DNA of 32,000 nt, taken from the NCBI RefSeq assembly GCF_036917555.1, contig NZ_JBALDD010000092.1, positions 22,762 to 54,761 of the forward strand, read 5' to 3'. Below, one piece after another: positions 1 through 32,000 of this stretch. The notes below the pieces were generated by a model. It was given only the letters and a program-made list of their open reading frames with translations. It searched no databases and was not told the origin of the DNA. Source of the stretch: Nostoc sp. (lineage in GTDB: Bacteria; Cyanobacteriota; Cyanobacteriia; Cyanobacteriales; Nostocaceae). The position numbers and the translations under genes are program-made. How positions within the stretch are numbered: position 1 is the stretch's first letter; the number at the start of each line of letters is the position of its first letter.

Positions 1-962
1 CTTTCCTTGACTTTTTTAGGAATATTCACAGGCTTCGGCACATCTTCCCAAGCATCGCCCTCTACGTCGTCATAATCATCGTATTCGTCAACATAAGGCT
101 TGCTGTAGGGCTGGGCTTCATATTTTAGCGGCTGCGGTTGTTGATACCTGTCGCTGCCTGTTGCCTCGCTCCAGTTATCTTCTTCCTCATCTTCTTCGTA
201 TTGAATAGATTCATACTGCCGCGCTTTCATTACCTGACGCTGTGGCCTTTCTTCTTCCACATAGTCTTCAGTCCATTCTTCTTCTTGCGCTACTGGTTCA
301 GGGGCGCGAACTTTTTGCCTGGGTGGCTGCAATGGCACTCCGCTAGGCAGTTGATTGGGTGCTGCAATTGTACGCGGTGGAGTATAGCCGTATTCTTCTT
401 CTATATCTCGCTCCCACGGTGCTTTGCCGATACCCAGGCGCTCTAGTAAACCAACTGTCAACTGATTTACTCGTTCTTCGGCTCCCTCAAACACAATCAA
501 CCGATTGGGGCCAGTGCTGACAATTTCATCCACTGAGAACTCGTAAGTACTCACAAATTGATCGGGAATTTGGGGCAATCCTAAAGAAGCAATGACTATA
601 GATTCAAGCTTCCCAGTTTCGCCGTTGAACTTGAAGCCGCGAACTTTGCCTAATACTTCACCTGTTTCTGTAATTACTTCCCAGTTAATCAAATTACTGA
701 GAGATTCAACTTCGATATCTTCAATGACATCTTCGTTATCAACCAGGATGACATCACCAATCTGGCTGATGTTGTTGAGGTACATATAGCGCGGTATGCC
801 CGAAATGGAGATCAGGCTGTCTCGCAAACCAAGAGCCACAACCTCTCTTTGATCGATATCAACCCAGACTTGACTGATGATGCCTAGCCGCTTGCCGTTG
901 TCGCGGGTAATCACCTGGGTATTTAATATGTCGGAACGCCTAATTATCTGTTCGGAGGTCAT
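1..962 (-). CDS. PRC-barrel domain protein; the C-terminal end runs off the window
   Basis: ATG is the reverse complement of 960-962. My hand translation is open to position 1: MTSEQIIRRSDILNTQVITRDNGKRLGIISQVWVDIDQREVVALGL... A second similar module follows (VITETGEVLGKVRGFKFNGETGKLESIV), then an acidic Pro/Glu-rich tail. It is not in the ORF track because it has no stop inside the window. The plus-strand ORFs 138..446 and 592..789 are antisense noise. Confidence 0.7.
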   Translation of the reverse strand, partial: MTSEQIIRRSDILNTQVITRDNGKRLGIISQVWVDIDQREVVALGLRDSLISISGIPRYMYLNNISQIGDVILVDNEDVIEDIEVESLSNLINWEVITETGEVLGKVRGFKFNGETGKLESIVIASLGLPQIPDQFVSTYEFSVDEIVSTGPNRLIVFEGAEERVNQLTVGLLERLGIGKAPWERDIEEEYGYTPPRTIAAPNQLPSGVPLQPPRQKVRAPEPVAQEEEWTEDYVEEERPQRQVMKARQYESIQYEEDEEEDNWSEATGSDRYQQPQPLKYEAQPYSKPYVDEYDDYDDVEGDAWEDVPKPVNIPKKVKE

Positions 963-1163
963 TCTATACCGAGTCCTGATCTCGAATCCGGTTTAACGCG
1001 ATGTGCAACTTATTCTTGTAACTCCACTTCCAATTCCTCTGTCCCAGTGAACGAGAGGCTTTGATTTTTGCTCTCTTTTCCTGGTAGGGAAGGGGTTGGG
1101 GGTTAGGTTTGAGAGAAAGTCACACATTACGTGGTTTATCTATACACTATTATTAACAAAAAC

Positions 1164-4100
1164 TCAAGCAGATGTATTGGATGATTGTAACTTAATCCCC
1201 AAAACTTGAGTGTAAGCTCCTCGTGCTTGAGTAACGCCAATTGTGCGTTCGGCTGATTCTATCATCGGACGACGCAAACTCACAACTATAAATTGCGCTT
1301 GTTGTGACTGTTGTTTAATCATTCTAGCTAATCGCTCTACGTTTGCTCCATCTAGGAACATATCTACTTCGTCAAAGGCGTAAAATGGCGATGGACGGTA
1401 ACGTTGCAGGGCAAAGATAAAGCTCAAGGCTGTGAGTGATTTTTCTCCCCCAGACATGGAAGCTAGGCGCTGTACTGGTTTACCTTTGGGATGTGCGACT
1501 AAATTCAGTCCGCTGCTAAAGGGATCTTCAGGATTTTCTAGTTGCAAGAAGCCATCGCCGTCTGAAAGAATGGCAAAAATTGATTGAAAGTTTTCGTTGA
1601 CAGCATCGAAAGCTTCTTTAAAGGCAAGTTGCCGCAACGTGGTAAAGTTTTCAATCCGTAAAAGTAGTTCGGTGCGTTCTCCTTCTAGTGTCTCTAATTT
1701 TTGCGTGAGTTCTTGGAGACGGTTTTGAGTGCGTTCGTATTCTTCCAACGCCAGCATATTTACAGGTTCCATTGCCTGTAAGCGTTTGGTAAGCGATCGC
1801 AATTCTTTCTGCAATTCTTCCAAGTCTACCTGATCTGGAACTTCCGGCAACGGATTTGGTAATTCTGCTCCCACATCCCGCAATTGAGTTTCCAATGCAA
1901 TTAGTTCCTCTCGCCGCTTCTCTTGGGTTTCTTGGAGTTTTTGGATTTCCCATTCCAATTGTTGTTGTCGCAAAAGATGCGATCGCACTTCCAGTTCTGT
2001 AGCGTCACGTTTTTGTTTCTCTTCGCCCAAATTCTGCTCCATTTGGCTGAGTTTAGCGCGGGTTTGGGTGATTTGCTCATCTATCGTTGTGATTTGTGTG
2101 CAAACACGATGAATTGCGTCTCTACAAGAGATTTGTTGGGTTTCATATTCTGTGATTCGTGTCTCCCCTTCTTGGATTTTTTCTTGCAAACGTTGTTGCT
2201 GATTTTCTAAATTTTTTAATCTTTGTTCAGCTTCCCTTAATGCCGTCTCCCGTTGTTGTAATTGTTGCTCTTGGATTTTAATGGTTGCCTGGATTTGTTG
2301 CCATTCACTGGGGGTTTGGGAAGCTTCTAACTCTGCTAAAGCGTGTCGCAATTGTTGCAATTCATTTTCTTGTCCAGGTAATTCCCGCTCTAAAATTTCT
2401 AATCGGGATTGAGCAGTGGCTAACTTTTCGCTGTTTTGTGCGAGTTGCGATCGCGTCCCCTCTAATTGCGCTGTTAAACTCTTAATGTCTTTCTGCAATT
2501 GCTCCAATTGCAACTGCTGTTCGCGTCGCGCCTGACGCGCTTCGGTGAGTTCTTGGGTGAGTTTTTTTGTTTTGGTTGACAAAGTAGCGATCGCTTCAGT
2601 ACAACGCTCTAAAATTCGCTCAATGTCCACCAAGCGAGTTTTTAAAGCGATCGCCTCGTCAGATTCCGCCGCTTCCGCATTCCCAAACCGCAAGGAGGAA
2701 CGCTGGGTGTTACTACCACCAGTCATTGCACCGCTGGTTTCCAGAAGTTCCCCGTCTAAGGTGACGATGCGATACAGTCCTAAATTTTTCCGCGCCGCCT
2801 CCAGGTTGGCAAAAACCACTGTGTTGCCGAAAACATAGCTAAATACATCTTTGTAACGGCGATCGCAATCGACTAAGTTAACAGCATAGTTAACGAAGCC
2901 ACTAGCAAAACGCAGTGTTGCATCTTGAGTAAATTTGGGAGCATGAATTTTATTCAGCGGTAAAAAAGTCGCTCTCCCAGCCCGCTTCTGTTTGAGCAAT
3001 TCAATCCCTGTTGCGGCTACACCATCATCTTCCACCACAATATGTCCCAAGCGTCCCCCAGCAGCCATTTCTAAAGCAAGCTGATGGCGAGGTTCTACCT
3101 TTCCTAACTGCACAACTAAGCCACAAAGTCCAGGCATTCCCGATTGTAAAATGACTTTACTGGCTTGGGTTCCTTGGACTTCTTGCTGTGCTTGCGCTTG
3201 CGCCTCTATTTTATCCAACTGACGTTGTTTTTCTCGTTGTTCAGAAAGTAACCGTTTTTGGGTTTCCTGTTGGATTTGCAGTTCTTGTTCTGTGGCTGAG
3301 AGATTTTGGGCTAAATTTTGGATGGGTTCGCTAGAGGTGTTAAATTCCGTTTCAACTCCACTACACTCAGTTTGTTTTTCTGCTAACAACGGTTCATCAC
3401 GTTCAATTAACTGAGTTTGCTCTTGAATAAGCTGCTGTAACTGATTATTGCGTTCCCTGAGTTGTGCTTGTTCCGTGCGTTGAGGTTCTAGAGTCTGTAG
3501 TAAAGCTTCAATTTGACGGTTGAATGCTGTTTGTTGCTGCACCCACGCTTCTGAAGCCGAGGCGATTTCTGCTGCTGCTTCGCGGGAAGTTTCTAAAGCT
3601 TGCTGTGTTTCATCCCTTTGTTGCTGACAATAGACAATAGATTGCCCCTCTACAACCTGTGTTTTGGCAATTTCTTCTAAAGAATGACGGTGTTTTTGAA
3701 TCTCTTGCTGAGTTTGAGCTAGACGTTTGGCAGTTTCCTGCGTTGCTGTTTGTAATTCCGTTAGCTGACGCTGGAGTTGTTTACGTTCTGCTTCTTGGGT
3801 GGCGAGGGTAGATTGTACCGCCAAAAGTTCCTCTTCTCCCAATGCTTTCACGTGGGCATTGAGTTGTTCAAGTTCAGCAGTTTTTTGGACGATTTGGGAA
3901 TTTAGGTTTGTGAGTTGGGTAGTGAGTTCACTAAAATTGCGATCGCCTGTTTGAATTTCGTGAACTAACTTTTCTTGTTGTGCTTGCAAGGATCGCCATG
4001 ATAAAACAGCTTCCCAAGATTGTTTAGCCAGAAATTCCGTGCGGAGTTTTTGATATTTCTCAGCTTTAGCCCGATCTTGGGAAAGGCGATCGCGCTGTGC

Positions 4101-4898
4101 AGTTAATTCTGTCTCAATAATCCGACAGCTATCTTCCTTTTCCTTCACCTCATCTAAAGTTGATTTGGCTTGGATAATTTTACGATCAAACGCTGCCACC
4201 CCTGCTAATTCATCAATAATTTCCCGTCGTTCCCGCGCATTCATCGAGATAATGCTGGTGACATCCCCTTGCAGTACCACATTGTAGCCTTCAGGATAAA
4301 CCCGGAGGTTACTTAGTTCTCCATGCAACTCTGTCAACGTGCAAGGTACACCATTAATATAGTAATTCGATGTGTAAGTCCCTTGGTGAGTGACTCGTAG
4401 CCTTCTAGTAACACTCCACTCTCCCGATTTTGGACTTCGGCTTCGCTCAGTCGAACGATTTTGGACTTCGGCTTCGCTCAGTCGAACGATTTTGGATTTT
4501 GGATTTTCTTCCCCTACCTCCCCTGCTTCCCCTGCTTCCCCTACCTCCTCTACTTCCTCTACTTCCTCTACTTCCTCTACTTCCTCTACTTCCTCCCTTT
4601 GTGCCTTTGTATCTTTGTGTAAGATTTCATCCGACAAATCAAATGTCACCGTGACGCTAGCCTCAATCGAAGCACGTCCTTTAGCCGTTTGAGTGTTATT
4701 TACCAAATCCGGTAAGCGTTCGGCTCGCATTCCCTTAGAACTGGAGAGTCCCAGGCAAAAGAGCAGTGCATCTAAGATATTAGACTTACCCGAACCATTT
4801 GGCCCAGATATGACAGTACACCCCGGTAGCAAAGGGACAGAAGTACTGCCACCGAAGGATTTGAAGTTCGTAAGTTCCACGCGCTTGATGTGCACCAT
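1164..4898 (-). CDS. smc: chromosome segregation ATPase SMC
   Basis: 1244 aa. Walker A GPNGSGKSN at the N-terminus, long Q/E/L-rich coiled coils and a central hinge (GLCGLVVQLGKVEPRHQLALEMAAGGRL). C-terminal ABC signature LSGGEKSLTALSFIFAL and Walker B FYAFDEVDMFLD. Confidence 0.97.
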   Translation of the reverse strand: MVHIKRVELTNFKSFGGSTSVPLLPGCTVISGPNGSGKSNILDALLFCLGLSSSKGMRAERLPDLVNNTQTAKGRASIEASVTVTFDLSDEILHKDTKAQREEVEEVEEVEEVEEVEEVGEAGEAGEVGEENPKSKIVRLSEAEVQNRSTERSRSPKSGEWSVTRRLRVTHQGTYTSNYYINGVPCTLTELHGELSNLRVYPEGYNVVLQGDVTSIISMNARERREIIDELAGVAAFDRKIIQAKSTLDEVKEKEDSCRIIETELTAQRDRLSQDRAKAEKYQKLRTEFLAKQSWEAVLSWRSLQAQQEKLVHEIQTGDRNFSELTTQLTNLNSQIVQKTAELEQLNAHVKALGEEELLAVQSTLATQEAERKQLQRQLTELQTATQETAKRLAQTQQEIQKHRHSLEEIAKTQVVEGQSIVYCQQQRDETQQALETSREAAAEIASASEAWVQQQTAFNRQIEALLQTLEPQRTEQAQLRERNNQLQQLIQEQTQLIERDEPLLAEKQTECSGVETEFNTSSEPIQNLAQNLSATEQELQIQQETQKRLLSEQREKQRQLDKIEAQAQAQQEVQGTQASKVILQSGMPGLCGLVVQLGKVEPRHQLALEMAAGGRLGHIVVEDDGVAATGIELLKQKRAGRATFLPLNKIHAPKFTQDATLRFASGFVNYAVNLVDCDRRYKDVFSYVFGNTVVFANLEAARKNLGLYRIVTLDGELLETSGAMTGGSNTQRSSLRFGNAEAAESDEAIALKTRLVDIERILERCTEAIATLSTKTKKLTQELTEARQARREQQLQLEQLQKDIKSLTAQLEGTRSQLAQNSEKLATAQSRLEILERELPGQENELQQLRHALAELEASQTPSEWQQIQATIKIQEQQLQQRETALREAEQRLKNLENQQQRLQEKIQEGETRITEYETQQISCRDAIHRVCTQITTIDEQITQTRAKLSQMEQNLGEEKQKRDATELEVRSHLLRQQQLEWEIQKLQETQEKRREELIALETQLRDVGAELPNPLPEVPDQVDLEELQKELRSLTKRLQAMEPVNMLALEEYERTQNRLQELTQKLETLEGERTELLLRIENFTTLRQLAFKEAFDAVNENFQSIFAILSDGDGFLQLENPEDPFSSGLNLVAHPKGKPVQRLASMSGGEKSLTALSFIFALQRYRPSPFYAFDEVDMFLDGANVERLARMIKQQSQQAQFIVVSLRRPMIESAERTIGVTQARGAYTQVLGIKLQSSNTSA
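1793..1800. repeat. HIP1 (GCGATCGC), one representative of many copies
   Basis: Exact octamers inside smc at 1793, 1979, 2447, 2587, 2647, 2859, 3939 and 4086. More copies occur in most other genes of the window. This is the hallmark of cyanobacterial chromosomes. Confidence 0.9.
4426..4597. repeat. composite tandem-repeat block inside the smc head-domain coding region
   Basis: 31-bp unit gattttggacttcggcttcgctcagtcgaac at 4426-4456 and 4457-4487. Then attttgg heptamers (4488-4502), ccctgcttc-type 9-mers, and about six ctacttcct 9-mers (4541-4597). The block is translated as (EEV)n GEAGEAGEVGEENPKSKIVRLSEAEVQNRSTERSRSPKS. Confidence 0.9.
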
Positions 4899-5057
4899 AG
4901 GCGCTGGTTCCCTGGGCTAATGAAGAACAAGTGTATCAACTAATTAAGAATTCGCAAGAGGGTAAGGGGTAGAAATGGAAATTATAGTAGATGCGTTGCG
5001 GTGAGCCTGCGAGCTTCACCCAAAAGGCTTACCACAGGTGATCGCTCAGTGTACAGC

Positions 5058-5095
5058 GAAAATTTTGATGTCGCAAACTGACCATCAAAATTTTC
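5058..5095. repeat. perfect 13-bp inverted repeat in the smc/ccaA divergent spacer
   Basis: gaaaattttgatg (5058-5070), a 12-nt spacer, then catcaaaattttc (5083-5095). Confidence 0.6.
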
Positions 5096-5556
5096 CCAGG
5101 CAGATAATATTATGTCCGCCTAATTACTTATAATTCAAAAATCTCTGCGTTTGTGTATCTTTGAGTCAACCCTGATTACAAGTATTCAACTGGACACAAT
5201 CTCCAGATAGTTTAAGTGTGAAGGGAAATCAGTTGGTATAGTTTGACTCATCTGTTCTGTATCTGTAATCCTCAGTTGATCGTCACAACAAAGCGATCGC
5301 ATTTCTATCTCAGGATATAACGAGTTTGAAAACAGGCTCTAGGCGTTTTCACACAGTAATGTCACCTACCAAAGAACAGAGGAAAGCAAGGGAAAAACCA
5401 ACTCAACCAAATGGCAGAGGATATTAAAAGCACCAAATTAATTTATAATATAGTAATCTTTACAATTCTCAAAACGTAGAAATAAATCCCTCTCTACTAC
5501 ATCAATCAGCTCTCTGTGATTTGGTTTTTAACCCGCAAAAATTGTATAACTTAGTA

Positions 5557-6378
5557 ATGAAAAAATTAATTACAGGTCTGCGCGAATTCAAATCTAGCTA
5601 TTTTTCAACACATCAAAAATTGTTTGAGCAACTTTCACATGGTCAAAAGCCCAGAGTATTATTTATTACCTGTTCTGATTCGCGTCTCGATCCAAATCTA
5701 ATTACACAAGCTCAAGTTGGTGAATTATTTGTCATTCGCAATGCAGGCAACATCATCCCACCGTATGGGGCAAGTAATGGCGGTGAAGGTGCGACAATTG
5801 AATATGCTGTTCAAGCTTTAGATGTCCGCCAAATTATTATTTGTGGTCATTCTCATTGCGGTGCAATGAAAGGATTAATGAAGTTACACAATCTCAGCGA
5901 TGAAATGCCGCTTGTACATGATTGGCTTAAATATGCAGAAGCAACTCGAAGGCTAGTTATAGACCACTACAGTGACTACGACGGAGAAGAGCTGCTAGAG
6001 ATTATGATTGCCGAAAATGTTCTTACTCAAATTGAGAATTTGCGGACATATCCAGTGATTCACTCTAAGCTCTATCGGGGAGAACTCAGCATTTATGCTT
6101 GGATTTATCACATTGAAACAGGAGAAGTTTTCGCATACGATCCCCAGAAGCACGCTTATGTTTTGCCTCAAACTCAGCTTCCAGAATCAGAAATAGATGA
6201 TTCGTTCAGGGGTCAAGTTTCAAATACCAATGTAGTAGTGCGTTCCCCTCAAAACCAGCAGGATGATGTTCAACCTTATGAGAAAGTGTCTATTTCTGAA
6301 TTTGAGTGGTTTCCAATGAAACGCCTTTCTCCAGAGCAGATGGAGCGAATTTATCGAGGTTCAAACAATGGAAGTTGA
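5557..6378 (+). CDS. ccaA: beta-class carbonic anhydrase with a C-terminal extension (carboxysomal CcaA/IcfA-like)
   Basis: Zinc-ligand motifs CSDSR and HSHCGAMKG. From memory, near-colinear similarity to Synechocystis CcaA (LFEQLSHGQ.P..LFI.CSDSR.DPNLITQ..VG.LFVIRNAGNIIPPYG). I prefer the ATG at 5557 (MKKLITGL...) over the TTG at 5521 used by the ORF track. Confidence 0.88.
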   Translation: MKKLITGLREFKSSYFSTHQKLFEQLSHGQKPRVLFITCSDSRLDPNLITQAQVGELFVIRNAGNIIPPYGASNGGEGATIEYAVQALDVRQIIICGHSHCGAMKGLMKLHNLSDEMPLVHDWLKYAEATRRLVIDHYSDYDGEELLEIMIAENVLTQIENLRTYPVIHSKLYRGELSIYAWIYHIETGEVFAYDPQKHAYVLPQTQLPESEIDDSFRGQVSNTNVVVRSPQNQQDDVQPYEKVSISEFEWFPMKRLSPEQMERIYRGSNNGS

Positions 6379-6471
6379 AAGATGAAAATATAGGATTTCA
6401 AACATCCTCTTAGAGAGTTGGGGGTAGGGTTTTTGTACCTTACAGCTATTTTCAAGTAAATAGACCATGTG

Positions 6472-6500
6472 GTAGGGGCACAGCATTGCTGTGCCCTTAC
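6472..6500. repeat. GC-rich hairpin repeat (gggcacagca t tgctgtgccc)
   Basis: 10-bp perfect stem at 6476-6485 and 6487-6496, extended by gtag/ttac. It resembles the dispersed intergenic hairpin family common in Nostoc genomes (from memory). Confidence 0.55.
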
Positions 6501-6616
6501 GACAGATGTGGTTCAAATACATGAAAATTGCTGTATTCAACCGAGAACCACTATATAAAGTTACTCAAGTGGTATCAACTACCTATTCCTTAGTTTTATT
6601 TAAGTAAGTAAAAAAC

Positions 6617-6642
6617 AGAGACTTACATCTGTGTAAGTCTCT
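6617..6642 (-). terminator. intrinsic terminator of the BON lipoprotein gene
   Basis: 11-bp stem agagacttaca / tgtaagtctct with a 4-nt loop. On the minus strand it is followed by gtttttt and lies 46 nt after the stop at 6688. Confidence 0.7.
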
Positions 6643-6687
6643 ATTTGGCTTTCATACCGATGTTAACTGAAAGCTTCAGTTATTCTT

Positions 6688-7146
6688 TTATGGCTTTTTT
6701 ACAGTATCAACTTTTGCTTCTACCTTCACCGTCTTCACACCTTGAACTTCTTTAGCCAAGGTTTCAGCTTTCTTGAGTTCTTCAACAGAAGTGGCTGTAC
6801 CTTTGAGAATAATTTCACCCTGTTTGTTTTCAACTTGTAACTTGTTGCCTGGTAAGCCTTTATTCAACTTGGCGCTAACTTCAGTTTTTAAGTCGCTCTT
6901 AGCTTTTGTTGCTGCCGTTTTTTCAGAATCAGTTTTAACTTTAGTACCTGTACTAGCTGCTAAAGGAGTCGTTCGTGTTTCTGGAACTTTGGCAGTTTGA
7001 TTTGTCTCTGAAGCTGGTTTTGCTGGTGCTTGAGCGGCTTCATTAGTTGTGTTAGGAGTTTCGGAACCAGTTTTAGGAGCCTCTTGGCAGCCAAAAGTAC
7101 CAACTACCAAAATGCTACTAACTACTAATAAAATTAGTTTTTTCAT
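6688..7146 (-). CDS. BON-domain lipoprotein
   Basis: Signal peptide plus lipobox (MKKLILLVVSSILVVGTFGC). A low-complexity T/A/K/P linker follows. C-terminal BON-like module LQVENKQGEIILKGTATSVEELKKAETLAKEVQGVKTVKVEAKV. Confidence 0.8.
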   Translation of the reverse strand: MKKLILLVVSSILVVGTFGCQEAPKTGSETPNTTNEAAQAPAKPASETNQTAKVPETRTTPLAASTGTKVKTDSEKTAATKAKSDLKTEVSAKLNKGLPGNKLQVENKQGEIILKGTATSVEELKKAETLAKEVQGVKTVKVEAKVDTVKKP

Positions 7147-7614
7147 TATTTATCTCCGAATTGAGTACTTGAAGCGGTTAATTGAGGTGTGTGATAGTGA
7201 GGAGCAAATTAAAAAAACAATTAAAAGTGAAGTAACAAAAGTGCTTAAGCAATAGCTCAGGTTACTGAAAATTGAAATTTGGACGATTTTTTGAAGCTAA
7301 GATTTTGCGCTCAGTTTTGAGAAATTCCAATTCAATTTTTCTGACGGCTGCTAACCAGGATGGCTTTACACACAGTCTGTGGCTCTTTATAAATTTAACG
7401 TAGATGCTGACTGAGTAACTCTTTCGATGGTAGACTATGCCACTCCACAGTAGTGACTCGATGTTATCAGATTTGAGTCAATTTGGCGATATCTATGACG
7501 AATTTCAAACTTCAGTGTTTTTGCAATCCTCTGCCAGCAAACTCACCAACAAAATGTTACTTTATAAAACTATGGCTTACTTACAATGCCTTAAATATCA
7601 GGAAATATTAACCA

Positions 7615-8535
7615 ATGCCCTACCTTACTTCGGCTAGCGAAATTCGTGCCATTGTCGCTGAATATACAAACGCTAAAACACTATGGATAGATACAGAAGT
7701 TGCTGACTATAAAAGTCGTAATCCCCGGTTATCGGTGATTCAGGTATTAGATAATCCTCAAGATATGAGTGGCGATCGCGTCTATCTTTTAGATGTCTTA
7801 GATCAGCCTACTATTATAGCTGAATTTATTGATAAAATTATGATCAATTCTGCAATTGAAAAAGTTTTTCACAACGCCAGTTACGATCTAAAATTTCTCG
7901 GTAGCAAGAAAGCCAAAAATATTACTTGCACTTTGGAAATGGCCAAAAAAATTCCCTACTATCTTTTGCCATTACCCAACTACCAACTCAAGACAATAGC
8001 TACAGCACTTTGTAGCTTTAATAATATCGATAAACAAGAACAAAAAAGTGATTGGGGGAAACGCCCTCTGACTGAAGAACAGATAGAGTATGCTTACCTA
8101 GACTGCATTTATCTTGCTCAAATTCACCTAAACTTGTTAGACTTACAAGCCCAAGCCAGCCCCGAACCTGCAACGGAAGACTTAATATCACTAAGTACTA
8201 GATACTCGCAAGTTGAGCAGCAATGGAAGTTGTTGAATTCAGAATTTGAGCATTTGCAAGAACGTATAAAAAAAGCTATGCAGGCTCAGAATATATCAGA
8301 AACTTATGATTATAAGCTGACTAGTTATGAACGGACTACAATCAAAGCTGCATTTACAGAATTGGCAAAGCTAGCACAAACTCAAGGTATTAATTTAGAT
8401 TTTCCAATCACACTCACTCAGAAACTCCAAAAAGATTTAGGGCAAAATCTGGAACAATTGTCTGTAGATATTGACAAAAATACCTCTTGGCGGCTAATTC
8501 CCAAAACTCAAGAGAGTGAAGCTGAGGATGAGTAA
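7615..8535 (+). CDS. 3'-5' exonuclease, RNase D-like (DEDDy), with a C-terminal coiled-coil extension
   Basis: ExoI WIDTEVAD, ExoII HNASYDLKFL, ExoIII YAYLDCIYL. Confidence 0.85.
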   Translation: MPYLTSASEIRAIVAEYTNAKTLWIDTEVADYKSRNPRLSVIQVLDNPQDMSGDRVYLLDVLDQPTIIAEFIDKIMINSAIEKVFHNASYDLKFLGSKKAKNITCTLEMAKKIPYYLLPLPNYQLKTIATALCSFNNIDKQEQKSDWGKRPLTEEQIEYAYLDCIYLAQIHLNLLDLQAQASPEPATEDLISLSTRYSQVEQQWKLLNSEFEHLQERIKKAMQAQNISETYDYKLTSYERTTIKAAFTELAKLAQTQGINLDFPITLTQKLQKDLGQNLEQLSVDIDKNTSWRLIPKTQESEAEDE

Positions 8536-8768
8536 ATTGTTTATCAGGCTACAAATGTCAGAATTTATAGAGTTATTGTGAAGAATAAATATTGAAACTT
8601 AATAATTCTTTCCTCCTATCTTCTCTGATAAATATATAAAATATTAGGGAACTTTGTCAATTAACTTGAAACGTCTATCAAAAGTTAGAATAATTATTGA
8701 GTTAAAGAATTAAAATCTAGATTTTGGTACTAATTATGTTCAGGTGTTATGGCAGTTTATATTAACTT

Positions 8769-9611
8769 ATGAGATGGCGTTTATTTAGGCAAAAGCGAAT
8801 AAGGGTAAATACTTTATTTACCATAGCTATTTTTACTACATTGACTGCAATTAGCAGTGTTTCTTGTAGTAAGAATGACAATGTATTGGTAACAGAAATA
8901 GGAGTTAGTCAACCTAGCCGTCGTTCAGCTACAACTTCCATTGGTGGGGAATTTTATCTTCAAGGAAAGAATCAACATTTAAACGGCGACTTGCAAGCTG
9001 CGATCGCTTCTTATAGTAAGGCAATTAGTCAAAATTCTCAGTATGGGGCTGCCTACAATGCGCGAGGATTAGCCTACTTTGATTTGGGAGACAAGGAAAA
9101 AGCGATCGCAGATTACAATCAAGCACTCCGCATCAACTCTAACGACGCTGAAGCCTACAATAACTTGGGAAATGCTCGCGCCTCACTGGGAAACAACAGA
9201 GAAGCAATTAAAGATTACAGTGAAGCGATTCGCCTGAATCCCAACTATGCCGAAGCCTACAATAACCGGGGAAATGCCCGCGCTACCAATGGAGACAAAA
9301 AAGGGGCAATAGACGATCTCGATCAAGCGATTCTCCTTAACCCCAAATATGCGATCGCTTATAATAACCGAGGAAATGCCCGTGCTGCCAATGGAGATCC
9401 CCAGGGTGCGATCGCAGATTACAATCAAGCCATTCGCTTCAATCCTAACTTTGCCCCTGCCTACAATAACCGGGGAAACGCCCGCGCCACCAATGGAGAC
9501 AAACAGGGGGCACTCAAGGACTTACAACAAGCAGCAAGCATTCTTCAAAGTCAAGGTAACAACGACTTATACCAACAAGTGATGAATAACATTAAAGAAC
9601 TTGGACAGTAG
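8769..9611 (+). CDS. TPR-repeat lipoprotein
   Basis: N-terminal signal with Cys (TAISSVSCSKN), then about six 34-aa TPR units of the AYNNRGNARA..GD..GAI.DYNQAIR.NPN type. Confidence 0.85.
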   Translation: MRWRLFRQKRIRVNTLFTIAIFTTLTAISSVSCSKNDNVLVTEIGVSQPSRRSATTSIGGEFYLQGKNQHLNGDLQAAIASYSKAISQNSQYGAAYNARGLAYFDLGDKEKAIADYNQALRINSNDAEAYNNLGNARASLGNNREAIKDYSEAIRLNPNYAEAYNNRGNARATNGDKKGAIDDLDQAILLNPKYAIAYNNRGNARAANGDPQGAIADYNQAIRFNPNFAPAYNNRGNARATNGDKQGALKDLQQAASILQSQGNNDLYQQVMNNIKELGQ

Positions 9612-9737
9612 CAGAGGGGCAGGGAGCAGGGGAGCAGGGGAGCCAAGGGGGACAAGGGTGAATTATTGAACAAGTTTCTTCCTTATCTCCCCCCTCTTCC
9701 TTGTCTACTGCCCAATGACAAATGACAAATGACAAAA
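9612..9737. repeat. hairpin-type repeat element: G-rich octamer run, spacer, complementary C/T-rich run, then aatgaca heptamers
   Basis: gcagggga-type octamers ending gggggacaagggtg (9612-9660). Spacer aattattgaacaagtttctt. Inverted C/T-rich arm 9681-9713. aatgaca x3 at 9714-9737. Homologous to the element inside lysC at 27073-27170. Confidence 0.8.
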
Positions 9738-11306
9738 TTACATCCCAGAACCAATGTGAATGCGATCCTCAACTTCTGCAAATTTTTCCTGTGCCAGCTG
9801 TTCAGTACTCAATAGTGAAACGACAATCGCCACAATAAACGCCAGTGGGATACTGATTAATCCAGGATTTTTTAAGGGAAAGGGTGCAGAAGCGTGCTTA
9901 AGAATCGTTACTTGAATAGTAGGTGACAAATAAATCAGCACTAAAGAAGAGACAGTACCTACTAACATACTTGCAACTGCACCATTGGTAGTGAAGCGTC
10001 GCCAAAGCATTGATAAGAGCAAGGCTGGGAAGTTTGCACTCGCAGCGATCGCAAATGCTAAACCTACCATATAAGCTACGTTTTGCCCTTTAAACAAGAT
10101 GCCCAGAAATATTGCCACTAACCCCAAAAGCATTGTTGCACCGCGAGCCACCTTCAATTGTTCTGACTCGTCAGCATGGCCAGAGCGTACCACATTCACC
10201 CACAAATCATGGGACAATGCAGCTGCACCTGAGAGTGTCAACCCAGCGACAACAGCCAAAATCGTTGCAAAAGAAACAGCGGCGATAAAACCTAAGAAAG
10301 CATCACCACCGAGAAATTCTGCCAACATCGGCGCAGCCATGTTACCACCAGTACCAATTTGCTTGATGGCATCTTGACCTACTAGCACCATCGCTCCAAA
10401 GCCCAGGATAAAGGTAAGGAGATAAAAAACGCCAATAATAGCTGTGGCGTAAGTAACAGAGAGCCGCGCTGCTTTAGCGTCAGGTACTGTGTAGAAACGC
10501 ATTAGAATGTGTGGTAGTCCAGCAGTGCCGAACATCAACGACATCCCTAAAGAGATAGCATCAAAGGGATCGGAAACCAGTTTGCCTGGAGCTAATACAC
10601 CTGTATACTTCTGGGATGCAGCAGCGAAAAGAGTGATTGGGTTAAAGCCAAATCGTGCCAGTACCAAGATAGCTAGTAAGACAGTTCCGCCGAGCAACAG
10701 AACTGCTTTGATAATTTGTACCCAAGTGGTGGCAATCATCCCACCAAAAATCACATAAGCCATCATCACGCAACCGACGATGACGACAGCTAATTCATAA
10801 TCAAAGCCAAACAGTAGTTTGATTAGCTCACCAGCACCTACCATCTGGGCAATTAAGTAAAAGCTAATTACTACCAACGTTCCAATGGCAGAGGCGATAC
10901 GTACAGGTTTTTGCTGCAAGCGATAAGCCACTACATCGGCAAAGGTGTATTTACCTAAGTTTCGTAGTGGTTCGGCAATTAGAAACATAACAATCGGCCA
11001 GCCCACCAAGAAGCCGATAGAATAAATTAAGCCGTCAAAGCCGTTGAGTGCCACCAGCCCAGTGATACCTAAAAAGCTAGCTGCACTCATAAAGTCTCCT
11101 GCTAGGGCCAAACCATTTTGGAAACCGCTGATATTACCGCCAGCTGTATAGAACTGTGCCGTATTTTTGGTGAGCTTCGCCGCCCAATAGGTAATGCCTA
11201 GAGAACTTACAACAAACAGAAAAAAGAAAGCGATCGCCAACGGGTTAAACTTACCAAGACTGGTAATATCCGCCGCTAGTGGCAGATCGAACCACACACT
11301 ATTCAT
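9738..11306 (-). CDS. actP: cation/acetate symporter (sodium:solute symporter family)
   Basis: 522 aa and about 13-14 hydrophobic helices. Sits directly downstream of a DUF485 gene, the conserved yjcH-actP arrangement. Confidence 0.9.
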
Positions 11307-11366
11307 GCTTTTTTTGGTTTAGTATTTTGGATTTGGGACTAGAAATTGCTAATAGCTAATTTACCT

Positions 11367-11412
11367 TACTCAGTGCTGAGTGCTGAGTGATTCAAATAGT
11401 ACTCAGCACTCT
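11367..11412. repeat. heptamer-based hairpin between the DUF485 gene and actP
   Basis: actcagtg ctgagtg ctgagtg attcaaatagt actcagc actc. gtgctgagt pairs with actcagcac. Confidence 0.6.
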
Positions 11413-11688
11413 TCATTTGCGTGTCAATCTTGCGATTTGGTTGTCATAACTACTATTTGCCCAACGCACGTAGATAAAAATTAATACCCATGCAGAGACA
11501 ATTACCAGCGCCCCCAGTAAAATTCCCCAGCTGAGGCCAGGAACTACTAATGACCCCAGCAGGGGCTTATTGAACGCGATTAATAGGATAAAGCCGAAGT
11601 AAATAAACATCATGGCTCCACTGAGAATCAAGGATACCCGCCAACGTTCAGCCGCGAGAGCCTGGAGAGCCTTTGTGCGATCGTTCAT
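11413..11688 (-). CDS. DUF485 (YjcH-like) small inner-membrane protein
   Basis: 91 aa with two hydrophobic helices, directly upstream of actP on the same strand. Confidence 0.85.
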   Translation of the reverse strand: MNDRTKALQALAAERWRVSLILSGAMMFIYFGFILLIAFNKPLLGSLVVPGLSWGILLGALVIVSAWVLIFIYVRWANSSYDNQIARLTRK

Positions 11689-12214
11689 ATCTTTTTTTAG
11701 GTTGAGAAGATTAGGTCAGATTGTCTCATTGAAGCTGATTTCTGCGTAATTTTCTTAAAGATTGTTAGTAAATCTATTGCTATATCAGGTAATAAAATTA
11801 ACTTTGCATGATATACCAAAATAACAAGACGATAGCAACTCTGTTTTGAGTCAAGAAACATAAAACTATAGATGCAGATTAGACACAAATAAAGCCGATC
11901 TATTCAGTGATTTGTTATTTTCTTATATTTTAAGTAGCTTTTTATACGTTTATTTAAAACACTAACTCAGGAATTAAATTTTTATATACTAAAAAATAAA
12001 ATAAATAGGTAGTTACTACCAGGTTTTAAAATCCTTCAAGTGTTATGAAATGTTTTTTTAAGTTATCAAATCAACTGAGATTAATAAAAGTAGTAAATTT
12101 TGATTTATAAAATATACCAAAAATCACCCTAGCAGATTAAGTAAATATTTTAATAACATTTATCTCAATAGCTTGTTATTCCACAGATGGGGCATTACCA
12201 AAATTTAGTAAAGT

Positions 12215-12838
12215 ATGTTTATCGAAACACTCATTACAGAGCCGATTCATTTTTTTAGAATCGTTGCCATTGTCATATTTTCGATCACTTTGCATGAACT
12301 CGCTCACGGCTGGGCTGCGATGAGTCAGGGAGATAACACTCCACAACAGACTGGTCATCTAACGCTGAATCCTGTAGTTCACATGGGCAAAGAATCAATC
12401 ATTTTTCTCTGTCTTATGGGTATAGCTTGGGGACAAATGCCCGTCAACCCATCTAAGTTTCGCTCTGGTAAGCTAGGCAACATTTTGGTATCAGCAGCCG
12501 GGCCATTATCAAATCTGGCTTTAGGCGTTCTATTTATTATGGTGTTGAAATTTCTTTCTAATCTGAATCTTTCAGAAATTTTGAGTGAGGATTTTTTTTA
12601 TTTAGCAGCTCGGATTAATTTGACATTATTTCTGTTTAATCTCTTGCCAATTCCACCACTTGATGGATTTCATGTTTTCAGTGAAATTTTTCCTAAGCTA
12701 AAGCCACTGCAATATACCCAATTCGGACTCTTTGCGATGATGCTTATATTCATAATTCCAGAATTTGGGATCGGACTTGGTAGCATTGCTGATTTAGTTA
12801 TACAGTCAGCGCTTGGGGAAGAGTCAGCAGCTTTATAA
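12215..12838 (+). CDS. site-2 protease family (peptidase M50) membrane metalloprotease
   Basis: HELAHG zinc motif in the first helix and NLLPIPPLDG (LDG motif) later. Polytopic membrane protein. Confidence 0.88.
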   Translation: MFIETLITEPIHFFRIVAIVIFSITLHELAHGWAAMSQGDNTPQQTGHLTLNPVVHMGKESIIFLCLMGIAWGQMPVNPSKFRSGKLGNILVSAAGPLSNLALGVLFIMVLKFLSNLNLSEILSEDFFYLAARINLTLFLFNLLPIPPLDGFHVFSEIFPKLKPLQYTQFGLFAMMLIFIIPEFGIGLGSIADLVIQSALGEESAAL

Positions 12839-13018
12839 GCAAAAATAGATTATTTAACATCAGTTTGGGTTAAGGACTCAAATTTGATCCCTTGGGCGAA
12901 AGAATAAGGGTTTCACACTGTCAAAACTAGCAACCAAATCAAGGTTTCAGCTTATCCTGATCTCAGGTTATTTATGTAGTAATGCTATTTGATTTGTGAT
13001 AATCGTAAGCTTTTAGAA

Positions 13019-13050
13019 CCCCGACTTCTCAAATAAGTCGGGGATTTTTT
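13019..13050 (+). terminator. intrinsic terminator / dispersed ccccgactt...aagtcgggg hairpin
   Basis: 9-bp stem ccccgactt / aagtcgggg with a 7-nt loop, followed by atttttt on the plus strand. It lies downstream of the M50 gene and 4 nt from the stop of the convergent orphan gene. A decayed copy of the same hairpin is at 19727-19749. Confidence 0.65.
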
Positions 13051-13053
13051 GGA

Positions 13054-14445
13054 TCACAACTGATTTAGGATAGGCACCTTTTTGCTGTAATATTCAGTTT
13101 TGGTATAAATGCTGATAATACTATCACAAACTGCAAAAAAAGTACCTTCTTGCTCATCTTTAGAAAATTGCAAATTTGGGTATTTAGCAGCAGCTTCGTC
13201 AGCAGTCATGGCTTTGGCTTCCATTTGATCTGGCAATAGTCCAGTAGAACCAATATAAAATACTAAGGGAGATATTTTATCTTGGTAGATATTTTCTGCA
13301 TATTGTTCTAACTTTTTGTTTGCCACTGTTAAAGCTGTAACTATTTCTTCTTTGTTTATCTGCTTACCAGTTGGTTTATCCTGCAATAACTGCGCCAAAT
13401 TATCAGCGCCAACTTTCTTAAGAATACCTCCAACAATGCCATTTTGCTCAAGCCCAAGAAAATTATCAAAAATTGGTTTCATCAATTCGTCAACTTTCGT
13501 AATCTTGGTACGTGATGACAGTAATCTGTGCCTAACAGCAAGATTCTCATCAAATACCATCTCAAAACTCGGCTTCATGATAATTTCTCCAGTTTCTTTG
13601 TCATAAAGACGATACATTCGATTGAGAAACTTGTTAGCAGAAGGTAACTTACTCAAATTCAGAATATCTTGACTGCCGATATCGATTTTATAGCTCCTTT
13701 TTGAGCCAATAGTACCATTGACTAAAGCTTGGTTGATATCAGTGTATTCATTGATTGTAGGAAAATTGATGTAAATATTCTTAGATAGATAGTGCTTTTT
13801 AAACTCATCTAACTGCGTCTCGATAAATATATCTGACTCTTTTTTCAAGTGAGCACAAATAATACTAATCAGTACTTTAATTTCTGCTAGTTCATTAAAT
13901 AGTCCATGAATACTGCTGTAACTACTATTAGCAGCTATAAGTGGCAAGTTCTCTAACTGAATCGTATGTTCTGATTGGAAGTCAAATTTTTCTGCATCCA
14001 GTATGCCTTTTTCTTTGAGTAAGTCAAAGACTTTTTTGCTGCTAATTTTGACTTGTAATGAATTCACGTTGATTTTGCCGTCACTTACAATCGTATAATT
14101 ATTAAAGGTATTGAGGTCATTTACTAATAAACCTGCTACTTCAATGGTAAGAGTTTGGTCTTCAAATTGAGCAAGTTTAACTCTACGTTTGACAAGCATA
14201 TTGATAGTAGCAGTATTGTGGTTAAACTGAAACTCGCCCATACCAACATAGTCAGTGTCATCCATATATTCTGTTATCAACCAAGGTTGGAGCAGTTCTC
14301 CATTTTCGTTTCTAACACCTCTAATACGTTTAATACCTGTTCTTTGATAATCTTCTTGTAGGCGTTTGATGTTGACGATAAGATTGTTGCGATATTCTGC
14401 AAAAATCTGGATTAGTTCTACCAGAGAAATCTGATTCTTTGTCAT
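13054..14445 (-). CDS. hypothetical protein (orphan, 463 aa), no recognisable motif
   Basis: Long uninterrupted ORF. I prefer the ATG at 14445 because it is preceded by GGAAGGTGG (Shine-Dalgarno-like); the ORF track starts 5 codons earlier at a TTG. No P-loop, metal-binding or nuclease motif seen, and no signal peptide or TM segment. Confidence 0.7.
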   Translation of the reverse strand: MTKNQISLVELIQIFAEYRNNLIVNIKRLQEDYQRTGIKRIRGVRNENGELLQPWLITEYMDDTDYVGMGEFQFNHNTATINMLVKRRVKLAQFEDQTLTIEVAGLLVNDLNTFNNYTIVSDGKINVNSLQVKISSKKVFDLLKEKGILDAEKFDFQSEHTIQLENLPLIAANSSYSSIHGLFNELAEIKVLISIICAHLKKESDIFIETQLDEFKKHYLSKNIYINFPTINEYTDINQALVNGTIGSKRSYKIDIGSQDILNLSKLPSANKFLNRMYRLYDKETGEIIMKPSFEMVFDENLAVRHRLLSSRTKITKVDELMKPIFDNFLGLEQNGIVGGILKKVGADNLAQLLQDKPTGKQINKEEIVTALTVANKKLEQYAENIYQDKISPLVFYIGSTGLLPDQMEAKAMTADEAAAKYPNLQFSKDEQEGTFFAVCDSIISIYTKTEYYSKKVPILNQL

Positions 14446-14580
14446 ATTGCCACCTTCCAAATAAAGGTTAAGAATCTTTTATAGCAACGGTTATTGAAGT
14501 TTATTGATATTCCAAAATAAGCTGTTATAACCGTACAAAATTTAATGGTAAGTTAGTAGGCAATTGAGGGTTTAAGTTTA

Positions 14581-14621
14581 AACGCAGAAAAGCGCAGAGT
14601 ATAACGCAGAGGAGCGCAAAG
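14581..14621. repeat. 19-bp direct repeat (aacgcagaaaagcgcagag / aacgcagaggagcgcaaag)
   Basis: Two copies with a 22-bp period in the spacer between the orphan gene and the MprF-like gene. Confidence 0.5.
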
Positions 14622-14835
14622 TTTGTTTCAGTCTATTCACTAGGAACTTAGGCAACGCGAAGAACAGCCTTGCCTAATTTTATAGTACAATTGTATCATA
14701 TAAAGGAAAAGTTGTGTAGGCGTAGCCGCTGGTAGATATTGCTGTGCAATGAGGTGGTATGGTGTTGCTGAATAACGTCAGAATATATGCTTTCTAAGCT
14801 TTGCACCCTTGAGTGACTTTGTTTTGAGTCTACAT

Positions 14836-16506
14836 TTAGGCTCCGGGTTTTAAATAATCGAAGAGGCGATCGCCTGAATCTGCGCGAATCAATGCTACAA
14901 CTACATCTGGTAAGGTGGCTAAACTGGGGTAAACTAAATAACGCGGTTCCCAACGAGGGCGGAACTTGTCTTTGTAGGCGTGCAGTCCCTTGAAGTTGTA
15001 AAAGCGATTCAAATGGTCGTAAAGATAGTGCAATACTTTTTCCAAACGGCGCGATTCAGGATTTTCTCCAACTCCAGCAAGTGCAGAAAGGCCGAAATTA
15101 AAGCTGTCGTAACCACACTCTTTAAAATGCTGGAGCAGGGAAATAAATAGAAAGTCCATTGTGCCATTTTCAAGAGATGAGCGATGTCGCATCATGTCAA
15201 TAGTCGCTTCGTTAAGTTGGTACTCCCGGATAATGTTGGCAAAGGCGCTAATCTGACCTTCAGGATTATGCACCACAGCAATCTCGCACTCTCGCAGGTA
15301 AGCTTCGTCAAACCAACCTAAAGAAAATTGTTTTTCTGAACCTTGTACCATTTTCAACCATTCATCACTTACAGGTTTGAGGCGATGCAATAAATCATTG
15401 GCGATGGGTGGTTGGTAAAAGTCGATTTGGTATCCTAGTTTAGTTAAACGACTGATTGATGGTCTAAAGTTTTTACCAGCTTTACCTTGTAACGTAAAAC
15501 TTTTTAAGTCAACGATCGCTTCCTCTCCAATCTTGAGTACCTTAAACCCCAATGACTTGTAAAGCTCAACATCATCGGGCATAGTTTGGTAAAAGCCAGG
15601 ATACCAGTCGTTGCGCTGACAAAACTGCCAGAAAGCAATAATTGTCTCTTTGCGGTCTTCAGTGGGGCCGATGGGATCTCCTAATGCGATCGCACCCCGT
15701 CCTTTGGGAACATAAGCAATTACACTATTACCCGAAGGACTGAAATAATAACTTTTATCATTTAAGAGTGTAAGCGCTGCTAAAGAAGAACATCCATATT
15801 GCTCGACAATTTCTTTAGCTCTTTGTCGCTCATTTGTAGTTGCTAGATTCTGCCAAAACACAGGTTGCAACAGCATTACTATTGCATAAGTAATAGTACC
15901 TGCGGCAATAATATAGATAGAATTAGCAAAAAATTCTCCAAATCGACTCTTTGGTTGCAGTCCCCAATTATCCTCAGTGAAGAACATCGCCAAAGTCTGA
16001 ACTATCGCTTCTCGCCAATTAAAGTTCTCTGAAAATTTGCCGTCTAACAAGTAAAATCCAATGGTTCCGTATGCGAGAGTAAATAATAAAGCGCCTATCA
16101 GCACTCTAACTCCCCGTGCGATGGAAGGACGGTCTGATTGCGCCGTAAAAAAATGGCGCATCAAGATTAATTGCACCAATAAAACTCCAGAGAGTAGACT
16201 TTCTTCATAGTCCAGTCCCTTCAGCAAGTGGCTGCAAATAGAAATTATTAGTAAAGCAATGGTTAGTAACCAGGCTATTCTTTTCCGGCGTAATAAATTA
16301 GTAGCAAGTGTTAATAAAATAAACCCAGTTAATGCTGCAAATATATGACCACTGGCACGAATTTCAAATGGTAAAAGTTCCTTTAACCAGTGAGTCCGCC
16401 CGTACAGGTTAGGTGTCACTGCTGATAATAAATTTACTACTCCGACTAAACCTGTTAGGAAAGCTGCACTCCAAAGTCCAATCTGAGTTTTTAAATTATT
16501 TGTCAT
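14836..16506 (-). CDS. aminoacyl-phosphatidylglycerol synthase, MprF C-terminal half (6 TM plus DUF2156/LPG-synthase domain)
   Basis: From memory, strong colinear match to the MprF synthase domain. Shared motifs: GEEAIVDLKSFTLQGKAGKNFR, VSDEWL, EKQFSLGWFDEAYL, DMMRHR...GTMDFLFISLL, FNFGLSALAGVG, YNFKGLHAYKDKFRPRWEPRYLVY. Confidence 0.9.
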   Translation of the reverse strand: MTNNLKTQIGLWSAAFLTGLVGVVNLLSAVTPNLYGRTHWLKELLPFEIRASGHIFAALTGFILLTLATNLLRRKRIAWLLTIALLIISICSHLLKGLDYEESLLSGVLLVQLILMRHFFTAQSDRPSIARGVRVLIGALLFTLAYGTIGFYLLDGKFSENFNWREAIVQTLAMFFTEDNWGLQPKSRFGEFFANSIYIIAAGTITYAIVMLLQPVFWQNLATTNERQRAKEIVEQYGCSSLAALTLLNDKSYYFSPSGNSVIAYVPKGRGAIALGDPIGPTEDRKETIIAFWQFCQRNDWYPGFYQTMPDDVELYKSLGFKVLKIGEEAIVDLKSFTLQGKAGKNFRPSISRLTKLGYQIDFYQPPIANDLLHRLKPVSDEWLKMVQGSEKQFSLGWFDEAYLRECEIAVVHNPEGQISAFANIIREYQLNEATIDMMRHRSSLENGTMDFLFISLLQHFKECGYDSFNFGLSALAGVGENPESRRLEKVLHYLYDHLNRFYNFKGLHAYKDKFRPRWEPRYLVYPSLATLPDVVVALIRADSGDRLFDYLKPGA

Positions 16507-16517
16507 TTTTCATTAGT

Positions 16518-16584
16518 AGTTAGGAGTGAGGAGTTAGAAGTTAGGAGTTTTCAATTTTTAACTCTTAACTCCTAACTCCTAACT
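16518..16584. repeat. STRR-type heptamer inverted-repeat hairpin
   Basis: gttagga-type heptamers x4 (16518-16549), loop ttcaattttt, then aactcct-type heptamers x3-4 (16560-16584). It covers the stop codon of the upstream esterase gene and ends 12 nt before the mprF-like ATG. Confidence 0.8.
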
Positions 16585-17473
16585 TTTTAAACTGTTCTCC
16601 GACATAGGAGAGTGAATCTTTAAGATGTTTATGAAAGTAGTTCCAGCCTACATTAGCACCAGATAAACCATGACCTCCAGGAAATGCATAAAATACGTGA
16701 GCAATGCCTAATTTATTTAAGGTTTCGTTGAAGGCTTTGGTAGAAGCTAGCAAATTAGTATCGTTCAAACCAGCATCTAGGTAAACACGCAATCGCTTCC
16801 TATCTTGAACTGTTAGCTGTTGCACAATTTGTTGAGGACTATTTTGTGAATCGCTGTCATCAGTAAAGTAACCGCTATGGCTAAACAAAATCTGAAAGTT
16901 GTTGAGATAGCGTAATCCGATATTAAATGCACCCCATCCTCCAGAAGATATACCTCCTAGCGCCCAAAATTGGGGTTCTTCCAAAGTGCGATAGCGCGAC
17001 TTGACAACTTGTACTAATTCTGAACCAATCAAAGTTCCCACTTTGCCATTCGGCCCATCAAAGTAATCGGGGTCGTATAAAGGACTAGAACCGCGATTAT
17101 CATTACCATCAGGTGTAATCACAATCGATGGCGGTAATTTTCCACTTTGATAAAGTTCATGCAATACGTTTAAGAGTGCGTATTTATCAGCATAAGCACG
17201 AGCATCATCATGACCACCGTGTAGTAAAAATATCAGAGGGTAGCGCTTTTGGGGATTTTTGCTATAAGTAGGGGGCAAAATCACGCCGTAGTTACGGACT
17301 GCACCCATCACTTGGGAGTTGAAGGTTGCTAATTGAAACTTTAGCCCAGTATTTGCCGCTTTTTTGGGTGGGTCTAGTTGTGGCGCACCTAAGATGAATA
17401 CATAATAATAACCAGCAGTAGTAAGAAGTGCGATCGCTCCTACCAAGCTAATTAACAATTTATAAATCTTCAT
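16565..17473 (-). CDS. membrane-anchored alpha/beta-hydrolase, esterase family (esterase D / putative-esterase type)
   Basis: N-terminal anchor helix (LLISLVGAIALLTTAGYYYVFIL), oxyanion-type LLHGGH, and nucleophile elbow GGISSGGWGA. Paralogue of the next gene. Confidence 0.82.
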   Translation of the reverse strand: MKIYKLLISLVGAIALLTTAGYYYVFILGAPQLDPPKKAANTGLKFQLATFNSQVMGAVRNYGVILPPTYSKNPQKRYPLIFLLHGGHDDARAYADKYALLNVLHELYQSGKLPPSIVITPDGNDNRGSSPLYDPDYFDGPNGKVGTLIGSELVQVVKSRYRTLEEPQFWALGGISSGGWGAFNIGLRYLNNFQILFSHSGYFTDDSDSQNSPQQIVQQLTVQDRKRLRVYLDAGLNDTNLLASTKAFNETLNKLGIAHVFYAFPGGHGLSGANVGWNYFHKHLKDSLSYVGEQFKKLGVRS

Positions 17474-17599
17474 ATTCTTTTAGTGTAAAAAAAATCACCT
17501 TTACTAGGACTTACTAGAATTAATTTACTGAAAAATGGCAGTATTTTTTTTACATTAATGTTTAAATATCAACGGCTTGGCAGAATAGTATTATTTCTA

Positions 17600-18586
17600 C
17601 TAGGGATTAATTTTTTTGAGCGTTTTTTTATGATTAATACTTAAATTTTTCTCAGTCATATTTGCTGTTTCTGAAGCTCGAAATTGTTCGCCGACAAATG
17701 TCAATGAGTTTGCTAAATGTTTCCGCCAATATTGCCAAGTGTGACTGCCAGGAAACTGACGAAATGAATTATAAATTTTCAGTTTATTTAGGACTTTACT
17801 AAATCGCTCTGCTTCGCCAATTTCATCAATATCTGATGTACCTGAATCTAAGTAAATCTTCAACCTTTTTTGAGCTTGTGTGGGAATGGTTTTAATATAA
17901 GATATTGGGCTATTTGCTGCGCCACTTTTATCTTTAAAATAGCCACTATGACTAAATAAAATTGAGAAATGCTCGACATTGTGTAATCCGACATTGATTG
18001 CTCCCCAACCACCAGAAGATAGACCACCTATCGCCCAAAAATCTGGATTAGTTAATGTACGATAACGGCTTTGCACAACTTTTACTAACTCATCGCCTAC
18101 GGCTGTAGAGACTTTCCCGTTAGGGCCATCGATATATTCCGGATCTCGGTAGGGACTAGAGCCACGCTTGTCGTTACCATCTGGTGTAATGATGATGCTG
18201 GGTGGCAACTTACCTGTAGTATAAAGTTGTTCTACAGTCTTGAGAGCTTCTCCCTTACTCTGAATAAACCAACTACTGGGATCACCATGTCCACCGTGGA
18301 GGAGAAAGATTACAGGATACCTTTGTTTTAAGTTTTGCTCATAGCCAGGAGGTAAAGAAACGCCATAAGTGCGACTTGCACCCATTACTTTACTATCGTA
18401 GGTTTCAATTTTATAGGTTAGGAGAGTCGCTGAGTTGCTAGTATTGCGCTGGGTTGGAAGAACGGAAGGCGTTGTTTGTAAATCCTGCTGTTGCGATGGT
18501 TTTGCGACGACAGTTTGGGAGAAATTACAGCCAACTAAGGTTAATACTGAAAATAACAAGAAAATTTTAGATTGTTTGTAGTTCAT
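17600..18586 (-). CDS. lipoprotein alpha/beta-hydrolase, esterase family (paralogue of 16565..17473)
   Basis: Lipobox LTLVGC. Shares YPVIFLLHGGH, KLPPSIIITPDGNDKRGSSP, GPNGKV, SRYRTL, GGLSSGGWGA and ILFSHSGYF with its neighbour. Confidence 0.82.
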   Translation of the reverse strand: MNYKQSKIFLLFSVLTLVGCNFSQTVVAKPSQQQDLQTTPSVLPTQRNTSNSATLLTYKIETYDSKVMGASRTYGVSLPPGYEQNLKQRYPVIFLLHGGHGDPSSWFIQSKGEALKTVEQLYTTGKLPPSIIITPDGNDKRGSSPYRDPEYIDGPNGKVSTAVGDELVKVVQSRYRTLTNPDFWAIGGLSSGGWGAINVGLHNVEHFSILFSHSGYFKDKSGAANSPISYIKTIPTQAQKRLKIYLDSGTSDIDEIGEAERFSKVLNKLKIYNSFRQFPGSHTWQYWRKHLANSLTFVGEQFRASETANMTEKNLSINHKKTLKKINP

Positions 18587-18738
18587 CTTTGAAGGGCATT
18601 GGTTAAACAGGGCATTATTGCGTAGTTGATGCTTGCCTTCAAAAGCTTATGCAAATGATATGTCAACGCTGTGTCAACAGGATGGAAACTTTACGACTGG
18701 TTGTAAATTAAAAGTCAAGAGTTAAGATAAGTTTCTTC

Positions 18739-19683
18739 ATGATGCTTAAAAAGCTGCGACTCAATTTTAGTTCTTTGTTTGGCTTGTTGCTGCTGGTGCT
18801 TTCCCTGTGGGCGATCGCTCACGAATTGCATGAGTATAATTATCGTGATATCCTCAATTCTCTAGCTGCTATTCCCAAAAGTCGCTTAAGTTGGGCAATT
18901 TGGCTGACAGCTTTGGGCTATCTAGTGATGATTGGGTACGATATCTTAGGTTTTAACTACATTAATCGTTCTTTAAATTGGAATAAGATAGCTTTCACTA
19001 ACTTTATTAGCTCTGCATTTAGTAATACCATCGGTTTTGCCTTACTGACTGGCAGTGCTATCCGTTATCGATTTTATGCTAATTGGGGAGTTTCAGCAAT
19101 TGCGATCGCTCAAGTAATTGCTTTCGCCAATTTTACTTTTTGGTTGGGGATGTTTGCCGTTGCAGGTTTATTATTCCTCATCAACCCCCTGAAGATTCCC
19201 ACTCAATTACATTTACCTTTTGCTACTGTGCGTCCCATCGGTGTGATTTTTCTGCTATTAGTTGTGGTTTATTTACTAGGAAGTATTTTTATTAAACAAC
19301 CATTAATAATTCGTGAACATGAATTTCGATTTCCTTCTATTAAAATATCTCTGGCTCAAATAGCAATTTCTAGTTTTGACTGGATTCTGGCGGCGGCAGT
19401 TCTTTATGCTTTACTTCCTAGCAATATATCTTTGTCATATCTAGACTTTTTGGGAATTTATTTATTAGCGATGTTTGCAGGTGTGGTTAGTAATGTCCCC
19501 GGTGGTTTGGGAGTATTTGAAACTATAATTTTGCTGATTCTTTCCTCAAAAATTTCGGCGGCGGCAGTTTTGGGTTCAATGTTAGCTTATCGGGGAGTCT
19601 ATTATTTCTTACCTTTGCTAGTAGCAGCAGGCTTACTAGGACTTTATGAAATTAGATTTAGATCCGAAAACTTCCGAAAATGA
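18739..19683 (+). CDS. MprF N-terminal (flippase-like) transmembrane domain protein (LPG_synthase_TM / UPF0104 type)
   Basis: About 8 hydrophobic helices. The motif FISSAFSNTIGFALLTGSAIRYRFY matches the conserved N-terminal half of MprF/LpiA proteins (from memory). Divergently transcribed from the esterase / mprF-synthase genes. Confidence 0.78.
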   Translation: MMLKKLRLNFSSLFGLLLLVLSLWAIAHELHEYNYRDILNSLAAIPKSRLSWAIWLTALGYLVMIGYDILGFNYINRSLNWNKIAFTNFISSAFSNTIGFALLTGSAIRYRFYANWGVSAIAIAQVIAFANFTFWLGMFAVAGLLFLINPLKIPTQLHLPFATVRPIGVIFLLLVVVYLLGSIFIKQPLIIREHEFRFPSIKISLAQIAISSFDWILAAAVLYALLPSNISLSYLDFLGIYLLAMFAGVVSNVPGGLGVFETIILLILSSKISAAAVLGSMLAYRGVYYFLPLLVAAGLLGLYEIRFRSENFRK

Positions 19684-19726
19684 ATCAACTATCAAGTCCA
19701 TTTTGAGGATGAACATTAAATAAATC

Positions 19727-19749
19727 CCCAACTTCTTCAAGAAGTTGGT
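19727..19749 (+). terminator. decayed ccccaacttctt/aagaagttgg hairpin downstream of the flippase-like gene
   Basis: ccaacttctt c aagaagttgg. There is no clear T-run, so terminator function is uncertain. Same family as 13019-13043. Confidence 0.4.
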
Positions 19750-19943
19750 TATCTAAGAATTTCAAGTAAGTAAAATCGATAAATAGTGCTAATTTTAAAG
19801 GCGATATCTTTACAAATAGCGGTGAAAATTCATAATTTTTGCTGAGGCGATTGCTAAACAAAGTTTCATGATTTTTTCTGTTATTTTTTAGAAACTGTTA
19901 AACTGAGAACTATAAGTAAAACCTCGTATACTTTGGGAAACTT

Positions 19944-20321
19944 ATGGAGCCAGTATCATTGACAGCTGCTGCGATCGCAACTTTGGTAATCACCAAAGCA
20001 TTTGAAAAAACTGGTGAAATCATTAGCGAAAAGGCTTGGGATGAAGGCGAAAAATTGTTAGTTCTGCTCAAACGCAAGGAACCTAGCACGGCGAAGGCTA
20101 TCGAACAGGCTAAAACACAACCTTTAGATTACAGTCAAGCTTATCTTGTTGGACAGCAAGTAGAGGAAGCGGCGAAGAAAGATCCTGAAATTGCTCAAGC
20201 TGTGGAAGCTGTAGCCAATGAGGCACAACCTCAACTGACGAACACTATTATTGAAAATTGGCAGGGGATAAATATTAAAGGTGGAACTAATACCATTTCT
20301 GGTAACACCTTCAACTTCTGA
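19944..20321 (+). CDS. 125-aa helical N-terminal module of the downstream NLR-like gene, ended by an in-frame TGA
   Basis: ATG at 19944. Hydrophobic first helix MEPVSLTAAAIATLVITKAF, a K/E/A-rich helical body, and a G/N/T-rich tail NWQGINIKGGTNTISGNTFNF. Same reading frame as 20373..23135, with only the TGA at 20319-20321 between them. Confidence 0.6.
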   Translation: MEPVSLTAAAIATLVITKAFEKTGEIISEKAWDEGEKLLVLLKRKEPSTAKAIEQAKTQPLDYSQAYLVGQQVEEAAKKDPEIAQAVEAVANEAQPQLTNTIIENWQGINIKGGTNTISGNTFNF

Positions 20322-20372
20322 CTAAAGTCGCCCCAAGAAGAATCGATACTTTCTACTGGAATACCGCAAAAT

Positions 20373-23135
20373 TTGCCCCTGAGTGGGGTGGTGGAATTTG
20401 TCGGACGTGAGGAAGAATTGAAAAATCTTCACCAACTTTTGCAGGATAATAAACAAGTTGCCATTGCTGCGATCGCTGGGATGGGTGGAGTTGGTAAAAC
20501 AGAACTTGCCCTGCAATATGCCATCCAGCGCCGCGAAACATATAACGGTGGGCTTTGCTGGTTGCTGGCAAAAACTGGAGATGTGGGCATTCAAGTTGTG
20601 CAGTTTGCGAGAACGCAGCTGGATTTAAAGCCGCCAGAAGATTTTGATTTACTCGCCCAAGTGCAATATTGTTGGCGGCGTTGGCGTGAAGGTGATGTGC
20701 TGCTAGTTTTGGATGATGTAAGTGACTACGAGCAAGTCAAACCTTACTTACAGTCGCTACCTTCTCGGTTTAAAGTGTTGATAACTACGCGCCAGAACTT
20801 GGGACGCATTGCACAGTTATCTTTGGATGTGCTGCAACCAGAGGCGGCGCTGGAGTTATTAAAGTATTTACTCAAAGAAACACCGGGGCGAATTGAAAAA
20901 GAATTAGCTTTAGCAAATCAGTTGTGTGAATGGCTGGGATATTTACCTTTGGGCGTGGAATTAGTTGGGCGATATTTGGCGCGGAAACAGGATTTATCTT
21001 TAGCAGAAATGTTGCGGCGGTTGGAGAACAAGCGATTAGAACAAGCTGCTCTTAATGAACCAGAAGCCGACATGACAGCACAACGAGGTGTGTTAGCAGC
21101 CTTTGAGTTGAGTTGGCAAGAATTAGAGGATGACGAGAAGCAATTAGGTTGTTTATTGAGTTTATTTGCCGCCGCACCAATACCCTGGAATTTGGTGGAA
21201 GAGTGTGTAATGGAGAACTTGGGTAAAAATAAAAATAAAATCCCACGTCTACTGGCCTTATTAGACATATCCTCTGGTGGAAGCTTTACAGTGTCTAGGC
21301 TGCAACTTAGTTTCTGGAGATGTCTATTGTTAAGCCTCAACTGGATATGTAACATACGATTTAAGCTTGAGAGCAAGTCTGTAGAGAAAAATGTAGAAAA
21401 TTTAGAGAAAATCAGAGACGATAGCTTAGTAAATCTACATTTACTCCAGCGCAAAGGTCAGGGAATCTATCAACTGCATCCACTGTTGCGGGAGTTTTTC
21501 CAATACAAGTTTAGAGGGTTAGATGATGCAGAGAAATTTATGCGATCGCTTTGTAAGGAAATGGTAGCAATCGCCAAAGGGATTCCTAAAACACCCACCC
21601 TTGAGCAAATCACCGCCGTCTCCATCACCATACCTCATATAGCCGAAGTAGCGAATAATCTAATTCAATGGGTCAGCGATGAAAATTTATTTTGGGTATT
21701 TACTGGTAACGCTAATTTTTACGATGGTCAGGGATTATATGATCAGGCAGAACTCTGGTATGAGCAGTGTATAGAAGTCACAAAAAAACGGTTGGGTGAG
21801 CAACATCCAGATTTCGCTGCTAGTCTCAACAACCTAGCAGGACTCTACAAATCCCAAGGCAGATACAGCAAAGCCGAACCTATTTACATCCAAGCTTTAG
21901 CACTCAACCGCAAGCGGTTGGGAAAAAAACATCCATCTGTCGCCAGCAGCCTCAACAACCTAGCAGGACTCTACAAATCCCAAGGCAGATACAGCGAAGC
22001 TGAATCCCTTTTAATCCAAGCTTTAACACTCAGGCGCAAGCGGCTGGGAAAAAAACATCCAGATTTCGCTACTACTCTCAACAACCTAGCAGGACTCTAC
22101 GAATCCCAAGGCAGATACAGCGAAGCCGAACCTCTTTATGTCCAAGCTTTAGCACTCAGGCGTAAACTGCTGGGAGAAGAACATCCAGATGTTGCTACTA
22201 GTCTCAACAACCTAGCAACACTCTACAACTCCCAAGGTAGATACAGCGAAGCCGAACCTCTTTATGTCCAAGCTTTAGCACTCAGGCGCAAGTTGCTGGG
22301 AGAAGAACATCCAGATGTCGCTACTAGTCTCAACAACCTAGCAACACTCTACAACTCCCAAGGCAAATACAGAGAAGCCGAACCTTTATCCATGCAAGCT
22401 TTAGCACTCAGGCGCAAGCTGCTGGGAGAAGAACATCCAGATGTCGCTGCTAGTCTCAACAACCTAGCAGCACTCTATGAATCCCAAGGCAGATACAGCG
22501 AAGCCGAACCTCTTTACGTCCAAGCTTTAGCACTCAGGCGCAAGCTGCTGGGAGAAGAACATCCAGATGTCGCTGCTAGTCTTAATAACCTAGCAGCACT
22601 TTATGAATCCCAAGGCAGATACAGCGAAGCCGAACCTCTTTATGTCCAAGCTTTAGCACTCAGGCGCAAACTGCTGGGAGAAGAACATCCAGATGTCGCT
22701 GCTAGTCTTAATAACCTAGCAGCACTCTATGAATCCCAAGGCAGATACAGCGAAGCCGAACCTCTTTACGTCCAAGCTTTAGCACTCTGCCGCAAACTGC
22801 TAGGAGAAGAACATCCATCTGTCGCTGCTAGCCTCAACAACCTAGCAGGACTCTATAACTTCCAAGGAAGATGCAGCGAAGCCGAAACCCTTTACAGCCA
22901 AGCCTTGGCACTCAAGCGCAAGTTGCTGGGAGAAGAACATCCATCTGTCGCTGTTAGCCTCTACAACCTAGCAGGACTCTATAAATCCCAAGGCAGATAC
23001 AGCGAAGCCGAACCCCTTTACATCCAGGCTTTGAATATTTGTGAGCGACGGTTAGGGATGGATCATCCCAAGACTGTTACTTCTCGTGATAATTTAGCAT
23101 ATATTCGCGATCGCCTCTCCCAAAATCCAGAATAA
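20373..23135 (+). CDS. NB-ARC (STAND NTPase) plus TPR-repeat protein, bacterial NLR-like; start codon uncertain
   Basis: Walker A GMGGVGKTELA, Walker B LLVLDDV, sensor KVLITTR and GLPL-type GYLPLGVEL. Then ten 42-aa TPR units (LNNLAGLYKSQGRYSEAEPLY type). The track start is a TTG with no visible SD. The open frame continues upstream to the TGA at 20319. Confidence 0.9.
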   Translation: MPLSGVVEFVGREEELKNLHQLLQDNKQVAIAAIAGMGGVGKTELALQYAIQRRETYNGGLCWLLAKTGDVGIQVVQFARTQLDLKPPEDFDLLAQVQYCWRRWREGDVLLVLDDVSDYEQVKPYLQSLPSRFKVLITTRQNLGRIAQLSLDVLQPEAALELLKYLLKETPGRIEKELALANQLCEWLGYLPLGVELVGRYLARKQDLSLAEMLRRLENKRLEQAALNEPEADMTAQRGVLAAFELSWQELEDDEKQLGCLLSLFAAAPIPWNLVEECVMENLGKNKNKIPRLLALLDISSGGSFTVSRLQLSFWRCLLLSLNWICNIRFKLESKSVEKNVENLEKIRDDSLVNLHLLQRKGQGIYQLHPLLREFFQYKFRGLDDAEKFMRSLCKEMVAIAKGIPKTPTLEQITAVSITIPHIAEVANNLIQWVSDENLFWVFTGNANFYDGQGLYDQAELWYEQCIEVTKKRLGEQHPDFAASLNNLAGLYKSQGRYSKAEPIYIQALALNRKRLGKKHPSVASSLNNLAGLYKSQGRYSEAESLLIQALTLRRKRLGKKHPDFATTLNNLAGLYESQGRYSEAEPLYVQALALRRKLLGEEHPDVATSLNNLATLYNSQGRYSEAEPLYVQALALRRKLLGEEHPDVATSLNNLATLYNSQGKYREAEPLSMQALALRRKLLGEEHPDVAASLNNLAALYESQGRYSEAEPLYVQALALRRKLLGEEHPDVAASLNNLAALYESQGRYSEAEPLYVQALALRRKLLGEEHPDVAASLNNLAALYESQGRYSEAEPLYVQALALCRKLLGEEHPSVAASLNNLAGLYNFQGRCSEAETLYSQALALKRKLLGEEHPSVAVSLYNLAGLYKSQGRYSEAEPLYIQALNICERRLGMDHPKTVTSRDNLAYIRDRLSQNPE
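21798..23057 (+). repeat. ten tandem 126-bp (42-codon) TPR units
   Basis: The period was verified by hand. The units start at 21798 plus n x 126. The units at 22428, 22554 and 22680 are nearly identical at DNA level. Confidence 0.95.
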
Positions 23136-23219
23136 GCTAGTTTTGTGCAAAGCGTACCGTGATAAAACTGAAAAGTGCGATCGCCTAGACTAAAATTCAT
23201 ATTGAATTAAGTAAAAATG

Positions 23220-23500
23220 CCATTCGACTTACTCAAAATGAGCTTTGATTTACTCAAAAGCAGCTTTGACTTTCTCAAAAGCAGCTTTGACTTTCTCATT
23301 TTGGTGTTTTCCGCAAGCAAAAGCAGCTTTGACTTTCTCAAAAGCAGCTTTGACTTTCTCATTTTGGTGTTTTCCGCAAGCAAAAGAAGCTTTGACTTTC
23401 TCAAAAGGAGCTTTTGCTTTCTCATTTTAGTGTTTTCCGCAAGCAAAAGCAGCTTTTATTTTCTCAAACCCCAGTTTGCTTTCTCATTTGAGTAATTCAC
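23220..23500. repeat. phased tandem array, 21-bp and 42-bp modules giving a 63-bp period
   Basis: Module A is agctttgactttctcaaaagc (21 bp). Module B is the same with a 21-bp insert, attttggtgttttccgcaagc (42 bp). AB units lie at 23262-23324, 23325-23387 and 23388-23450, with degenerate copies on both sides. The palindromic core AAAGCAGCTTT or a close variant begins at 23237, 23257, 23278, 23320, 23341, 23383, 23404 and 23446. Confidence 0.9.
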
Positions 23501-23596
23501 GCATTCATTTTGATATATATTGAGCCGAAAGCTTGCGTAAGCGTAGCCCGTCGGACACATCGCTCTATAAAAGAAGTGTAATCTACAGGCGATCGC

Positions 23597-23956
23597 TTAA
23601 AAAGGAATCCATTCCAACTGATCTATCCATTCTTGTGCCTCAGTAGTCTCCCAAACTAGCAATAGTTCTTGTGCTAATTGCCCTATTGGTATTCTCAGAC
23701 GCAACCAGAATAAGCCCCAAATATGTCCACCTGCTGCCCAATGTGCTTCTAAATGAGCCGGCATACTAGCGCGGTTATCTGTCATTAACAGCCGTTGAGA
23801 TAATTGTAGATAACCCAACACATCAGGATCTAAAGTTCCTAATGTTGGTGCATTACTTTCACCCACACGTAAAATATCTATCGCAGGGTTAAGACGAAGA
23901 ACAGCTACTTTCAGACGCGGTGACAAATTTTCATCGAGCAAAAAACGAACCTTCAC
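23597..23956 (-). CDS. DUF5615 family protein (PIN-like, toxin-like partner of DUF433)
   Basis: GTG start overlapping the upstream stop (TAGTG). N-terminus MKVRFLLDENLSPRL is typical of the family (from memory). Confidence 0.78.
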   Translation of the reverse strand: MKVRFLLDENLSPRLKVAVLRLNPAIDILRVGESNAPTLGTLDPDVLGYLQLSQRLLMTDNRASMPAHLEAHWAAGGHIWGLFWLRLRIPIGQLAQELLLVWETTEAQEWIDQLEWIPF

Positions 23957-24285
23957 TAAGCACTTACCTGACGTTCATTTCTTTGAGTTTTTAAGATTCT
24001 GAGGCGCTGTACCAAAGATGAAGGATTTGCAACTGATTCTTGGTAACGCTGTTCGCGCCATATTGCCAGACGTGACAGATAAGCTTCGATATCGGCGCGA
24101 TTATGGAGATAGTAAGTAATAGTAGCGTGAATTTGCTCCAAACTCAAACTAGGTAGATTAGCAGCAATTTCTTCCGGCGTATATCCTTCAAAGTAATAAT
24201 CAAGTACATTGTCAATACCAATGCGGTGTCCTTTCAGGCGAATATCATCGGCTGATAAAAAGTCAAAATAATCTTCTAGTTGCAT
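23956..24285 (-). CDS. DUF433 family protein (antitoxin-like)
   Basis: GHRIGIDNVLDYYFEGYTPEEIAANLPSLSLEQIHATITYY is the typical DUF433 core. A 1-nt overlap with the downstream DUF5615 gene implies translational coupling. Confidence 0.82.
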   Translation of the reverse strand: MQLEDYFDFLSADDIRLKGHRIGIDNVLDYYFEGYTPEEIAANLPSLSLEQIHATITYYLHNRADIEAYLSRLAIWREQRYQESVANPSSLVQRLRILKTQRNERQVSA

Positions 24286-24421
24286 TGGTTTACCCTAAAT
24301 GGAGTTCATAACTGTATTATCTCGCCTCAAAGCCTTGAATTATAGTGTTATCAAGGTTAATGCTCTAGAAAAAAAGTGTAAATTTACAAGCGATCGCCTA
24401 AAATTGGAATCTACTTCTTAC

Positions 24422-24784
24422 TTATATAGGCAATCGCCTCACCCGGAAAGTTTCATTACTTACAGAAACAATTGCTCCTACCTCTAAATATTCTTGACAT
24501 TCACTCAAAACATTTATCAAACGTTCATTAATTGCATCATAGTTGTCATTTCCTAATCTAAACAAAATAACACTGGGTAAACTATCTCCACTCACAGCTA
24601 AAAGTTGAGCAAAATCTAAATCTATAGTTAATAAAATTCTCCCTTCTGTACAGGCTTTAATTAAAATTTCATTATCTGGTAGTCTTTGCAAACCTTCATC
24701 ACGTAAATGCACAACATCATAACCATCGCTACGCAACCAAGATACAGTACGTAGTGAAATTCCCATATCTACCAAAAACTTCAT
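24422..24784 (-). CDS. DUF5615 family protein (second copy)
   Basis: I prefer the ATG at 24784 (MKFLVDMGISLRTVSWLR...), which lies 8 nt after the DUF433 stop. The longer track ORF (to 24835) would overlap the upstream gene. Confidence 0.78.
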   Translation of the reverse strand: MKFLVDMGISLRTVSWLRSDGYDVVHLRDEGLQRLPDNEILIKACTEGRILLTIDLDFAQLLAVSGDSLPSVILFRLGNDNYDAINERLINVLSECQEYLEVGAIVSVSNETFRVRRLPI

Positions 24785-24792
24785 TTTACTGG

Positions 24793-25023
24793 TTAAGCAA
24801 TTTTGAATGGATAAACCCGTTCTTGAGTCAACCACGCTGCATAAAGTAAAGATTGACGAATATCCTCTGCTTCTAAATCAGGATATTCTTCTAAAATTTC
24901 TTCTACAGGTTTTCCATTAGCTACCAAATTGACTAATAAAGAAACCGGAATTCGCATCCCACGAATGCAAGCTTGTCCACCCATAATGCTAGGGTCAAAT
25001 GTAATTCTATCTAGACCTAACAT
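24793..25023 (-). CDS. DUF433 family protein (second copy)
   Basis: ITFDPSIMGGQACIRGMRIPVSLLVNLVANGKPVEEILEEYPDLEAEDIRQSLLYAA is the canonical DUF433 signature. Confidence 0.85.
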   Translation of the reverse strand: MLGLDRITFDPSIMGGQACIRGMRIPVSLLVNLVANGKPVEEILEEYPDLEAEDIRQSLLYAAWLTQERVYPFKIA

Positions 25024-25120
25024 AAAATTATCTCTCCCAAATCTCTCTCAAAAACCAACTCCAATCCACAGCAAACGCTACCCTAGAAATCAGTATCACT
25101 CAAACCTTAAAGTTTCAACC

Positions 25121-25690
25121 ATGATAGCCTCGCCCCAACAAAACTACGTCACCGTTGAAGAATACCTCCAAATAGAGGAACAGAGCAATATCAAGCATGA
25201 ATATATAGACGGCTACATCTACGCAATGCCTGGAGCGCTCGATCTACACGTTACCATTGCTCTTAATCTGGCATCTCTCCTCCGTAATCATCTGCGCGGC
25301 TCTGGAAGGCGTGTTTACATCACTGACATGAAAGCCAGAATTGAATCTCTGAATCGCTTTTATTATCCCGATGTGATGGTTACTTGCGATCGACGAGATC
25401 AAGAAACGCCAGGTTATAAAAGATTTCCCTGTTTAATTGTCGAAGTTTTATCTAATTCTACTGAAGCCTTTGACCGGGGCGACAAATTCGCCGATTATCA
25501 AACCCTGGAAAGTCTGCAAGAATATGTTTTAATTAATACAAAACGTCAGCGAGTTGAGTGTTTTCGACGCAATGAGCAAGGGTTGTGGGTTTTACAATCC
25601 TACACAGCAGAACATCAATCATTTCGACTCAACAGCGTGGATTTTGAGGAAACAATGGCAGCACTCTACGAAGATGTAGTTTTTGAATAA
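25121..25690 (+). CDS. Uma2 family (DUF820) PD-(D/E)XK endonuclease
   Basis: Start moved to the ATG at 25121 (MIASPQQNYVTVEEYLQIEE...). Family pattern EYIDGYIYAMPGA, then PDVMV, then LIVEVLSNST..FDRGDKFADYQ, then EYVLIN. Confidence 0.83.
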   Translation: MIASPQQNYVTVEEYLQIEEQSNIKHEYIDGYIYAMPGALDLHVTIALNLASLLRNHLRGSGRRVYITDMKARIESLNRFYYPDVMVTCDRRDQETPGYKRFPCLIVEVLSNSTEAFDRGDKFADYQTLESLQEYVLINTKRQRVECFRRNEQGLWVLQSYTAEHQSFRLNSVDFEETMAALYEDVVFE

Positions 25691-25811
25691 TCAATTATTA
25701 TAGGGTATTCGACGCAATATTTAGTAAACTATATAACTGATAAGCCTTGAAAGCTTCCTTACCAGGTGGAAGCGTTGATAAAAGCAGGCACAATTGATTA
25801 AATAAAAAGTT

Positions 25812-27683
25812 ATGGCGCTCATAGTTCAGAAATACGGTGGTACATCTGTCGGTTCAGTGGAACGTATTCAAGCTGTTGCACAGCGTGTTTATAAAACTGT
25901 TAAAGCTGGAAACTCTATTGTCGTAGTGGTTTCGGCAATGGGCAAAACCACCGATGGACTCGTCAAACTAGCTACTGAAATTTCTCCAAATCCTAATCGC
26001 CGGGAAATGGATATGCTGCTTTCTACTGGCGAACAAGTAACCATTGCCTTACTCAGTATGGCTTTGCAGGAACTCGGACAACCTGCAATTTCCATGACTG
26101 GCGCTCAGGTAGGAATTGTTACTGAGGCTGAACACAGCCGCGCTCGGATTTTGCATATTGAAACTACTCGCCTAACTCGCCACATAAATGCAGGTAAAGT
26201 AGTTGTAGTAGCTGGCTTCCAAGGTATATCCAGCGTCGGAGAGATGGAAATTACGACTTTGGGTCGTGGTGGTTCCGACACCTCAGCAGTGGCGATCGCA
26301 GCCGCATTAAAAGCGAATTTTTGCGAAATTTATACAGACGTTCCAGGGATTCTCACTACAGACCCCCGCTTAGTTGCCGAAGCCCAGTTGATGGATGCCA
26401 TCAGCTGCGATGAAATGTTGGAATTAGCTAGCTTGGGCGCAAAAGTGCTGCATCCCCGTGCTGTGGAAATTGCCCGTAACTATGGTGTTCCCCTTGTAGT
26501 TAGGTCTAGCTGGACAGATCAACCAGGTACTTGGGTGACATCAGCCAAACCCCAAGGGCGATCGCTAATCAATCTAGAAATTGCCCGTCCAGTAGATGCT
26601 GTAGAATTTGACACTGACCAAGCAAAGGTCGCTTTGTTGCGTGTACCCGACAAACCAGGCATTGCAGCCAGATTATTTGGCGAAATTTCTCGGCAAAGAG
26701 TAGACGTAGATTTGATTATTCAGTCAGTTCATGAAGGTAACAGTAATGACATTGCCTTTACAGTGACAAGACCAGTATTAAGACGGGCAGAAGCAGTAGC
26801 AACAGCGATCGCCCCAGCACTGAGGAGTCAATCTAACCCCAAGTTGGAAGAAGCCGAAGTAATGGTAGAACATAACATTGCCAAAGTCAGCATTGCAGGT
26901 GCAGGAATGATTGGCCGTCCTGGTGTAGCTGCAAAGATGTTCGCTACCTTAGCTGAAGCAGGCGTGAATATTCAAATGATTTCCACCAGCGAAGTGAAAG
27001 TAAGTTGTGTAGTCGATGCAGCCGAATGCGATCGCGCCGTCACAGCACTCTGTACCGCCTTTGAGATCAAAGTAGGGGACAAGGGGACAAGGGGACAAGG
27101 GGGACAAGGAAGAATCATTGAAAAAACTTCTCCCTTGTCTCCCCACTCTCCCCTGTCTGCTTTGTCTTCTTCATCTTTTCCCGTTCGCGGCGTTGCTCTC
27201 GATTTGAATCAAGCGCGTCTTGCTATTCGCCAATTGCCAGATCGTCCAGGAATGGCGGCGAAGTTGTTTGGATTATTAGCGCAGCATAATATCAGTGTTG
27301 ATATGATTATCCAATCTCAGCGCTGCCGGGTGATTGATGGTGTTCCCAGACGAGATATTGCCTTTACAGTCTCGCGGATAGACGGGGAAAATGCCAGAGA
27401 AATGCTCACCCAAGTAGCAGCAGAATTAGGATGGGATGAAGTTGTTTTAGATAGTGCGATCGCTAAGGTGAGTATTGTCGGTGCAGGGATGCTGGGACAA
27501 CCAGGTGTTGCTGCTAAAATGTTTGAAGCTTTAGCCCAACAACAAATCAATATTCAAATGATTGCCACTTCAGAAATCAAAATTAGTTGTGTTGTGGCGC
27601 AAGAGCAAGGTGTTAAAGCTTTGCAAGCCATTCATGCAGCCTTTGAACTAGCTGGTAGCGAGAAGTTTTTTGTGCCAGTATAA
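25812..27683 (+). CDS. lysC: aspartate kinase, long cyanobacterial form with two tandem ACT-domain pairs
   Basis: N-terminal KYGGTSVG, catalytic core GRGGSDT, and duplicated regulatory segments (VSIAGAGMIGRPGVAAKMF... and VSIVGAGMLGQPGVAAKMF...). Confidence 0.95.
   Translation: MALIVQKYGGTSVGSVERIQAVAQRVYKTVKAGNSIVVVVSAMGKTTDGLVKLATEISPNPNRREMDMLLSTGEQVTIALLSMALQELGQPAISMTGAQVGIVTEAEHSRARILHIETTRLTRHINAGKVVVVAGFQGISSVGEMEITTLGRGGSDTSAVAIAAALKANFCEIYTDVPGILTTDPRLVAEAQLMDAISCDEMLELASLGAKVLHPRAVEIARNYGVPLVVRSSWTDQPGTWVTSAKPQGRSLINLEIARPVDAVEFDTDQAKVALLRVPDKPGIAARLFGEISRQRVDVDLIIQSVHEGNSNDIAFTVTRPVLRRAEAVATAIAPALRSQSNPKLEEAEVMVEHNIAKVSIAGAGMIGRPGVAAKMFATLAEAGVNIQMISTSEVKVSCVVDAAECDRAVTALCTAFEIKVGDKGTRGQGGQGRIIEKTSPLSPHSPLSALSSSSFPVRGVALDLNQARLAIRQLPDRPGMAAKLFGLLAQHNISVDMIIQSQRCRVIDGVPRRDIAFTVSRIDGENAREMLTQVAAELGWDEVVLDSAIAKVSIVGAGMLGQPGVAAKMFEALAQQQINIQMIATSEIKISCVVAQEQGVKALQAIHAAFELAGSEKFFVPV
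27073..27170. repeat. hairpin-type repeat element inserted in frame in the lysC inter-ACT linker
   Basis: ggggacaa octamers x3-4 (27075-27109). Spacer aagaatcattgaaaaaacttc. Inverted C/T-rich arm tcccttgtctccccactctcccctgtctgctttgtc. Aligns base for base with 9650-9710. Confidence 0.8.
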
Positions 27684-27713
27684 AATCTGAATCAAATAGC
27701 CCTCACCCTAAAT

Positions 27714-27737
27714 CCCTCTCCCAAGCTTGGAAGAGGG
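27714..27737 (+). terminator. imperfect palindrome ccctctcccaagcttggaagaggg downstream of lysC
   Basis: Stem of about 8 bp with one mismatch and a weak T tract. It also belongs to a common Nostoc intergenic repeat type (from memory). Confidence 0.4.
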
Positions 27738-27877
27738 ACTTTGAAATATACACACCGTAGCAACCTATGCATCGATCTCATTTGAAGTTGCTTAATAAAT
27801 AAATATTTATATTTTAAAATCAGTAGTAATAATACGTAAGCTATAATCGAACAATTTATCAGACTCTATTTATATTG

Positions 27878-29938
27878 ATGAATAGTCATTTACTAGATGG
27901 ACATTATCAAATACTAAAAGTTCTCAATGATGGGGAAAAAGAGAAAACCTATCTAGTTGAAGATGTTAATCTTAATGGTAAAGAATTTATAGTAAAGCAG
28001 TTATCTCTTCCTAATAGCAATCCTCAAGCTTTAACAATCCTACGCCGCTTATTTACGAATAAGGCAGCAACTTTAGAAAAACTCGGACAAGAACACGAAA
28101 AAATTCAAAAGCTCATTGCTTCTTTTGAAGAAAAGGAAGAATTTTATCTAGTTCAAGAATTTATACCCGGTAATCCTTTAACTGACGAAATCATTCAGGG
28201 ACAACTTCTCAAAGAAGACCAAGTAATTAATCTTTTGTCAGAGATATTAGAAACTTTGGTCGTTGTACATAGCTATGGTGTAATTCATCGGAATATTAAA
28301 CCAGCAAATATTATTCGCCGGGAATCAGATAAAAAGTTAGTTTTGGTTAATTTGGGTACTTTTAATGAAGCGATCAATAATACTGTTGAAAATTCTGAGT
28401 ATATGCCTATAGAGCAAATTAACGGCAACCTCAAATATAACAGTGATATATATGCTTTAGGTATAATTGCGATCGCAGCACTGAAAGGTTTACCTGTAAA
28501 TGAAATATCTAATTTACAAAGTCATAAAAATAAGCTGATAGGTGAAATAGTTTGGCGCGATAAAAATCTAAAAGTTAACAGAAAATTAGCAAAAATTATT
28601 AATAAAATGGTGCGTTTTGACTATCGTAAGCGCTACCAGTATGCAACCGAAGTTTTAGACGACCTGAAAAAGTTAATAAATGTTGATGACGATCGACAAA
28701 AACAACATCAGAAAAAATTATTACTAGTTCTAGCGGGGATAGCTGGCTGTATTACCCTTAGTGTTGCAGCGTGGCAATTGAGATCGCCAAAACTTGTAAG
28801 TGATGCCCAACAGACATTATACCAAGAGGGAGTAAATAAATATGAATCAGGAAATTATGAAGGAGCAGTTGAAGATTTCAATCAGGCTATTAAATTAGAT
28901 CCGCGAAACGCTTTAGCTTATAATCGGCGAGGCGATGCTTATTATCGATTAGGAGATTACGAGCAAGCGCAAACAGATTCTAGCCAAGCTATTTTACTGA
29001 ATCCTGAAGATGCTAATGCCTATTTTGACCGAGGATTTGCTTTTTCGGAATTAGGCAAATACAAAGAAGCGATCGCAGATTATACTCAAGCAATTAAGTT
29101 AAATTCTAAAGATGCATACCCTTACTATGGACGAGGATTAGCTCGTGCTCAATCGAAGGATAATAAAGGTGCAATTGGAGATTTTAGCAAAGCGATCGCT
29201 CTCAAACCTCAGTATACTGAAGCTTACTTGCAACGAGGTATTCTCCACCGCCGCCTCAAACAAAGACTCGAAGCAATCCAAGATTTTGATAAAGTAATTA
29301 AGATTAATCCTAGCGATGCTAAAGCTTTTTATCAAAGGGGTTTAACTCAATCTATTAATAAACAAAAAGATGAAGCAATTAAAAATTACACAGATGCAAT
29401 CAACATCAATCCCAAATACATAGAAGCTTATCTGAATCGTGGCGATATTTACAGCGATCTGGGAAATCAAGTAGAAGCTACTGAAGATTACAACACTATT
29501 TTACAGATAGATCCTAAATTTATTGCCGCTTATATTCACAGAGGTATTCACCGCTTTTCTTTTGGAGATTATAAAGGCGCTATTGAAGATTACACCGCAG
29601 CGCTAAAACTAGATACTAATAATGTAGCAGCTTACAACAACCGTGGTAACGCTTATCTTGAACTGGGAAATAAAAAAGCTGCAAACCAGGATTATTCACA
29701 AGCGATCGCAATTAATGCTAACAACGCCTTAGCTTATTATAACCGGGGTGTGATTCGTACCAAGCAGAAAAATAAACTGGGTGCGATCGCAGACTTCAAA
29801 AAAGCTGCAAGACTATTCCAACAGCAAGGCGAACAAGATAGTTATCAAGATGCACGGCGGGAAATTGCAATTCTGCAAAATAAGTCAGCGCCAGCGCCAA
29901 CTACTCGCCCGAAATCTGGGAAAATAGAAAAAAATTGA
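27878..29938 (+). CDS. Ser/Thr-kinase-like (predicted pseudokinase) / TM / TPR-repeat protein
   Basis: Hanks-type fold motifs VKQL, YLVQEFIPG and HRNIKPANIIRR, then a TM helix (LLLVLAGIAGCITLSVAAW) and about 9 TPR units. The catalytic motifs are degenerate (see findings). Confidence 0.85.
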   Translation: MNSHLLDGHYQILKVLNDGEKEKTYLVEDVNLNGKEFIVKQLSLPNSNPQALTILRRLFTNKAATLEKLGQEHEKIQKLIASFEEKEEFYLVQEFIPGNPLTDEIIQGQLLKEDQVINLLSEILETLVVVHSYGVIHRNIKPANIIRRESDKKLVLVNLGTFNEAINNTVENSEYMPIEQINGNLKYNSDIYALGIIAIAALKGLPVNEISNLQSHKNKLIGEIVWRDKNLKVNRKLAKIINKMVRFDYRKRYQYATEVLDDLKKLINVDDDRQKQHQKKLLLVLAGIAGCITLSVAAWQLRSPKLVSDAQQTLYQEGVNKYESGNYEGAVEDFNQAIKLDPRNALAYNRRGDAYYRLGDYEQAQTDSSQAILLNPEDANAYFDRGFAFSELGKYKEAIADYTQAIKLNSKDAYPYYGRGLARAQSKDNKGAIGDFSKAIALKPQYTEAYLQRGILHRRLKQRLEAIQDFDKVIKINPSDAKAFYQRGLTQSINKQKDEAIKNYTDAININPKYIEAYLNRGDIYSDLGNQVEATEDYNTILQIDPKFIAAYIHRGIHRFSFGDYKGAIEDYTAALKLDTNNVAAYNNRGNAYLELGNKKAANQDYSQAIAINANNALAYYNRGVIRTKQKNKLGAIADFKKAARLFQQQGEQDSYQDARREIAILQNKSAPAPTTRPKSGKIEKN

Positions 29939-30062
29939 GCTACCACTCAATATAGTGTTGACTGTCAACAGTCAAAACTCTTAGAGAGCGATTGTGCTAT
30001 TTAAATGTGTTTTATTTTACAAATTTACGATTAGTACTTTATCAAACTAGCTTTGAGAGTTG

Positions 30063-30088
30063 GTAGTAAGCTCTTTAGAGCTTACTAC
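30063..30088 (+). terminator. 12-bp stem hairpin gtagtaagctct tt agagcttactac
   Basis: Perfect stem with a 2-nt loop (effectively a shorter stem with a larger loop), followed by tt. Lies between the kinase-like gene and corA. Confidence 0.45.
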
Positions 30089-30197
30089 TTAGCGTTATAA
30101 ATTATAGGCTTTGACATTTTATATGTCGTTGTAGTCAAATAAATTATTGCTCAATATGAGTCTCCGTGTTTTTTCACGACTCAATTAGGATTGTTAT

Positions 30198-31178
30198 ATG
30201 CTAATTCTCCTGACTTTTTATCCAGATAACCTGGAAATATTCACCCATAGAGATGTCGATACGGTACTGAAAAGAATTGATAGTTCTCACAATATTTGGT
30301 TGCGCTGTATTCACTTCCGCGATCGCACCGGAACAGCCAGGATTATCAAGCACTTTGGACTCAATCCATCTCGTGTTAACATGATTTTCAACCATTCCCC
30401 TGTAGGAATTGATGAAGACATAGAAGATTGTTTATTTGACAGCTATGAAATCCTAAGTTCTCAAATAAAAAATAATGAGTTTGAGGTTGTACGTGGCAAT
30501 ATTGTGGTTGGAAATAATTTTATCATAACTTTTGAAATCACCGAACTAAAAATCTTAAGTATTTTAGCTAATAATCTCCAAAAGCGAACTCTAGATATTC
30601 AGAAATTGGGAATTGACTATCTTTTTTATCTCATATTTAAAGATATTTTAAATAATTACGAAACTGTATTTACCTATATTTCTAGAAAACTTGATGATTT
30701 AGAAGATGAAGTTTTAGACAATTCTGGTGATGAATCAACTTACCAAAAAATTGCCACAATGAGGCAATCTACTCGTTCTGGACGCCGTAATTTTCAAAGC
30801 ATCAAGTTACTTATGGCGATTATGGATAATGAAGATTTCCAATGGATCGGCCAGCCAGTAAAAGAACTATTCAATCAAGAATTGGTTCATCACGTTGATA
30901 AACTCTGGCAAGAATATCAAGCTATAAGAGCCTGGATGTCAGAATTAATGGAAATTCAACGTGATAATATTGCTAGTAAAACAGGTGAACGAATTAATCG
31001 CCTGACTATCCTTTCAACCATATTTTTACCAATCACTTTTATGTCTGGCTTCTATGGTATGAATTTCAAATATATGCCGGAATTAGAACAACCTTGGGCT
31101 TATCCTGCGGTGATCGGCATGATGGTATTAATTGTGATTGGCAGTATTGTCTATGCTAAAAAACAACGTTGGTTGTAG
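30198..31178 (+). CDS. corA: CorA-family magnesium/cobalt transporter
   Basis: C-terminal two TM helices with the signature FYGMNFKYMPEL (GMN motif). Confidence 0.85.
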   Translation: MLILLTFYPDNLEIFTHRDVDTVLKRIDSSHNIWLRCIHFRDRTGTARIIKHFGLNPSRVNMIFNHSPVGIDEDIEDCLFDSYEILSSQIKNNEFEVVRGNIVVGNNFIITFEITELKILSILANNLQKRTLDIQKLGIDYLFYLIFKDILNNYETVFTYISRKLDDLEDEVLDNSGDESTYQKIATMRQSTRSGRRNFQSIKLLMAIMDNEDFQWIGQPVKELFNQELVHHVDKLWQEYQAIRAWMSELMEIQRDNIASKTGERINRLTILSTIFLPITFMSGFYGMNFKYMPELEQPWAYPAVIGMMVLIVIGSIVYAKKQRWL

Positions 31179-31197
31179 TATCTATAAAGTTACAAAC

Positions 31198-31322
31198 AGG
31201 AGTTGGGCAAAAGAGCGATTGGCTGTTTATAAAGTGCCAACTCAAATTCTGATAGTTGAAGATTACCACGCAACGCGATGGGGAAAGTGACCAAGTCAAC
31301 AGTGGTTGAGCTATTTTGTTGA
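31198..31322 (+). pseudogene. frameshifted remnant of the C-terminus of an AMP-dependent synthetase/ligase
   Basis: Frame 1 reads RSWAKERLAVYKVPTQILIVED to 31263. Shifted by one base it continues LPRNAMGKVTKSTVVELFC and stops at 31320-31322. Together these give the canonical AMP-binding C-terminal motif. Stops upstream leave only about 41 codons. Confidence 0.6.
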
Positions 31323-31456
31323 TAGCGATCGTTAACGCAAAACTGTAAGCATATTGCCAATGCTCAAATCCAGAAAAAGCTAGCCCAAATCAGTCTTGAT
31401 GCCGGATATGAGTTGCCGACCCTTTATACACCCTACGAACTAATGGGAGAGTAGAT

Positions 31457-31648
31457 ATGTGGAAAGATGAAATTTTTGAAGAGATTTATAAAATTCGAGA
31501 AGAACATGCAAAGGCTTTCAACTACGATTTACAAGCAATTTGTGATGATTTGCGACAAAAGCAAGCTGTAAGTAATCGGCAGATCATTTCACAGCCACTC
31601 AAGCAATGCAATCGTCTGCATAGTAAATCGCAATACGCAACTAGCTAA
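31457..31648 (+). CDS. small hypothetical protein (63 aa)
   Basis: ATG preceded by gggagag at a good distance. The N-terminal half (EEIYKIREEHAKAFNYDLQAICDDLRQKQ) resembles a small conserved cyanobacterial protein family that I cannot name. Confidence 0.5.
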   Translation: MWKDEIFEEIYKIREEHAKAFNYDLQAICDDLRQKQAVSNRQIISQPLKQCNRLHSKSQYATS

Positions 31649-31766
31649 AAGTTATCTGTTGGGTGTTGCGGTTTATCTGGAGTGATTGGGAATGTTATAC
31701 CGTACAAGATTTTTGGGAATACTATCTGGTAGCTAAACACAAATCTCAAGCTAGGGAGTGTGAACT

Positions 31767-32000
31767 ATGAAAAGCTACACAGATCAAGCTAAAGCCGAAC
31801 TCTTTTTCAACGAAGGTAATGTAAGCGCTAAAATGGGCATGTTTGAAAATGCTCTGTCTCTTTATGATCAAGCTATCACTCTTGATGACGCCAATCCAAT
31901 GTACTACAACAATCGTGCTGTCACGCTTAAGAGGCTCGGTAGGTTTCAAGAAGCGATCAACCAATATGAAGAAATTGTCCAGAAATTTCCCGACTATGGA
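31767..32000 (+). CDS. TPR-repeat protein; the N-terminal 78 codons, continuing off the window
   Basis: ATG at 31767 with AGGGAG 9 nt upstream. MKSYTDQAKAELFFNEGNVSAKMGMFENALSLYDQAITLDDANPMYYNNRAVTLKRLGRFQEAINQYEEIV. The minus-strand track ORF 31746..31964 is its antisense shadow. Confidence 0.75.
   Translation, partial: MKSYTDQAKAELFFNEGNVSAKMGMFENALSLYDQAITLDDANPMYYNNRAVTLKRLGRFQEAINQYEEIVQKFPDYG

Follow-up and report, generated by a model that had tools for sequence, protein, structure and literature searches.

We suggest that four genes of Nostoc sp., located in a 32,000-nucleotide stretch of DNA analysed here as a whole (the window), form a module for tRNA-dependent lipid aminoacylation in which two esterases act on the aminoacyl ester outside the cytoplasm; we put the probability of this reading at roughly 55%. 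At its core lies a synthase-esterase gene pair, syn and estA, which is real, being conserved across cyanobacteria and present in other phyla. The deep adjacency of the two genes is established, as are the domain identities of the proteins, the split of an MprF-type protein over two genes, the export signals and the conservation of the catalytic residues.

All four open reading frames of the preliminary description were verified at their coordinates in the ORF list of the window. The gene syn (14836..16506, minus strand) encodes a stand-alone aminoacyl-lipid synthase of 556 aa with 6 TM segments and a cytoplasmic DUF2156/LPG_synthase_C domain (PF09924, NF033480); estA (16565..17473, minus strand), which ends 58 bp before the start of syn, encodes a membrane-anchored PF00756 serine esterase of 302 aa, and estB (17600..18586, minus strand) a paralogous PF00756 serine esterase of the lipoprotein type (328 aa). 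On the plus strand, flip (18739..19683) encodes a stand-alone flippase-like protein of the MprF-N type (LPG_synthase_TM, PplT; PF03706) of 314 aa. Co-transcription is presumed. The 152 bp that separate the divergent genes estB and flip (18587..18738) are taken to be a bidirectional promoter region, a role that we infer only, since a promoter scan of this spacer gave no signal above chance. The four-gene arrangement was found again in ~68 of 80 related Nostocales loci; the layout is therefore not due to chance, and the neighbourhood is conserved beyond this strain, a point on which the preliminary description had made its proposal depend. There is a single true DUF2156 gene in this Nostoc genome.

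Judged from its sequence, syn is an aminoacyl-lipid synthase of the 6-TM plus DUF2156 type. The DUF2156 aminoacyl-tRNA transferase domain occupies residues 232-526 (PF09924 in Pfam, E = 3.7e-86), six hydrophobic segments precede this soluble domain between residues 9 and 210 in a hydropathy scan, and comparison with MprF and LysPGS/AlaPGS domains in the PDB gave E-values of 2e-67 to 5e-54, with 9goe as the best MprF match (E = 2.1e-67). Alignment to the MprF TM regions in 7f47 and 6lvf begins at residues 349 and 353, respectively. The polypeptide has no N-terminal 8-TM flippase domain, flip being a separate gene. On the NCBIfam model of bifunctional MprF (NF033480, 841 positions), flip covers positions 4-303 (233.1 bits) and syn positions 316-840 (509.5 bits), each alone below the equivalog cut-off of 600 bits, so that the two genes tile the model with no overlap. 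Coordinates, Pfam domains and tiling bear out the earlier view that synthase and flippase-type genes are separate and on opposite strands, as a clean split of MprF. The modules are those of canonical MprF (S. aureus MprF, R. tropici LpiA, P. aeruginosa MprF), namely an 8-TM flippase and a 6-TM plus DUF2156 synthase, but in Nostoc they are two genes in opposite orientation, and the order of linked genes in cyanobacteria is syn then flip. According to the citation of Ernst 2009 in 10.1101/2022.03.11.483950, separately expressed MprF halves are functional. Orthologues of syn, 50-97% identical, occur in 37 cyanobacterial genomes, and 36 of the 37 full-length cyanobacterial synthases (401 genomes) stand alone, the exception being the sole fusion found, also in reversed order (synthase then flippase); the split is therefore the norm in cyanobacteria and no local peculiarity.

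The two genes between the halves encode predicted active, exported enzymes, and the earlier claim of two exported esterase paralogues holds at this level: they share 54% identity over 257 residues (E = 2e-103) and score 71.1 (estA) and 88.4 bits (estB) on PF00756, against a cut-off of 22. A hydropathy scan places one hydrophobic helix, the putative TM anchor, at the N-terminus of estA. Its AF2 model (pLDDT 82.9) consists of a helix at residues 2-27 followed by an alpha/beta-hydrolase core, which Foldseek matches to the CE1 esterase 5vol (E = 4e-21, TM 0.70-0.83), and the anchor motif GY(Y/W)YVF..GAPQLD is conserved. By signal peptide and lipobox, estB is a predicted lipoprotein: residues 17-20 read L-V-G-C (MNYKQSKIFLLFSVLTLVGC, with Cys20) and match [LVI][ASTVI][GAS]C, and Cys20 is kept in 79 of 80 Nostocales orthologues (68 with a strict lipobox and 11 with Phe at -2). 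Both proteins combine the esterase family and fold with a Ser-Asp-His triad and a GxSxG nucleophile elbow, G-(I/L)-S-S-G. In estA, S176, D233, D238 and H268 are invariant across 35 sequences, and the catalytic columns are also invariant in 18 diverse cyanobacterial sequences; the motif positions of estB are S190, D245, D252 and H282, and its PDB match to CE1 7b5v (E = 4e-24) aligns GLSSGG to GLSMGG. The nearest solved relatives are feruloyl and acetyl-xylan carbohydrate esterases, not lipid enzymes, which counts against the module reading.

An assignment of estA and estB to the VirJ/AcvB type was rejected, in line with the preliminary description, which had thought them of a different kind. 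A Pfam search (E<=0.01) returned PF00756 only, with no match to VirJ (PF06057), and AcvB/VirJ structures are absent among the best 50 fold matches of estA.

How tightly esterase and synthase are linked is apparent from a phyletic survey of 401 cyanobacterial-phylum genomes. The synthase is carried by 44 of them and the esterase family by 32, 31 of which also have the synthase; in 30 of these 31 an esterase directly adjoins the synthase and is read in the same direction, the two being -3 to 336 bp apart; one genome has the order syn-flip-est. Thirteen synthase genomes have no esterase of the estA/estB family, an observation that also counts against the module. Ten sampled synthase-linked esterases form one clade with support of 100/100. 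In contrast to estA, estB groups with exported paralogues that are unlinked to the synthase in other cyanobacteria and occur only in genomes with a DUF2156 gene; it belongs to an older esterase clade, elsewhere unlinked to the synthase, and in broken Nostoc clusters it adjoins flip, not syn. The conserved tight unit is estA-syn, not syn-flip. Of the synthase/flippase/hydrolase module put forward in the preliminary description, the pairing of synthase and esterase stood, whereas flip proved a loose partner, near syn in 12 of the 44 synthase genomes.

Outside the cyanobacteria, 4 of 8 contigs, among them Candidatus Woesebacteria, carry an anchored PF00756 homologue that overlaps or directly adjoins a PF09924 (DUF2156) gene, and the start/stop overlap of esterase and synthase recurs in unrelated phyla; two Chloroflexi-type homologues adjoin dehydrogenases, with no DUF2156 gene nearby. 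A survey of DUF2156/PF00756 neighbours had been suggested beforehand as a check.

The proposal that the esterases are a new, non-homologous replacement for known hydrolases turned out to have been anticipated: aaPGS genes commonly share an operon with an aa-PG hydrolase gene, and a review (PMC6103681) counts PesT, a 'putative esterase', among three recognised partner types. Going by that label, PesT is presumably a PF00756 member. The Nostoc locus is a relative of the pairing already noted in Corynebacterium, compared here by the description of PesT (AlaDAGS-PesT operon of C. glutamicum; Smith et al. 2015, as summarised in PMC6103681 and PMC10580965). Both have the gene of an aaPGS/MprF homologue beside a 'putative esterase' gene. 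They differ in phylum (Cyanobacteria here, Actinobacteria there), and Nostoc has two paralogous esterases with distinct tethers as well as a separate flippase-type gene; the lipids in Corynebacterium are DAG and PG. In the review's summary, Ala-PG formation requires PesT, and simple hydrolysis was not demonstrated for it; since PesT is the sole studied esterase of this partner type, this counts against the module reading.

For the lipid and amino-acid substrates and for the direction of the esterase reaction, we infer the following. Anchored in the membrane by its 6 TM segments, syn would use the cytoplasmic DUF2156 domain to move an amino acid from aminoacyl-tRNA to a membrane lipid, with phosphatidylglycerol the likeliest candidate. 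The aminoacyl lipid would then reach the outer leaflet, in Nostoc aided by the separately encoded flip, and on the periplasmic (or lumenal) side helix-anchored estA and the lipoprotein estB would have the aminoacyl ester as their substrate. This extracytoplasmic processing of the aminoacylated lipid is the most likely role of the two enzymes and could take the form of transfer, but hydrolysis is the most probable, as by VirJ/AcvB/PA0919 and AhyD in other bacteria, and would determine how much modified lipid is present at steady state. Those enzymes are likewise serine hydrolases encoded beside the synthase. They remove the amino acid from aa-PG, the role proposed for estA and estB, and the VirJ type does so at the outer surface of the cytoplasmic membrane; estA and estB differ from VirJ/AcvB/PA0919 in matching PF00756 only and in their CE1/esterase D folds.

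The place of flip in this mechanism has to be weighed separately. The protein is polytopic, with ~8 hydrophobic segments in a hydropathy scan and a PGGLGVFE motif, and PF03706 covers residues 14-295 of its 314 (51.3 bits, cut-off 33.4). It could be a general PplT-type phospholipid translocase that adjoins the Nostoc cluster by happenstance and is not a functional half of MprF, which we regard as somewhat unlikely. Flip-type orthologues occur in 53 genomes, 33 of them without a synthase, and synthase-linked and synthase-free copies are intermixed in the flip tree, so flip may be a general lipid translocase. In the same direction point the absence of a flip-type gene (at E<=1e-15) from 24 of the 44 synthase genomes, the retention of flip with estB and not with syn in broken Nostoc clusters, and a preprint (10.1101/2022.03.11.483950) in which stand-alone PplT proteins are argued to be translocases of general function; the PplT/YbhN proteins treated there resemble flip in having PF03706 as a separate protein, widespread without a synthase. 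However, flip is MprF-N-like, scoring 233 bits on the MprF equivalog NF033480 and 23 on the model for generic flippase-like proteins, and it keeps company with syn in a number of cyanobacteria: near it in 12 of the 20 genomes with both genes, immediately downstream and co-directional in three genomes, and fused C-terminally to it in a single 906-aa ORF in another.

As to the esterases, they may be transesterases that pass the aminoacyl group from the primary lipid to a second lipid or an envelope polymer, with the synthase as the donor-forming step; we think this unlikely. It would agree with the joint requirement of PesT and AlaDAGS for Ala-PG, for which a role as Ala-DAG/PG transferase has been proposed according to the summary in PMC6103681. 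PF00756 does include acyl-transferring enzymes (mycolyltransferases), and the C. glutamicum PS1 mycoloyltransferase 6sx4 is a weak PDB match; estA is always co-oriented and closely spaced with syn, as befits a biosynthetic partner, and paralogues with different tethers (inner-membrane anchor vs lipoprotein) could serve different acceptors. Yet no acceptor can be named, and in both sequence and fold the top matches are CE1 esterases, which are hydrolytic. Since the VirJ/AcvB/AhyD hydrolases are also co-operonic with synthases, co-expression does not discriminate between hydrolase and transesterase. A broader version can be advanced only very tentatively: the esterases would be extracytoplasmic aminoacyl-transferases and the synthase the donor stage of a D-alanylation-like envelope decoration in cyanobacteria, CPR and actinobacteria, with anchored estA and lipoprotein estB each working on its own acceptor or membrane.

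Quite improbable, in our view, is an action on other substrates, either fatty-acyl chains of membrane lipids (a lipase/lysolipid role) or O-acyl groups of cell-wall polymers or exopolysaccharide, with syn linked merely as a fellow envelope-remodelling gene: feruloyl, acetyl-xylan and tributyrin esterases as the closest characterised relatives, the Chloroflexi-type homologues beside dehydrogenases and the esterase-free synthase genomes fit it, but the near-restriction of the family to DUF2156 genomes in cyanobacteria (31/32), its adjacency there and the overlapping pairs in unrelated phyla do not, and the invariant motifs PDG.D.RG and F.H.GY..D.S...NSP separate the family from generic CE1 enzymes, as does the fall of representative-search scores from at least 338 bits within the clade to 226 bits or less outside it.

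Phosphatidylglycerol is the sole major phospholipid of cyanobacteria and is required for photosynthetic membranes. A sizeable minority of cyanobacteria (44/401 genomes) has a stand-alone MprF-type synthase, tied in most of them to a dedicated outward-facing PF00756 esterase, and the PesT class is the aaPGS-associated hydrolase type whose biochemical role is still to be settled. In the literature searched we found no cyanobacterial work on aminoacyl lipids, which agrees with the earlier remark that aminoacylated PG has been little studied in this group. Tractable Nostoc/Anabaena or Synechococcus strains that carry a single synthase and either one esterase or two suit the question of hydrolysis vs transfer, and natural variants that have only the synthase, only the flippase, or both in the reversed-order fusion probe synthase/flippase coupling.

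The estA-syn spacer also contains a (GGAGTTA)n inverted heptamer-repeat hairpin (16516..16586), which overlaps the last estA codons and has an RNA fold of -31 kcal/mol (z -5.4). Heptamer-pair matches number 7 at this spacer and 0 elsewhere in the window; across the genome there are 227, vs 0 in the control, which marks the hairpin as an STRR-like repeat dispersed over the genome, not a signal particular to this locus.

The four genes form a real and conserved module, a cyanobacterial variant of the known pairing of an aminoacyl-PG synthase with a "putative esterase", in which MprF is split across the lineage. The window is part of contig C92 of a Nostoc assembly of 7.69 Mb, and the four open reading frames of the preliminary description were recovered at the same coordinates and with matching domains. 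The gene syn (14836-16506, minus strand) encodes a 556-aa protein with the DUF2156 synthase domain (PF09924, E 3.7e-86), which aligns with positions 316-840 of NF033480, the 841-position NCBIfam model of bifunctional MprF, while flip (18739-19683, plus strand; 314 aa, PF03706) aligns with positions 4-303. MprF is therefore tiled without overlap by two genes, here on opposite strands, as had been proposed from the sequence. Hydropathy gives six hydrophobic segments in syn and ~8 in flip, and syn matches solved MprF structures (E 2e-67). No second true DUF2156 gene was found in the genome of the window, and the only further PF03706 protein there is a very distant paralogue.

Between the two halves lie estA (16565-17473, minus strand) and estB (17600-18586, minus strand), PF00756 esterases that are 54% identical. 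Both carry a GxSxG elbow of the form G-I/L-S-S-G. Across 35 Nostocales sequences, residues S176, D233, D238 and H268 (estA numbering) do not vary, nor do the family-specific motifs LLHGG, PDG.D.RG and F.H.GY..D.S...NSP; these columns are likewise invariant in 18 esterases from across the cyanobacteria. The AF2 model of estA (pLDDT 82.9) has an N-terminal helix (residues 2-27) joined by a disordered linker to an alpha/beta-hydrolase core. At the end of this anchor helix, GY(Y/W)YVF..GAPQLD is kept in synthase-linked orthologues of distant cyanobacteria, a conservation that goes beyond hydrophobicity. In estB the lipobox Cys20 is retained in 79/80 orthologues, and elsewhere its relatives carry either a lipobox or an ordinary signal peptide. 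Given the anchor helix of estA and the lipobox and export signals of estB and its relatives, both catalytic domains are predicted to lie outside the cytoplasm, so that the suggestion of two exported paralogous esterases between the halves stands as a prediction.

The estA model finds its best structural matches in CE1 feruloyl and acetyl-xylan esterases and in esterase D (5vol, E 4e-21; TM 0.70-0.83), in agreement with a sequence search of the PDB, and no VirJ/AcvB signal was found for either esterase. To this extent the earlier assignment of the pair to a different type from the dedicated aminoacyl-PG hydrolases holds. The type itself is most likely one already noted, a third, PesT-like kind of partner, a likeness drawn from its published description: in Corynebacterium glutamicum, PesT shares an operon with AlaDAGS and is required for Ala-PG formation, for which a review proposes that it may act as either a transferase or a hydrolase (PMC6103681). 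Flippase domains encoded as stand-alone (PplT) proteins, and homologues that comprise the synthase only, have likewise been documented in a preprint, which adds that cyanobacterial genomes commonly encode MprF proteins (10.1101/2022.03.11.483950). Our literature search on aminoacyl lipids in cyanobacteria returned no paper, which fits the earlier remark that aminoacyl-PG has been little studied there; the synthase-esterase module is unstudied in this phylum.

The best-supported scheme has three steps. syn would aminoacylate a membrane lipid, probably PG, at the cytoplasmic face; the aminoacyl lipid would reach the outer leaflet, assisted by flip where this is present; and the anchored estA and the lipoprotein estB would act extracytoplasmically on the aminoacyl ester, most probably hydrolysing it and thereby setting its level. 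Co-transcription, the substrates and the localisation (plasma membrane versus thylakoid) are points that we infer. That estA and estB are instead transesterases appears unlikely, even with the PesT precedent and the membership of mycolyltransferases in PF00756 on its side. More doubtful still is that they act on a different substrate, a reading that draws on their nearest characterised relatives being carbohydrate esterases.

A chance neighbourhood is rejected by the phyletic and adjacency data. In ~68 of the 80 Nostocales loci found with estB, the order is flip(-) estB(+) estA(+) syn(+) when estB is placed on the plus strand, and a homologue search with estA gave Nostocales as its only matches. 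Among 401 genomes sampled evenly across the cyanobacterial phylum, the synthase is present in 44, the esterase family in 32 and both together in 31. In 30 of these 31 an esterase lies directly beside the synthase and in the same orientation, at distances of -3 to 336 bp and with one case ordered synthase, flippase, esterase; the exception has the two on different contigs. The neighbourhood is thus conserved well beyond this strain. In a tree of 18 esterases, the ten synthase-linked ones, estA included, form a 100/100 clade; estB falls among the other eight, which stand at unlinked loci in other cyanobacteria, yet only where a DUF2156 gene also exists. From the adjacency counts and this tree we conclude that estA-syn is an old, tightly kept pair, and that estB is an old exported paralogue brought beside it in Nostocaceae. 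A recent tandem duplication in Nostoc is rejected, since estB groups with the old unlinked exported paralogues and estA with the synthase-linked clade. Where the cluster is broken in Nostoc (G378, G152), estB remains with flip and estA with syn.

Two Nostocaceae genomes retain only remnants. In G164 (C1:3771903-3772942) these are an esterase fragment corresponding to estB residues 1-92 (an 89-aa open frame), a 211-aa synthase C-terminus and flip residues 2-76; in G098 (C1:3584018-3584476), a flippase fragment is interrupted by a stop. In both, the module is apparently in decay and would therefore be dispensable in some lineages.

The pairing extends to other phyla. In a profile search over 1.84 billion representatives, the family of estA and estB in the strict sense forms a tight clade of five full-length 50% clusters (338-498 bits), below which scores fall to ≤226 bits and to generic multi-domain CE1 proteins. 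The next matches include ~310-aa proteins that are anchored N-terminally and carry related motifs, some assigned by source name to Candidatus Woesebacteria, Chloroflexi and Solirubrobacteraceae. Genomic context was viewed for eight such non-cyanobacterial homologues. In four cases a PF09924 gene abuts or overlaps the homologue: three times it is a synthase-only gene of ~540-563 aa, joined by a start/stop overlap, and once it encodes a canonical MprF of 910 aa. A further two homologues, of Chloroflexi type, adjoin dehydrogenases, and the last two are on contigs too short for context. Because a PF09924 gene adjoins half of these homologues, the synthase/PF00756 pairing is cross-phylum.

The split of MprF is not a feature of this strain. 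The N-terminal flippase domain is absent from all 37 full-length cyanobacterial synthase matches, and since 36 of them are stand-alone (roughly 555-605 aa), the split is the normal cyanobacterial state; the longer frame apparent in G270 comes from upstream read-through that overlaps the esterase gene. The remaining case, G264 (L088 5328-8048), is a 906-aa fusion in reversed order, permuted relative to canonical MprF: six TM segments and the DUF2156 synthase come first (PF09924, residues 258-552), followed by the flippase-type domain (PF03706, 601-884). Linked, co-directional flippase-type genes (G095, G228, G194) also follow the synthase. Together with the G264 fusion, these co-directional arrangements provide good evidence that this flippase-type protein is able to cooperate with the synthase. 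Even so, syn and flip are loose partners. A flip orthologue (E≤1e-15) occurs in 20 of the 44 synthase genomes, within 3.2 kb of the synthase in 12, and in 33 genomes that have no synthase; synthase-linked and unlinked copies are intermixed in the tree. Genomes with syn and estA that lack a flip orthologue have only distant PF03706 proteins, elsewhere in the genome.

No constant flip neighbour was found in synthase-free genomes, where neighbours are heterogeneous save for a recurring AI-2E family transporter (PF01594). This transporter, for which we know of no link to lipid aminoacylation, stands directly beside a stand-alone synthase or MprF-N-type flippase gene in four cyanobacterial genomes, and directly upstream of a fused MprF of 910 aa on an unrelated metagenome contig (L104 3886-4929, L089 7143-8264, L112 3793-4929, L115 3923-4993, L128 8708-9823); the Nostoc window has none.

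In G172 (L125 5493-6302) and G095 (L085 4944-5765) the synthase operon is immediately preceded by the gene for a signal-less PF00561/PF12697 alpha/beta hydrolase with a CHSYG elbow, the copies being 68% identical; it replaces estA in the former, is additional to it in the latter, and may be a second, cytoplasmic hydrolase partner. A hydrolase of this second type was rejected for the genome of the window, where it has no orthologue. In G316 (L103 5389-7505), a genome lacking any membrane-bound Nostoc-type synthase, a DUF2156 protein without TM segments (354 aa; PF09924, E 2.7e-63) is encoded just ahead of an anchored esterase that belongs to the estB-type clade, and the two genes overlap by 4 bp.

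A promoter and terminator consensus scan of 14300-20000 gave counts no higher than in shuffles and lent no support to an operon. At 16516-16586, between estA and syn, an inverted (GGAGTTA)n heptamer array folds into a hairpin of -31 kcal/mol; the array also provides the last estA codons. A specific regulatory role for this hairpin is rejected because the repeat is dispersed genome-wide (227 matches vs 0 in the reversed control). Among Nostoc strains, the spacer between estA and syn ranges from ~20 to 550 bp. Downstream of syn, a 468-aa ORF (13054-14460, minus strand) has no Pfam or NCBIfam match and is syntenic in most related Nostocales loci (68-91% identity), with no evident link to the module. 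Some 0.7 kb from flip, and unrelated to the module, a 920-aa ORF (20373-23135, plus strand) contains long runs of near-identical 42-residue TPR units (…LNNLA.LY.SQGRYSEAEPLY.QALAL.RKLLGEEHPDVA…) behind an N-terminus that, by eye, looks like an NTPase domain.

Follow-up and report, generated by a model that had tools for sequence, protein, structure and literature searches.

Organization of the locus

The window, that is, the whole 32-kb stretch of Nostoc sp. DNA that was analysed, carries a small ORF that starts with the ATG at 19944 and ends with a TGA followed by a C (20322). It is adjoined on the same strand, with a gap of 0 nt and in frame, by a gene encoding an NB-ARC/TPR (NLR-like) protein (Table 1). 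A first-pass annotation of this DNA had pointed out that the two ORFs share a frame with one TGA between them, and this was confirmed from the sequence: both positions, 19944 and 20373, equal 0 mod 3, with the TGA as the sole stop that separates the ORFs. It had also read the 17 codons after the stop as LKSPQEESILSTGIPQN, continuing into LPLSGVVEFVGREEEL, which proved correct. A protein translated through the stop would measure 1063 aa and 119.2 kDa, as computed from the sequence. The stretch from the small ORF to the NLR ORF shows no terminator-like site, consistent with a single transcript.

Table 1. Positions in the window of the features of the small ORF and the adjoining NB-ARC/TPR ORF
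Feature	Position	Strand	Basis or remarks
Promoter-like site TTTACA-16-CATAAT	19809..19836	+	Consensus match only; match count not above shuffles
Second promoter-like match, weaker	19903-19932	+	Upstream of the small ORF
Putative Bell-type effector ORF	19944..20321	+	125 aa, 13.6 kDa, plus TGA
Predicted helical globular domain, aa 1-107	19944..20264	+	AF2 model, alignment
Putative C-terminal BASS-type tail TIIENWQGINIKGGTNTISGNTFNF	20244..20318	+	Composition, AF2 disorder, copies in two-gene relatives
UGA then CUA, proposed readthrough site	20319..20324	+	Conservation of the stop context
17-codon linker LKSPQEESILSTGIPQN	20322..20372	+	Follows the stop and precedes the first canonical start candidate
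Possible hairpin position, +9 to +29 from the stop	20327..20347	+	Degraded in the window
Conserved NB-ARC lead-in TGIPQNLPLSGVVEFVGREEEL	20355..20420	+	Begins 6 codons upstream of TTG 20373
NB-ARC/TPR (NLR-like) ORF from TTG	20373..23135	+	920 aa, 103.7 kDa; mechanical ORF listing
NB-ARC domain	20409..21044	+	Pfam PF00931 (E=4e-15); residues 30-241 when translated from 20322
P-loop GMGGVGKT	20478..20501	+	Sequence
TPR sensor region	21787..23032	+	126-nt unit x9.9, 88% matches; about 10 TPR_12 units

The small protein resembles Bell-type effectors

The product of the small ORF had been described as a detached N-terminal module of the NLR, and its nature had gone unrecognised. By the published features of Bell domains, whose founding members are ONI86675.1 and Bab, we tentatively assign it as a Bell-type effector with a BASS-type tail. 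The features of Bell domains have been described (bioRxiv 10.1101/2020.01.06.895854), as has the Bell motif MEPIS (bioRxiv 10.1101/2024.11.07.622273). The small protein starts with MEPVSLTAAAIATLVITK, has 125 aa (Bell effectors have ~120-140 aa) and is predicted to form a helical bundle; its N-terminus begins MEPVS, and the globular domain opens with a hydrophobic helix, MEPVSLTAAAIATLVITKAFEK, in which position 2 is acidic. The AF2 model (pLDDT 68) places helices across aa 6-107.

Over 200 homologues that stand alone were found, with lengths of 124-133 aa. At E<=1e-3 the small protein is related to 452 cluster representatives; of the 150 listed, nearly all have 85-175 aa, none is long enough to be an uninterrupted Bell-NB-ARC/TPR fusion, and HEAT repeats are present in the longest (700 aa). 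Searches of Pfam, NCBIfam and PADLOC gave no family match, and a profile search of the PDB returned nothing significant; in a Foldseek comparison of the model with the PDB the best match had E=1.1, and Rx-CC, at rank 2, was not significant.

The tail, TIIENWQGINIKGGTNTISGNTFNF, is rich in G, N, T and I, and aa 104-125 are disordered and of low confidence in the AF2 model. It is C-terminal, G/N/Q-rich, beta-prone and about 25 aa long, as are BASS (bacterial amyloid signalling) motifs, to which we assign it; it is accordingly a predicted amyloid-forming motif. No second copy of the tail motif was found in the 32-kb window, where the best other match had E=0.41.

Conservation of the stop codon and its context

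The TGA is present in all 56 related genome loci in which the NLR is in frame, each from a different species-level genome. These loci belong to Nostoc, Aulosira, Calothrix, Tolypothrix, Komarekiella, Dendronalium, Amazonocrinis and Floridaenema (Aerosakkonematales). The conservation extends beyond the codon itself, with TGAC in 55/56 and TGACTA in 52/56. Five of five metagenome loci, retrieved with a search pattern that omitted the stop, also carry TGA, and a sense codon occupies this position in none of the 56 genome and 5 metagenome relatives. Of the stop tetranucleotides of 275 long ORFs in the same locus set, TGAC is the least frequent (2.2%), and TGACTA does not occur. The in-frame loci have no further stop, and their TGA lies 147-186 nt upstream of the P-loop.

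Two of the readings offered earlier, a recent nonsense mutation and an assembly error, are refuted by these data: the same TGA occurs throughout the 56 species-level genomes and the 5 metagenome loci, which span many genera and mostly keep long open NLR ORFs, and an independent Logan assembly has an identical junction. The stand-alone protein family of 124-133 aa likewise speaks against an error, gene decay or a nonsense mutation peculiar to the strain. Such an origin, to which a few damaged relatives (L015, L033, L071, L006 and L026) and the degraded hairpin of the window (see below) would lend some colour, is thus highly improbable.

The C following the stop had been noted in the first-pass annotation, and the tetranucleotide UGA-C is inefficiently terminated in bacteria (PMC5289835). 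Cyanobacteria group with species in which RF1 exceeds RF2 (PMC5289835), and in wild-type Bacillus subtilis readthrough of TGA amounts to 6% (PMC7918605). Over 50 species of cyanobacteria have kept the stop, in the leakiest context known, and an occasional ribosome probably reads through it.

In-frame loci and two-gene relatives differ in their motif copies

Thirteen relatives have a two-gene layout. In all of them the NLR has its own start (ATG in 10), lies in any frame with respect to the small ORF, and follows a TAA, TAG or TGA. The N-terminus of the NLR bears a copy of the tail motif in 13/13, with E-values of 2e-3 down to 5e-12 in 10; the repeat is seen, for instance, in L048, L053-55, L060 and L077. 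In contrast, a second copy was found in none of the in-frame loci. Two of the two-gene loci, L042 and L045, fall in the NLR clade of the window. Only a fusion would provide the NLR of the in-frame loci with an amyloid motif, which gives a functional reason for readthrough.

A second partner family is joined to the same kind of junction: in L050, L051, L052 and L061 a TGA-CT[AG] is followed by an ORF that is not an NLR. The first 26-43 codons of this ORF have no canonical start, yet they show pN<pS, like the rest of the ORF.

The main rival of readthrough is that the locus consists of two ordinary cistrons, in which the effector ends at the UGA and the NLR is translated by re-initiation or independent initiation at a TTG, GTG or CTG 60-110 nt downstream. 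The junction and its hairpin would then serve for coupling, processing or regulation, the in-frame state would be a relic of recombination between two motif copies, and the NLR would signal to the effector by a route other than a shared motif. Two genes are indeed what gene callers annotate. This explanation leaves the constant UGA-C(UA), the rarest and leakiest context, unaccounted for, given that two-gene relatives use TAA, TAG and TGA freely; it also leaves the effector with an amyloid-type tail that has no partner motif in the locus, and the start-less first codons of the second family under purifying selection on the protein.

The linker and the candidate start codons

In all in-frame loci the linker is open and in frame, and its length differs between loci by 3, 9 or 18 nt, always a multiple of three; neither these indels nor the absence of stops is explained by two cistrons. 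The number of independent events is small (a handful of indels and no new stops), corresponding by estimate to roughly p about 1e-3. The junction (TGA plus about 45 nt) has been inherited or recombined as one block, so that the in-frame loci do not represent many independent observations, and frame conservation is in part a matter of descent, which is in favour of the two-cistron explanation.

In the in-frame NLR loci the pN/pS of the linker is about 1.1 with low synonymous divergence, which indicates constraint at the nucleotide level. The first 20 codons after the stop lack a coding signature, with variation equal across the three codon positions, as would be seen in a non-coding leader ahead of a second cistron. 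Translation of the linker is therefore argued from frame, indels, stop absence and homology. As to homology, the residues TGIPQNLP, encoded 5' of every start candidate, match residues in the interior of NLRs to which an N-terminal domain is fused; in such relatives the lead-in is internal and translated (e.g. ...SAKPTGIPQNLPRSGVSNFVGRE in P0277), a similarity that speaks against two cistrons.

The claim that no in-frame ATG precedes the Met of the P-loop was upheld, the first being that of GMGGVGKT at 20481. The earlier candidates are TTG 20373, GTG 20388 and GTG 20391, which would give internal NLR starts with the N-termini L18, V23 and V24. The pipelines disagree on the start, with TTG 20373 in P0266 and GTG 20391 in the Logan gene call. 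Most in-frame loci carry a TTG or GTG at codons 20-27, which would suit independent initiation, and the anti-SD match of GTG 20391 is moderate (-6.2 kcal/mol), at a poor spacing of 2 nt. It is true that a Shine-Dalgarno sequence is lacking, as had been noted, but the argument against initiation drawn from it is weak, since the ordinary genes of the window also lack one and cyanobacterial genes often do. Against initiation in this region, the position of TTG 20373 varies in the relatives among Leu codons only (TTG33/TTA6/CTC1/CTG1). Furthermore, L030 and L035 have no canonical start (ATG/GTG/TTG) before codon 35, which is inside the conserved FVGRxEEL motif, and L080 has none before codon 45; the three retain long open NLR ORFs. 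Taking both sides together, we regard two ordinary cistrons as unlikely, although this is the only rival that carries appreciable weight.

A predicted hairpin downstream of the stop

In the main subtype of in-frame loci a 5-bp stem is found 8 nt after the UGA, at +12..+16 / +25..+29. All 175 cells of this stem pair, 9 of them with compensatory double changes (CG->UA, CG->GC); none of 500 shuffles matched it, and slid controls paired at <=38%. In the subtype to which the window belongs a different hairpin is possible, 93.7% paired and without covariation. The window itself supplies 2 of the 4 unpaired cells of this hairpin, both in the inner helix, which is broken because GAA replaces GGG.

Bacterial SECIS elements of the fdhF type are hairpins just downstream of an in-frame UGA, inside the coding sequence. 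An in-frame UGA with a covarying hairpin within about 10 nt has this geometry, and the UGA could in principle encode selenocysteine. The site, however, lies in a variable Pro/Glu-rich linker without a redox motif, neither Cys nor another sense codon stands at the UGA in any homologue, the hairpin is absent or different in the subtype of the window and in the second partner family, a search of Rfam gave no match, and the product that ends at the UGA forms a conserved, functional protein family in its own right. Selenocysteine is thus scarcely credible here.

Programmed readthrough as the preferred reading

The leaky stop, the third reading of the first-pass annotation, is the one best supported by the comparison, on the strength of frame conservation, the lack of a conserved start, the dichotomy in motif copies and the covarying hairpin 8 nt past the stop; readthrough remains our deduction from these patterns, and the hairpin of the window is degraded. 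We give a probability of about 0.65 to the proposal that programmed UGA readthrough yields an abundant free effector and a rare effector-motif-NLR fusion, and the same to the locus being a Bell/BASS-NLR cell-death signalling module with a single-motif layout joined by a programmed leaky stop. An all-in-one fused Bell-NLR gene was also considered and discarded, given that the conserved stop interrupts the ORF.

In the proposed mechanism both ORFs would lie on one transcript, and most ribosomes would stop at UGA 20319-20321, releasing the 13.6-kDa effector with its Bell-type helical, membrane-targeting domain and amyloid-forming C-terminal tail. Since RF2 would recognise UGA-C(UA) poorly, a minority of ribosomes would decode the UGA, most likely as Trp by a near-cognate tRNA, helped in most relatives by the hairpin 8 nt downstream. 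These ribosomes would cross the linker of 17-20 codons into the NB-ARC/TPR sensor and produce a 119-kDa Bell-tail-NLR fusion containing the junction peptides GGTNTISGNTFNF-X-LK and SPQEESILSTGIPQNLPLSGVVEFVGR. The single tail would serve both as the signalling motif of the sensor and as the receiving motif of the effector. When the TPR sensor is triggered, the fusion would oligomerise and its tails would nucleate an amyloid fold, which would then template and activate the many free effectors; the ratio of sensor to effector would be set by the rate of readthrough.

Relationship to known systems

The locus resembles the Bell/BASS-NLR pairs known from filamentous bacteria (10.1101/2020.01.06.895854) and Bab/Agp of Escherichia coli (10.1101/2024.11.07.622273) in its effector of ~125 aa with a MEP-type hydrophobic helix and a helical bundle, in the G/N/Q-rich C-terminal tail of about 25 aa, and in the collinear, adjoining NB-ARC/TPR gene in a filamentous cyanobacterium. 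The relatives L042/45, L048, L053-55, L057-60 and L077, with the tail motif at the N-terminus of the NLR, are textbook pairs of this kind. Unlike them, the NLR ORF of the window has neither a motif copy nor a conserved start codon, and its two ORFs are joined in frame by the conserved UGA-CUA; a motif at the N-terminus of the NLR would be present only in the proposed readthrough fusion. In the published screen both proteins had to carry the motif, so that a single-motif layout would have escaped it. A leaky-stop layout with two products is mentioned in neither 10.1101/2020.01.06.895854 nor 10.1101/2024.11.07.622273, the term 'stop codon' appears in neither, and 'readthrough' is absent from the 2020 paper; an earlier report of such readthrough of a Bell-NLR stop was not found in the literature searched.

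The proposed module is also similar to fungal HET-S/NWD2 and the 'all-in-one' HeLo-NLR proteins, where an NLR controls a membrane-targeting helical executioner via a short amyloid motif. Fungi have both the two-gene and the fused architectures; the locus in the window would yield both forms from one ORF by means of a leaky stop.

Viral readthrough is known from Q-beta coat/A1 (UGA), alphavirus nsP3-UGA-C-nsP4 and MuLV gag-UAG-pol, the latter with a pseudoknot 8 nt downstream. As in these cases, a leaky stop would fix a low ratio of the extended product to the short, abundant one, with a UGA followed by C/CUA and, in the main subtype, a stimulatory structure about 8 nt downstream. In human readthrough genes the UGA is followed by CUAG (bioRxiv 10.64898/2026.07.14.738498). 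The present case differs from viral and mammalian readthrough in that the gene is bacterial and chromosomal, the extension is a 937-aa sensor, an effector takes the place of a capsid or polyprotein as the short product, and the stem has only 5 bp.

Slow termination at UGA-C is also found in bacteria at the autoregulatory site of prfB (RF2), CUU UGA C (PMC5289835). prfB uses a +1 frameshift; in the window, by contrast, only frame 0 reaches the NLR, given that the +1 frame closes at once (GAC TAA) and the -1 frame after about 30 codons.

Implications

To our knowledge, chromosomal genes of bacteria very rarely show conserved, functional readthrough of a stop codon, and the clear cases we know of, selenocysteine aside, are phage or viral. 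Here a defined junction sequence has been kept in over 50 species of cyanobacteria. We somewhat favour a general form of the proposal for the chromosomal immune genes of filamentous cyanobacteria, namely that UGA-CUA, an 8-nt spacer and a hairpin form a readthrough cassette that would supply a free pore-forming executioner and a rare NLR fusion, with one motif as sender and receiver. If true, this would explain amyloid signalling by an NLR without a signalling motif of its own, and would be a built-in means of keeping sensors few and executioners many. Sender and receiver motifs would be the same DNA and thus could never drift apart. Motif-pair screens and gene callers would miss such a layout, and present counts of amyloid-signalling NLRs in bacteria are therefore probably underestimates. 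The role of the module in cell death or defence is putative. As pure speculation, a stop between effector and sensor might sense weakened UGA termination, such as that caused by a phage suppressor tRNA or interference with RF2.

Among the damaged relatives, the downstream ORFs of L015, L033 and L071 are short, L006 has a premature stop, and L026 carries an insert.

A Bell-type ORF and an NLR ORF share one reading frame

The first-pass annotation placed a small ORF and an NB-ARC/TPR (NLR) ORF in a common frame, 17 codons apart after a TGA that is followed by C, with no in-frame ATG upstream of the P-loop Met. The sequence bears out these three points; only TTG and GTG codons are available as NLR start candidates, and the mechanical ORF listing took the TTG at 20373. 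The junction is identical in a second, independent Logan assembly made from another read set. The missing Shine-Dalgarno sequences, also invoked by the annotation, carry less weight, given that Shine-Dalgarno analysis of the start candidates does not discriminate in this organism.

Features of the window around the effector-NLR junction
Feature	Position	Strand	Remarks
LPG_synthase_C gene	14836-16506	-	Separate from LPG_synthase_TM gene, divergent
Two esterase genes	16565-18586		Between the LPG_synthase_C and LPG_synthase_TM genes
LPG_synthase_TM gene	18739-19683	+	Divergent from LPG_synthase_C gene
Small ORF	19944 to 20319-20321	+	ATG start, TGA stop, next base C
Linker, 17 sense codons LKSPQEESILSTGIPQN	20322-20372	+	In frame with small ORF and NLR ORF
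ORF of 90 aa	20322-20594	-	Overlaps NB-ARC start, ends at TAG opposite CTA; probably spurious
NLR start candidates	TTG 20373, GTG 20388, GTG 20391	+	5' of P-loop Met
NLR ORF, from linker via LPLSGVVEFVGREEEL...GMGGVGKT	stop 23133-23135	+	NB-ARC and about 10 TPR_12 units
Repeats in TPR sensor region	21787-23032		126-nt unit, 9.9 repeats, 88% identity
Tandem repeats of 21 and 63 nt	23214-23489		Spacer directly 3' of NLR; spurious ORFs on both strands
DUF433/DUF5615 gene pair and further DUF5615/Mut7-C gene	23597-24285 and 24422-24835	-	
Uma2-family endonuclease gene	24929-25690		After the DUF5615 genes

Family scans of the small ORF against Pfam, NCBIfam and PADLOC gave no match. Its family consists of stand-alone proteins of 124-133 aa, with more than 200 homologues (50-100% identity), and a profile search recovered 452 cluster representatives; nearly all of the best 150 of these are 85-175 aa long. 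The N-terminus reads MEPVSLTAAAIATLVITK, and an AF2 model shows a helical bundle (aa 6-107) followed by a low-confidence tail. Published Bell domains have around 120-140 aa, an N-terminal hydrophobic helix and an acidic residue at position 2 or 3, and occur mainly in Nostocaceae and Actinobacteria, beside NB-ARC/TPR genes (bioRxiv 10.1101/2020.01.06.895854); a conserved 'MEPIS' region has also been described (bioRxiv 10.1101/2024.11.07.622273). The small ORF resembles them in length, N-terminal helix, acidic residue, 'MEPIS' region and NB-ARC/TPR neighbour. Foldseek against the PDB and a PDB profile search returned nothing significant, therefore the Bell homology is backed by features and context and not by a score.

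The tail of this effector, TIIENWQGINIKGGTNTISGNTFNF, is G/N-rich, like bacterial amyloid signalling sequences (BASS; 10.1101/2020.01.06.895854). In the related loci L048, L053-55, L060 and L077 the neighbouring NLR starts with MT(S/N)ENWQGINIKGG..., a copy of the effector tail, and the NLRs of other two-gene relatives repeat their own tail type. The window-type tail appears to act as a paired motif, the direct proof being drawn from the copies repeated in relatives.

The TGA is conserved among in-frame loci

A scan that sampled one genome per species yielded 80 loci (L001-L080): 56 with an in-frame NLR, 4 with an in-frame ORF of non-NLR type after the same junction, 13 with two genes, and 7 uninformative (contig ends, partial matches or disrupted genes). 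Locus L001 comes from N. punctiforme NIES-2108, one of the Nostoc strains in which this locus occurs. In all 56 in-frame NLR loci the effector stop is TGA, the P-loop is in frame 0 and no second stop intervenes; the distance from TGA to P-loop is 147, 156, 159, 165 or 186 nt. The in-frame loci extend past Nostocales to Floridaenema (Aerosakkonematales), and their effector modules are down to 38% identical, with at least 6 unrelated tail motifs. The junction consensus is TGA CTA [CA]AG [TC]CG CC[CT] GAA...; TGAC is present in 55 and TGACTA in 52 of the 56 loci, against a background of 275 stops from long ORFs of the same loci in which TGAC is the rarest context (2.2%) and TGACTA does not occur (0/275). 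A metagenome scan with a pattern of the linker only, the stop being left out, gave 120 matches, 115 of them due to chance; TGA precedes all five true ones, and in four of these both the tail motifs are new and the NLRs divergent.

A sense codon in place of the TGA was seen in none of the relatives. Among the best 150 of the 452 representatives none is long enough for a Bell-NB-ARC/TPR fusion, and the longest has HEAT repeats; the long ones scanned as candidate fused Bell-NLR proteins carry HEAT or GUN4, not NB-ARC. A protein search with the NLR N-terminus returned short fragments only, useful for N-terminal sequences and not for fusions. The 221-aa protein P0274, from a Nostoc MAG, reads MEPVSLTAAAIA directly followed by GMGGVGKT..., an in-frame deletion that joins effector residue 12 to the NLR P-loop and that probably arose via a shared AAIA repeat.

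Two readings entertained by the first-pass annotation, a recent nonsense mutation and an assembly error, are excluded, since the TGA is conserved in relatives, none of which has a sense codon, and is present in the independent assembly; we give them practically no weight. L026 and L006 are among the damaged copies: in L026 (4001-4100) an insert of about 40 nt with stops breaks the effector ORF after codon 10, and in L006 (4001-4380) there is a premature TAA at codon 85, although TGA-CTA is retained at the junction and the NLR ORF is still open.

Two-gene relatives carry a second copy of the tail motif

In the 13 two-gene relatives the NLR has its own start codon (ATG in 10), its frame is arbitrary, and the effector ends in TAA, TAG or TGA; some have a true intergenic spacer, such as that of L042 (68 nt, with stops inside). 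All 13 carry a copy of the effector tail at the NLR N-terminus (tblastn E 2e-3 to 5e-12 in 10), and the NLRs of two of them, L042 and L045, belong to the same clade as that of the window (MAEKIGVVNYGKTNIG...IGIPENLPLSGVVEFVGREEELQNLHQLLQDNKQ). A second copy of the motif is absent from every in-frame locus, and the window has none in its 32 kb; in these loci the effector tail occupies the place of the sensor motif, in the order motif, Pro-rich linker of about 20 aa, (G)IPQNLP.SGV.FVGRE. Among these loci a sensor devoid of its own motif is always tied in frame to the effector motif via UGA-CUA, and the simplest account is that a readthrough fusion would be the motif-bearing sensor. The in-frame layout plausibly arose when both motif copies of such a pair recombined with each other.

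Evidence for and against translation of the linker

Linker lengths differ between loci by 3, 9 and 18 nt, and no new stops appear. The first ATG, GTG or TTG occurs no earlier than codon 35, inside FVGRxEEL, in L030 and L035, and no earlier than codon 45 in L080, three loci whose NLR ORFs all exceed 750 codons. At the position of the window TTG the main subtype has TTG (33), TTA (6), CTC (1) or CTG (1), that is, invariably Leu, as expected for an internal codon; different annotators place the NLR start differently. The sequence TGIPQNLP, 5' of all start candidates, is homologous to stretches such as ...SAKPTGIPQNLPRSGVSNFVGRE that are internal and certainly translated in NLRs to which an EAD-type or BASS N-terminus is fused. 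No canonical start lies within the first 26-43 codons of the second partner family, yet pN is lower than pS there, as in the rest of the ORF; in L051 and L052 these codons have a pS of 0.21 and a pN of 0.06, and the residues are conserved.

In the NLR type, the 20 linker codons show a pN/pS of about 1.1, with equal variation at all three codon positions, and a synonymous divergence of 0.12-0.15 versus 0.35-0.40 in the flanks; the constraint there acts on nucleotides and not on protein. This non-coding look agrees with two separate cistrons that share a conserved coupling or regulatory element at the junction, an explanation that we consider unlikely, though worth serious attention; it leaves unexplained the exclusive UGA-C(UA), the keeping of the frame, the missing starts and the motif dichotomy. 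The loci have the junction in common as one conserved block, so the in-frame loci are not independent trials; the independent evidence is the handful of frame-keeping indels together with the lack of new stops (p about 1e-3, a rough estimate). Frameshifting is excluded by the sequence, in which the +1 frame is open for a single codon (GAC TAA) and the -1 frame for about 30. Coding in an alternative frame was also rejected, frame +2 having a TGA in most loci.

A short hairpin downstream of the UGA

Main-subtype loci have a hairpin that sits 8 nt 3' of the UGA and pairs +12 to +16 (GCCCG) with +25 to +29 (CGGGU), closing an 8-nt loop, AAnGGGAA. Structures that influence a ribosome with the recoded codon in its A site classically lie 8 nt away. 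In 35 distinct sequences all 175 cells of this stem, which is short (5 bp), are standard pairs; at 13-28 the pair is CG (32 sequences) or UA (3), and at 15-26 it is CG (19), UG (10), UA (4) or GC (2). The covariation score was attained by none of 500 shuffles, and slid registers pair at 38% at most. Examples of arms are GUCGG/CCGAC (L033), GUCCG/CGGAC (L062) and GUCGG/CCGAU (L080). The subtype of the window, a minority one with 156 nt up to the P-loop, has a different candidate hairpin that lacks covariation; in the window copy the inner helix is broken, GAA replacing GGG.

A selenocysteine codon would have the UGA-then-hairpin geometry in common with these loci; this is very improbable, as the linker around the UGA is variable, Cys is absent from its position in all homologues, the hairpin is not universal, and both cyanobacterial genera named in a Sec survey do not decode Sec.

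The hairpin accounts for part of the nucleotide constraint of the linker. Conservation runs to about codon 20, and no structure was found beyond the short hairpin: the 130-nt region has a z of -0.8 for long-range structure, RNAalifold gives only -6.8 kcal/mol over 123 nt, no Rfam family matches the junction RNA, and only the 5-bp hairpin survived among the structures tested. A cassette model (R1) gives one match per locus and none elsewhere in 626 kb; it has no match in the window, whose subtype differs. Promoter-like hexamers (TTGACT/TACAGT) in the junction lack a consistent partner, and a promoter scan found none there.

The TGA and some 45-60 nt after it (20322-20380 in the window) form a junction that, across L001-L080, is more conserved in nucleotides than the synonymous sites of both coding flanks. 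Loci with effector modules of only 38% identity have it in common, and the hairpin explains only part of its conservation; the junction could be a recombination site at which effector modules are exchanged.

Proposed mechanism

The remaining reading of the first-pass annotation, a leaky stop that yields a free N-terminal module and a module-NLR fusion, is the one we favour, with a probability of roughly 0.65. The conserved stop, frame, UGA-C context and motif dichotomy speak for it; the lack of a coding signature in the linker and the broken hairpin of the window speak against it. Most ribosomes would terminate at the UGA and release a free 13.6-kDa effector (Bell and tail), and a minority would decode it, probably as Trp, to give a 119.2-kDa Bell-tail-linker-NB-ARC-TPR protein; additional internal initiation may yield a 103.7-kDa NLR devoid of the motif. 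Predicted tryptic peptides of the fusion are GGTNTISGNTFNF-[W/C/R/G]-LK across the UGA and SPQEESILSTGIPQNLPLSGVVEFVGR after it, both 5' of all start candidates. Upon activation the fusion would oligomerise, nucleate the amyloid fold and recruit free effector, steps drawn from the published Bell/BASS pairs and from Bab/Agp of E. coli. UGA-C is a context of inefficient termination in bacteria, and cyanobacteria fall with the species in which RF1 exceeds RF2 (PMC5289835); in wild-type B. subtilis 6% readthrough has been reported at a TGA (PMC7918605).

Of the parts of this proposal, Bell/BASS-NLR signalling is known, and so is readthrough at a UGA-C that has a structure 3' of it; the literature searched did not yield their combination on a bacterial chromosome with conservation across genera. 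The term 'stop codon' is absent from both amyloid-signalling papers (10.1101/2020.01.06.895854, 10.1101/2024.11.07.622273) and 'readthrough' from the former, whose screen demanded the motif on both proteins, so that the in-frame layout would have escaped it. A general survey that proposes frequent readthrough of in-frame stops in bacterial genes does not mention the Bell-NLR system (PMC7918605).

A second system with the same junction

In L050 (4001-5771), L051 (4001-5984), L052 and L061 the same junction occurs in a system that has no NLR. A Bell-type effector with its tail is followed by TGA CT[GA] and by an in-frame ORF of 124-133 aa that belongs to no Pfam family; the ATG of a protein of 320-391 aa, with weak, sub-threshold Pfam matches, lies 4 nt after this small ORF.

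Follow-up and report, generated by a model that had tools for sequence, protein, structure and literature searches.

Arrays of short repeats in bacterial genomes are known in several forms. Plasmid iterons are tandem direct repeats of ~17-22 bp in helical phase, and the arrays of the iteron, sopC and parC kind include 42-63-bp repeats in A/T-tract-rich DNA. Binding-site arrays usually sit just upstream of promoter- or 5'UTR-like blocks. In heterocystous cyanobacteria, NsiR1, located upstream of hetF, is built of tandem ~60-nt units. BOX elements of Streptococcus pneumoniae and the BIMEs (REP mosaics) of enterobacteria are dispersed, intergenic, chromosomal elements found in either orientation, in which conserved end modules surround a variable number of tandem internal modules; their copy number differs between strains, and their host function is debated. 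In cyanobacteria, Elhai et al. are said to have described, in 2008, STRR heptamer repeats and SDR small dispersed repeats, the latter reportedly 21-27 nt in size.

We analyzed a repeat array in a 32,000-nt stretch of Nostoc sp. DNA (contig NZ_JBALDD010000092.1, positions 22,762 to 54,761; hereafter the window). The array shares with iterons the helically phased spacings, here 21, 42 and 63 bp, with the wider iteron/sopC/parC group the repeat size, the richness in A/T tracts and, in the window copy, a local palindromic core, with NsiR1 the ~60-nt units, and with BOX and BIME elements all of the traits given above. No published description of it was found in the literature searched by sequence string or keyword. 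It proved to be the repetitive centre of a ~460-bp conserved non-coding element (23136-23597), which extends from the stop codon of an NLR-like gene to the HIP1 octamer at 23590-23597.

Organization of the element

The features of the locus are as follows.

20373-23135, + strand: NB-ARC + TPR (NLR-like) gene (Pfam: NB-ARC 3.8e-15, TPR_12 3.9e-171)
23136-23212, + strand: unique conserved leader that begins at the NB-ARC/TPR stop codon and ends where the modules start, assigned by near base-for-base alignment
23213-23297, + strand: four B-type modules of 22+21+21+21 nt, from the sequence and module parse
23298-23486, + strand: three 63-bp units, each an A module (at 23298, 23361 or 23424) followed by two B modules
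23486-23537, + strand: terminal T module and unique trailer, ATTTTGATATATATTGAGCCGAAAGCTTGCG, kept in orthologues
23538-23558, + strand: 21-nt SDR5-type insert nested in the trailer, TAAGCGTAGCCCGTCGGACAC, assigned from its sequence
23559-23597, + strand: conserved distal trailer with HIP1 (23590-23597) at its end, adjoining the stop codon of a convergent DUF5615-like gene

The repeat run at 23213-23506 consists of 20/21-nt modules in tandem, in the order BBBBA-BBA-BBA-BC-T, which gives the three 63-bp units (full parse with module lengths: B22 B21 B21 B21 A21 B21 B21 A21 B21 B21 A21 B21 C20 T21). The A module is ATTTTGGTGTTTTCCGCAAGC, the B module AAAA-N5-TTTGACTT(A/T)CTC, the C module AAACCCCAGTTTGCTTTCTC (20 nt) and the T module ATTTGAGTAATTCACGCATTC. 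In the last 63-bp unit the C module (23466-23485) occupies the second B slot. The A module plus its flanks, CTCATTTTGGTGTTTTCCGCAAGCAAAA, is the most conserved block of the whole repeat family described below.

Tandem Repeats Finder returned a row of period 63 at 23255-23489 (score 384, 3.7 copies, 91% matches) and 21-bp-period rows at 23214-23280, 23226-23361 and 23381-23424. Together with the module parse, this confirmed the tandem array with three 63-bp units that an initial annotation, made from the sequence alone, had described; the 'decayed' 5' copies noted there are the first two B modules of 23213-23297. The 21-bp module named in that annotation, AGCTTTGACTTTCTCAAAAGC, has 4 occurrences at no more than 3 mismatches, and the 21-bp insert, ATTTTGGTGTTTTCCGCAAGC, recurs at 23298, 23361 and 23424 (0 expected in both cases). 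Recurrence of both 21-mers is confined to this array, and a profile of family units found no second array in the 32-kb window. The statement that the array is not a CRISPR also stands, as every 21-nt block is itself repeated and cas genes are absent among the scanned neighbours.

The leader carries HIP1 at 23177-23184 and a -10-like TAAAAT at 23191-23196, and the corresponding sequences of N. punctiforme and Nostoc NMS9 align with it almost base for base. A candidate leader promoter, CTGAAA-17-TAAAAT, was rejected: the hexamer spacing is broken in orthologues by 21-32-nt inserts. The T module and trailer are also conserved at unrelated loci that have the same leader type (L006, L012, L024 and L027). 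The nested insert TAAGCGTAGCCCGTCGGACAC splits a HIP1 octamer (gcg/.../atcgc); it is present in N. punctiforme and lacking in NMS9. SDR5 is reported to insert at just this point, between nt 3 and 4 of HIP1 (PMC4390886).

A dispersed family in Nostocales

To sample the family, an exact 18-mer from the A module was scanned over representative genomes. It matched at least 120 stretches, and about 110 of the matches listed were from Nostocales or Leptolyngbya-like genomes. Genera with an array among the matches listed were Nostoc, Tolypothrix, Fischerella, Chlorogloeopsis, Calothrix, Komarekiella, Halotia, Aulosira and Spirirestis, and several genomes had 3-4 separate array loci each. About ten single matches among those listed fell in other phyla, which is at chance level. 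Array lengths in the family ranged from 200 to 550 bp, and the core-to-core spacings over 97 delimited arrays were 62 (62 times), 63 (49 times), 42 (25 times), 84 (8 times) and 83 bp (5 times).

Clustering of the flanking proteins gave 45 distinct gene contexts among the matches listed, with neighbours as diverse as NifU-Rieske/NHL, Lin0512/PaO, fatty-acid desaturase, MtnA and restriction-modification genes. Leader and trailer types are shared between unrelated loci, which indicates that the dispersed unit is the whole leader-array-trailer. Arrays were often located at contig ends. An apparent orientation bias relative to flanking genes (43 vs. 10 in the raw counts) was gone once orthologous loci were dereplicated; the remaining counts were 12 for (+,+), 9 for (-,-), 8 for (+,-) and 6 for (-,+). 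In robust cases such as L085 and L090, both large genes next to the array lie on the opposite strand.

The element was also compared with mobile DNA. An assignment as a MITE was rejected, as terminal inverted repeats are lacking (leader-vs.-trailer score median 8 vs. control 7; a score of at least 12 in 5 of 97 arrays) and no target-site duplication is evident at the aligned boundaries. No transposase partner was seen. Three weak matching records came from plasmids, where no annotation covered a plasmid copy, and two single matches came from viral contigs; on these counts a phage or plasmid origin was discarded. We conclude that the array in the window belongs, as one copy, to a family of intergenic elements dispersed across Nostocales; each element is made of a unique leader, variable 20/21-nt modules and a unique trailer.

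Inheritance of the locus with the NB-ARC/TPR gene

The genes scanned near the array encode NB-ARC/TPR, DUF433/DUF5615, Uma2 and aspartate kinase proteins, and the next gene after the array is convergent. True orthologues of the locus, recognized by the aspartate kinase gene together with a Ser/Thr kinase-TPR gene downstream, were L031, L041, L082, L097, L098, L101 and N. punctiforme L131. In all seven the array lies directly after the NB-ARC/TPR gene, and throughout the Nostoc lineage the 3' end of this gene is always followed by the element. The N. punctiforme orthologue is located in the 8.2-Mb chromosome, with its array at about CP001037.1 5,718,223-5,718,593. Counting paralogues, the pairing of NB-ARC/TPR gene and array was found in N. 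punctiforme and at least 10 other loci; paralogous NB-ARC/TPR genes of 57-67% identity in other contexts carry the same leader and array at their end. The region upstream of the aspartate kinase gene in N. linckia NIES-25 and Desmonostoc geniculatum holds neither the NLR gene nor the array. These comparisons show that the element and the NB-ARC/TPR gene have been passed on together vertically from a time before this lineage and N. punctiforme separated.

Within this stable setting the modules change. The module string of L098 is identical in architecture to that of the window, L041 has one extra BBA unit, NMS9 (L031) reads BBBCA-BCA-BCA-BC-T, and the related locus C117 (L113) has modules B-A-B-C-T only. 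Copy-number polymorphism in relatives, which the initial annotation had predicted, is thus found, with module number and order varying between Nostoc species. The variants specific to N. punctiforme, CCACAAAC and AATCTCGC, are common to all of its units, which points to concerted evolution. Module number and order are changed by unequal recombination or conversion, and the internal repeats turn over rapidly. Toxin-antitoxin cassettes were gained and lost beside the trailer across the orthologous loci.

The non-repetitive flanks behave differently from other intergenic DNA. Compared with N. punctiforme, the leader is about 91% identical outside a 32-nt insert, and the trailer with the downstream sequence is 88% identical, though the downstream genes differ. 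Four control intergenic regions gave 59-76%, which indicates that the flanks are under constraint; the coding identities were 79% for the NLR 3' coding sequence and 92% for aspartate kinase. On this comparison, the unique flanks of the element are maintained by purifying selection. Flank conservation near coding levels is evidence of function.

Conserved modules, palindrome and helical phasing

In the unit profiles the block ATTTTGGTGTTTTCCGCAAGCAAAA is near-invariant, in a sample that was selected with an 18-mer from part of that block; the 5 nt after it vary freely, and TTT(G/T)ACTT(A/T)CTC is conserved to a moderate degree. Loci found independently of the 18-mer carry the A-block variants CCACAAGC and GTAGATTCAGCAAGC, the latter in Calothrix PCC 7507 and Anabaena UHCC 0399. 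The A module of N. punctiforme is CCACAAAC, so the A module is not truly invariant.

The initial annotation had placed a palindrome, exact or with one base changed, at each module junction. The core AAAGCAGCTTT occurs unchanged at 23257, 23278, 23320, 23341 and 23446 and with a single mismatch at 23383 and 23404, as described; the site at 23237 (AAATGAGCTTT) is two bases off rather than one. As a conserved site the palindrome did not hold up. GCAGC accounts for only 4 of the 64 distinct variants of the variable 5-mer, and there is no covariation: of 64 distinct junctions, 43 have a C.A mismatch at pair (4,18) and 32 an A.G mismatch at pair (5,17), with the inner pairs at chance level. Judged from these junctions, the AAAGC-A-GCTTT palindrome is a local accident of the variable 5-mer. 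The conserved part is the 'insert' (A) module, which, like the flanks, is under constraint.

The proposed helical phasing was borne out by the family, whose spacings of 62, 63, 42, 84 and 83 bp are all close to n × 10.4-10.5 bp. For AA/TT periodicity at 10.5 bp, the array ranked second among 635 windows of the 32-kb stretch (p about 0.015 and 0.004 vs. shuffled-unit arrays). The AA/TT signal at 7 nt (0.19) is stronger than that at 10.5 nt (0.11), so that the 21-nt module looks like three heptads. Helical phasing may simply follow from this 3 × 7 nt build.

A conserved 140-aa gene beside other arrays

At 17 array-selected loci outside the window, the array lies on the same strand and about 130-150 bp upstream of a conserved gene for a 140-aa protein. 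Four homologues of this protein were chosen regardless of arrays (Calothrix PCC 7507, Mastigocladopsis, Anabaena UHCC 0399 and 'Lyngbya' HA4199), and an array was present upstream in 4 of 4, which brings the total to 21 of 21. Between the array and the start codon is a strongly conserved ~110-nt promoter/5'UTR-like block; the wider neighbourhood of the gene varies. A micro-ORF in this spacer was considered and rejected, as neither its start codon nor its frame is conserved.

The 140-aa protein has 371 homologues with a mean column identity of 81%, and is predicted to form a helical hairpin with basic ends (pLDDT 74.6). Searches against Pfam, NCBIfam, PADLOC, PHROGs, PDB sequences and Foldseek gave nothing significant. 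The array family is tightly linked to two gene families, the NLR-like NB-ARC/TPR genes and this uncharacterised 140-aa protein.

Possible functions of the array

We tentatively read the array as a phased platform of putative binding sites for a sequence-specific factor that acts on DNA, which is our leading interpretation but one that we hold with limited confidence. We infer this from how the modules are spaced and phased with A/T tracts, from the free orientation and the lack of RNA structure and, at the loci of the 140-aa gene, from the location of the array upstream of a promoter-like block. Such a platform would display several copies of a ~28-nt recognition module, CTCATTTTGGTGTTTTCCGCAAGCAAAA, at intervals of 4 or 6 helical turns and all facing one side of DNA phased by A/T tracts, and the factor would load cooperatively onto these copies. 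The mechanism would be akin to that of iteron, centromere or BIME-type nucleoprotein arrays, with local gene control or chromosome organization as candidate downstream effects. That the core module is kept across genera at orthologous sites implies a trans-acting partner. Four observations speak against a DNA platform. The continuous conserved block of ~25-28 nt is longer than expected of one protein site, the A module is not truly invariant, the AA/TT signal at 7 nt exceeds that at 10.5 nt, and the fixed polarity, the T-rich and G-poor + strand and the sense linkage to two gene families would suit an RNA as well.

It is somewhat unlikely, in our estimation, that the element is a repeat-RNA gene. 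The array would then be transcribed from the leader and its RNA would act whole or cut into 42/63-nt units, as a protein-binding or sponge RNA with a ToxI- or NsiR1-like layout. The leader-to-trailer polarity and the gene-like conserved unique flanks are consistent with this, as are the -10-like TAAAAT in the leader, the T-rich, G-poor + strand of the arrays with its fewer stop trinucleotides, and the position of the array, which on the sense strand immediately follows the NLR gene (in the lineage of the window and in paralogues) or immediately precedes the 140-aa gene (21/21 loci, including the 4/4 chosen independently). However, the spacing between the -35-like and -10-like hexamers is interrupted in orthologues by the 21-32-nt inserts mentioned above, and the array runs antisense to both large neighbours at L085 and L090. 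Folding of the whole array gave z-scores of -0.64 (+ strand) and -1.89 (- strand), which is no signal, and RNAalifold on 31 units gave -2.4 kcal/mol without covariation. Neither a terminator nor a hairpin per unit was found in the array. Rfam had no match at the gathering threshold over the whole window, and at E<=10 on 23100-23620 it returned 8 weak matches, none of them relevant.

We consider it unlikely that the locus carries a selfish or neutral repeat, that is, a minisatellite-bearing dispersed element of the BOX/BIME/SDR sort that has spread across Nostocales genomes, is kept by homogenization and has no host function at this locus. Its about 45 contexts among the matches listed, in either orientation, the leader and trailer types common to unrelated loci and the frequent location at contig ends would all be expected of such a repeat. 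So would the rapid concerted evolution within arrays, the varying module order, the SDR5-type small inserts nested in and near the element, and the 21-nt A module that behaves like an insert in the 21-nt B module. Against this, terminal inverted repeats are at control level (median 8 vs. 7) and a transposase partner was not seen; the arrays keep their orthologous slots in different species and genera and are nearly absent from plasmids and viral contigs, and conservation of the unique flanks clearly exceeds that of neutral intergenic DNA.

More specific than the binding platform itself is the idea that the repeat family and the 140-aa helical, basic protein form one Nostocales-wide system, in which the arrays, as DNA or RNA, would load that protein or another dedicated factor. 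We regard this as improbable. If true, the array at the 3' end of the NB-ARC/TPR gene would tie control of an NLR-like gene to the 140-aa-protein system, and the family would represent a previously unrecognised nucleoprotein or ribonucleoprotein regulatory layer and not a passive repeat.

Very unlikely is a cluster of DnaA boxes that would titrate or position DnaA like datA. The A module's TTTTCCGCA and its N. punctiforme counterpart TTTTCCACA have one and zero mismatches, respectively, to the cyanobacterial DnaA-box consensus, TTTTCCACA. The 9-mer TTTTCCGCA occurs 3 times in the window array and TTTTCCACA twice in that of N. punctiforme, all in one orientation and at regular spacing, and there are several arrays per chromosome. 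Yet some arrays use the box-less module GTAGATTCAGCAAGC, conservation reaches well past the 9-mer, and a 9-mer resemblance is weak evidence. For the DNA-platform reading and its competitors alike, N. punctiforme PCC 73102 is a tractable model organism that carries the orthologous array, and the question is directly testable there.

Coding potential of the array

Three ORFs cross the array, as the initial annotation had noted, and they lie at 23217-23495 (+, 92 aa), 23245-23430 (+, 61 aa) and 23207-23446 (-, 79 aa). Its view that they do not indicate coding was borne out, as the frame is lost in orthologues and across the family. The 92-aa ORF starts at an ATG (23217) inside the first B module. 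Read from the conserved leader ATG in the orthologous array of N. punctiforme PCC 73102, its frame contains 4 stops; the 93-aa ORF annotated in that array uses another frame, which is closed in the window. In the NMS9 array the frame drifts across 62-bp units. Only 33 of the 97 delimited arrays are at least 90% open in any + frame, and only 86 of 156 core-to-core spacings in the family are divisible by 3.

With the 92-aa ORF as query, 24 'hypothetical proteins' were found, the named sources being almost all Nostoc or Tolypothrix. In these 24, a single polypeptide contains translations of the same DNA from each of its three frames (FLILVFSASK, FSFWCFPQAK, LSHFGVFRKQK), and thus the conserved thing is the DNA, not a protein. 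Recognition of the family therefore corrects annotations, since arrays have been repeatedly mislabelled as hypothetical proteins (the 93-aa ORF of N. punctiforme and the 24 database entries). A small repetitive heptad protein (MPFDLLKMSFDLLKSSFDFLK..., 23217-23495) is scarcely credible and, on the sequences compared, appears close to refuted: its ORF is intact with an ATG kept in many leaders, the window modules are all multiples of 3 in length and gene callers annotated such ORFs at other loci, but the frame is broken in N. punctiforme and NMS9, 62 bp is the majority unit in the family, no gene on record has the exact 92-aa product, and Pfam gave only a weak HALZ match below cut-off and NCBIfam nothing.

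Comparison with known systems

The likeness to iterons and to sopC proposed in the initial annotation does not extend beyond the layout. The family occupies dispersed chromosomal sites, many per genome, and there is no rep or par gene nearby. Neither parA nor parB (sopAB) was present among the genes scanned at 18.7-27.7 kb of the window or among the scanned representative flanking genes of other array contexts. In contrast to sopC/parS, the inverted-repeat core is not conserved across family junctions.

The suggested relation to NsiR1 fared no better. Rfam gave no match to it even at E<=10, the units have no conserved DIF (TCCGGA) promoter and no terminator hairpin each, and the Pfam-identified genes by the window array give no hint of hetF. 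The DIF-like TCCGCA singled out earlier reads TCCACA, TCTACA or TACGCA in N. punctiforme. With the ToxI arrays of type III antitoxins, the 140-aa loci share the order of array, short spacer and small same-strand gene. However, no + strand gene follows the array in the window, the 140-aa protein has no ToxN/AbiQ, PADLOC or PDB match, and the Nostocales repeats are mosaic and not identical units.

The BOX and BIME elements differ from the family in their unrelated sequence, and the family is built of 20/21-nt modules with no RAYT or other transposase partner known. The array end modules are not complementary, so that a stem of the boxA/boxC type is not formed, and the Nostocales arrays are stable at orthologous sites across genera. 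Compared with STRR, the array likewise is intergenic in Nostocaceae and has a 7-nt sub-periodicity, with one STRR1-like CCCCAGT per C module, whereas its units are heterogeneous 20/21-mers rather than identical heptamers. At 21 nt the A module falls within the 21-27-nt range of SDR, and it has the look of an insert in a host module that is itself 21 nt long; unlike an SDR, it is the whole leader-array-trailer that recurs across loci and not a single 21-nt piece. The family may overlap a published SDR family. By this comparison the element is closest in kind to the mosaic interspersed repeats such as BOX and BIME and, within cyanobacteria, to STRR and SDR.

Repeat arrays at other loci

Arrays of the same repeat family also occur beside another gene, outside the window. 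This gene encodes a conserved, helical, basic protein of 140 aa with 371 homologues, and an array precedes it at every locus examined (n = 21: L019, L034, L056, L057, L062, L068, L075, L078, L084, L092, L100, L106, L108, L115, L117, L120, L121 and L124-L127). The gene is also preceded by a conserved non-coding block of ∼110 nt, TGTAGCAAAA..ATTTGCCGGAATTCTCTCAGGCTGATC..AAGGTAAAGAATATTAACCGTAC.

The orthologous array of N. punctiforme PCC 73102 (L131, 4923-5204) has been annotated as a 93-aa hypothetical protein. The corresponding reading frame is closed in the window, and the annotation is probably a spurious gene call.

Toxin-antitoxin-like cassettes

DUF433/DUF5615 toxin-antitoxin-like cassettes adjoin the array in the window (23597-24835). 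At the orthologous loci L031, L041, L098 and L131 they are present, absent, or swapped for HicAB or MazE. We concluded that the stretch from the trailer, the conserved 3' flank of the array, to Uma2 is an insertion hotspot, since the adjoining cassettes vary in this way among orthologous loci.

Other repeats in the window

In the NB-ARC gene, the part encoding the TPR units (21787-23032) consists of a 126-bp tandem repeat in 9.9 copies with 88% DNA identity, which suggests that homogenization among these units is ongoing. The aspartate kinase ORF (25812-27683) contains the short repeats AGGGGACA (4.4 copies) and TCTCCCCTG (3.3 copies) at 27074-27158. Its homologues range from 607 to 641 aa, and this length variation is possibly located at these repeats. 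Between the ORF at 14836-16506 (-) and that at 16565-17473 (-), two neighboring, reverse-complementary heptamer runs, TTAGGAG (5.3 copies) and TAACTCC (3.7 copies), lie at 16513-16584 and are predicted to make a hairpin of the STRR type. A 1244-aa ORF at 1164-4898 (-) carries a perfect 31-bp repeat (2.3 copies) followed by the 9-bp repeat CTTCCTCTA (9.8 copies) at 4425-4619.

Insertions in HIP1 sites

The trailer contains one interrupted copy of the HIP1 octamer:

23535-23563, HIP1 split between nt 3 and 4 by the 21-nt insert TAAGCGTAGCCCGTCGGACAC (gcg before the insert, atcgc after it)

N. punctiforme also carries this insert; Nostoc NMS9 lacks it. The HIP1 copy in the leader, the 5' flank (23177-23184), is unbroken in the window and is interrupted by inserts of 21-32 nt at L036, L113, L114 and L131 (ttagcgaagctcaccgaaggt, for example). 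These are additional SDR5-type insertions, and they alter the leader spacing in several orthologs and paralogs. The small mobile repeat SDR5 has been reported to lie between nt 3 and 4 of HIP1 (PMC4390886); the TAAGCGTAGCCCGTCGGACAC insert in the window occupies the same position within the octamer.
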